Below are positions 1 to 64,000 of a stretch of DNA of 64,000 nt, one piece after another. Position numbers and translations under genes: made by a program. How positions within the stretch are numbered: position 1 is the stretch's first letter; each line of letters starts with the position of its first letter. Under the pieces are notes generated by a model. The model searched no databases. It saw only the letters and a program-made list of their open reading frames with translations, and had not been told where the DNA came from. Source of the DNA: Blepharisma stoltei ATCC 30299 (lineage: Eukaryota; Protista; Ciliophora); assembly GCA_965603825.1 (NCBI GenBank), contig CBFDEM010000053.1, positions 434,001 through 498,000 on the forward strand, given 5' to 3'.

Positions 1-877
1 CTCGACAATTTTCATTGCCGATTATGGCTCTTCAGAATGCTTGAATTCTCTACTTTTCTTTAAAGATTCTTTTGCTCCTTTTCGAGAAACCTCCCAGCAG
101 CCTATTCTTCTTTTCCACAATGACCTTCCCACAAATAACTGGACGAAATCATTCAAAACAATTTTAGAACACCAAAATTCTTATGTCAACCTCCCTAATA
201 TTTACTTCTCCTCTATTGGAAGAAGCTTTTTTAATCAAATTTTGCCCGATAGCTCAGTTCATATCGGGTTTTCTTCACTGGCATTTCACTTTTTGTCTGA
301 AGACCTCTGCGCACCTGATCATGCACTAGCTTCCTCATCAGTTGACCAAGAATTCAAAGAAAGAATTGTAAAATTTGCGCATGAAGATCTCATCAATCTC
401 TTAGAGCTCAGATATAAAGAATTAGTAGATCATGGAGTGCTGCTTATGCAGTTTGCTGGTGAGAATATGGATATTGGAGTCTATTTGCATGAGGCTAATG
501 AAAAAGCGTATGAAAAAGGGATAATCAATAGAGAAGAAAAAAGAAACTTGTCAACTGGATCTTATGGAAGAACGACAGAAGAAGTTCAGAGAGCCTTAGA
601 TATAGAGCGAGAAAAGTTTAAAGTCCTCTACATTAGCAAAGAAAAAATTCCTATGTTCAATGAGAAAAATGAAAAAAACATTGAAGTTTTCTTAGGATTA
701 TGTAGAGGTTTTTTAGGATTCAAACTACAAAAATCTGTTAGAAGAACAGATGAAGAAAGAAATCAAATATTAAAATTCTACATAGACGAATTGCTCGATA
801 TTTTTGAAAGAAGAGACCATCAATTGTTGACTGATATATACATTATTTCTCTTGAAAAAATTCCAAAAGAAAGATAA
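1..877 (+). CDS. SABATH-family SAM-dependent carboxyl methyltransferase (5' end outside window)
   Basis: Frame open from base 2: STIFIADYGSSECLNS (IADxGxSxG-like SAM motif), HNDLPTNNW, GRSFFNQILPDSSVHIGFSSLAFHFLS, LELRYKELVDHGVL. All typical Methyltransf_7 motifs; ends TAA. Confidence 0.8.
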   Translation, partial: STIFIADYGSSECLNSLLFFKDSFAPFRETSQQPILLFHNDLPTNNWTKSFKTILEHQNSYVNLPNIYFSSIGRSFFNQILPDSSVHIGFSSLAFHFLSEDLCAPDHALASSSVDQEFKERIVKFAHEDLINLLELRYKELVDHGVLLMQFAGENMDIGVYLHEANEKAYEKGIINREEKRNLSTGSYGRTTEEVQRALDIEREKFKVLYISKEKIPMFNEKNEKNIEVFLGLCRGFLGFKLQKSVRRTDEERNQILKFYIDELLDIFERRDHQLLTDIYIISLEKIPKER

Positions 878-1061
878 TCTTAGCCTTAATAATTTCTCAA
901 AAATAAATAGTTTATAATATTCCTTTACGTTATTTCTAAGCTTTAATAGCGCTTCAAGCTAAGATAAAAATGAGGCCAACATAAATCCATTATTGATCTA
1001 AATGTAAATTATTATAAGTTCGGATCTCCATACTCTAATTTAGTTAAAAACTTCAATGGTC

Positions 1062-2294
1062 TTAAATATCATCAATGCTAAATTCTTCATGAATTTGCAT
1101 ACGAGAGATCAAATCAACAGTTGGCTTTATCTCATTCTCTTTAGCAATTTCATTAGTCTTCTCTGCTATTGGCTTTGAAGCTTCAGCTTGCTTCTCAAGC
1201 TGCTGTTGGATGATTTGCTTCTGGGCTAAAAGTTTGTTATTTTCTTTGGTTTCTTCTTTATTGTTCTCTACCTCTTCCTCTTCATCTTCTTCCTCACTTT
1301 CTGCACTTTCTAATCAAGCTAAAAACTCTTTTGCGCAGTTTTTCATTGTGTCTAAGAAATTTTGATTGTAAATTATTGATGATTCATTAAAGACGGCTTG
1401 ATCGTCACTTCAAGATGTCAAGAATTCTTCATTTAAAACATCGTTTTCGTACAAAGACATCATGATTCTTGATATTCTGCTATGAAAACTTTCATCAGGA
1501 ATGTAAATTACTGACAAAGACATTATCAGCTCTTCAGGATATGACTCCGCTTGTGTCTTTAATATAAAGATCTTTGCCGGATCTTGCAGTAGTCTAACTA
1601 GATTCTGCCCAAAAATCGACTTCAGCGTAATATAAACTCTAAAATCAGGCTCAAAGCTGTTAGCAATGCAAATATTATTGATGTGCTCACATATCTTTTC
1701 TGGGCTTTCTTCCAAATGATGTGAAATTCTTTCCAGTGCTTCTAGCACATCTGGGTGCTCCAATGTAATTTTTTCGTCAGATTCTATATCTTTTTTCTTT
1801 TTTGATGATTTTTTCTTACCTGATGTTTTCTTATCAGCTGTCGAGGGTGGCTTTTCTTCAGTCCTTGGATGATGTTTAAGTATGAAATTGCTGATTTTGT
1901 GGGACATGTCCATAGGCCTCACATTGCCACAGGCTTTGCAGTCTGCGATAAGGATATTTCTCTTGAACCGATAAGAAATTTCTGGTAAATGGCATTTAAA
2001 GCATAGTATAAATTTTTCAATGAATTGGTCCAGCAACTTTTGGAGATCTTCTCTGCGGAAAGTGCCTTTCAGAATTGCTTTGTTTTCTGATTGTTTGTAT
2101 TCAGAGCTTGCACCTAATTCTGCGGCAAAGAACCTGAGAGGATATTCAACAGGCACATTTAAGGCCCTGGAAACATCTGAAAGGTTGATAAGCTTTGTTT
2201 TGACACCGTTGCCGCGGCTTTCCCCTGTTATTTGAAGAGCTGGCATTTGGTATCTGTAGCTTGGATCTTCAATATAAGAGGGTATATTCAGCAT
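1062..2294 (-). CDS. EIF5: Eukaryotic translation initiation factor 5
   Basis: N-terminus DPSYRYQMP..ESRGNGVKT and zinc finger CFKC..CKAC. Reading TGA at 1410 and 1314 as Trp gives the W2 motif FLA(W)LESAESEEEDEEE; ends IDDI-TAA. Confidence 0.93.
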
Positions 2295-2892
2295 TTTCTA
2301 CCTTATAATTTATTAAGGTTAAATGTTATAGCCTTTATGGATTTGGGTAAAAGATTGCGCTATATCATAAAACTAACAGTGCGATATTAATACTATGTTC
2401 TTTGTAATTTTAGATAAAATTAGATTCACTCCCCTCTCAGTGAGCGATCAAAAAAATTTTGGTGAGTTATTATGATTACTGGTTCAAGCGTAATTAAATG
2501 AGCAGCTTGAATAATTATCAAAGTTTCTTCCAAAAATTATTTTCTGCTTATTTAGCTGCTAGGATAACTCAGCCTATAGGCAAAACTAAAATTATTCCAT
2601 AAATCTTTATATTTTTTTAACATTATAAAATATCATTTCATTTTTAAATAGTCCTGAATACTCTCCTATTATTTCTTATTTTCTGAAATTCTGTCAATTC
2701 CTTATATTCAATATAATTCAACAATTTTACCCTATATGTATGGCGAGCTTGCTTAATTTAATTAGAAGCAGCAAATGCAAATATATTATTTAAAATCCAT
2801 AATCAGCGATTTTAGCTTATTTCTACTCAAAATGATTTAAGTTGCCTTTAAATCATATCCATATTTAACAGCTAATCACTCAATTTCATCTC

Positions 2893-4191
2893 ATGTCTAA
2901 ACACAGAAAGTTTCCTGAAATCACCAAATCAGATTCTCATCTTTCTCAAGAGTACTTCAAGTTTAAGCCAAAACGCCAAATGGCGCCCCTCCAAAATCAG
3001 CCTGCACCAATAATAATTAAGCCAAGCATAAATCATTCCTCTCATCATACAAAACAGTCAAGTTTTCTTAGTGATTCTCCTTACGCCCGTAGTAAGTCTT
3101 TAACCAAAATTCGTTCATCATCAGCTATCAAATTAAATGATAAAAGCCCTATAAAGTTACGTTCAATTTCCCCAGAAATGAAAAAGAATGCTTCAAACTC
3201 ACGAATTCAACTAAAACTAAAAAATAGGAGAGAAATCTCTACAATAACTTTGTCAAAGCAGTCCAATAATTATATAGATTCCATAAAAAAACGCTCCAAG
3301 TCACGAACTCCAGCAGGAATCAATTTATCGTTCAGCAATTCATTTACTGCACCTACACAAGATTCCCAAAGAATTTTGAACCAGTCTAATAATGATGCTG
3401 AAAACTTGGAAACTAAATTATTGGCGAAGTTAAAAGAAATCACAAAAAATGAGGAAGATTCAATTATGGATAACGATAAATTTAATGTTTATCGCAAAAT
3501 ATTTGTTGAAGTAATTGAAAAGGATAAAACTTATGGGTCTTTACTAGCAAAAATCAAAAATGCGTATGAAGAGTGAATATCAATAGAAAAAACTCAGGAA
3601 AATAACTTGAGCTTGAAGCAAGAAGCAAATGATCTTAATGAGAAGATTAAAGAGTTGCTAGAAGATAGAAAACTCATATATAGAAAAATAGAAAAATTGG
3701 CAAAAGAAAATATTGAATTAAGCAGATCATTAGAAGAAAGCGAGGCTGGGTATGCAGAATTGCATGATAAATTGCTATTAATTTCTAAAACCAAAATAGA
3801 TGATATTCCAAAAGATGAAAACTCCTGGAAGTATGTGGTAGCTGAAAATAAAATTTTAGCAGATTTATGCAAGCAAATGAAAGATGAGCTAAAGAAATTT
3901 AGATCAAAAGAAAAAAAACTACTGAAACTCATTATAGCATTGAAAAATAGAGGATATCCTGTAGAGGAAGTCTATGAAACTGAAATCTTAAAAAGAAAAA
4001 GTGTGCAAGAAGAAAAACCACACGATAGGGAAAGTGGCGAAACTGATGGAGAGCTGCTTGTATCAGGACCTTCTCGGAAAGTAGAAAAGCCAAGTTTTAT
4101 ACCAATTTTGGAATTGAGTAATATAAAGCATTACATTTCATCATCTGAGAGCTCAGATAATTCTGATGCAGAAAGTGAAAGTGAGTCATAA
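2893..4191 (+). CDS. Coiled-coil protein with TSNAXIP1 N-terminal-like segment
   Basis: ORFs 2893-3576 and 3607-4191 are in one frame joined by TGA at 3574. Motif FNVYRKIFVEVIEKDKTYGSLLAKIKNAYEE resembles TSNAXIP1_N. Confidence 0.65.
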
Positions 4192-4432
4192 TGTACTATT
4201 TGATTATAATCTCAATTTTATTCATAAATTTAATTCTCTTAAACTATGCTTTAGGTAAATGAACTAAAGAATTGAGTTTTAAAAATAGAGCAATTTAAAA
4301 TTGCTTAGAAATATATACTTATAGATAAAATTTAAGTAGATTCAGATTGAAAACAAATAATCAAAAAATCATAAAAAATTATCATCATATCAAATTAAAT
4401 TTATAATAAAATAAAAGCCCCTCAATATTAAA

Positions 4433-5647
4433 ATGGAACAAGTTGTAGAACAGGCAAAAGAACTTATTGTAAAAAAGGTTAAATTTCTAAAAGATATTCA
4501 GTCTTTATTAAAAACTCTCAAAGAAACTACAAAAACAGTTAGCAATATAAAATCTAAATGCCCTTATAACCAATTTTTACTTGATGGCTTTGCTGGCTTA
4601 AGACAAGATGCAGTTAGAAAACAAAATAAAAATATGGCTTTTTGTTATAAAAAAGCTATTAAAGCATTGCAGCGCTACCCTCTTCCAATTTTACACCCAA
4701 ATCAGTGCTTGCAGCTCCAAGGAATTGGAAACTCCTTACTTAAATCAGTCTACACCATTTTCAAGTCAAACCACAAATATTTCAAGTATCTCAAAGAAAA
4801 AGAAGAAAAAAAGAAGCCAACAAAAGAGCCAGAAAAAATCCCAGAAAAGCCTGACATCGACACTTTTGGAAGAATTTTATCTATTTTAGATCAAACAATC
4901 TTACTAAAAGACTTAGAAAATATCCAATATGAAATAGTTTTACTTGTAGATAACCGAGAAAATAGGGTCGTATCTTTTTTGCCATTTCTAGACCAATTTG
5001 GAATTAAGCATGAGGAACGAAAGCTTGGCTTAGGCGACTTTTTGTGGATTGTGAAGCTTATTTACCGAGATAAATCAAAAAAAGTTCATATAGAAGAATA
5101 TGTTTTGGATTACATAATAGAAAGAAAAACAGCTACTGATTTAACAAGCAGCCAAATTTCTAATCACCTCCGAGACCAAATAAGAAGAATGAAAGCAGAA
5201 TCCTTTTTAAATATATTTTTACTAATAGAAGGAAAAGCTGATCGTGAAATAATCCTAGAATCTTCTTTGCAACACAATATAAAAGTATTACAAACTTCAA
5301 CGCAAGAAGAAACTGCAGAAATGATGGCTTTTTTTACTAGAGAAATCTCATTAAATGCCTCACAGCTATCAGTAGAAAATATCAGGGGGAAAAAAGCTTT
5401 CGAAAGATTTAATGGAAAGCATATAAATTCTAAGCCTTATGTTTCTGATATATTTCAAACTCAAATGGCTGATTTCCCAGGGATGAATGTGAAGAAGGTC
5501 ACTCTTTTGCTTTCGCTTTATCCTACTTTTGCAGCCTTTCTAGATGGACTTAAAAATAAAAGATGAATTACAGAGCAAAACCTAAAATGGGCGGGGATTG
5601 GAGCTAAAGTTATTAATGATTTATTATCATTTTTGGGGATTGAATAA
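4433..5647 (+). CDS. MUS81: Crossover junction endonuclease MUS81-like (ERCC4 nuclease)
   Basis: N-terminal HhH YKKAIKALQRYPLP..LQGIG; nuclease motifs LLVDNRE, GDFLW, ERKTATDL, LLIEG. TGA at 5564 read through to C-terminal HhH-like AGIGAKV; ends TAA 5645-5647. Confidence 0.85.
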
Positions 5648-5864
5648 CACAAAGAATGTTAAAATAACATATTTATATTAAATCCGTATATTCGGAAATC
5701 TTTAGGCTGCTATGAATTGGATTTGAGAATTAATTAATGGGCTAAAACCATTTGAAGCTATTTTTAATGAAATTAGTGCGCTTAATCCTTATGATTACCT
5801 TTGCTAGGTGCATCAATAGAATTTAGAATATCCCCTAGATTAATCTTAATTGCAAAATAAATAT

Positions 5865-6533
5865 TTAGCTTACGAAGCCCTTAACTCTTCTCAGCCACTC
5901 CATATATAATCTATGCTCCTTATCCAATGAGTAGGTTTCAATAAAGATCGCCATGTCGTCGTTAATACCGAAGCTCTTAAGATAGTCAACAAATGAATTT
6001 TGTACTTTTTCATCAAGTGTTGTGAAGTCAGGGCCTCTGTAGATTCCTCTGCTGATAAATGATGACTCTCTGTCAGTGTTCTTTAAGTCTTCACTATAAA
6101 CTACATTGTTTACGCTGATCTCTGAGTCAATAGAGCTGCACTCGAAGATGAGGCCTCTATCAGTATCAACCTTTTTGACCATGACTTGGAAATCAACATA
6201 GGTCCCTGGATGGCCTTCTTGCTCTTCTTGTCCTTCTTGGCCTTCTTGAGGCTCAGGTTCCTCCTGAGGAGCTCTTGCATTGAATGTGACTTCTACTTCG
6301 GCATCATCAGTTCTCTTCTTTAAGATTATCTGGGTATCATTTTCAACATCTGCTAGCTCGAATCCACTCTGTGAGAGGAAAGGTCCGACGCTATCATCAA
6401 TCTTATATTGTTCTTGCTCGTATTCAACTTCTTTTTCAAGTGCCTTGGCGAGGCGCTTGTTAGAAAGAGATGCAAAACATCTAAGAGTGTTGAACATTGG
6501 ACGGATCAGCATACGTGCTTGTCGAGCCAGCAT
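5865..6533 (-). CDS. MAM33: Mitochondrial acidic matrix glycoprotein MAM33/C1QBP family
   Basis: Arg-rich presequence; C-terminal YRGPDFTTLDEKVQNSFVDYLKSFGIND...KEHRLYMEWL. Confidence 0.9.
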   Translation of the reverse strand: MLARQARMLIRPMFNTLRCFASLSNKRLAKALEKEVEYEQEQYKIDDSVGPFLSQSGFELADVENDTQIILKKRTDDAEVEVTFNARAPQEEPEPQEGQEGQEEQEGHPGTYVDFQVMVKKVDTDRGLIFECSSIDSEISVNNVVYSEDLKNTDRESSFISRGIYRGPDFTTLDEKVQNSFVDYLKSFGINDDMAIFIETYSLDKEHRLYMEWLRRVKGFVS

Positions 6534-6736
6534 TTTTATTACTAAATTAAAGGCCTTATGGCAAAATGGAAAAATTATGAAATTAATTTTACAATCAATG
6601 AAAATATTTGGGAATATTAATTATGATGAAGATAGATAATTTTTTGGCATTTAAAAATTATTAATAATAAACTGTGAGGCAGGCTTATTAAAAAAATTAT
6701 GTCGAAATAGGTTATTCAATAAAATAAAATTCAAAA

Positions 6737-7384
6737 ATGTTGAAAGTCAGACGGAATAGGCCTGGTACCAGGTCAGCTGACCTTTGGTCCTGGAATCTTG
6801 AAGATTACCCAAACATGCCTGGTCCATTCGCAGTCCAAGAATACATTCAAGAACTAATCCGAGTCTGCCCAGACAATGTGAAGCGAATTTGTGAGCCTCC
6901 AACTGATGTAGACATCGGTGTCTGGCAATACGAACACATGAGGCAATTCATCCTTGAACTTAACCTTCTCATTGTCTCTCTCCAAGGAATCTGTACGCCC
7001 ACAGCATGCCCGAAAATGAAGGCAACCGATGACTGGCTCTACCTTTGCGCATCCCACAAGACTCCTCAAGAATGCACAGCAATCGACTATATGACCCACA
7101 CACTAGACCACGCTACCTCTCTTATGCAAAATAATAAAAATTTTAACAGCCGAGTTAGCATTCCACCAACTTCAATAAAATATCTCATGAGCATCGTAAG
7201 AAGGCTCTACAGACTTTTCACACACACATATTTTCATCACAGAGAGATTTTTTCTGAATTTGAAAAGCAGACTCATTTGTGCTATAGATTTACAGAGTTT
7301 GTGCAGAGGTTTGATATGATGCAGTCTAAACTTTTTAGTATTCCGACACATGCTTATATTTTTGAAGACAGCAATAAGGAGTAA
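6737..7384 (+). CDS. MOB4: MOB4/phocein (STRIPAK component)
   Basis: RRNRPGT, AVQEYIQELIR, VWQYEHMRQF, MKATDDWLYLCASH, AIDYMTHTLD, RRLYRLFTHTYFHH. Confidence 0.93.
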   Translation: MLKVRRNRPGTRSADLWSWNLEDYPNMPGPFAVQEYIQELIRVCPDNVKRICEPPTDVDIGVWQYEHMRQFILELNLLIVSLQGICTPTACPKMKATDDWLYLCASHKTPQECTAIDYMTHTLDHATSLMQNNKNFNSRVSIPPTSIKYLMSIVRRLYRLFTHTYFHHREIFSEFEKQTHLCYRFTEFVQRFDMMQSKLFSIPTHAYIFEDSNKE

Positions 7385-7932
7385 ATTTTGTAATTTCAGA
7401 TTTAAATAAGTAAGAGGTTTTTCACAATAATTATGGCAATAGATGGTGTGAAGTGGGTTGATATTTCTTATGCCTATCTGCTGAAAGAAAATCTTCCGCT
7501 TAGAAAAGTAGGTGAAAATTATAGCACGAAAGCCAGAAAAGCACGCTTACTATTAAAACCATTGATAAAAGGAGTAACATTTGGAAGTACTGAATTATAT
7601 ACAATGTATAGTTTGTTGAGGTTTAGAAGAGCTCGCCAATTCTGCACTTATTTCTTTCTAATGCAGATTGGAGGAGTAATGAAACTTTTAAGACTTGCAG
7701 AATAGAAATTATCCTCTGAAAAAATTAAAAGTTTCCTAAAACTAAAAAAAATAAAGCTTCAAATAAAATTTTATGAGTTATTCTTTAACTGGCATTGCTC
7801 TATCTTTTTAATGACTTAATTCTAATAATTATACAAAATAATCCTTATTTCCAAAAGATAGAATCTGTAATTACATGCTAAGAAATATGAGAGGGCAGAC
7901 AAGTTTCTTTGAATCCTTCCAATCCCAATAAA

Positions 7933-8364
7933 ATGGTGAAACACAACAACGTGGTGCCAAATGCTCATTTTCATAAAGACTGGCAAAGCTATGTCAAAAC
8001 TTGGTTTAATCAACCTGCTCGCAAACAAAGACGTCGCGTTGCAAGAAGCTTAAAATTATCAAAATTTGCTCCAGCTCCACTCAAAACACTCAGACCTCTT
8101 GTTCAAGGTCAAACCATAAGATATTGCGCCCAAGCCAAAGAAGGCAGAGGATTTTCGCTTGAAGAGCTCCGCAAAGCTGGCCTAACATCTCAGTTTGCAA
8201 GAACAATAGGAATAAAGGTTGACCATAGAAGAAGAAACAAGAGTGCAGAGACTTTGCAAAGGAATATTCAGAGACTAGAACTTTTTAAGTCTAAACTTAC
8301 TCTTTATCCACTTAAAGCAGGTAAACCAAAGAAAGGACAAGTAAATGACGTAGTTAGCTCTTAA
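7933..8364 (+). CDS. RPL13: 60S ribosomal protein eL13, C-terminally truncated (143 aa)
   Basis: MVKHNNVVPNAHFHKDWQ..VKTWFNQPARK, GRGFSLEEL, VDHRRRNKS. Stops at TAA after KPKKGQVNDVVSS. Confidence 0.88.
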   Translation: MVKHNNVVPNAHFHKDWQSYVKTWFNQPARKQRRRVARSLKLSKFAPAPLKTLRPLVQGQTIRYCAQAKEGRGFSLEELRKAGLTSQFARTIGIKVDHRRRNKSAETLQRNIQRLELFKSKLTLYPLKAGKPKKGQVNDVVSS

Positions 8365-8393
8365 GTTAAGCGTTTATTAAATTCTTGAGTAAT

Positions 8394-9194
8394 TTAGATA
8401 AATTTCGTAATTTCTGCTTTGACTGTTTCATAGGTTCCAAAAAACATCATGCCACCGACAGTAATGTAAAGGACACGGATTTTCCATGAACTTCATAATG
8501 CCAGAAGACCTTCACTTGTATATATAAGCTTAATTGTTTGCAAGAAAGACTTATATTTGCCATCACCTTTATCAGTTTGGATTCTTACCTTTGCGACATC
8601 TATAGGTGTAGTGATAAAAGCTGCAAAACCACCGGCAATTGCGCCGTTTATCAAATGCCGGTATAAACTTAGATCACTACCACCGTAATCAGAGCCTTTC
8701 AAATATTCATATATAGTCATTTGAACAGCGTCAAAAGGGATTTCTCTATATATTAAAGATAGCAAGCCTACATAAAGTCCAGCGAGACCTTTAGTTTTAA
8801 CGATACCTTGTCATGCAGTTTCAACAGATTTATAAGCACCCACTTGTAAGAGACTTTTAACAACTTCGAAAGGATTTCTAACGCATGCTGTGCAAGCACT
8901 TCCAAAAGCTGCTGATAGGAAGTGAACCATTGCTGGAGAGTTTGAAAATCCATAATTTTCAAGAATCCATTTCATTGAGCAATAGCTGGCCCAGAATGTT
9001 GCTGCACATGGAAAAGATGCTGCCATTGCCATAGACAATCCTTTGTAGATTTTTGTGAATTCAAGTTTAGCACTGGCATTTGCCATTAGCCGAGTTTTAA
9101 TTGCATCTAAAGGGAATAAGGCGAGATCTACTGCACATCCTGCGAATCCGCCTGCAATAAGAGAAACTAAAAAAGTGCTCAGCAAGTCGGCCAT
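8394..9194 (-). CDS. Mitochondrial carrier, S-adenosylmethionine carrier-like (SLC25A26/PET8)
   Basis: Three carrier signatures PLDAIKTR, PFEVVKS, PIDVAKVR plus REIPF. ORFs joined by TGA at 8811 and 8493; ends TAA 8394. Confidence 0.88.
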
Positions 9195-9326
9195 GTTTAA
9201 TTGTAAAAGATTCGACAATTTCTCTGTGCAGTTTCAATATGAAAAATTTGTTTCAGATTTTCATCCTCATTTAAGCCCTCGTCAATTTATAAATTTAAAT
9301 AATTCTGGCAAATTTGCTATAATAAA

Positions 9327-9734
9327 ATGAGTCCAAAGGCAGCAGCTAAGTGTGCAAAAAAGAGCAGGCCAAAAGTTACTGAAGAAGTCAATTTATATGA
9401 TGTTGGAGAAGAGCAAAAATCACCTGAAGGCTGAATAAAGCTTGAACTTAAACATACTTTATGGAAGCATGGGAATTTTGATATCGTAATCAGAACTGAT
9501 ACTACAATTGATTGAATAAACCGTCAAATAGTGAGCAGTTGTGGAAGGTGTGACAGAGTAATGCTGTATACTGGGGATCCTACTCAATCTTATAATCTGG
9601 TCAAGAATCCGCGACAGACAATAGGAAATCTGCTGCAAACATTTGGCTGTGAAAACAAAGAGACCCCAGAAACTTATTCACTATTTTATGACTTCGAGCC
9701 ATATCATCCTGATGAGCCAGTTCTTTTGGCATAA
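9327..9734 (+). CDS. Hypothetical 135-aa protein
   Basis: ATG 9327 after A-rich leader. Frame is open with two TGA=Trp into ORF 9531-9734 (MSPKAAAK...EGWIKLELKHTLWKHGNFDI...LFYDFEP...PVLLA). Confidence 0.7.
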
Positions 9735-9753
9735 TTTATCTAAAAATTATTAT

Positions 9754-12700
9754 TTAATCATCTAGATAATACCGATTAAAGTTCATCGAGTAATAAGCTC
9801 CCAAATCTAAATAGAGGTTACATTGATAATTGACTCCTCTTTGAGCATATCTTGACAGGATTTTTACCAGCACATTAACGGCAGATTTAAAAGATTCTTG
9901 TATGTCATTTAATATCCTATAGCACTCACTTATCTCATCGTCATAACTTTCAAGTTCAGTGTCCAGTCCGCTCATTCTGTGAACCAAATAGTTGAATTTT
10001 ATGCACAGTCCAAAAATAGCTGAGACTGCATCATTAATTGGTGCAGCTTTTGGTAGCAATAAGCATCGATCAAGGATTTTGGTTAGAAATGAAGCATGAG
10101 CTTCTCTCATTTCATCAATTGTTTTTATCTCCTTTCAAATATTTTTGAACTTCCCTATGCACGAATTAATGATATTCTGCATCACATACTCTTCAAAGCA
10201 GCATGTAAAGTGTATTAGTTCTTTTTGGCAAATTAAAAATCGTTTTTGGATCTTTTCGATTTTCGGGTTGTTTTTTATTCGCCATTTTAAATTTTTTGCA
10301 CAATGGGCTGCACGCTTAATTTGGAGAAGTCTGTGGAACAGCTTATTATAGCATTGCAAAGTATCTGGATCGAAAATGATGTCTAATGTTGGATGCGGAA
10401 TAAAATTCAGCCTCAGGTGTGTGAAAACTTCTAAAGACGAAGGAGGCTTTTTATCACCTTCAATTTCACAAGAAAATATATTTTGAGCACCTTTTCATTT
10501 GATTTCTTTTAAGCATTCTCCGAACATGCTTGTAATTTCATAAGCATTATCAAACGGCTCTTGATTGTCAGCTTTTTTATTCAAAAATTTAACAAATGGG
10601 TACATGCATTCACCGTTTTCCATAAGTAAAACACCTCGCAGAACTTCAAGATGTTTATCAAGATCAAAATGCTCTTTTAGCAAATCTAATAGATTTTTAG
10701 CTGATTCTTCATATATTAAATGTGCAGTGTCAATGAAGCTTGATTTTATGACATCATGGAACGAAATTCAATGATTTATAGGCCTCAAAGGGAAAATTTC
10801 TTTTTCTGAGATAGAAATCTCATAGGATGGAAGATTGCATGTAATTGGGGAAAAAATATGGGGTGGAGGCTGAGATTCGTATATGCTAAAAAGATTCTCT
10901 GGGCTTTCGGAGCCAATTTCGTAAAATTGGGAAGACTTAGGCCGCCAAGAAACTGTTTTTATATTGTACTGGGCTACTTTAGGAACTTTTGATAAGCAGT
11001 GTGCTGTCTTTTCATATAGATTGTTTGTAACCTTAGATTCCAAATCTTTTAATAGCCCAATATAGGGCTCTAATAGCTTATCTAATAAAATCTCTTCAAT
11101 TTGCTTAATTATCATCATATTTTTCCCAGCAGTCAATATTTCGACATGTATTTCTTTCAGAAAATCTGGAACACACCTTACATATCTTCCATCAATTTCT
11201 TGCATATTTATGTCAAAAGCATTGTTTCAGGCTTCAAAATTTCCCATAACCTTTTTTGATTTTTGGTAAACCATGAATTCTTGGCTGACATTATTTAAAG
11301 ATCCAGTAGACATCCATATGCAGAAAAATTTTATATATGGTTGGACTGATTTTATGAAGAGGTTTACTACAAGGCACATTCCTTGATGATCTGTGATTTC
11401 ATGATTTTCTTGTATCAATATATAAAGATATGATAGCAAATAGCTAGCTTTATAAGAAAGAGAAAATTCAGTTTTTGCTTGAGTTTCACCTTGGAGAGAG
11501 GGTAAATTCAAAACAGCTTTATAGAAAATAGAAAGAATCAATTTGCATAAGTCTAAGATTGGATACAGCCTATGTTTCAACGAAATTAGTGTGATGGTAT
11601 TGTAAGGAATCCTACTTATTGATTCCCTGGTGACATCTCCAGCTTGAACTACGAACTCTTCTTTTATTGACACGAGCTCGCTCCTTGTTTGATATAAAAA
11701 CTCTTTACAGCCATCAGCAAAGTACTGATAAGTCATACAATCATCAGTTTTTAATTTTTCTGAAAAATAGTCAATCCTACTCAGCAAAGTGCCTAGCTCG
11801 ACAAAAAATTCTAAAAAATTCATCAAGCAAGATGGAGTCAAATGAACAACTTGAATTCTTTTGACAAGTCTAAATCCATTTTGATCGCAGTGAAATAGGC
11901 TTGTATTGACTCCAAACAGCATAAGTAATATTTCATCAATTATAAGTCTTTCTGATACAGTTTCATAATTTCAATTCAGCACACAATTTTCTCCAGATTC
12001 TTTTTTTTCTCTTTCTACAAGACTTTCATAAAAATCCTTTGAAAGAGAGCAAGGATCAACCCAACTTCTTTCATATGCAACAGGTTCAGGTAAAGGCTCT
12101 GACATTTCTTCGTCAAATTCTTCTGGCATAGGAGCATCATAATTAATCAGATAACTTTGGGTCTTGTCTCTATTTTCTTCATTCTCCTTCTCTATTGATT
12201 TTTCTTCAGCTTCTACGTCATCAAGTTCATCATTGAGTTCATCATAGCTTTCTTCGCTGCTTTCATTTCCAAACTCGCCCCATCCATCATATAATTGTTT
12301 TAACTCCTCTTCATTAAACTCTATATCAGCCTGACCCGTTTTTGAAGCGAACTCATCAAGATGCAATGAAATTGGAGAAATGCTTAATATGTCTGATTCC
12401 AAAGGATTTCTTGATAATAAACAAAGGAGGGAAATGATTGAGTACTGCATTTCGCTTGGGTTTTTCCCAAGGTAGCTTGAAATTAGCTTTTCTAGTCTCT
12501 CAGCCTTCTCTATTTGTGAATGCACCCTGATTTTTTCAAGAATCCTAAATTAAAAATACCCCTGACAGTGTCTTCTAACTTTATGAGAATCTGTGTCTAA
12601 ATAAGTGTGTCTTGTAATATTACTTATAATGAAATCATGCGCAATTTTGTAATTATTTGAATTTTCCTAGATAGCTTTTACTGCAACTCCAGTTTCATGG

Positions 12701-12768
12701 ATTATCAGCTCTTTCACGAGTTTTTGAGTCCTTTGATTTTGCCTTTGTTTAAATAGAGACAAACTCAT
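9754..12768 (-). CDS. TUBGCP5: Gamma-tubulin complex component 5
   Basis: Six track ORFs in one frame joined by 5 TGA; 15-nt introns at 12667-12681, 12545-12559 and probably 9807-9821. N-terminus RHTYLDTDSHKVRRHCQGILEKIRVHS matches the GCP5 pattern; GRIP motifs ILTAGKN, HLEVLRGVLLMENGE, YNKLFHRLLQIKRA. Confidence 0.85.
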
Positions 12769-12786
12769 ATATTTTTATTAGAAATA

Positions 12787-24945: not shown

Positions 24946-27237
24946 CTATTCGTGGACAATTTCGTGGCCTTCTTCATCTTCAGGTGGGAATAAATGCCTC
25001 TCCGGAGAATGCGTGACTTTTTTCGACCCTCCTCTGATAGGTTTTCGTATTCTGGAATTCCCAGGAGTATAGACATTGAGTGAATACCTTGGCGTTGCTA
25101 TGATTTCTTCTTTATCGTTTTGAAGATTTTTGATCTGTTGCTGAGCTTGTAGAAGTTTGGATTTCAAGTTATTGGACTGGTCCTCTAATATTTGACATCT
25201 TTCATTCAGCCTCTGTATTTTTCTTTCATTTATTTGTTTATCAACTTTAAGCATGGACTTTTGGCTGACAAGCTGCTGGTACATAAGAGTTAATTGATCA
25301 AGGTTCCTTTCTAAAGTGTCAGTTTTTTTCTTAAGTGATTTTTCACCTTGAGACATGTTGCTCTCTAGAGTTTTATAGCCAGCTCTTGATTCATCTAATT
25401 GGATTTCGAGATTGACTATTCTTTCAATTTTCGATTGGATTTCTCTAGCAATGGATTTTTTTTCTTGTTTTCAGCTTTCTCGCTCTCTCCTAAACAATTC
25501 TTCTTTGTGCTCACTTAATTTCCCACCATTTTGGTGGAGAAATTCATCAATTCGCCTTTGATATACAGTGATTTCTTCAGCAAGTCTTATATTTTTGCTT
25601 TTTTCCTCTTCAAGTTCATGCCTTAAGCTTGAAATTTCTCTTTCGCCGCTCATTTTAAGGCGGGTTTGCACTTGCTCGATTTCGATTTCTTTCTCCGCTA
25701 AATTTTTTTCAAGCTTCAATTTTTCGAAATTAGCAGCATTTAAATCAGCTAACAAGCTTTCATTTGTCACTTTTAAAGTATCGTAATTCTCATATTTTTT
25801 TTCTTTTTCTTTCAAAACTTCTTCAATTTCAGTTAGTTGCTGCAATAAATCAATAATTTGCTGTTGCGAGTTCCTGCTTTCATTTTGAAGCCTCACAAGC
25901 TCAGTTTGTGTAATTGCGAACTCATTTTTGAATTTCATATTGTTTTCAACTTCTTCTGATAGCCTGGCTCGGGTTTCCTCAAGTTCTGCTATAACTTCAT
26001 CATATGCTGATGATTTTGACTCAATTTCTTCTGTTTCATCGTTATCTTTTTTTTCATCTTCTTCAATTTCACTTTCAACAGGAATTGGTGCCCCTGTCTT
26101 TTTAAGGCTTCTTTCTAGCGCTTTGATCTTTTTGTCTTTTAAAGCAATTTCTTCTTTTGCTTTTGCCAGCATCAATTTAAGTTCCCCAACAGTATATTCT
26201 CGATTTATTTTCGGCTTGTTTTTAATCGCTTTTGCCCTGATGCCGAATCTTAGAGTGCTGATAGTTTCTTCTTCATTGTAAGGAGACGGTGAACAAGTAA
26301 TAATTAAAGCAGTTTTTGAGTTTCCTCCAAGTGAGTCTTGCAGCACTCTGGTGAGTTTAGAATCTCTATATGGGATATGGGATGATTTTCCATCTGTTAG
26401 AGCAGAAATAACTTGCCCAAGTGTCGTTAATGACTTATTGATCGTTTTAGCTTCTTCAAGTCTTTTGCCTTCAGCACCAGTTTTTCCAATCTTTTCACTT
26501 CCGGCCAAATCAACTAGATATAATTTTCCTGTTTTCGCTGACAAATCTTGGGAATTTGACTGTGAAACTGTTAATATAAAAATCGAGTGTGACCTAGAGG
26601 ACCCAGCATTCATATTTGTATACCCAACTTCTCTGTTTTGTGACCCAACTTTCATTAAATCTGACACTTCTAAAGGATCAGCTACATATCTTTCAGTTAA
26701 ATCTGCTATATAAATCCCTCTTGTCCTATCTTCATGTATTTTCAAATTACTCTTAGATGGGTCCAGTAAATCTTTGATTTTTTCCATATAAATTTCGCAG
26801 TAAGCTACCTTGATTTGGAACTCTAAATGCTCATCAGCACTGAGGATTTTATCAAAAACTGTGCTAACCATTCTAGGAATAATTCCCATTAATCCGGGAT
26901 TCGTAATATCGGGACCTGTCATTGTAAAAGTTTTCCCACTTGAGGTTTGGCCATACGCAAATACTGTCCCATTAAATCCTTGCATAACAGCTTCTACAAT
27001 AGGTTTAGCCGCGATTTCATAAACTGCACCTTGAGTAGATTCAGGATCGAAAACATGATCATAATTAAACTTAAGAGGTTCTGAGTTTTCTTGTTGAGAT
27101 TTTACTATAACAGTCTTATTGTCACTGCTGAAATCCACGCAAACACGCATTGAGATCTCTTTTTCTTTTTGGTTGAGGGGACGAAAACGACAAACAACCT
27201 TAATGTTACCCGAACCTACATCTTCAGACTCTTCCAT
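24946..27237 (-). CDS. Kinesin heavy chain (kinesin-1-like)
   Basis: NIKVVCRFRP, P-loop AYGQTSSGKT, SSRSH, LVDLAGSEK, HIPYRDSKLT; tail RIRKPIRGG (IAK-like). TGA at 25471 joins the two ORFs; stop is TAG. Confidence 0.93.
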
Positions 27238-27430
27238 TTTATAAGTTCGCTTTTAAATAGCTACTGAAGATGAAGAGAATCGTAGTTTCTTAAATCCAAG
27301 GAAGCTTAGGCAATTTTAGATACCTTAAGAATTTATTAAGCTTCTTCGGGACCTGAAATCCTCAAAATCTTAGCTTCTTTAGCTCTGCTTATCATTATTT
27401 TGAATTTAAACAATTAAAATGTCAAAATTG

Positions 27431-29080
27431 TTAACTAAAACTATAAGGAACATTCAAATCAAACTGCGGCGAGCTCATAAGGTACTTGACAGTTTCATCT
27501 TTAAATGTAAATAATAAGCTGAACTCATGAGGCGTAATCGCTAATATCGAAGTTTGTGCAGAAGCTGACACAACAGAATATCTTGCAGGAGTCCTATCTC
27601 CTGCAAGTACTCTTTGTCCAAAAAAGCTTCCTCTTGGAAGCTGAAACTCTTTCATGCTCATTTTATACCAAATTTTATTTCTTGACTGGCTGTACTGAGC
27701 AATCTTGGCAGGATACGTAATTTTTACACGTCCTTGATATACTATAAACATCCCTCTTGGTACAGTATTAGCTGGAAGAACTACTTGGTCTAACCCATAT
27801 GACTCTTTATTTAAAGTATTAGCTAGCAGTGCTAAGTCAATAGGCGGGATGTGCTCGAATGGGCCTAAGGAGCATAAGAAGTTTAAAATTTTGCTTTCAA
27901 TATCAATGTTAGCTCGCACTGCTTGCATGTAATCATCTGCAGTGATTTTAATTAAATGGCATGTTTCCCCTGCAAGACATGATGCAGTTCTTTTATCATT
28001 AGCAGTATTTATATTGCCTCGCACAATTGCGTACTCTCCTATCACCTCTCCATCATATCTGGAATTAACAATAAAAGGCAGCTCCCCATTTCTATTTGGC
28101 TCCTGCTGAACTGCAATCGATCCTCTGAGTACTACATATAAGCATCTTCCTACATCTCCTTCTCGAAAAATCATCTGTCCTTTATTATAAAATTCATATT
28201 TCCCAACTCTCAACATTTGTTTTACAATATCCGCTTTATATTGAATAAAAAATTTTAAATGCTTAGTTAAAGCGTACATGGTTTCAATATCTCTTTCATT
28301 TCCAGGCTTTTCTAGCTCTTTAACGAGGAATTCTACGCACTGCAGACTTAAGCAGTATGTGTCTGGGATTGGAGAATATATCTGAGTGTAATTGGGAGAG
28401 GAGCACAATGTTTTCTGCCTCATTAGTTCAGCTTTTTTGTGAGATGAATTAGTTTGCTTATTTTTGTAAAGCAATCCAGCAGAAAGGAGCACCTCTGAAG
28501 TGCTTCTTCTATGGTCAAGTGATTCGAGGAACTTGTAGGTCTCCATTAAATTTGGCTCATGAGTTTGATGGATGCTTTGAATTTCTCCAAAATTGTGAAC
28601 TGACTGGGAAGGATTATGAGAAGAGTCGTTTTGAAAAGTTTCATTATGATGAGTTGTTGTAAGTCTTACTAGAGGTTTTCCTTTGAAAGACTGGCTTGTC
28701 GGAATTTCTGTTTTAAGATAAGTATTTGTGCTTGTATCGTAATGAGTTGACAAACGTGATGACTGGTTCATCAGTTTAGCCAGCTTCAATTGTGGGTGAA
28801 TTTTAGATGATTTAGAAGACAAAACAGTGGGAAAGGTCGAGCTCGGGGTTATTTCGTTTTCTTTTGGACTTTCTTGGTCAAGTTCTATCACTTTTGAACT
28901 GCTTTTCATATGGCTTGTGCTCATGATGTGTTCTCTAAATATATCAGTATCAGGCTTATGTTTTGGAGAGCCCAAAAACGTAGATAGTGGGGTTCTCGTG
29001 CTTAGAGGGTACTCTCTCCCTTCTATTCGTTTTAATCTGTTTCTAGAATTTATGCTGGCGACACTAAAAGAATTTTTCAT
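27431..29080 (-). CDS. Cyclic nucleotide-binding domain protein (two CNB domains)
   Basis: IFREGDVGRCLYVVLRGSI...GEYA...RTASC, and a second domain GMFIVYQGRV...GSFFGQ. Confidence 0.85.
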   Translation of the reverse strand: MKNSFSVASINSRNRLKRIEGREYPLSTRTPLSTFLGSPKHKPDTDIFREHIMSTSHMKSSSKVIELDQESPKENEITPSSTFPTVLSSKSSKIHPQLKLAKLMNQSSRLSTHYDTSTNTYLKTEIPTSQSFKGKPLVRLTTTHHNETFQNDSSHNPSQSVHNFGEIQSIHQTHEPNLMETYKFLESLDHRRSTSEVLLSAGLLYKNKQTNSSHKKAELMRQKTLCSSPNYTQIYSPIPDTYCLSLQCVEFLVKELEKPGNERDIETMYALTKHLKFFIQYKADIVKQMLRVGKYEFYNKGQMIFREGDVGRCLYVVLRGSIAVQQEPNRNGELPFIVNSRYDGEVIGEYAIVRGNINTANDKRTASCLAGETCHLIKITADDYMQAVRANIDIESKILNFLCSLGPFEHIPPIDLALLANTLNKESYGLDQVVLPANTVPRGMFIVYQGRVKITYPAKIAQYSQSRNKIWYKMSMKEFQLPRGSFFGQRVLAGDRTPARYSVVSASAQTSILAITPHEFSLLFTFKDETVKYLMSSPQFDLNVPYSFS

Positions 29081-29092
29081 TTTATTAATAAT

Positions 29093-31693
29093 TTATTTTA
29101 CCCTCCTGCTCCTGCTATTAACTCTTACAATTTCATCCCAGTCCTCAGTAATTTCCACAGTTCTTCCAGTGTATCTGTCAAAGCTAGGCGCTTTCTTTTC
29201 AGGCTCAATTGCACTTCTTGCTCTTTCCAGATTCATTTCTGCTTCTGGGTGTGTAGCAATTTCTGGAAGAAGTCGAGGCTCTTCATAGCTTTCTCTCCCT
29301 GTGATTTTATCAAAACCTAATACGCCTAATGTTCTAGGTTTTGTAGGATCTTGAATAGTGATGGGTGGAGGAACATAAACTTCCTCTTCGTTATGGGTTA
29401 TTTCTTCTCTGCCAGTCTGCTTTTCCATATTTACGAGCATAGCTCTTCTTGGCCTTATGGCATCTTCGTTTATTTCTACTGGGGGAACAGTAGCAATCAT
29501 TTCTTCTTCAAAGGCTTCTTCTTGCTGTCTTCCTACTTGTTTGTCGATATTTACCAGCATAGGGACTTTTCTTCGAATTATGTCATCTTTTACATTTAAA
29601 TCTAATTTTTCCTCCTCTAATTCATTTTCTTTTATAACCCTTCCTTGATCTTTTGCCATATTCACAAACATTGGAATCTTCTTTTTAATATAATCTTTAT
29701 TAGGGTTGATCAACAATTCAGTTTTTTCTTCATACTCATCAATTTTCTCATCTCTTCCTTGAGCTTTATCCATATTCACAAGCATAGGAACTTTATGTTT
29801 TACTATAGGATCAATTAATAAAATATCGCCTTCTTTCGGCTCATCAATGTCAATTTGTGCAGGCTCTCGGGGCTCAGCTTTTCCGAAATCATAAGCAGGG
29901 GCTCTTTCTTGAATAGGCTCATAGTCATACGTGCCTGGAGCTGGATTCGGCAAAATTCCTTTGAGTTTTTGATTAATCCTCATCATGATTTCTCTCTCTT
30001 TTTCTTTCATTTTGAAATCCTCATAGGCAATTCCATTAGAAAAATCAGCTTCTTGAGGTTTATCGAATTTATTATCATCAGAAAAATCATAGAATTTCCA
30101 ACGCTCAGGGAATAAAAGCTTATTTGAAGGATGAGGAGGCTCAATAACTGTAGGCTCATGATACTGAAATGTAGGATGAGAAGGATGCAGCAATGTATCG
30201 TCAGGGTATAAAGGAATCCTCAAATCACTTTCAGGAGGCTTATTTTGGGAATTATCTGGGTGGAATGTTAGAACTCCCTTGTCAGCTCTTTGCTCGATTA
30301 AAGTGAACTGTGGGTCATATTTCCCTGGGCCAAGCTTTAAAACTGCATCTGGAGGAAGTGGAGGCTTCTTATGCTCAGGATTAATTGTTGGCTCAGGAAT
30401 TCTTTTTTCGACTAAATCATACTGCACATTCAATGCTTTTCTTCTGTCTTCCTCTGGAGATTTTTCACGTTTTGCTATTGGAATATAGCCACCAATAGGT
30501 TCAACTTGGTCTTGGATCGTATAAGTTGTGGGTCCTGGAGTTTTTGCTGGAGGCCTTGGTATTGTTTCAATTTGATGATACTCAACTGCTCCTTTTATAT
30601 CTGGCTCAATTGCATCATATGAAACTGAGTATCGTCCTGGGCCTACTTTTGTGTTTTCTGGTCTATGTGGAGCTGTGCTTTCTGGTGCAATTATTCCTCC
30701 ATGAACTTCATGAGGCTTATCAGGGTTCGCAAGCTTTCATAAAATTGCTGCCTTCTCTTCTCTTAAATCTTCTAGCTCATCTTTGAGTTTGAGCTTTTCA
30801 TTTCTTTCTGTATCTTGAGCAATTTTGAAGCCTGGAATCGATTTTTTTACAGCATTATAGTTTGGGTCAATGGGTAGCTCAGTTTCATTGATAACTTCTT
30901 TAGGCTTTTTAGGAGATTTTCCAAAGCTGGAGCCAAGGTGATTTCGTTCGATATAGCTATAATTCACTTGGTATGCGCCAGGGCCTACAAATGATTTTTG
31001 AGAGTTTACGCTGGTTGCTTCAGTTGATAATGAATGGGAGTGCGAAGGCTTTTTGAAGTTAACTTCAACAAAATCAGGGTTAGTGTCTCTTCAGTCCTCA
31101 ATTTTTTCTTCTCATTCAGCCTTCATTTTCATGAAATCGTCGAATTCAGTAGCCATAGTTGATATGCTCGTGCTGAGAAGAGAATTTTCTTCGTTGCTTT
31201 TATTATAGGCAAGCCTAGTGGCACTTTTCAATTGTTCATTATAATTAATTGCCTTTGCTTTTTTAGGCACAGGCGAACTTGGAAGTAAATCAGAATTATC
31301 TTTATTGCTAGTAGCCTGATTTTCATTTTGTTTTCTTTCAGTTTTTGTATTTAATTTTAAAGGACTTTTCTTATCTTTTATAGTCACAGAAGGTGCTTTT
31401 TTCAAAATATAATCATAGTTTGGGTTTAGCATGACTACAGGAGACTGATCATTTCTTTCAATTACTTTGGAAGCTTTCCCTATAACTCCTCCAGTCACTC
31501 TTTTTCCTGGCCTCGCTGCATCAAGCATCACATCATAATCATTCTTTTTATTTTCAAAAATCGTTCTTTTGCTCGTTCCAAAAGTTGTGACTCCTTGCTC
31601 TTTTTTAATTTCAACGTTCTTTTTCGGTAGAAATTCTTTATTCATTTCTATTTCTTTATCAGCTTCTTCTATTGCTTTTAACAAAGCCTCCAT
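29093..31693 (-). CDS. SHIPPO/sperm-tail PG-rich-repeat-like axonemal protein (866 aa)
   Basis: Three ORFs in one frame joined through TGA codons. PG motifs GPGAY, GPGRY, PGPTTY, GPGKY, APGTY; C-terminal repeats PMLVNMxKxxGR. Confidence 0.72.
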
Positions 31694-31706
31694 TTAAAAA
31701 TTTATA

Positions 31707-33527
31707 TTACCTTATATTAAACCCTCTTATTCTTAGGCTTTCTTTCAGCTCAAGACTTGGAAAACGATCAGTTGCCCTTGGAGAAAAGCTTGACAGGCTT
31801 GATGATTTTAATTTAAACTGCTCATTATCATAAAATTTTTCCCTGTTTGTATTTTGTAAAATTGCATGCATCACTAAACTTTCTGCTTCACCTGGCAAAT
31901 ATTCAGATAACTCATCTTGCTTTGGAGATCTGAAATGTGGTCGAAGTGTGGCTGTTGGAGATTGAAAAGAAGATTGAATGGCTCTTTTATGAATAATTAT
32001 TTTTTCAATTTTGTCAAGTCTTTCGCTCATTACTTGGCTATCGCCATTACTAAATGATATATCAGGTGAAAAGGGATCTTTTATTGAACTTCGCTTTAAG
32101 TTGGATTCTCTTTCTGTTTTCAAGATATTTAATTCTTCTCCACTATCATCATTTATATGGAACTGTTTAAGAGTTTTTGACAATTCTTCCCTCAGCTCAT
32201 CTATTTGTGCTTTTCCTGCCTCGAGTACTTGAAGACGAGTTTCTAAGTTCGTTTCTGTTGATTTTAACGAGGAAATAAACTGCTCAAAGTCATTGAATTT
32301 GTTGGAGATTTTCTCATCTGAAATAGTGAATCTTTTTTCAAAATTTTCAGCTAAAATGCTAATTTCGTGTCTATTTGACTCGAAATCGATTATTTTGGAC
32401 TCGATATTGCCAAGTCTTGAAAATAGTTCTTTTTGAAGCTTTTGGAAATAAACACTTGTCTTATTGATTTCGCTATTATGGGCAGTTAGTGAATCTTGTA
32501 GAGATTTCAATTTTACATTGAACTCTTCTTGCACTAAATTTATCTTTGAAAACTGCTTAATAGTTTTATCACATTTTTTATCAGTTTTACTAATTTTTTC
32601 AGCTAATTCATTTATAGAAGAGCACTCTACAGTAAGATTCTGAAGTTGATCTTTTGTTGACTTAAATAATTCCCTTATATCTTTCAGCTCATTCTTTGAT
32701 ATTAAGTTCAATCTAAAGGCATTCAATTGATTTTTCACATCGATATCAACCTTATCCACTTTTGCATCCATATCTTTCAAATTTTCTCTGAAATTTTCTA
32801 CTTCAACTCCTAATTCTTCTAGCAACTTGCATTTATTTTTTTCTTTTTTCTCAATATCATTCCACTTCATTTCACAGTCCTTCATCACATCACTTTTAAA
32901 CTTTTCAAATTCATCACAGCCTTTCATTTTATCACAAATAGATATATCGCTTATTTTATCAAAATCAATAACTTTTTCTTCCTGCTTTGTCAACCTGATC
33001 TCGTGATCTTCAATTCTTTTAAGTGCTTCTTTGAGTCGGTCATTCATTTTTTTCTCAAAACCTTCCAAATTTTGATTAAATTTTTCCAAAATATCTGAAT
33101 TTTCACATGCAGCTTGTGTAAATTGGCCTCCAAATGTTAAATCTTTCAAATAGTTTTTTTTGTCAAAAGGATTTGGGGTTTCATTGACACTGCTTTCTGA
33201 GTAATATAAATTATCTTCTTCGCTGTTGTCATGATTGGTTTTTTCTTGAGATTCCCTAATGTTTTCTTCGATGATCTCGTCACTCAGATGCTCTCTGCTT
33301 GGTAGATAACTAAGTCCAGGCTGATAAGATGAGAATTCTGGAGTCCTTATCTCTTCAGTTTTCTCTTTAGGAACTTGCAAATTTATTTTTCTTTGACTCT
33401 CATCATTTACAGACTGCGCTCTTTGTGATATATTTTTGGATAGAATTTCTTTTAGCTCATTCAGAGGCTTGCTCCTATTAACCCTGCAAATTTCCTAATT
33501 GAAAAATACTTCATATAACTTTTCCAT
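31707..33527 (-). CDS. Hypothetical coiled-coil protein
   Basis: ATG 33527 (MEKLYE), 15-nt intron 33495-33509, then open into the 557-aa track ORF. Confidence 0.75.
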
Positions 33528-33562
33528 TAAATATTATTTAAAATATCGCTATTTTTAACTAA

Positions 33563-34699
33563 TTATGACTTTGTCTCAATTTCTTTTGATGTATAGACAC
33601 TCCATTCTCCTCCGTTATACATATAATTGTCCATAGGATAGTCCAGCGGCAGATTTTTGAACGCAACAAAACATTCATAAGGGTTTAGCATTGGCTTTGT
33701 GAATTCAGCACCCCAGTCGATTGCAAGCCTCGGACATGCTATTTCAACCCATGCGTCCACTTCTGGGTATTTGTTAATAGAGCTCTGGCTAACATCTGAC
33801 ATCAAAAACACTGTGTATTTCCTCCCAATCCCCTGCAGCAGTTTTTCCAGCTGGCTTAAAATATGAATGCTCCCTTGTCTTCCCAGTGTCCCTAAAACTA
33901 ACCCAATATGTTTCGCATTCCTTGTAGCTTCAATAGAAGCATTCCTTCTCACCTTCATTTCATTAAGATCGTAATACTCTGCATATATCTTGTTCTGATA
34001 AGGATCGTATCTAAAGAACCTTGAGCCTGGGTTTTGGATCATCGCAGCTTCCAAATGAAATCTCCCATCACTTACTGATATAATAATTTGCTCAGGAATT
34101 GCAGGAGATGTACATCCAAGAAGCTCCCCTGTTGTCCTTGGTTTGGCCTGAGGAATAATAAAATTTGTATAGCCTCTTTCATCGAGCATTTTTTTAGCGA
34201 TTGTGACACTTTCCACAAATTGTACGGTGGAGACCAGAGCAATTTTTTCATTTGGGTCAGGGAAATTGTGTATTAAAGTATTGACTAATGTGTCAATGTT
34301 TATTGCAATGTCAACAAAAACATATAAAGTTTTCATGCAAGTTTCATTGATTGGGATTAAGCACGAATGCCCATAGTGAACGAGCAAGTCTAAATGCAGC
34401 TCATTAGCTGTGAGATCTTCAATGCAGCATGCGCCATAGACTACGTCAGCTAGAATAATCACATCTTCTAAGCCGCCTATGGCTAATAAAATATCTGAAA
34501 GAAGGCAGCCGTACATTTGCAAACCTTCAGGAAATTGGAGTCCGACTCTCTTGGCATTTAGTTCCCTGATCCTCCACAGAGTTTTGTGTATTTCAAAGTT
34601 ATAGTTTTTGGGGACCAATTCCATCCATCTAGCCAGCTCTGGGTTGTTTAAAATATCTTCAGGAATTTGATTTGGTCTGACACCTTTAATCCTTTTCAT
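33563..34699 (-). CDS. DPH1: Diphthamide biosynthesis protein 1
   Basis: NYNFEIHKT, LQFPEGL, YGACCIED, HYGHSCL, GELLGCTSP, DGRFHLE, LGTLGRQG, ACPRLAIDWG. Start taken at MKRIKG. Confidence 0.95.
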   Translation of the reverse strand: MKRIKGVRPNQIPEDILNNPELARWMELVPKNYNFEIHKTLWRIRELNAKRVGLQFPEGLQMYGCLLSDILLAIGGLEDVIILADVVYGACCIEDLTANELHLDLLVHYGHSCLIPINETCMKTLYVFVDIAINIDTLVNTLIHNFPDPNEKIALVSTVQFVESVTIAKKMLDERGYTNFIIPQAKPRTTGELLGCTSPAIPEQIIISVSDGRFHLEAAMIQNPGSRFFRYDPYQNKIYAEYYDLNEMKVRRNASIEATRNAKHIGLVLGTLGRQGSIHILSQLEKLLQGIGRKYTVFLMSDVSQSSINKYPEVDAWVEIACPRLAIDWGAEFTKPMLNPYECFVAFKNLPLDYPMDNYMYNGGEWSVYTSKEIETKS

Positions 34700-34775
34700 T
34701 TTAATATTAAAGTTAATGCACAATCGCATAAATGGAAGGGCCATGATTTTACCATTTCTAACTATTTTATCCTAC

Positions 34776-37700
34776 TTAGCTATCAGCTATTTTAGCCAAG
34801 GTCTCTAGAAGCTCCTGTTGTGCCTTAGTCATCTTGACTGAAATTTCCTCAGTTTTTACTCTAAGTTTATCTGCTACATCTCGAGCTCCACTATGGACTT
34901 CTTTGTTGGTTTCAACACTTCTCTGTTCAATAATGCTGATTTCATTTCCAATCATCGCTACCTTTTTCGTGAGCTCTTCAAGTTTTTCTTCCCAGAATGC
35001 TTGCAGGTCAGTTTCTTCTTCGTCTCCATCAACTTCATTGACAGTGCAAAGCTGGAAATATTCTTTTCTGCCTTTGTCTCTTCTTCAAACTAGAACTGAT
35101 TCTAGCTCAAGTATAAATAGAGCCATTTCTCTCATATCAGCAACATGAGCACTTTCTTGGACTCTGGCATAGGTGTCACCCATAAGCGCAATTAACATAT
35201 TCATCATAATAAGTGGGTCGAGCATCACGGCAATCACAAAAACTACCCATTCAAAGAAATGGTAGTTATCAGTGTCAAACTCTCCGTAGTTCATTAAATA
35301 TGAGTCCCTCCAGGAGTCCCCGAACGTTTTGGCATTTCCAGAAAGCTCACTTAGAACGCAGAAAACTAATGCAAAAGTCAAGATGGAGTACATTAAAACA
35401 ATTAAGAAAGGAATCATATCGTGGATGATTTCTTGGATCATCCTTATCAAGTAGCGAGTGTCTTTAAAAACTCTAAAATAAGCAATTGCGCGGATCCAAG
35501 TCACAAATGTAATCAGCCCTAAGAACACATGCTTGTTATCCGATTCATAGCCTAAAGAGAGGACCAAGTAATATGAAAAAATTCCGAAAATCCTCAAAAG
35601 ATCCAAAATATTCCAAAGATCCGTAAAATAATCTTTTGTTAAGGCAATCATTTGCAATATTTCATAGACTAAGAAAATAACACTCAAGACCAGCAGCCCG
35701 TGCAGAGCTCTGATATCATCTTGCAAAGATGTGGTATAAAGACTGAGAGCGATCATGAATAGCAAGTACAAAGCAACTTGAATAAATAGCAGACTCTGGA
35801 CTTTTGACCATTTATAGAACAAAATTTCTTTGATCAGAGGTGTTTTAAGAATATCAGATTCAGTGCAGTTGATGATGGACATAAGGAAGTCACAGCTTTC
35901 TTTTGATCCTAATGTAAAGTTGATTCTGAACTTTGAAGTTCGGAAATTAAGAAGCTGGTCATCCCCAGATCTCATTTCAGCTCTGCTTTCTGGAGTTACA
36001 AAGTCTAATAAATTCAATTCTGGGTTAACAGATGTTTTAGAACTCGTAGGGACAACTAGTGGAATTGCAAATTTCAGCAGCTTTTGATTCGGCTCCACAA
36101 ACGCGTTTTGGTAAAAATAAGGAAGCAGCTCAGTTGAGAACCTATTCATCCTCAAAATGTCAGTCTCCAGCCTGGTTATAGCATTAGGATCTTCAAGTAG
36201 CACCACATCTCTTGTGATTTGGCTTATACAGTCTTTATTCTTTGTGTCCAGTGCAAGAGTCATTGGGCTGCTACCAGTTGATGTCCTTATGAAGCTGCAT
36301 TGATTTTTCATTGCGACTGCAAGCTGGTCAAGATCATTCTTATAAGTGAAAACATGCAATAAGTTAATGCATTGAGGCATTATAATACACTGATTCATTA
36401 TTTCTGGATAAACAATTTCAAGCTTTGATGAACTGAAAATCGTGCTTAGAATTTCCCAAAAGGTTATTGAATAAGTCAAAGGCCCCAGAAGGGTCGGATC
36501 TGCAGATTCATGTGACGGATTGATCACTTCGAATATCTCGCAGTTTTCTGAAACTGCAATAAAGCTGGCATTATCTGCAGTTATTGTGAATGTAGAAAGG
36601 CCAGGCAGAGAAAGAGTGCCAAGGTAGACAAGATCAATAAGCGACCAAATTTGGATGCCGTTATCCGAGCACGTATATAAATATTTATCGTCTTTTGAGA
36701 CTATTGACGGGCTTTTTATATCGCTTGGAGTTACATTACTCGGAAATCCAATTATAGCCTCACAAGTGAAGTCGCAGAAATTTCAAATTTTTATGAGGTT
36801 GTCTGATCCGATAGAAATGAATTGAGAAGCTGTATTCTTCACAACAATAGAGATAATTTCATCGTGTGGCTTCATAATGAGCTTCAATGGGATGTCACTT
36901 AAATCGTTTACTTTCCAAATCTGGAGATCATTATCAGCATTTATCACAATGTACTCCGCATCAGCACTGAAAACAGCTCCGTTGATTGAATCGCACCCAA
37001 TATGCATGGTTTTCACACATGTGTTATTTCCCATGCTCCACAAGCTCACGACCCTATTTCCACTTGCAGTCAAAAATAGATCAGCAGCGCAAGTTATGCA
37101 TTTAATTTCTCCATGGGTAGTGAGGACGAGATCTGCTCTTGACTTATCGAGAGTTTTTATACGGAGTGTGCTATCTTGCTGGGCACATATGAGCAAACTA
37201 CAATCACTAGAAAAATTTGCAGAGTAGACAGCTTTGTCATAGGTTTGGTATTCATTATCCTTTGTTTCTAAATTAATTATCAATAAATTTCTGTCATCAA
37301 AAGTGGCAGCAATTTGCTTTCTGTCTGGAGAAACTGAAATGTTTGTAGCAATTCTTTGTGACTCATGAATCTGTGTGATTTTGTAATCTTCATGGAGATT
37401 ATATGATAAAAGTTTTCCAGATGTAGTGGCTAATATAAAATGAGTATTTTTCTTTGAAATGCACATTGAGACTACTACTTCGTTTTTCATTGAAAATTTT
37501 AAGACTTCTTCTTTGGTGTCTAAAGAAAACACTCTAATTGCAGTGTCATAAATAAATAGGTATTTGGAGTCGTTAGTAACAGTAGCTAGTTTTATTGGCT
37601 TGAGCTTATTTGAGACTTTACCAACCATGTAGTCTTTTGTTTTTAGATATTTCCAGATAACTGCCATCCCACTGTCTCCGGCAGAAATAATGAAATTGTC

Positions 37701-38345
37701 AGGAGTTATTTCTAGGCATCGATGTGGGCCTTTAATTAGACATTCATCAATTTCTTCAAGATTCTGATTCCACACTTTGAGTCTTCTATCTCTTCCTGCT
37801 GTTGCAAGTGAAAGCCCATCAGGAAATATTGCTACAGCGATTCCTGAAGTCTTATGGGCAATCACTTTTTTTTCTAAATTTTTCCATTGGATATTTCATT
37901 TGCACAAATAGCCACTCCTATGGACACTGGCCATCCATGTCCCACATGGACTAACTGATACAGCTCTGGCATCAGCTTCGTCATTTAGAGTTGCGACAAA
38001 AGTATAATTATCATCTTTTGAGAATATTGAAAGTCCATTTGTGCCACCTGTAACCAAGTAGCCATTATTTTCACTGATGCACTTAACACCGCCATCTGGA
38101 TCAAGCTGCTGTAAAAGTGCATTGGTTTGCAAATCATAGATATAAACGGTTTTCTCAGCTGAAATTGCAAAGAGGACTTTATTGTCACTTGAAATGGCAA
38201 TATCTCCAATAGGTTTTGGAACTTCTGCAATGAGTTGCCTTCTTCTATCCTCAGTAAAGGCTTTTATTTCGTTCATTTGCTCATTGAAAATCCTAATATC
38301 TGCTTCTGCTGTTCCAAAAATACTTTTAGATAGAACTTTGTCCAT
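34776..38345 (-). CDS. WD40-repeat / TRP-like ion channel fusion (about 1189 aa)
   Basis: One frame through TGA at 37896, 36783 and 35085. N-terminal WD40 repeats; C-terminal 6TM with YFTDLWNILD, RAIAYFRVF, GEFD pore and MNMLIALMGDTYARVQE, then a coiled coil. Confidence 0.85.
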
Positions 38346-38840
38346 TTTCTTAAGTATAATTCTACCATGCAAGACTGATTATTTACAAAAATGGAATTAT
38401 TGCTCAATCAGCTATACTGTAGAACTCAAGAAAAAGTAATTATAAACCTATTGATAAATCATTAGAGTTTATTTTAGGTAAATTTTGAATCACTAGAACA
38501 CTCTAGCAAATAGGTAAGAGTTGATGGGGTAAATTATTTATATATTTCAGTTAAGATATGAGTGCAAAAAGCATAAAGATTAGTTATATTTATTAGAAAA
38601 ATTTGAGTATTTTGTCATTTAGCACAATTGCAAAGATTAAGACGTATATTTACTTAAAAACCCTTAAAAAATTTGTAATAATGCACTGATAAATAAATTG
38701 ATATACTTTCTTAGAATAGAGCATGAATCAGATTTACTTTAAAGCCTACCTGCTTAGCATATTATTTTTTGTTCAACATTTTAACCATACTAATGCTATT
38801 ATTTGATCACACGTAACCCTATTTAATAATAAATCATTTT

Positions 38841-39848
38841 ATGTACTTTTACATATTTCTAGTCATCTTTCTGGTGAACTCTAGCTAGGTTTTATTTGCA
38901 AAGTGACTATTGCGACCTTATCAACTGCTTGAGCAAAGACTTAAAATGCCTCAGTAAACGCTATTCAGAACATTCACACTCATACGCCTAGATAAGCCTG
39001 AAAAAGTTGTAAATTTTAATACGGAAAGCGCACCAGTCTACAAAACTTCGAAGTGTTATCTTAGTCTTATAGTTCCTGCTTACAACGAAGAGAGAAGAAT
39101 TGAAGCAATGCTTGTAGAACACATTCAATATTTTGAACGCAAAAAAGTGACTGAAAATTTTAAATATGAAGTCATTGTTGTAGATGATGGAAGCCGAGAT
39201 CATACGTAATTCACAGTCAGAATTTCTGTTGTACTTGATATCGCCAAAAAACTAAAAGTCCCGATCAAAATTCTTAAATGTGGAGTCAATGGAGGAAAAG
39301 GCTCAGCAGTCAGACTTGGCATGCTAATTGCAAGAGGAGATTATTTATTATTTGCTGATGCTGATAACGCAACTAAAATACAAGGTTACGAAAGGGTTGA
39401 AAAAGAACTGCTGAAAATTAGCAAAGCAGGACTAGGAATTGCTGTAGGTTCAAGGAATGATTTAAATAAAGACATGCAAATCAAAAGAAGCAAACTAAGG
39501 GATTTTTTGAATTGGGGATTTACTACTGGAGTCAGAATTTTATGCTGGACACGTATCAGAGTAAGAATAACATAGGATACACAGTGCGGATTCAAAATGT
39601 TTACTAAAAATGCTGCACAATTACTTTTTAGAGCTCAGCACTTAGAAAGATGGGCATTTGACGTAGAATTAATATACTTAGCTGGAAGAAATAGAATCCC
39701 TATCGTAGAAGTTCCTGTTGATTGGGAAGAAATGGCTGGAAGTAAACTAAATGTATTGAAAGATTCGATTTTAATGGCAAGAGATATACTACTGGTTAGG
39801 ATACTTTATTTGCTTGGTATTTGGAAAACTACAGATGTTTCAATGTAA
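38841..39848 (+). CDS. ALG5: Dolichyl-phosphate beta-glucosyltransferase
   Basis: 15-nt introns 38874-38888, 38954-38968, 39206-39220, 39561-39575. Spliced product has LSLIVPAYNEERRI, VVDDGS, NGGKGSAV, FADAD, DTQCGFKMF, WAFDVEL. Confidence 0.92.
38874..39575 (+). other. Cluster of four 15-nt spliceosomal introns (representative of 20 tiny introns in the window)
   Basis: gtgaactctagctag, gtaaacgctattcag, gtaattcacagtcag, gtaagaataacatag. Each is GT..AG, has A at position 10, and removes an in-frame TAA/TAG. Confidence 0.92.
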
Positions 39849-39965
39849 GTTCTATACAGACCTGGAACGCATGTTGTAGGAGATGCTTAAGATAACACCT
39901 TAAATAATTATTATTCATCTCTGAAAGAATTAAATACGCAATATTATAAAACTGATATCGAAATA

Positions 39966-41024
39966 CTATTCAATCCACCTAATTCGTTTTCCATCTTTCC
40001 ATTCTCCTTTCTTTGTCTTTTTGCCAGGAGCTCTAATTTCACCAATTCCATGCTGTTTCCCATTTTTTCAGCCTCCAGTATAAGTTTTCATATTTGGCCA
40101 AGTAAAAACCCCTTGTCCTTCCTTTTTGTCGTTTACATAATCTCCTTCATATTTTCTACCATCAGGCCATAAAAATACGCCTTTGCCTGACATCATATTA
40201 TTAAACCATGTTCCTTCATATACTCTATCATCAGCCCAATTATATTTTCCAAACCCACTTATTTGGTTTTCTACAAAATTCCCATCATACATAGATCCAT
40301 CTGCCCAAATGAACTTTCCTTTCCCAGTTTTCTTCCCATTTTCAAAATTTCCTGAAAATCTTGCCCCATCTGGCCAATTTTCAATTCCGTAGCCATGCTG
40401 TTTTCCATTCTTTCATTCCCCTTCATAAGTGCACTGTGATTCTAAGGTAAACAGCTTTCCATTACCTTGTATTACATCCTCATAGACATCTCCAATATAA
40501 TAATCTCCATTTGAAAATACTTGTAAACAACGCCCATGCATTTTGCGATCTTTTCACATTCCTTTGCTGTAGCTTCCATCTGACAAGTATTTTTCTCCTC
40601 TTCCACAAGGATTTCCAAATTTATTTCACTCGCCAATATAGACACTATGATCTTGAAGCTTAACAGGCCCTCTCTCAATAACTCCAATTGCTTTATCTGT
40701 ATAAGCGAATTCGACTAAATTTTTGAGAGTTTCTGCTGCTTTTTGAGAGAGCATGTTTGGGATTTCGTTTAATTCTTCGAAATTAAATTTTACTTCAAGC
40801 TCTTCTTCAGCCTCTTTGGTAGCTTTTTTATGAAATAATGATCGAATTAGGTAACCTCTAAAAGCTGCTTGGGATTTGACCACGAAAGGGTTGACAGAAG
40901 GAAATGATGGGGGAATTTCGGAAAATAATGCATTCGATTTTTCTTGTTTTTGAGATACGAGAGTGTTATCGATTTCTATTGTGCCAACTTCCTCTTGCTT
41001 TTGGTTACAATGACAAACGCCCAT
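39966..41024 (-). CDS. MORN-repeat protein with IQ-like motif and N-terminal acylation motif
   Basis: MGVCHC start, [16 protein letters not shown] repeats such as YEGE(W=TGA)KNGKQHGYG; stop is TAG at 39966. Confidence 0.88.
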
Positions 41025-41292
41025 AATTAATTGAAAAGATGATATAATTCAAATGTAAAAAAAGAAAAGAATTTGTAGAGCAATTACTGATAGCAATGCA
41101 AGAGTTGGTTCTTTGCCTAAATATTGATGAGGTAAAGTTAATACTATTGCTGTATCTTTAAAATTTTTCTCAATCCAAATTATAAATCGCTATATATAAT
41201 TTGACTAATTTTTGATATAAAAATAATTATGAAAATATCTTAACTTTTATTTTTAATTATTCTGCTATCTCAATTCCATATTTAAAATATTC

Positions 41293-42138
41293 ATGGGAGT
41301 GTGTAATTGATGCAAGGCTGAACCCTCAATGAACTTGGAAGAAAAACAAAAATCAACGTACACTCACTACAAATCTCCACCACAAACAACAGCTTCCAGT
41401 GAAAAATTATCGAGGAAGATGCTAAATCCTTCATCTGACCCATCGCGCAAGCTGCTTCAGCATTTTTATAATCAAAATAAGCTTGATATTGACCCAGAAA
41501 TTCTCATCATATACATGGAAATCATTCGAGGAGACCATCAAAGCATAAAAGAAGTTAACTTAAAATTTCGAAATATAGCTCCCAAACAATCGAAATTTTT
41601 AAGTTTAATTATCCCTTACTGCACAGAATTACGAAAAATTAACATTTGAAGAACAAATCTAGGCGATGAAGGAATTCATCATTTGACAAAATCTCTCATT
41701 TACCTTCAGAATATAATACAGATTTCCCTTGATGAAAATAATATCAGTGAGACAGGATTTTCATATTTTTCAAAAGGTTTGATTAATTTGAAAAAGCTGA
41801 AAGTCCTAAGTTTACATCAGAATGAAATTGGCTCTCAAGGCTCGAAGGCATTAGCACTAGCATTTAAAGAGCTTTGAAATTTAGAAGAATTGTATTTAGA
41901 CTCAACCAAGCTAACCAATGACCAGCTAAATAATTTAACACAAGGAATCTCAGGTATAAGAAGTCTCAAAAAATTAGGATTAGCATATAATCTGCTTGAC
42001 GGCAAGTGTATACCTCTTCTGAGGGATTTTCTAGAAAAAATGAAGATAAAAGAGCTATTTTTATCAGGAAATCAATTAACTGAAGGAGAAGCTCAAATGT
42101 TATCAGAAAGTTTCAGCGATATTAATATCATTGCATAA
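41293..42138 (+). CDS. Leucine-rich-repeat (RI-like) protein with N-terminal acylation motif
   Basis: MGVCN(W)CK start; three track ORFs in one frame joined by TGA; LRRs LKVLSLHQNEIG, LKKLGLAYNLL, LFLSGNQL. Confidence 0.82.
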
Positions 42139-42251
42139 TAAAAATTAGCCACTATGTATTTATTTATAGGAATTAACCTTTTGAATTAAAAAAATACCCT
42201 CTTTAAAATTTAACTTTAAAACTCCCAAAATGTGTTGATAAAATAAAAAAT

Positions 42252-43403
42252 ATGGTGCGAGCCTACCTTAATTGTCATTCAATCTATTACCTTAACACCA
42301 TTCTAGTTTCATTTTTCATTTATGTGACAGACCATTACCAAAAGCCTATGTTTATTGTTTGGTTTATATATGCGCTACTTCCTTTCCTTGATGCGATTCT
42401 TCCTCTGGACCACATCAATCCAACTCCTGAAGAAGAAAAGGAACTCAAAAGGCAGTGGAAGTGAAAAATCCCTATTTATTCCTTTGTGTTTGCTGAGTGG
42501 TATGCTATGTTTTGGGTAATGAATTATATCAACAATCATAGCCTTTCTTGGTCACAACTCGTAGCTCTTATTATAACTCAAGGGCATGTTAGTGCTATCG
42601 GATTTTTAATTGCCCATGAGCTTTTCCATAAGCGTGATATGCTTGGTAGAGTAGTGGGCACTTTGGATATGCTCAAAAGCTTGTATATGCATTTTTACTC
42701 AGAGCATCTGTATGGGCATCATAAAAATGTCAGTACTCCAAACGATCCTGCAACAGCAAAGCTCAATCAAACCCTATATGAGTTCATTCCTTCAACAATC
42801 AAAGGAAGTTTTTTAAACTGCTGGAAAAGGGAATCGAAAGCCTTAAAAAAACGAGGCAAATCCCCTTGGAGTATAGAAAATAAGCTGATTATTTGTGTAC
42901 TTATAGAAATTTTATTTGTATGCTTTATTTTCGCGTGTTTTAGCTTTAAATCGTTTATGGTATTTTTAATTCAAGCTGCGCTTTCTATATTTCTATTAGA
43001 AAGTATCAATTATGCTCGACATTATGGCTTGCAAAGAAAGGAAATCAAGCCTGGGGTGTACGAACCAGTTACTATCAAGCACTCGTGGAATGCTCCACAT
43101 TTTTTGCAGAATCTATTTCTCTTGAAACTCCAACGACACTCAGACCATCATGCAAACTCATATAAGCCATATCAAACTTTAAGCAGCTATCCTGAGAGTC
43201 CATGTCTTCCTTGTGGCTATGCAAGCTGCATTCCTGCTGCTCTAATACCTCCTGCATGGTTTGCAATTGTAAATCCTATTGTTGAAGGCACGAATGAATA
43301 TGGCAAGCCGACTGCTGAGCAAATGAAGAAGTCAACCGATTCTTTTAACATTTTCTTGGTGCTTCAAGCGAGTGTTTTTACTCTCCTACTAATTTTAATA
43401 TAA
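42252..43403 (+). CDS. Alkane 1-monooxygenase (AlkB)-like membrane di-iron enzyme
   Basis: His boxes HELFH, EHLYGHH, NYARHYG, LQRHSDHHA plus DPATA and HSWN. TGA at 42462 joins the two ORFs. Confidence 0.88.
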
Positions 43404-44119
43404 GGAAGCCGATAATTATAAAATGGCATTTCTAAAGTAGACTAGTAATTCTAATTATAAAGCTTGATATGGACATTTTTAAATATTTTTCAAGCTTTTG
43501 AGCTTATTGAACATTATATGCAATTCTTTTAATTCTTAAATATCAGCTTAATTTTTTTTAAACTTCAAACTAAATACTAATATTTCTTTTGCAAAAATGT
43601 ATAATTGCAATGATATAAGACAAGAAGCTTGCGGAATGACCATTGCTATCTGTTAGAGGGAATGAGCTAAAAAACAAAATGGTGAGAGCTTGGATTAAGT
43701 ATCATCAAATTGCAACATCAATGTCATTTAGTTTTTATTTCTTCATGCTTAACTCCATCTACCGCGATTATTAAAACAATCATTTAGTTCCTTATTAAAG
43801 ATGGAGTCTATAAGGGTTGTTTTGAAAGTAAGATCGGTGGTTTATATAAAATTGTAGCTGTCAACAGGATTGAAAAGCCAACTCACGACTCAAATAATAC
43901 TTGCATCTTGTCAGACCTTTGCAGCAGGTACCCAATTTTGGAAAATATATCCCTTGGTAAATTTTAAACTCCAAATTTGTTTTCAACTTTTATAAAATAA
44001 CCAATAACATTTAATAGTCTACCAATCAATATGAGCGCTAAGGATAATTATATAACTTAATGAATTCAGAGAATAAGTTTATCAAATTTTTCTCCAAAGA
44101 TGGTTGAATAATTAAAAAA

Positions 44120-45219
44120 ATGTTGAGGCCTTATTTTATTTACCATTTGATATATTATCTCAATATGACATTACTGTCTTTCTTTTTATCCTCAACAGAC
44201 CGTTACCAAAAAGTCGATGCTTATTTTCTATTCATGCTTCCTGTTGTGGATCAATTCTTCCTTTGGATCATATAAATCCTAAAGAAAAGAAAAGGAGCCC
44301 AAAAAGCAGCGGAAATGGAAGATTCCAATTTATTCATCTGTGCTTATTGAATGATATTCTTTGTTTTGGGTATGAGCTATATAAACTATCAATAACTCAT
44401 AGCTATTATTATAGCTGAAGGGCATGTTAGTGCGATCAGATTTTAATTTCTCATGAATTCTTCCATAAGTCTGGTGTGCTAGGCAAATTAGTGGGAACTT
44501 TAGACATGCTTAAAAGCCTGCATATGCATTTTACTCAGAGTATCTATATGTGTATCATAAAAATGGCGACTCGGGTAATCTTGTAACTTTAAAACTCACA
44601 AAACCTTTATGAGTCCATTTCTGCAGTAATTAAAAAAAATTTTTTTACTGCTGGAAAAGGAAATCGAAAGCTTTAATAAAGCAAGGCAAATCCCTTTGGG
44701 TATAAAAATAAGCTGATTATTGATTAATTTATTTATTTTTATGCTTTATTTTCGCATGATTTAGCTTTAAATCGTTTATGGTATTTTTAAGTCAAACTTT
44801 GCTTTCTGTATTTATATTGAAATTATCAATTATGCTCATCATTATGGATTAAAAAGAAAAGAAATAAAACTTGGAGTATGCAAGCTTGCAACTATCAAGC
44901 ACTCGTGGAATGCCCATACTTTTTGCAAAGCATATTTCTACTAAAACCTCATAGACATTAAGACCATTATGTAATAGTATTTAAACCATATCAAATTTAA
45001 GCAGTTCTGAGAGTCAAAATCTTCATTGTCGCTATATCCAAGCTGCACTCCTACTGCTCTAATGCCTTCTGTATGGTTTTTCGATTACAAATCCTATTTC
45101 TGAAGGCACGAAAGAGTAGGATAAGCCGACTTCTGAACAAATGAAGAATCCAACTGATTCTTTTAGCATTTCTTGTGCTTCAAGCGAGTATTTTTACCCT
45201 CCTCCTAATTTTAATATAA
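44120..45219 (+). pseudogene. Degraded tandem copy of the AlkB-like gene
   Basis: Colinear nucleotide similarity to 42252-43403 (agggcatgttagtgc, ttagctttaaatcgtttatggtattttta, actatcaagcactcgtggaatgc) with many indels and stops; no long ORF. Confidence 0.9.
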
Positions 45220-45240
45220 GTACAAGCCGATAATTATAAA

Positions 45241-46198
45241 ATGGCATTTCCAGCCTGTGAAGTTGGAGCGGAATGGTGCGTTGTAGCTGACTCACTGGCT
45301 GGGGTTTCTTTTATAGAGTTCTGCTTGACAGTATTTTATAATCAGACATACCAAGTGTTTCAAAATTATAAGTTCATAAAGAATTATCGAGATAAAACAC
45401 TTATCATTCTTTACATCCAAGTCCTTCAGACGCTATGCATGTGCGTTCACTATTTAGTTATAATCAGCACCCTAAACGTGTTGTACATGATCATGATTTA
45501 TTTTCAATTCATTGAAGATACTTTGGTGTTTTATTACTTCTCCTGGGAAGCTGCAAAAGTAGAAAATAGAGGGATTTTATATAAAAGAGCCGGAGTTATA
45601 CTGCTGGCCGTGAATTTATTATATTTAACAGGATTTGTTATATTTTTTGGTGTGGATAGTATGCGAAATGATGATGTTTTTTTATGTACAGACAACGTTT
45701 GAATTTATTTGAGACTTAGTGGCCTTTTATTGACAACTATGTTTTTAATTTTAGGAATTAAGATGACACAGAAGCTGAAAATGCTAAAAAACAGTGATAA
45801 CCTGTTTTTCGACACTGGGAGAGAAAAAGAACTATGGTAATATTCTCATCAGGGGTTTGATTTTAATCATGCTTGTGGCAAATACTGCGGCTATGTTCCA
45901 AAATCTTATGCAAAGATTTTATACTCAAGACAACTGCAACAATTTATTTGAAGGGAACCAAGGTGCTAATATCTTTTTATTTATCCTACTCAGGTTTTTG
46001 TCTCAAGATATGTTTATGATTACTTGCCTTTACGTGTTTTGGGCTTCAAGGAGGTTTGGAAGCAATGAAGTGTCTATTGTGATTAATATTTAGGTATCGT
46101 TTCCTATGAGCCATCAAGCCTTAACTCCAAAATCCGATGAACCTCAGGTAATGAGCCCTCTGGAATGGGGAATTGATTCCATTTTATCTGCAAGCTAA
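45241..46198 (+). CDS. Multi-pass (about 7 TM) membrane protein of unknown function
   Basis: TGA read-through at 45700. Introns 45331-45345 (probable), 45837-45852 (16 nt, explains the +1 frame change) and 46079-46093; ends TAA 46196-46198. Confidence 0.72.
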
Positions 46199-46617
46199 TT
46201 TTTGGAGGTTATAATTAAATTATGAAGGCAATAAGCCTTTTAAATTCCTCAGATATAATTTAAATAATGAAATTTATTTAATTCACAATATTGATCTTTG
46301 GTTTTTGCATTTCAGAGTTCAGTATTTAAACTCTTTTAGCCTGTAGAAGATATATACTTTAAAGCTGCTTGCATGCTATTCATCCATTTATGCAAACCTT
46401 TTCTGGCAATTTATATTAATTTTTTCAAAGCAATCCTGGCTGGCCTATTTCAAATCTTACATTAATAATGCTAAGTAGTATTTTGACTCTAATTATTAAC
46501 GAAATTTCATATGAAAGATAAGTCTTACAGTAAAGTTTTTGATTAACTTTCTAATATATATTTAAAATTAATTTAAATCACTAATTTTCTTATATATTTT
46601 ACCAGTCAATAATAGAA

Positions 46618-47301
46618 ATGCTATTTCGAATGCTTTTAGCTGAAGCAATTGGAACATTCGTCCTAACCTTCACAGTAGGGGTCTCTACAAGTGAGCCTTT
46701 TACTGTTGGAGGTGCTCTCTGGGCAGCAATGGTTGCAACTGCATTTGTATCAGGAGCTCACTTCAACCCTGCAATTACTCTTTCAATAATAACACGCAAG
46801 TATATCAACAATACTCTTTCCCAGCCAGAGCTCGTGAAATTTCTCTTATACATGGTTGTGCAGTTTTTCTCAGCTTTTATTGCATCATTATGTGCCTGGG
46901 GTATAATCCGATATCCAGTTTATTTTGATATTTCTTCAGATTATAGCGGCTCTCAAGGATTCTTTGCAGAATTAATTTACACAACAATTCTCTGTGCGAA
47001 TGTTTTGATGATTGGGACTGTGAATGATGCGATCGTGGTTTCTGGAGGCATTATTGCGCTGACATTGACAACGGGAAACTGGGCAATTGGGAGAATCACT
47101 GGAGGCTGTTTTAATCCTGCAGTTGGGCTGGGGATTAATTTGGCTTATCTATTACATAAAGATGACCATTTCGGAATTACTTGGCTTTATATTATTGCAC
47201 CTTACTTAGGAGGAATTGTAGGTGGTGTGTTTGCATCAATCTTTTTGAATGAAGTTACAGTCCAAAAGAAGAGTGTGATTGAAAAAAGTCAAGCAGAATA
47301 A
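46618..47301 (+). CDS. Aquaporin (MIP family)
   Basis: AEAIGTF, SGAHFNPA, TGGCFNPA, WLYIIAPYLGG. Confidence 0.95.
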   Translation: MLFRMLLAEAIGTFVLTFTVGVSTSEPFTVGGALWAAMVATAFVSGAHFNPAITLSIITRKYINNTLSQPELVKFLLYMVVQFFSAFIASLCAWGIIRYPVYFDISSDYSGSQGFFAELIYTTILCANVLMIGTVNDAIVVSGGIIALTLTTGNWAIGRITGGCFNPAVGLGINLAYLLHKDDHFGITWLYIIAPYLGGIVGGVFASIFLNEVTVQKKSVIEKSQAE

Positions 47302-47487
47302 TCTTAATAATCACTAGAGATAGATAGTGATATAGGTTTATTAGAATAGCAACTAAATAGATGAAGTTATTAGATTTATATATAATATAGCTATATAGAT
47401 ATGTAAAATTTCAATCTTAAAAACTATTTGAAGTTTAAAGAAAAACCAAAAAACTCTGTTTTCAATAATTGTCTTGTTTTTCTATAA

Positions 47488-47608
47488 TAATGTGCGGCTT
47501 TATCTGTAAGACGAGGACTTAATTCGCGTCACTTATCGAAGCCATATAATTTCTGACTGCTAAACCGAGAGAGGCTAACTTGCAGTTCTCTTCCTTGGCC
47601 CAGTCATT
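47488..47608 (-). ncRNA. Candidate box H/ACA guide RNA (scaRNA-like) targeting U2 snRNA Psi43/44
   Basis: Minus strand: hairpin TGACTG...CAGTCA, hinge with AAATTA (ANANNA), hairpin GGCTT...AAGCC, then ACA plus 3 nt. Pocket strands GATAAG and CAGATA are complementary to U2 CUUAUC and UAUCUG. Confidence 0.72.
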
Positions 47609-47687
47609 TTTATTTATTATCAAACTACTTATTTATATTTTAAACACATAAAATATTTTTTAAAAAGAATGCTTAAGATTATAAACC

Positions 47688-49146
47688 TTAATTCACTGCA
47701 ACAGGTGGTAAAAAAGGATAAAATACCGTTTGAGGGTTCTTATCAGGCATATTTATCACCACGATTGGTCTCACTTCTCTATGAGCTCCATCAGCATTTT
47801 CAATTAATATAGGCTCTTCTGGCATTCTTTCAGTATTTGAATCAGGTGCTACGTAAACTATTAAGTTTTGTTTATTTTCTTGGTTTTTTGCAGCCTTTTT
47901 AGCTTTTCTTCTTTTACTAACACATAAACAGCATACAACTCCTACAGCTCCTAAAGCTATAACTCCTCCAATTGGAAGTCCAATTTTAAGTCCAAGTAGA
48001 TCGTCAGTGGAATCTCCTTTATTTCCACTATGATGATTTACTGTCGGCACACCTAGCCCAATAGAGGCACTAATACCATTTGCAGGTAGACTAAAAGCGC
48101 TATAAAATTGTCTTAAGAAAGAAGTTCCGATGACCCAATTACCAGTCTGAGATTCTTCAAATAAAAGCACACACTCACCAATTGAGGAATTGTATTGCAA
48201 ATATCCTTCAGGAGGTAGCATGATAAGCTGACCTCCCATAAAAAACGTTATATTTGGATATTCGCTCATATAATCGCAGTAGCAATTGATTTGAGGGCCA
48301 TCTTGGCAATCGTATTTTCTTTTAAAAAAATCGTAAATGCGATATAAATCATTATGAGGGACAAAAATAAAAGGAGTGCTTAAATCAAATACTGCTTGGC
48401 TATAAGTGTTAATAGTTTCACCCATTAAATCTACTTCTTCAAGATTAACTGCCCAATTGTTTTGTCCTTCTACAAGAGATAAGAACTTCATCTCATCCTC
48501 TTCTATATAATCTTTATCAATTCCCCCCAAAATTAACTTAGAATTTGTATCTGCATCCTTACTAAAATACAGAGAAAACATAGGAGCTTCAATTTGGCTT
48601 TGATTATACAATGTCTGAATTAAGTTATCGTAGCTATTGTTAAAGCCAAGCCCAAGAACCCCATCCCAGCCTTTTCCTTCATATGTTAAATCTTCTACCA
48701 CAAGTGCAAAAGTTTGACTATTTGCAGCGAGGTCTGAAATCTCAACAGCATCTGTGCTTAAAAGGGCTTTTGCACCGCTGTATTGTGGCTATATGAAAAT
48801 TACATCGAGATGGACAAATTCTATTTTAGGAGCAAATGTAGAGGATTCAGTAGGGACAAATACGTCTAAGGGTTTGACGCAAGATTTGCAAATTTCATCA
48901 ACTATTCAGAGATTCTGAGTTACTATTACTGAAGTTGTTATATCAAGAAGAAGACAAAAAATTTGGCCTGGGGTACCGACTGAGACTTGAACTGTGTAAG
49001 CAATCTGACATAAAAGTTACGTTGCTATAGTTAGAAATGACGGCAGATGAGATGTCCTTTCCTGAGCGCAAATGCTTTTCTTCGGTTTGGATAGGGAGAT
49101 AAAGCTTTGAAAGGACAGAAACGAATAGAAGGGAAATGAGCTTCAT
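47688..49146 (-). CDS. Pepsin-family (A1) aspartic protease homologue, type I membrane protein, degenerate active-site motifs
   Basis: Signal peptide; introns 49005-49020 (16 nt), 48915-48929, 48789-48803. YTVQVSVGTPGQ, LLDITTS, DGVLGLG, AVFDLST, WVIGTSFLRQFY, C-terminal TM. Confidence 0.82.
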
Positions 49147-49673
49147 TATTTATTTGATTTAATTCACCAATCATATGATTTATGGAATATCTTAATAAAA
49201 AGATAATTGAAAAAGTTAATTATCGGAGGTTGAGAGCTGGGATTTTTTCACCAATTAAAATGGATACTCGAGGATTTGAAGAGGAAAAAGAATACAGTTC
49301 TTAGATGGTGAAGTTATAGTAATAAGAATTTTTAAACTTTTTGCCATTGCAATTTGATAGCAGGTTTGATTAGATCTTAAAGTTTAATAGCCTATTCCAA
49401 GTCACTAGTAAGCTTCTGCTGATAATGCACTGCGGAGCCCCGAAGGATGATTGACATAGTCTTGTCAGATGAGCTTTTTAAATGTGCTTCACTAAATGTA
49501 CTTCTTCATCGAGTTCAGATCTTTGGAAAACTGCCCTTCGGCTCTTCAAATCAGCAAGAGTCGGGTCCTGCTCAAAAGTTCCAATATCCGCTGATTTGGG
49601 TTGATATCATCTTAGAAAGTTTTCATCGAGCTAAAGAATCTTAGATAAGAAATTGTTTACTAATTATTAGATT

Positions 49674-51241
49674 TTACTCACTCATTGGCGGTAAAGAAGG
49701 ATAAGCTTGAATTCGAGGACTCTCTTGTTGATTTTGTCTAAGAATTGGGACTGGCTCCAAGTCTGGATAAATACCTGATTCGCTATCTATTATATTTGAC
49801 TGACTTTGAGCTGAAGTATTTTCGATAGCAATTTTAGGTGGTGGTGGTGGTGGTGGCGGTGTAGGTTGAAGCGTTGGCTTTGACTTCGATTTTCTTGGCT
49901 TCGATTCTGGTTTCGGAGGCTCAATTATGTTATAAATTAATCTTTCATTATTTTCCTGAGTTTTTCTTGCTTATCTTCTTTTTTTCAAACGATACAGAAT
50001 AATGAGTAAAATTACAACAATTAAACATCCTGCCACTCCTATTCCGATATAGAAATACAGACTCCAATCACTCCAAAAATTGCTTGCACTGCTTGATGAG
50101 TTTTTCGGCTTAATATCAATGTTTGCCAAGCCAATTGTCGATTGAATACCTATCCCCTGAGTAAAAATTGCTATAAATTGCCTTAAAAATGGGCTCCCCA
50201 ATACCCATTTAGAATTGTTACTAGGTAAAAGTAGAAGAGTTATTGTATCTGTTTCTTTATTGTATTTTACATAAGCTGTATTTGGAATTTCAAAATATTG
50301 ATTATCTAAAATAAATTTAATGCTTGGATAATTTTCAATATTTTTATCATTGCATTGCCATACATTAGAATTTATACTGCAGTCATTAAAATAAATGAAG
50401 TAATCTGATATCATTGAGAAATCAGCTATGGGTATATAAATATATGGTGTATTTACATCAAAAGTTGCATATATTGAATACAAATAATAGTTTTGAGTGT
50501 TTACGATAACTCAGCTTATGCTGGTAGTCCATCCGATTTCATCAGCAAAAATGTCTATGTATTTTACTTGATTTTGCCCAATATATGGCTCTAGATCTGG
50601 AGTCCCAAAAATCAACCTTGAATCAGTGTCAATTTCATTACGCTCGATATCATTAAGATATATTAAAAATGAAGGCGAATCTATAATTCTATCATAATAC
50701 AATTCCTCAATAAAAGTGGATATCCTAAATTATTAAGTCCTAAATCGAGTACTCCCTCGATTATTTGTCCAGGGTAATTTAAGTTTTGCGTAAATAACCA
50801 AAAATATTGAACAGATTCACTAGAATCTTCAAATTTGAAATTATCTGTGCTCAATAAAGTTGTAAAAGTGCTGTAGCCATTCTATATAAGGCTTACATCC
50901 AAAGTGCCTAGAATTCCTTGGCTAGTGTATGATGTAGATTTATTGATATCATAGGCATTTACAGGCATTCTGCAATTGAAGCAAGTAGAAGATACAATTC
51001 AACTCAACTATATTACTCTTACTGAGCTATTACCCGTACTTAGCAGCAATTCGAAATGCTGTGGTGGAGTTCCAATAGATAAGGCAATTGAATAGGCTTC
51101 CTAATTTATGATTACATTGTTAGAATTCTTAAGTGGAATTTCTAGGATTCTGCTTGATCCGGTTTTTTTTGTATCAGAATGAAGACCCAATTTGATTTTT
51201 GATATGACGGGAATGATAAGCAATAATAGATATCTTAGCAT
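49674..51241 (-). pseudogene. Disrupted tandem paralogue of the aspartic-protease-like gene
   Basis: Same three intron positions (51101-51115, 51008-51022, 50882-50896). 1-nt frameshift near 50716-50720 (YP/TFIEEL) and in-frame TAA at 49971, after which the frame continues to a paralogue-like YPSLPP end at 49674. Confidence 0.72.
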
Positions 51242-51802
51242 TAATTCCCCAATAGAATTTTAATTATTAAGTATTTAAGCGTATGATTATATGAATTAAT
51301 TTAAAGTGCTAGAAAATATAGGAAATTTGAGTTTATAGAAAATTTATGACCATAATGGCTATTATAGCCACTTATTTATTTAGCTTATTTAGTTGAATTA
51401 AGTTATATTTAAAATTATTTAAATCAAGGATTAATATTAAAAAATACGGATTAGAGAAGAAAATTATTTTATTCTAATAGCGTTGGATGCCTTAAAAAAT
51501 TAAATAAGGTTTTTTATATAATTAATAATTTAAAAATTGAAAGAAGATCAAATGCATATAATAAAAGATGTAAGCTGCTTCCCATTAATTGTTCCTTAAT
51601 AATTGGTGAGAAATTTACCATAATTATAATTTTGAAAATCTGATTATTTTGTCCCTTAAGTGCCTTTGAAAATAATTGTAAATTTAAACATTATTATTAG
51701 AATATTTTACAATTTAAATAATTGATTGCAAAGAATAAGGTAATAAAACTCTATTACTATTCAATTCTACACTATGGAGGGAACTTCTATGGTTTGTAAA
51801 CA

Positions 51803-52912
51803 ATGAATAATAAATTGCAATGGGAGCTGGAAAGCTTCCAACACAATTCAAAGTCAACTCAGTCTCTCAAACTCTCCTATGATTTATTTCAAGAGTCATC
51901 GCTTCTTGACTGGCAGCATCGTCAAGTTCTATCACGAGGATTTAAGAACATGGGAAACACGTGCTTCATCAACTCAACCCTTCAGTGTCTTCTATACACC
52001 CCGCCTCTTCAAAATATTATCCACAGATGTAAAAAAGTTTTTTGCACGCTTTGCTGCTTCAAGCGCTTATTCAAAAGTTCAACGAGAATTCCTGATGATT
52101 TTTTAAAATACCTTCCGAGGTTTTCTCAGAGCTTTAGCTTAGGCAAGCAAGAAGACGCCCACGAGCTACTGCGGTTTTTAGTGGAAAGGATGGAACGGAA
52201 TGTCGTAAGGCAAATATTTGGAGGTGTTTTAAGGAGTAAAGTTCAGTGCCTCAACTGTCACTTTGAATCTGAAATCTATGAAAACTTTTTGGACATTTCT
52301 TTGGATTTGTCAGATTCAGATTTAGAAAGATGTCTTGCCAATTTCTGCAAAAATGAGTTTTTAGATGGCATGAATCTATATTTTTGTGCTCCTTGTGGAG
52401 TTCGAACTGTTGCATGTAAGCAATTTATTATAAAATCCCCGCCATTAATTTTAACTCTCCATTTAAAGCGGTTTACAAATGAAGGGAAAAAAGACATGAC
52501 ACATGTCAAATTCCCTGAAAAACTAAACTTTCAACCTTACCTGTTAATGCCAGAGCAATCAATCTACGAGCTTTATGCAGTTTTAGTGCATATGGGATAT
52601 TCATCAAGGTCAGGGCATTACTATAGCTACATTAAGGGCCCAAATAACGAATGATATATAGCTAACGATTTGTCAGTGCTTAAAGTCAATTTGAATAAGG
52701 TTCTTAATGATAGATCAGCTTATATTTTATTTTACAAAAAATCGAAGGTTGAAGATGTTGACTCAGATGGAGCTGATATTTCATTGGGAAAGAAAAAAGG
52801 AAGATGCTTGGACTTTAAAGAGGAAAAATTGAGGGAAATCAAGAAAATGAAAATTCGAGGGGATGGGAAAGAAAATCGAAGGGTCAAGGGTTGCGATGGT
52901 AATAAGATATAA
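51803..52912 (+). CDS. Ubiquitin-specific protease (USP36/42-like)
   Basis: Cys box GFKNMGNTCFINSTLQCL, QEDAHE, His box SGHYYSYIK..(W=TGA)YIAND..SAYILFY. Confidence 0.92.
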
Positions 52913-53082
52913 CTTGTATATCTATTTATGTCAATTATTTTTTCAAAATAATATGAATCAATTTTTTATTTTCAACAGAATAAGAAAGCCCTTTAAAAAT
53001 GATTTTACAATTATTCTTATTCTAAAGATTAATCGGCTCTTATATATTGTATTTTGCATGTGCAACTAAAATATTAATTAAA

Positions 53083-54015
53083 TTATGGGGTATTAAATTT
53101 AAGATATGAAATCATTCTAATAACTTCTTCTTTTGCAGGGACATTTAAATTGAACCAGGTATTCTTTTTGATATCATCTATGCTTGGCCTATCTTGTGGG
53201 CTATAAGCAAGCATTTTTTCAATTAAACTGATTAAATCTACTGTAAAGTTTTTATTTTCATGTTTTTTCTGATAATATCTCCAAAATAATTTTGAAGTCT
53301 CTTCTCCAATTAGGCACCGATAAAATTTATCAGAGACATCAGCATAGTTAAAAGGGGGCGTCCCAGCAAACATGGTAAACAGTATAACTCCAGCTCCAAA
53401 TACGTCAACTTTTTCAGGATCATATTCCAAATTTAGCCTTATTTCTGGTGGCATATACTTTTCTGTTCCTCGAATTCCCATAGCATCTTTCAGATTTATA
53501 TAATTCGAGGAGCCAAAATCAATTAATTTCAAATTAAATTCACTGTCCAACAATAAATTTTCCAATTTAAGATCTCCATGATAAACACCAACCCTATGGC
53601 AAGCTTCCAAAGCTTCTATTAGCTGCCTAAAATAAAACCTGCACAAATCCATATCTAAGCTTCCACCCTCATTAATTAGCTCATAAAATTCACCATTTAT
53701 GCAGTACTCCATCAAAATGAACTGGCATCTATAGCTTGTCTTATTTTTTTTCCTATATATCCCAACTTCACAATAATTGATATATTTTATAACATACTTA
53801 TGAGAAATTCTATTTAAACACTCTATTTCAGTGAAGACATGCTCACGAGTATGCGTATCTTTTTTATCTATTTTAAACATTTTGGCAGCATACAAGATTT
53901 TTGAAGCCGGCTCTTGGATTAATTTTACTTTAGAAGTAATTCCTTTCCCTAATGTTTTTAAGACAACATAGCAATCTAGCTTACTAAAAGGAATTTCCTT
54001 ATTTCTAGATAGCAT
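53083..54015 (-). CDS. Ser/Thr protein kinase (CAMK-like)
   Basis: LGKGITSKV, YAAK, HGDLKLEN, DFG, GTEKYMPPE, DVFGAG. Confidence 0.9.
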   Translation of the reverse strand: MLSRNKEIPFSKLDCYVVLKTLGKGITSKVKLIQEPASKILYAAKMFKIDKKDTHTREHVFTEIECLNRISHKYVIKYINYCEVGIYRKKNKTSYRCQFILMEYCINGEFYELINEGGSLDMDLCRFYFRQLIEALEACHRVGVYHGDLKLENLLLDSEFNLKLIDFGSSNYINLKDAMGIRGTEKYMPPEIRLNLEYDPEKVDVFGAGVILFTMFAGTPPFNYADVSDKFYRCLIGEETSKLFWRYYQKKHENKNFTVDLISLIEKMLAYSPQDRPSIDDIKKNTWFNLNVPAKEEVIRMISYLKFNTP

Positions 54016-54125
54016 CTTTTATGAGGATTTAGAAAATAAAAATGCCAATAATCATCACAATCATCAAAACAATAGAAATAAATATGGTCAGGATGATCCT
54101 AAAATTAAGTCATATAATATATTAC

Positions 54126-55226
54126 TTATAATGACCGCTTATGAGCAGGCAATCTATCTAATGAATTTTCATATGCAACACTTTCATCTCCTTTCAGAGA
54201 TACAGCAATTACAGTTCTTCCAGCTTGCAATGCGATGGCAGAATTTGCAAGCAGTGGAAGTGGGTCGTTCACTTGTAATAAAGTCCCAAATTTGGAATTA
54301 TTGTCTTCAATAGTGAAATTTCCATTATTGAAATGAATGGTGGCATGGCATCTTGATACTGATATATCAGATATCCTCACTTCACACTCATGGCCTCTTC
54401 CCAGCTTGACTGTTGAGTTTTCACTAAAAGTCACTACATATACAGCTTTACTTGCTCCTTTCCCATCATCTGCGCCTTCAATTACAATTCTGGGTAAATC
54501 CGATTTCTCGACTTGAAATAGTTCTTTTTCCTTCCCTTGGACATCTAGGCTAAAAGGATAATTTTTCTTGCAAATTTCGCAATCCATTGATTTTCATTGA
54601 TAGCAGCACGTATTTTCTCCTGACCGCGTAGAAACTCGAGAAAGCAATCATCTCTGCAAACATCGCAAATGAATGAATTTAACTGATCCTGTACAACTGC
54701 ATGGAGAAATTAGAGGGTTTTCTGAGCCTTCGGACTCGCCAAAACAAATTCGGCATGTCGTTGTTTCATGCTCATTCGGGATTTCGCATTCGTCTTCACT
54801 TTCTTGGGTTTGGTCGCTGGACGAGTCGGAGCTGCCTGTGCTGAGCTGTTTTATTCTGTACACTATTCGGCCTAGTTTTATGACATCTCCTTGCTTTAAA
54901 AGTACTCCTGAGCCTTCGGAAGTTTTTAGGGATCTAACTATCATCCAAATTGGCTCTGATTGCTCAGAACTTAGGTAGAAAATCCCATTTCTTTGAGAAA
55001 CAGTGGCTAAGATCTGAGAATGAGGCGCCAGTCGGGATATATCTGTGAAATCGGAAATAAGGTCAACTTCTGTGTCGCATCGAATTATGTTGCAAGGATT
55101 TGAAGCCATAAGCTTCTTCTTGTGGCAGCTGCGAGACTCATAGTCGAATAAATTATGTGAGTCACGAGCCCAGGTCATCGTCTTCATTATAATTCTAAGT
55201 AGCTGTTACTGTTGCGGGGTCTTCAT
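54126..55226 (-). CDS. RING-CH (MARCH-type) zinc finger plus FHA domain protein
   Basis: ATG 55226, intron 55195-55209. CRIC...PCSCTGSVKFIHLRCLQR(W=TGA)...CEIC; FHA motifs GRGHECEVRISDISVSRCHA and SKFGT. Confidence 0.9.
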
Positions 55227-55934
55227 TTTAATTATTATAAAGAAACCGAGAGTTGTTTTTTTAAATATGCAATAAAAATCTAATCCTAAGAGTGTCAAAA
55301 ATGACGATCTTCTGATGATGAAAACAAAAAATAGATGATTTGAAAGGATTTTAGAAGAAAAAAGTGATTTTTTAGCTTTATGGGAATGGAGGCATGATAG
55401 CTGGGTCTTAGGAGAATTTCGAATTTTGAAACGAAAATCTCTTTTTGGGTTCTAAAATTAATTTTGAATGCTCAAAGTGGTAACATCTGAACTCTAAAGT
55501 AAAACTATAAAATTTTACCTTAGCTATATTTCAAAAAAAATCAGTAATTACACTAATAGTTTGTGTTCTCAGTAAAAGTGTCTTGATCTCACAATAAAGT
55601 CAATTTTTAAGAATGCATAGAGTACATAGAAGAGGACTAATGAGATTTTAGAGTGTAGATGACGCTTAATATAAATAAAAAAACAGATTATTATTTCTTC
55701 AAATTCACGGAAATTGTAATAATACTGAATTTTAGACAAAAACCTATGAATTCTAAGGTAAAATTTGTATTTTCGATAGGCATTCTCATATAAATCGAAA
55801 TTTTAATTGATCTTTATGATAGATGATTTAGCTAGCCTAAAATCATAAGGACAAATAAATTTATAGGCTGCTTAAATAGTAAACTTATATAAGTAAAATA
55901 AATTAGATCAATTATAATTTAAGAGAAATTAAAC

Positions 55935-56999
55935 TTAAAGAGTTGGATATGATCCAGCCATGTTAATTCCGCAGACTCCTGCTCCTGAACTGATCCCAAT
56001 TCTTATGTATCCACTTTCTCCCCATGTTGCGCCCCAAGAATTCTTTACAATCCAATAGGCAGGAGATGCAGTCATATTGTAGCCAACAATTAAAACAGAG
56101 TGGCTGAGCTCGGTTCCACAATTTTTTGTGACAACTCCTCCGTTATAATATTGCCATACATAATTATCTGCATCCACATATACTGATACTGGCTGGGTAG
56201 CAACTTGATATTGAAGGCTTAGTGGGTTATTTGCTTGGACGATATTAGCTCCTTGGATTTTTACTATTTCTCTATTAACGGCATTTTCATTGCATTTTTC
56301 ATCTGTCCCTATGTATGGATAAAGCAGAGCTGAGGTAAGCCCCTTGCTTTGTATAAAACTGTATGCATGATCAACTAAGCCTCCTCCACAACCTTTATTT
56401 CCATATGAAATCGAGCAATCCACAATTTCTTGCTCTGAAAGAACTACAAGTGGGTTTCCAGAAATTTTCCAAATCCCTTCAACTGCCCCTACTGATGCAA
56501 AAGCATAATCACTATTGCATAATCCTTCGATTCCAACTGGTGTTACTGCTCCAACTGATCTCCAATCAATAGAGCTTGCGACATTAAGAGGCTTCTCCTT
56601 AACAGTTTCTTGACTATAGGTTTCTGGAAGCTCAATTTTTGAGTGAAGATATTTAGCTTTAAATTCTTGAGTTGTTAGATCTGTAAATTGGTTTATTCCA
56701 ACTGTCCAGGTTAAACCTAAAGCGTTTTGATTATGAATAAAACCGAGATTATCTCTGAAAATTTTAAATCTTTTAAGATATTCATCTTTATTGTAATTTT
56801 TGTTGTATTTTAGAATATAGCTCTTAAATTCCTCTTCTTCCAAATTAAATTGGGATAGGGCTGAAGTTGATATATTTATTTTGGAGTAAAAAGTAAAAAA
56901 GACAATCAAACAAATGAAGCCAATTGATGCTCCGAGAATGGTAAGATTTTTGATTTTTGATTGTGGTTTGGTTGCTTTTGAATCGAGAAGATTGTCCAT
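55935..56999 (-). CDS. Papain-family (C1A) cysteine protease homologue with I29 prodomain; catalytic Cys replaced by Asp
   Basis: Signal-anchor, ERFNIN-like prodomain, INQFTDLT, SIDWRSVGAVTPV, EGLCNSDYAF, LSEQEIVDC, HSVLIVGY, KNSWG. Confidence 0.9.
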   Translation of the reverse strand: MDNLLDSKATKPQSKIKNLTILGASIGFICLIVFFTFYSKINISTSALSQFNLEEEEFKSYILKYNKNYNKDEYLKRFKIFRDNLGFIHNQNALGLTWTVGINQFTDLTTQEFKAKYLHSKIELPETYSQETVKEKPLNVASSIDWRSVGAVTPVGIEGLCNSDYAFASVGAVEGIWKISGNPLVVLSEQEIVDCSISYGNKGCGGGLVDHAYSFIQSKGLTSALLYPYIGTDEKCNENAVNREIVKIQGANIVQANNPLSLQYQVATQPVSVYVDADNYVWQYYNGGVVTKNCGTELSHSVLIVGYNMTASPAYWIVKNSWGATWGESGYIRIGISSGAGVCGINMAGSYPTL

Positions 57000-57497
57000 T
57001 TTGATTAATATTTTCGCCTGAATTTATAAATCATTTATAAGAAAAATAATAAGAAATTATGGCTATGTCTAATAATTAATTTTCTTCTGACTTTTCCCCT
57101 CTTCTGAAATTATAAATAAACAATATGTAATTAAGCATCATAAGATTCTGCTTATATTATTGCATTTTCAAGTCTCTTCTGCATATTTTTGACTAAAAAT
57201 TAACTCCTTCGGTAAATATGATTAAAAATAATATTTTATTAATGAGATTTGAACTTTTGAATTATATTAACATTATTTTGAGTGTGATATTATTTGGCAT
57301 TTGGCTTAAGATTAGATCGATCCTAAGCGAATATAAAATTTTGGTTATATTATTGGATTTGAAAACGATATTGAATTTTTCTCTTTTAGTAATGAAACAA
57401 TAGGAATAATATATATCTAATAATCATGCGTAAGCCACATCTCATTTTTCTTTCATTTTACACTCAAGATTTTAATATTATATTTCTTTGCTTCTTC

Positions 57498-58634
57498 ATG
57501 GAGAGAAAAATCATCAGAGCCCTTTTAGCTTTCGCACTGCTTCTCTGCCTTTCCTCTGCTATAAAAGATATCCAATGCACAAAATACACTTGCAAAACCT
57601 CAAGCCAAAACTTTGATCCTCTGACTTGTGCTTATCTTGATAACTCCTCAAATACTTATTATGCCCAAGCCTGTGCAAAAAGTACTGATGACTGCTTTCA
57701 AGTTCAAGGATTCAATTATTCATGTGGACCCACATACACATCTGGAATAAGCTTTCCTGGAGAAGAATGCAAATCCGCTAACGATTGTCACAGTTTATAC
57801 ACAGCAGGTTGCAAAGATGGGATTTGTGTTGGCTCTGCTGAAGGTCAAGACTGTAACTCCAGCCGATCATGCGAGCCAAACTTCTATTGCCAACTGACGT
57901 TGAATATATGCAAGCCTCTTATTAAAATAGGTGAAACAGGCTGCTTAAATGACTATGAATGTGTAAACAATGCAGCTTGTAATGTGACTGATATAAATAA
58001 TCCCAGCCTTAATACCTGCTATCCTTGGCACAGTTTTGGAGTTCATGATCCAGTTGGAGGCTGTGAATCTGGAATTAGTGCTTTATGTCCTTATAATTAT
58101 TGCCAAGAAAATTCTGACACGAACTTTTATTGCACAGATTTATTATCATCGCCTGTAACCCCAGCCTCACAATGTGATATCAATTCCAGCGACAATTGCC
58201 AGTCTACCTCTGATCCTTTCTTCACTCCTCCTTTCTCCATCAAAGGCACTTGCAGCTGTGGGCTAAATAGCCAAGGAAACGCTAATTGCCAAATTTTTCC
58301 AGGCGATTTGCCTTATCAAGCATACTTAAAGCAGCTTAATAAATGGAATTCCAGTGAGCATATAACTAAATGCAACACTATGAGAAGGTTTCATAAGAAT
58401 TGCGTGAAAACTTATTGAAGTAAGAAGGAATCTGATGCTTTTAGTTTTTACCAAGTGCAAAATTCTATGTATTCACAAATTCAAGGCAGTGAAAGCTGTG
58501 TTCTTGATGCTTTCGCATTGAATTACGTAAGAGCAAAAGATGAATATAATGGAGGAGATGATGATAATGATGATAACAACTCAGGAGCTAAAGAAATATG
58601 CATATCAATGCTGATTCTAATAGCAATAAGCTAA
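57498..58634 (+). CDS. Secreted or GPI-anchored cysteine-rich surface protein
   Basis: Signal peptide MERKIIRALLAFALLLCLSSA and dense Cys spacing. TGA at 58416 read through to an acidic spacer and hydrophobic tail (NNSGAKEICISMLILIAIS-TAA). Confidence 0.8.
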
Positions 58635-58963
58635 TTAATAAAATAAGAAAGAAATTTTTATATTCATTGAAATCAAAATTCAGTGTATCAAAATATTCAA
58701 TGAGTGAAAGCTACGTGCGTGATGCTTTTACATTAAATCATATAAATTCTAAAGATGTGCAACTGAAGAGATAATTATTATAATAATGATGAGAAAAGAG
58801 CTCAGGGCTAAAGCAATATATAATTCAATTCGGGGTTATAGCAATTACTATATTAATTCATAAAAATCAGGAAAAGTTGCTATATAACCTCATAAATTTT
58901 ATTAATTAAATAAAGCTTTAATCAAATAATACTTTATTATTTATTGTGTAGGCCTGTATCGAA

Positions 58964-60209
58964 TTATTTAAGGCTTGAACCTCTAGATGTAGATATATCA
59001 AAATCTTCATCCCAGTCCATATAATCCTCATTTGAATTTCTTCTCAATTGATACCGGAACCATGGATGTAAAAGTGCACTATGCACATCTACTCTCTCCT
59101 CAGGTTTAGGCTCCATAAGTTTAACTATAAAATTTATGGCTTCCGCTGATACATGTTCCCATACTCTGTCACGGAAACATATAATTCCTTCTCTGTTTTT
59201 TCTAACTACTTCTTTTGTGTCTCTCCCGAAAAACGGCATTTTTCCGGATAATAAAATATAGACCACACAGCCTACACTAAAAGTGTCAACCTTTGCTCCA
59301 TATTTAAACCCTCTTAAAATTTCTGGTGCTACATATCCTGGTGACCCGCACCTTTGCGTCATGCTTTCATTTACTTCATGAGCAAGCCCAAAATCGACTA
59401 ATTTGAAATTAGAATCATCATTTTTTGAGACCATCATAATATTTTCTAGTTTTATGTCTCTGTGTGCAATGTTATATGTATTCAAATATTCAAGAGTATT
59501 TAAAAGATTTTGAGTAAGTTTAGCAACGCTGCTTTCGTTAAGCTTGCTTTTCTCCATGATTCTGGAAAATAAATCTCCACCTTCTAAATAGTCTAAAACC
59601 AAGCTCACTTGCGAATCATTCTCATAAACTCTATAGAGTTTGATTATGTTTGGATGATCAAGCTTTCTTAATATCGTTATTTCATTTATAGTTCCTTCCA
59701 AATTTTGAGCACTCATAGTTATAAATGATTTATTTATTTATTGATTTTATAGCATATTTTTGAGAATTTTCTATACAATCTGTGAGAAAAACGTGAGCTG
59801 ATTTTCCTTTGCCGATTCTTTTGATGAAGTTGAAATCGTTTTCAACGTCAGTCATGATGCAAATATTTGAAAAAAATGATAACCAAAGGTCGAGCTTTTC
59901 TTGAGTTGAAACAAAAAAATCTCGATAATGTGATGTGTGACCGAGCCTAAAACCAAAGCGCTTAGAGTTGTTAATTTCATCAATGAATGGAATTACGAGT
60001 TTCCACTCTATTGGTACTGATTTTTTAATAGGCTTGTGTTTTATAAGTTTCGTTTTTGTCAGTGTGTAAGCTCCGATTTTAATTTTATTCTTAGAAACTT
60101 CATAGAGTTGATCGGTAAAAACTTCTATATCGTTTGAAGACTCATATGGCATCCAAAACTCATAGTTTAGCTGCTTTATTTCGTCAGTTGATTCAAAAAT
60201 AGATCGCAT
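58964..60209 (-). pseudogene. PH-like plus CAMK kinase gene disrupted by a 4-nt repeat expansion (or assembly error)
   Basis: Paralogue of 61189-62394. Frame breaks at the (TAAA)n run near 59728-59742 between YAIKSINK and SFITMSAQNL; removing 4 nt restores one ORF. Confidence 0.68.
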
Positions 60210-61188
60210 TATAATATTTATTAAATTCACTGATAATTTAACACATTTCTGCAAGTAAAAACATGGTAAATTAAAATTGAAACTTTTTCAATTTTTTGTT
60301 ATAAAAACGTGTTATCATTTCTTTTGAGATAAAAGAAAAAGATAAGCTGCTGAATATTCGAGAATCATAAAAGCATTACGATCCAAGCTTAACCTAATTT
60401 TATTAACTAGTAAATTCTTTTTAAATAACCTATCTCTCAGCTTAAAAGATATTTTGTTTGAGTTGTGCATCCTAAATAGAGTGTATGCAAAGCGTTGCAG
60501 AAAGTTTTTGTTTTTCTTTTTTTGAAAAAATGTTTTTAAAATTTACTGATCCATCTTGTAATAAAGCTTTGGGGAATTATTAATTTGAGAATAATAAGTT
60601 TCAGCAATATCTTTAAAGATTATATCTAAATATATCAAAATTAGTTAAATTTTATAGGAAAATGCATATAATGATATTTGAAAAATTTGAATTTTTATCG
60701 ATACTTATATTCAACTTCCAAATAAGTGACATATAAATATCATCATATGTAATTTAAAGCAGCTCAAAAATATTATTGAAAAGGAATTAATTATAAAAAA
60801 ATAAGAATTATGAGATGATGAAAACAATTAGTTAAAAGCCAAAAAATACAACAATTGAGCATCTTTCTCATAAAATTTCTGAATCTAAATAATAAATCAA
60901 CTACTTTTTGATCTTATTCAAAGAATAAATTTAAATTATTTTTGCTATCATTTAGTAAATAAAAATGGGAATTTATAAAATTTCACTGAATAATTATTTT
61001 GCTAAAAAGAGCGTTATGAAGCAGAATTAAAATGCAGTTTACTATCAATACTAAATTCCAAGCACCAAGTTTCTTTTTTCATTCAAACCTTTCATTTCTA
61101 TATTTCAGCTAATTTCTAATTTAAAAATTTATGTGTATTAAAAATGTTATTTATTTTATCCTTAGTGTACAAATGTGTTCTAAAATGC

Positions 61189-62394
61189 TTAAAAAAGTTT
61201 CGAATTAACTTTGGCTTCAACATAAAATTTCTCAAAATTTTGAGTTTTAAACCACGGATGCTTTAAAGCTTCGCTTGCACTTACTCTAAAACTAGGTCTA
61301 GGATCCATTATATTTTGCAAGAAATTCACTGCACCAGAAGAAATTGTTTCCCATACTTTTTGGTGAAAATTGATTTTTGCTTCCCTATTGCTAATGATTA
61401 TTTGTTTAACTTCTCTCCCGTAAAAAGGCATAGATCCTGAGAGCAGGATATAGATAACAGCTCCAGCACTGAATACATCAGCCTTGGTTCCGTATGAAAA
61501 ACGATTTAAAATTTCCGGAGCTATATATCCAGGAGATCCGCAGATCTGAGTTAAACCTTCTCCTAACTTAGAAGCCAAGCCAAAATCAGCAAGCTTAAAA
61601 TCATAGTCATTTTCATTTGAGACCATCAGAATATTTTCCAATTTAATGTCTCTATGTACAATGTTTTTTGAGTCTAAATATTCTAAGACTTCAAACAATT
61701 TCTGGCTGAATTTAGCTACTGCTGCTTCAGTAAAATTTTTCTTTTTGATTATTCTTGAATATAAATCGCCTTCTTCAAAGTAATCAAGCACCAAATAAAT
61801 ATGCGAATCACTCTCGTATACACGATGAAGCTTTAATATATTTGGATGATTTAGGCTTCTCATAATCTTTATTTCTTCTATTAGATTGCTCATACTCTGG
61901 GCATTGAGAGTAGCTTTTTCGATTGCTTTTATAGCATACTTCTGGCTGTTTTCATTGGAGATCGCTAAGTAGACTTCTGCTGATTTGCCTTTGCCTATTC
62001 TTTTAACGATAGAAAAATCGTTTTCTATGCCTGACATAATGCAAGTTGATGATAAACAGTCAAGCCACTTATCCAACTTTTCTTTACAGGAAACATAAAA
62101 ATCTTGTGAGTGTTCATCAAGGCCAAGTGTAAAGCCATATCTAATATTTTTATCGTTCTCTTCAGTAAAAGGTTGGACAAACTTTCACTCTATGGGAGAA
62201 ACTTTTTTGTGTTCACTGTTTTTTATGAGCACTGATGTAGTCAATGTATAACTATTTTCTTTAAAAATCTGCTTTTTGGTAACTTCATATAAAGTTTCGG
62301 TTAAAATTTCTTCGGTATCGGGCTGGTTGTATGGCATCCAAAATTTGAAATTGCCTTCTAGATTGCTGTCTATAGGAGTAAAAACTGATGACAT
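61189..62394 (-). CDS. CAMK-family Ser/Thr kinase with N-terminal PH-like region
   Basis: TGA at 62185 aligns with TGG in the paralogue. IGKGKSAEV, YAIK, HRDIKLEN, DFG, CGSPGYIAPE. Confidence 0.9.
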
Positions 62395-63333
62395 TTATTT
62401 ATATATCGTGTGAATTATTTACTGGTAAATATGGGTTAAAATTAAAGAAATGAAAATACTGATCGCCTTTATTTTTTTAGTTTATATTACTTTATTAGGT
62501 TAGAGTATGCAATTATTAGTAATTTCTATGGCAAGTCACTTTAGAAAAAACAACAGTTAAAAAACAAGAATAAAAAAAAATTTTTGGTTTTCTTTAAAAT
62601 TACTCGACTTTATATTCATGTTGTCGGTAATAACTTATGTGCTATAGGAGAGCATAGATTTCTGGTTTATTGGGGAATTTATTTATTGTCAACTCCCTCT
62701 TTTCCAAATAGGTCAGTGAATACATTGAAAAAGAATTTCAAAAAAATTTCAGATGAATAACCGAAAGTTTCAAAGAAAATTTTATCGATGAGGATTAAAA
62801 TCTGCTGAGATATTTTGGATGATAAGTTTAATAATTTTAATTTTATAAAATTAAGTTGCAAAGCACGATTTATCAATTTGCCACTCTACTTAAGATGGGA
62901 ATTATAATTTTTATAGACTTATACTTGATTTGTTAACTCTGAAAATTTGTTAAGAACTTGATAAATGGCTTGAGATTAAAAGGTTAATTCATGAGTCTAT
63001 AAACATCGCAAATTATTATTTAGAAGATCAAAATAATAATAAAATCACATAGGAGAATCAGATTATTTATCAGAATATGAAAGCAGAGTTTCTGAATAAA
63101 TAACGGTATAATTATCATTCTAACCTAAGCTCATTCAATATAATATAAGATGATTTATAATACTAATCTATCATTTACTATAAAACTGTCCACTTGGTAG
63201 AAGAAAATATTACTGAATCCTACATAATTACTGATCCAAAACCAAAAGGGAATTTTATGAATAAAATTGAACTAAAATTCCTGACTTCAAGCAAAATATT
63301 TTATTATTTGTTATTGAGTTAATTTAATTTCTA

Positions 63334-63954
63334 TTAACAAAAGCATGAATCCCTTGGCTGTGGGTGATAACTAATTTTAGTCTTCACCTCTTTGCAATGC
63401 TTTTCCATTACAAGTGTGATCAATTTTTCAAACAAAGTAATAGCTCCTACCAGCCTATCGTCCTCTTTTAATGGATCTCACATTGATGAAGTCTCAAGAT
63501 AATACATGTTTTTCTTTTTTGCTCAATCAATTGCTTCTTGAATTGAAATTTCCCTTGGAAGATCAGATTTATTTCCAACCAAAATAATTGCACAATAATT
63601 CCCACATACCCTCCTTAGATCTCGATATCAATTGTCTAGCTCATTAAAGCTGTTTTTATCTGAAAGATCAAAAAAGACCAAAGCGCCATGGACTCTTTGG
63701 AAATGGCTATGTAACGATTACTGCAGGATTATTTGTCGATATTTGTTCTGTCCTGAAGTGTCTCACACTTGAAGACGAATGGTTTGGTTTGTTGGCTTGT
63801 GGACCCATATATAAGGGTGATATTCAAAGCCAAGTGTAGGATAATGTGGCCATGAAATTCGACTTCGAAGAAATTTGTGCAAAATGGTCGTCTTGCCTGT
63901 ATTTCTTGCGCCGATTATCAGAACTAGCATAGAGAATACCTTTAAAGTTTTCAT
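63334..63954 (-). CDS. Divergent Rab-family small GTPase
   Basis: GARNTGKT, PTLG, QV(W=TGA)DTSGQ, intron 63707-63721, VGNKSD, ETSS; C-terminal CFC prenylation motif, TAA. Confidence 0.88.
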
Positions 63955-64000
63955 TTATAGTTCCTTTTTCTTCATATGAGCTCATCTATTCTAGATAGAT

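Follow-up and report, generated by a model that had tools for sequence, protein, structure and literature searches.

At positions 47488-47608 (minus strand) of the window, the macronuclear genome of Blepharisma stoltei probably encodes a canonical guide RNA of the box H/ACA class, ~121 nt long and with two hairpins, whose predicted target is U2 snRNA at U43 and U44. Its gene is single-copy and unannotated. The window is the whole 64,000-nt stretch of DNA that we analyzed, namely positions 434001-498000 of contig 53, and the genome searches covered the assembly of 41.46 Mb in 64 contigs. We consider it very likely that the locus is a real H/ACA RNA gene and, judging from sequence comparison, likely that its 3' pocket guides the formation of Ψ43 and/or Ψ44 in U2. 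An earlier note, made from the sequence of the window, had taken the locus for a free-standing RNA of the H/ACA type whose 3' pocket fits U2 at U43/U44; this core reading is supported by a conservation island that coincides with the predicted RNA ends, by near-invariant guide strands and boxes, by base pairs kept in a relative, by the uniqueness of the site in the genome, and by the sequence of the host U2.

The element forms a GC-richer island, as previously claimed (GC 0.43 at 47500-47599 versus 0.18-0.23 in the flanks), and it lies outside any ORF, since no ORF of at least 40 aa overlaps it. It is located between the 3' ends of two convergent mRNAs, those of an aquaporin (MIP, ending near 47340) and an aspartyl protease (ending at 47656). 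Read on the minus strand, the predicted RNA starts with a 5' hairpin (47554-47606), which has a fast-evolving interior and is closed by the basal stem UGACUG (47606-47601)/CAGUCA (47559-47554). The hinge contains the H box AAAUUA (47552-47547), which conforms to ANANNA, and is followed by the 3' hairpin (47496-47543) with its pseudouridylation pocket, closed by the basal stem GGCUU (47543-47539)/AAGCC (47500-47496). The pocket is made of the 5' guide strand GAUAAG (47532-47537) and the 3' guide strand CAGAUA (47501-47506), which flank an upper stem with a 9-nt apical loop (AUUAAGUCC, 47507-47531). The RNA ends with the ACA box (47493-47491) and the 3-nt tail UUA (47490-47488). The basal stems, boxes, and guide strands and the minus-strand order (hairpin, AAATTA, hairpin, ACA, TTA) had been described in the earlier note, and each of its coordinates proved exact to the base. 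The minimum-energy folds of the B. stoltei element and of its counterpart in a relative, as well as the RNAalifold consensus of the two, each consist of two hairpins, giving the hairpin-hinge-hairpin-tail architecture of this RNA class. The folding energy of the B. stoltei element is no better than that of shuffled sequences (z = -0.6); weak folding energy is usual for H/ACA RNAs.

The genome of B. stoltei contains two U2 genes, both of which read AUACCUUCUCGG...GUAGUAUCUGUUCUUAUCAGU and share the numbering of human U2. The U2 segment on which the earlier note had staked its reading is thus present in both host genes, and the 6+6 bp pocket that it had proposed around U43/U44 holds for both of them: GAUAAG pairs with C45-C50 (CUUAUC) and CAGAUA pairs with U37-G42 (UAUCUG), with zero G-U pairs. 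In this U43 register, the guide starts to pair 13 nt before ACA. A second register of 7+5 bp is possible around U44-C45, with the first paired guide base 14 nt before ACA, as A47507 has two possible partners, either U47531 within the RNA or U43 of U2. The complementarity with the host U2 is of the two-part kind, in which a 5'-UN-3' stays unpaired at a distance of 14-16 nt from the box. Differences between the two U2 genes are found in the loop of stem-loop I (CCUUUUGG versus CCCCAAAGG) and further downstream.

We scanned both pockets of the predicted RNA against the host SSU, 5.8S, and LSU rRNAs and the U1, U2, U4, U5, and U6 snRNAs. U43 and U44 of U2 are the best legitimate matches of the 3' pocket in this set. 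One more site, U468 of SSU rRNA, has a score numerically equal to that of U2; its 10+3 pairing takes up the basal-stem bases AAGCC, so the hairpin must unfold, and we rejected it as a pocket interaction for this reason. For the 5' hairpin, to which the earlier note could assign no target, the scan likewise gave no convincing match in rRNA or snRNAs; because the best matches need 4-7 G-U pairs, we left the 5' pocket without an assigned target. It seems that the 5' hairpin serves as a structural half and does not act as a guide.

The match of the two guide strands to U2 is by itself not significant. The hexamer pair GATAAG-N12-40-CAGATA has 227 matches in the genome versus 119 for the reversed control, or about one per three windows, and the additional presence of ACA 5-11 nt further on leaves 17 sites versus 11 for the control. 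We inspected all 17 sites with the pocket and ACA, and 47488-47608 is the only one in which an upper stem is combined with a 6-bp stem immediately next to the pocket; the second-best site has a 5-bp stem with offsets, and the upper stem is absent from it.

The evidence that we regard as decisive for the predicted H/ACA RNA is its conservation in a relative. The comparison involves one relative, represented by a 9.9-kb contig from another public run (L028), which was reached via the homolog of the adjoining aquaporin (~84-85% aa identity). The gene order on this contig is the same as in B. stoltei: aquaporin (84% aa), the element, an aspartyl protease homolog (30% aa), and UCH protease (72% aa). 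A blastn comparison of positions 46000-49500 of the window with L028 revealed only two blocks, the aquaporin coding sequence (73%) and 47487-47611 (81% over 127 nt). The second block matches the predicted RNA ends within 1-3 nt, and the remaining intergenic DNA is unalignable. On the 3' side, ACA and the following UUA are invariant and the similarity ends directly after ACAUUA.

The distribution of differences along the element is highly uneven. The relative has 0 of 12 positions changed in the 5' basal stem, 1 of 10 in the 3' basal stem, and 0 of 6 in ACAUUA. The 5' guide strand GAUAAG is invariant (1 of 7 positions differ if its flank is included), and the 3' guide strand differs at 1 of 6 positions, with CAGAU invariant and the last A replaced by U; taken together, the guide strands show one change in 15 nt. 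The upper stem-loop (47507-47531) differs at 1 of 25 positions, by a change from A-U to G.U. By comparison, 18 of the 41 positions in the interior of the 5' hairpin are different (44%), and the probability of finding no more than the 4 changes observed among the 48 positions of the 3' hairpin at this rate is P = 7e-8. The single change in the 3' basal stem, from U-A to U.G, is compatible with pairing. Conservation of the stems, boxes, and pocket in a relative, for which the earlier note had proposed to look, was thus found in L028, with an imperfect H box: it reads AAAUUC with an inserted base, so that the sixth position is not A.

An RNAalifold analysis of the two sequences yielded 29 consensus pairs, none of which is broken in either species. 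Six of them are kept via one-sided compatible changes (G-C/G.U and A-U/G.U), and double compensatory changes are absent among the 29 pairs in B. stoltei and this one relative. We treat this pairing pattern as supportive and not as independent evidence, since the two sequences compared had also served to derive the structure. At the edges of the pocket, the relative has C changed to U on the 5' side and A changed to U on the 3' side. If the U2 of the relative is identical to that of B. stoltei, these changes would add a pair with A51 and lose the pair with U37, so that 12 bp would be kept, arranged as 7+5 instead of 6+6.

On the strand that encodes the element, the flanking genes are not the same in the two species. 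In L028, a zinc-finger ORF is found ~640 nt upstream, a gene starts 27 nt downstream, and the end of the aspartyl protease homolog is ~1.2 kb away; therefore, conservation applies to the element as an independent unit and not as an untranslated region of a neighboring gene. The downstream ORF in L028 (3480-3530, minus strand) starts with ATGGGCTGTTGC (MGCC...), 27 nt past the 3' end of the RNA and on the same strand, and the RNA thus fills the gap directly upstream of this gene. The aspartyl proteases (window positions 47688-49166 and L028 5464-6138) are ~30% identical, as opposed to 84% for the aquaporin and 72% for UCH, and a protein from a different sample (P0002) is 81% identical to the B. 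stoltei one, so that the syntenic copy in L028 may be a fast-evolving gene or a paralog.

The search for further orthologs via aquaporin homologs found none on one other ciliate contig or on a Stentor coeruleus contig, where the aquaporin has other neighbors. A GATAAG...CAGAT site in Stentor was rejected, as the stems and the box are absent from it. A metagenome search with a 19-nt core gave one match, a stretch of 23 nt identical to the 3' hairpin (AATTAAGTCCTCGTCTTACAGAT; L029, 4797-4819) on contig Ga0164290_1000165, which is 248 kb long and looks bacterial by eye. This match falls inside a 183-aa ORF and has no H/ACA context, and we therefore attribute it to chance.

The conservation pattern bears on each of the alternative explanations of the locus. 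A functionless look-alike that arose by chance in an AT-rich spacer would be in keeping with the abundance of the hexamer pair in the genome and with the unexceptional folding energy; it would, however, have to account for 81% identity over 127 nt in the midst of unalignable intergenic DNA, next to a protein that is just 30% identical, as well as for the slow change of the 3' hairpin relative to the 5' interior and the full H/ACA context seen at this one genomic site, and we regard it as extremely improbable. We assign an equally low probability to a small protein-coding gene that uses UGA as a tryptophan codon. One minus-strand frame is open across the whole B. stoltei element under this code, and a 53-aa ORF is called in the relative, but the B. 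stoltei frame lacks an ATG, the two species are put out of frame with each other by a 1-nt indel in the hinge, and the frame of the relative stops inside the element; the residues shared by the two are only 14 and derive from the 3' hairpin. On the missing start codon, the frame-shifting indel, and the stop within the element, we excluded the coding reading. Another kind of conserved non-coding element, such as a structured 3' flank, a termination signal, or a small RNA of unknown type with a coincidental H/ACA look and U2 match, is suggested by the position of the locus 48 nt past the poly(A) site of the same-strand aspartyl protease mRNA, by the lack of an Rfam family at threshold, and by the lack of a recognizable promoter. 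This explanation is quite unlikely, given that the element is kept in the relative despite different same-strand neighbors and that its invariant parts are exactly those that an H/ACA RNA needs, i.e., the basal stems, the pocket strands, and ACA with three nucleotides.

The last alternative keeps the RNA class and concerns its substrate: a genuine H/ACA RNA could act on rRNA, another small RNA, or an mRNA instead of U2, or could be an orphan with a non-guide role. Target predictions for H/ACA RNAs are often wrong, the score of SSU rRNA U468 equals that of U2, and the near-invariant 25-nt upper stem-loop hints at a constraint beyond guiding. However, the SSU match has the 10+3 arrangement that requires unfolding of the hairpin, whereas the match to U2 has canonical geometry, comprises 12 Watson-Crick pairs, and concerns a site that is pseudouridylated across eukaryotes (PMC5473140); within the pocket, conservation is highest in the guide bases. 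A substrate other than U2 is thus unlikely, and U2 remains the predicted target of the 3' pocket.

Transcript evidence was sought in four runs that behave as RNA, in that introns are spliced, silent spacers are uncovered, and both neighboring genes are covered. The runs were viewed as contigs, a form of data in which short, non-polyadenylated RNAs are easily missed, and three of the four have no contig over the locus. The fourth run has one unstranded contig of depth ~3 at 47419-47581, which shares 94 nt with the 3' part of the predicted RNA and overshoots its predicted 3' end by 69 nt. This weak signal is ambiguous, as it could come either from a precursor with an extended 3' end or from read-through out of the aquaporin gene, which is strongly expressed.

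All spliceosomal snRNA genes of B. stoltei (L001 1440-1720, L002 1440-1720, L024, L025, and L026) have in common an upstream element, TCCCWTAA at about -57, that is similar to the element AAACCCATAA of Tetrahymena, and the U1, U2, U4, and U5 genes have a common 3' box CTTCAAW...AACTGAA just past the mature end. Neither the upstream element nor the 3' box is common to the locus and its L028 ortholog. The RNA gene is preceded by an AT-rich, TATA-like stretch at about -30. Two further candidate signals in B. stoltei, AACCCTCAAA at -129 and CTTCAAATAG 56 nt downstream, were discounted because they are not conserved. Downstream of the RNA, at 47439-47484 (minus strand), AGAAAAAC and GUUUUUCU could form an 8-bp stem around an AAAAC/GUUUU hairpin accompanied by T runs; the stem and the T runs are not conserved in the relative, and they may be a local 3'-end signal or a chance product of AT-rich sequence. 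The U6 gene of the window (23433-23536, plus strand; 93.6 bits in Rfam) carries the upstream element of these snRNA genes (TGTCCCATAAAG) at a distance of ~60 nt, and six consecutive T follow immediately at the 3' end.

At gathering thresholds, the Rfam search of the whole window detected U6 only. A permissive scan of 47380-47720 gave snoR138 as the best match, with 28.6 bits versus a cut-off of 44 and in a shifted register, in which ACAUUA would serve as the H box and a third, AT-rich hairpin would extend down to 47412. We rejected this three-hairpin reading because the similarity to the relative ends right after ACAUUA. The SCARNA8 model (RF00286) has no match at the locus up to an E value of 10, and its best genome-wide score, 19 bits versus a cut-off of 53, lies elsewhere. 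Both apical loops contain an NNAG with a conserved AG (UAAG in the 3' loop and CAAG or CUAG in the 5' loop), a 2-nt motif that does not prove a CAB box (ugAG), and the label of a scaRNA, which implies localization in Cajal bodies, is unproven.

In H/ACA RNPs, the RNA binds the proteins Cbf5, Nop10, Gar1, and Nhp2, the pocket strands clamp the substrate, and an unpaired U located 14-16 nt from the box is isomerized. By analogy, we infer that the B. stoltei locus is transcribed as a discrete RNA, which would assemble with Cbf5/dyskerin, Nop10, Gar1, and Nhp2 into an RNP that modifies U2; the genome encodes the DKCLD domain of Cbf5. The pocket of the 3' hairpin would bind the U2 segment UAUCUG-UU-CUUAUC just downstream of the branch-point recognition sequence. 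The 6+6 bp register would place U43 unpaired under the upper stem, 14 nt from ACA, and a one-base slide to the 7+5 bp register would bring U44 to this place, 15 nt from ACA; the unpaired uridine would then be isomerized by Cbf5.

The near-invariance of the 25-nt upper stem-loop may point to more than guiding. In human dual guides, the bases that are used in both configurations are perfectly conserved (PMC8763049), and the near-invariant upper stem fits a dual guide in this respect. We tentatively suggest, as a rather doubtful possibility, that the stem-loop makes the RNA a true dual-register guide for U43/U44 or, alternatively, carries a ciliate signal for localization or protein binding. If either of these readings is true, RNA-guided modification of U2 at positions 43/44 would occur in Alveolata as well as in opisthokonts, which would favor a guide already present in the eukaryotic ancestor over a Pus1-only origin of the modification.

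The B. stoltei genome was reported to comprise 41 Mb in 64 telomere-to-telomere contigs, with introns of 15-16 bp and UGA as a tryptophan codon (10.1101/2021.12.14.471607). The aspartyl protease gene next to the locus (minus strand) has introns of 15, 15, and 16 nt at 48789, 48915, and 49005, which are missing from the contig of run X11 and retained in the contigs of the other three runs. Their absence from an RNA-derived contig confirms the tiny introns, and their presence in the other three means either that the introns are retained to a substantial degree or that assembly affected the contigs. The earlier note had linked the predicted guide to these introns, through a possible tuning of the branch helix. 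We consider this link speculation without support, because vertebrates and Schizosaccharomyces pombe guide the same U2 sites and have ordinary introns.

The predicted RNA belongs to an ordinary kind, and as RNA-guided pseudouridylation of U2 is well known, its presence would not surprise a specialist. The published non-coding RNA annotation of B. stoltei covers no classes other than tRNA, rRNA, SRP RNA, and spliceosomal RNAs (10.1101/2021.12.14.471607), and thus genes of the snoRNA type are missing from it; the locus is useful for this annotation as a well-supported example of such a gene, with a predicted guide role at two pseudouridines that rank among the most conserved in the spliceosome. 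The U2 Ψ43/44 site is modified in fungi, insects, worms, and vertebrates, and Ψ43 is among the most conserved snRNA modifications (PMC5473140). Guided formation of U2 Ψ43/44 has been verified for vertebrates and for fission yeast; our prediction would extend it to a ciliate of deep-branching position and makes U2 modification testable in an organism that splices introns of 15-16 nt, but it does not make the modification special to tiny introns. Among ciliates, Tetrahymena and Oxytricha are known to have H/ACA RNAs (PMC3273799, PMC3177221); we found no description of heterotrich snoRNAs in the literature.

Comparison with known guides of the same U2 region separates the candidates named in the earlier note. 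Yeast snR81 is also an H/ACA RNA that pseudouridylates this region, but it acts at Ψ42, which is position 41 in the present numbering (PMC5733568), whereas the B. stoltei pocket leaves U43/U44 and not position 41 unpaired. The proposed equivalence of the two RNAs therefore fails; the yeast counterpart of Ψ43, Ψ44, is made by Pus1p (PMC5473140). In addition, one of the paired bases in the Blepharisma/vertebrate U2 sequence is different in yeast U2. The analogy with vertebrate SCARNA8 (also U92 or pugU2-34/44) is apt for the 3' domain, since the predicted U2 segment and both predicted registers coincide with those of SCARNA8. The 3'-terminal pocket of SCARNA8 makes both U2 Ψ43 and Ψ44 by two alternative registers (PMC8763049, PMC5473140), and both modifications are lost in the human SCARNA8 knockout (PMC8763049). 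The two RNAs are alike in being box H/ACA RNAs with a 3'-terminal pocket for this segment, with both registers possible in B. stoltei, and share no sequence or structure homology detectable with the Rfam model. They also differ in the 5' hairpin, which guides U2 Ψ34 in SCARNA8 and fits neither U2 U34 nor any other scanned site in B. stoltei, and in their setting, as SCARNA8 is intronic and found in Cajal bodies and the B. stoltei RNA is intergenic.

In Tetrahymena thermophila, the two-stem H/ACA RNAs (TtnuHACA) are 124-136 nt long and, as here, are mostly encoded by independent intergenic genes, and one of them is predicted to target an snRNA (PMC3273799). Most intergenic monocistronic snoRNA genes of Tetrahymena carry the upstream element mentioned above, whereas its B. 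stoltei counterpart TCCCWTAA is absent upstream of both the RNA and its ortholog. The fission yeast RNA pugU2-43/44 (GenBank TPA BK009173), which comes from a different eukaryotic supergroup and is likened here by description, is likewise a stand-alone H/ACA RNA; it is encoded downstream of RPC10 and guides both U2 Ψ43 and Ψ44 with its 3'-terminal pocket, in a register that depends on the upper stem (PMC5473140). Experimental verification of the S. pombe RNA came from RACE, northern blot, and a yeast assay, whereas the B. stoltei RNA is a prediction supported by conservation. Thus, we propose the B. stoltei RNA as a probable functional analog of S. pombe pugU2-43/44 as well as of vertebrate SCARNA8, in the latter case of its 3' domain.
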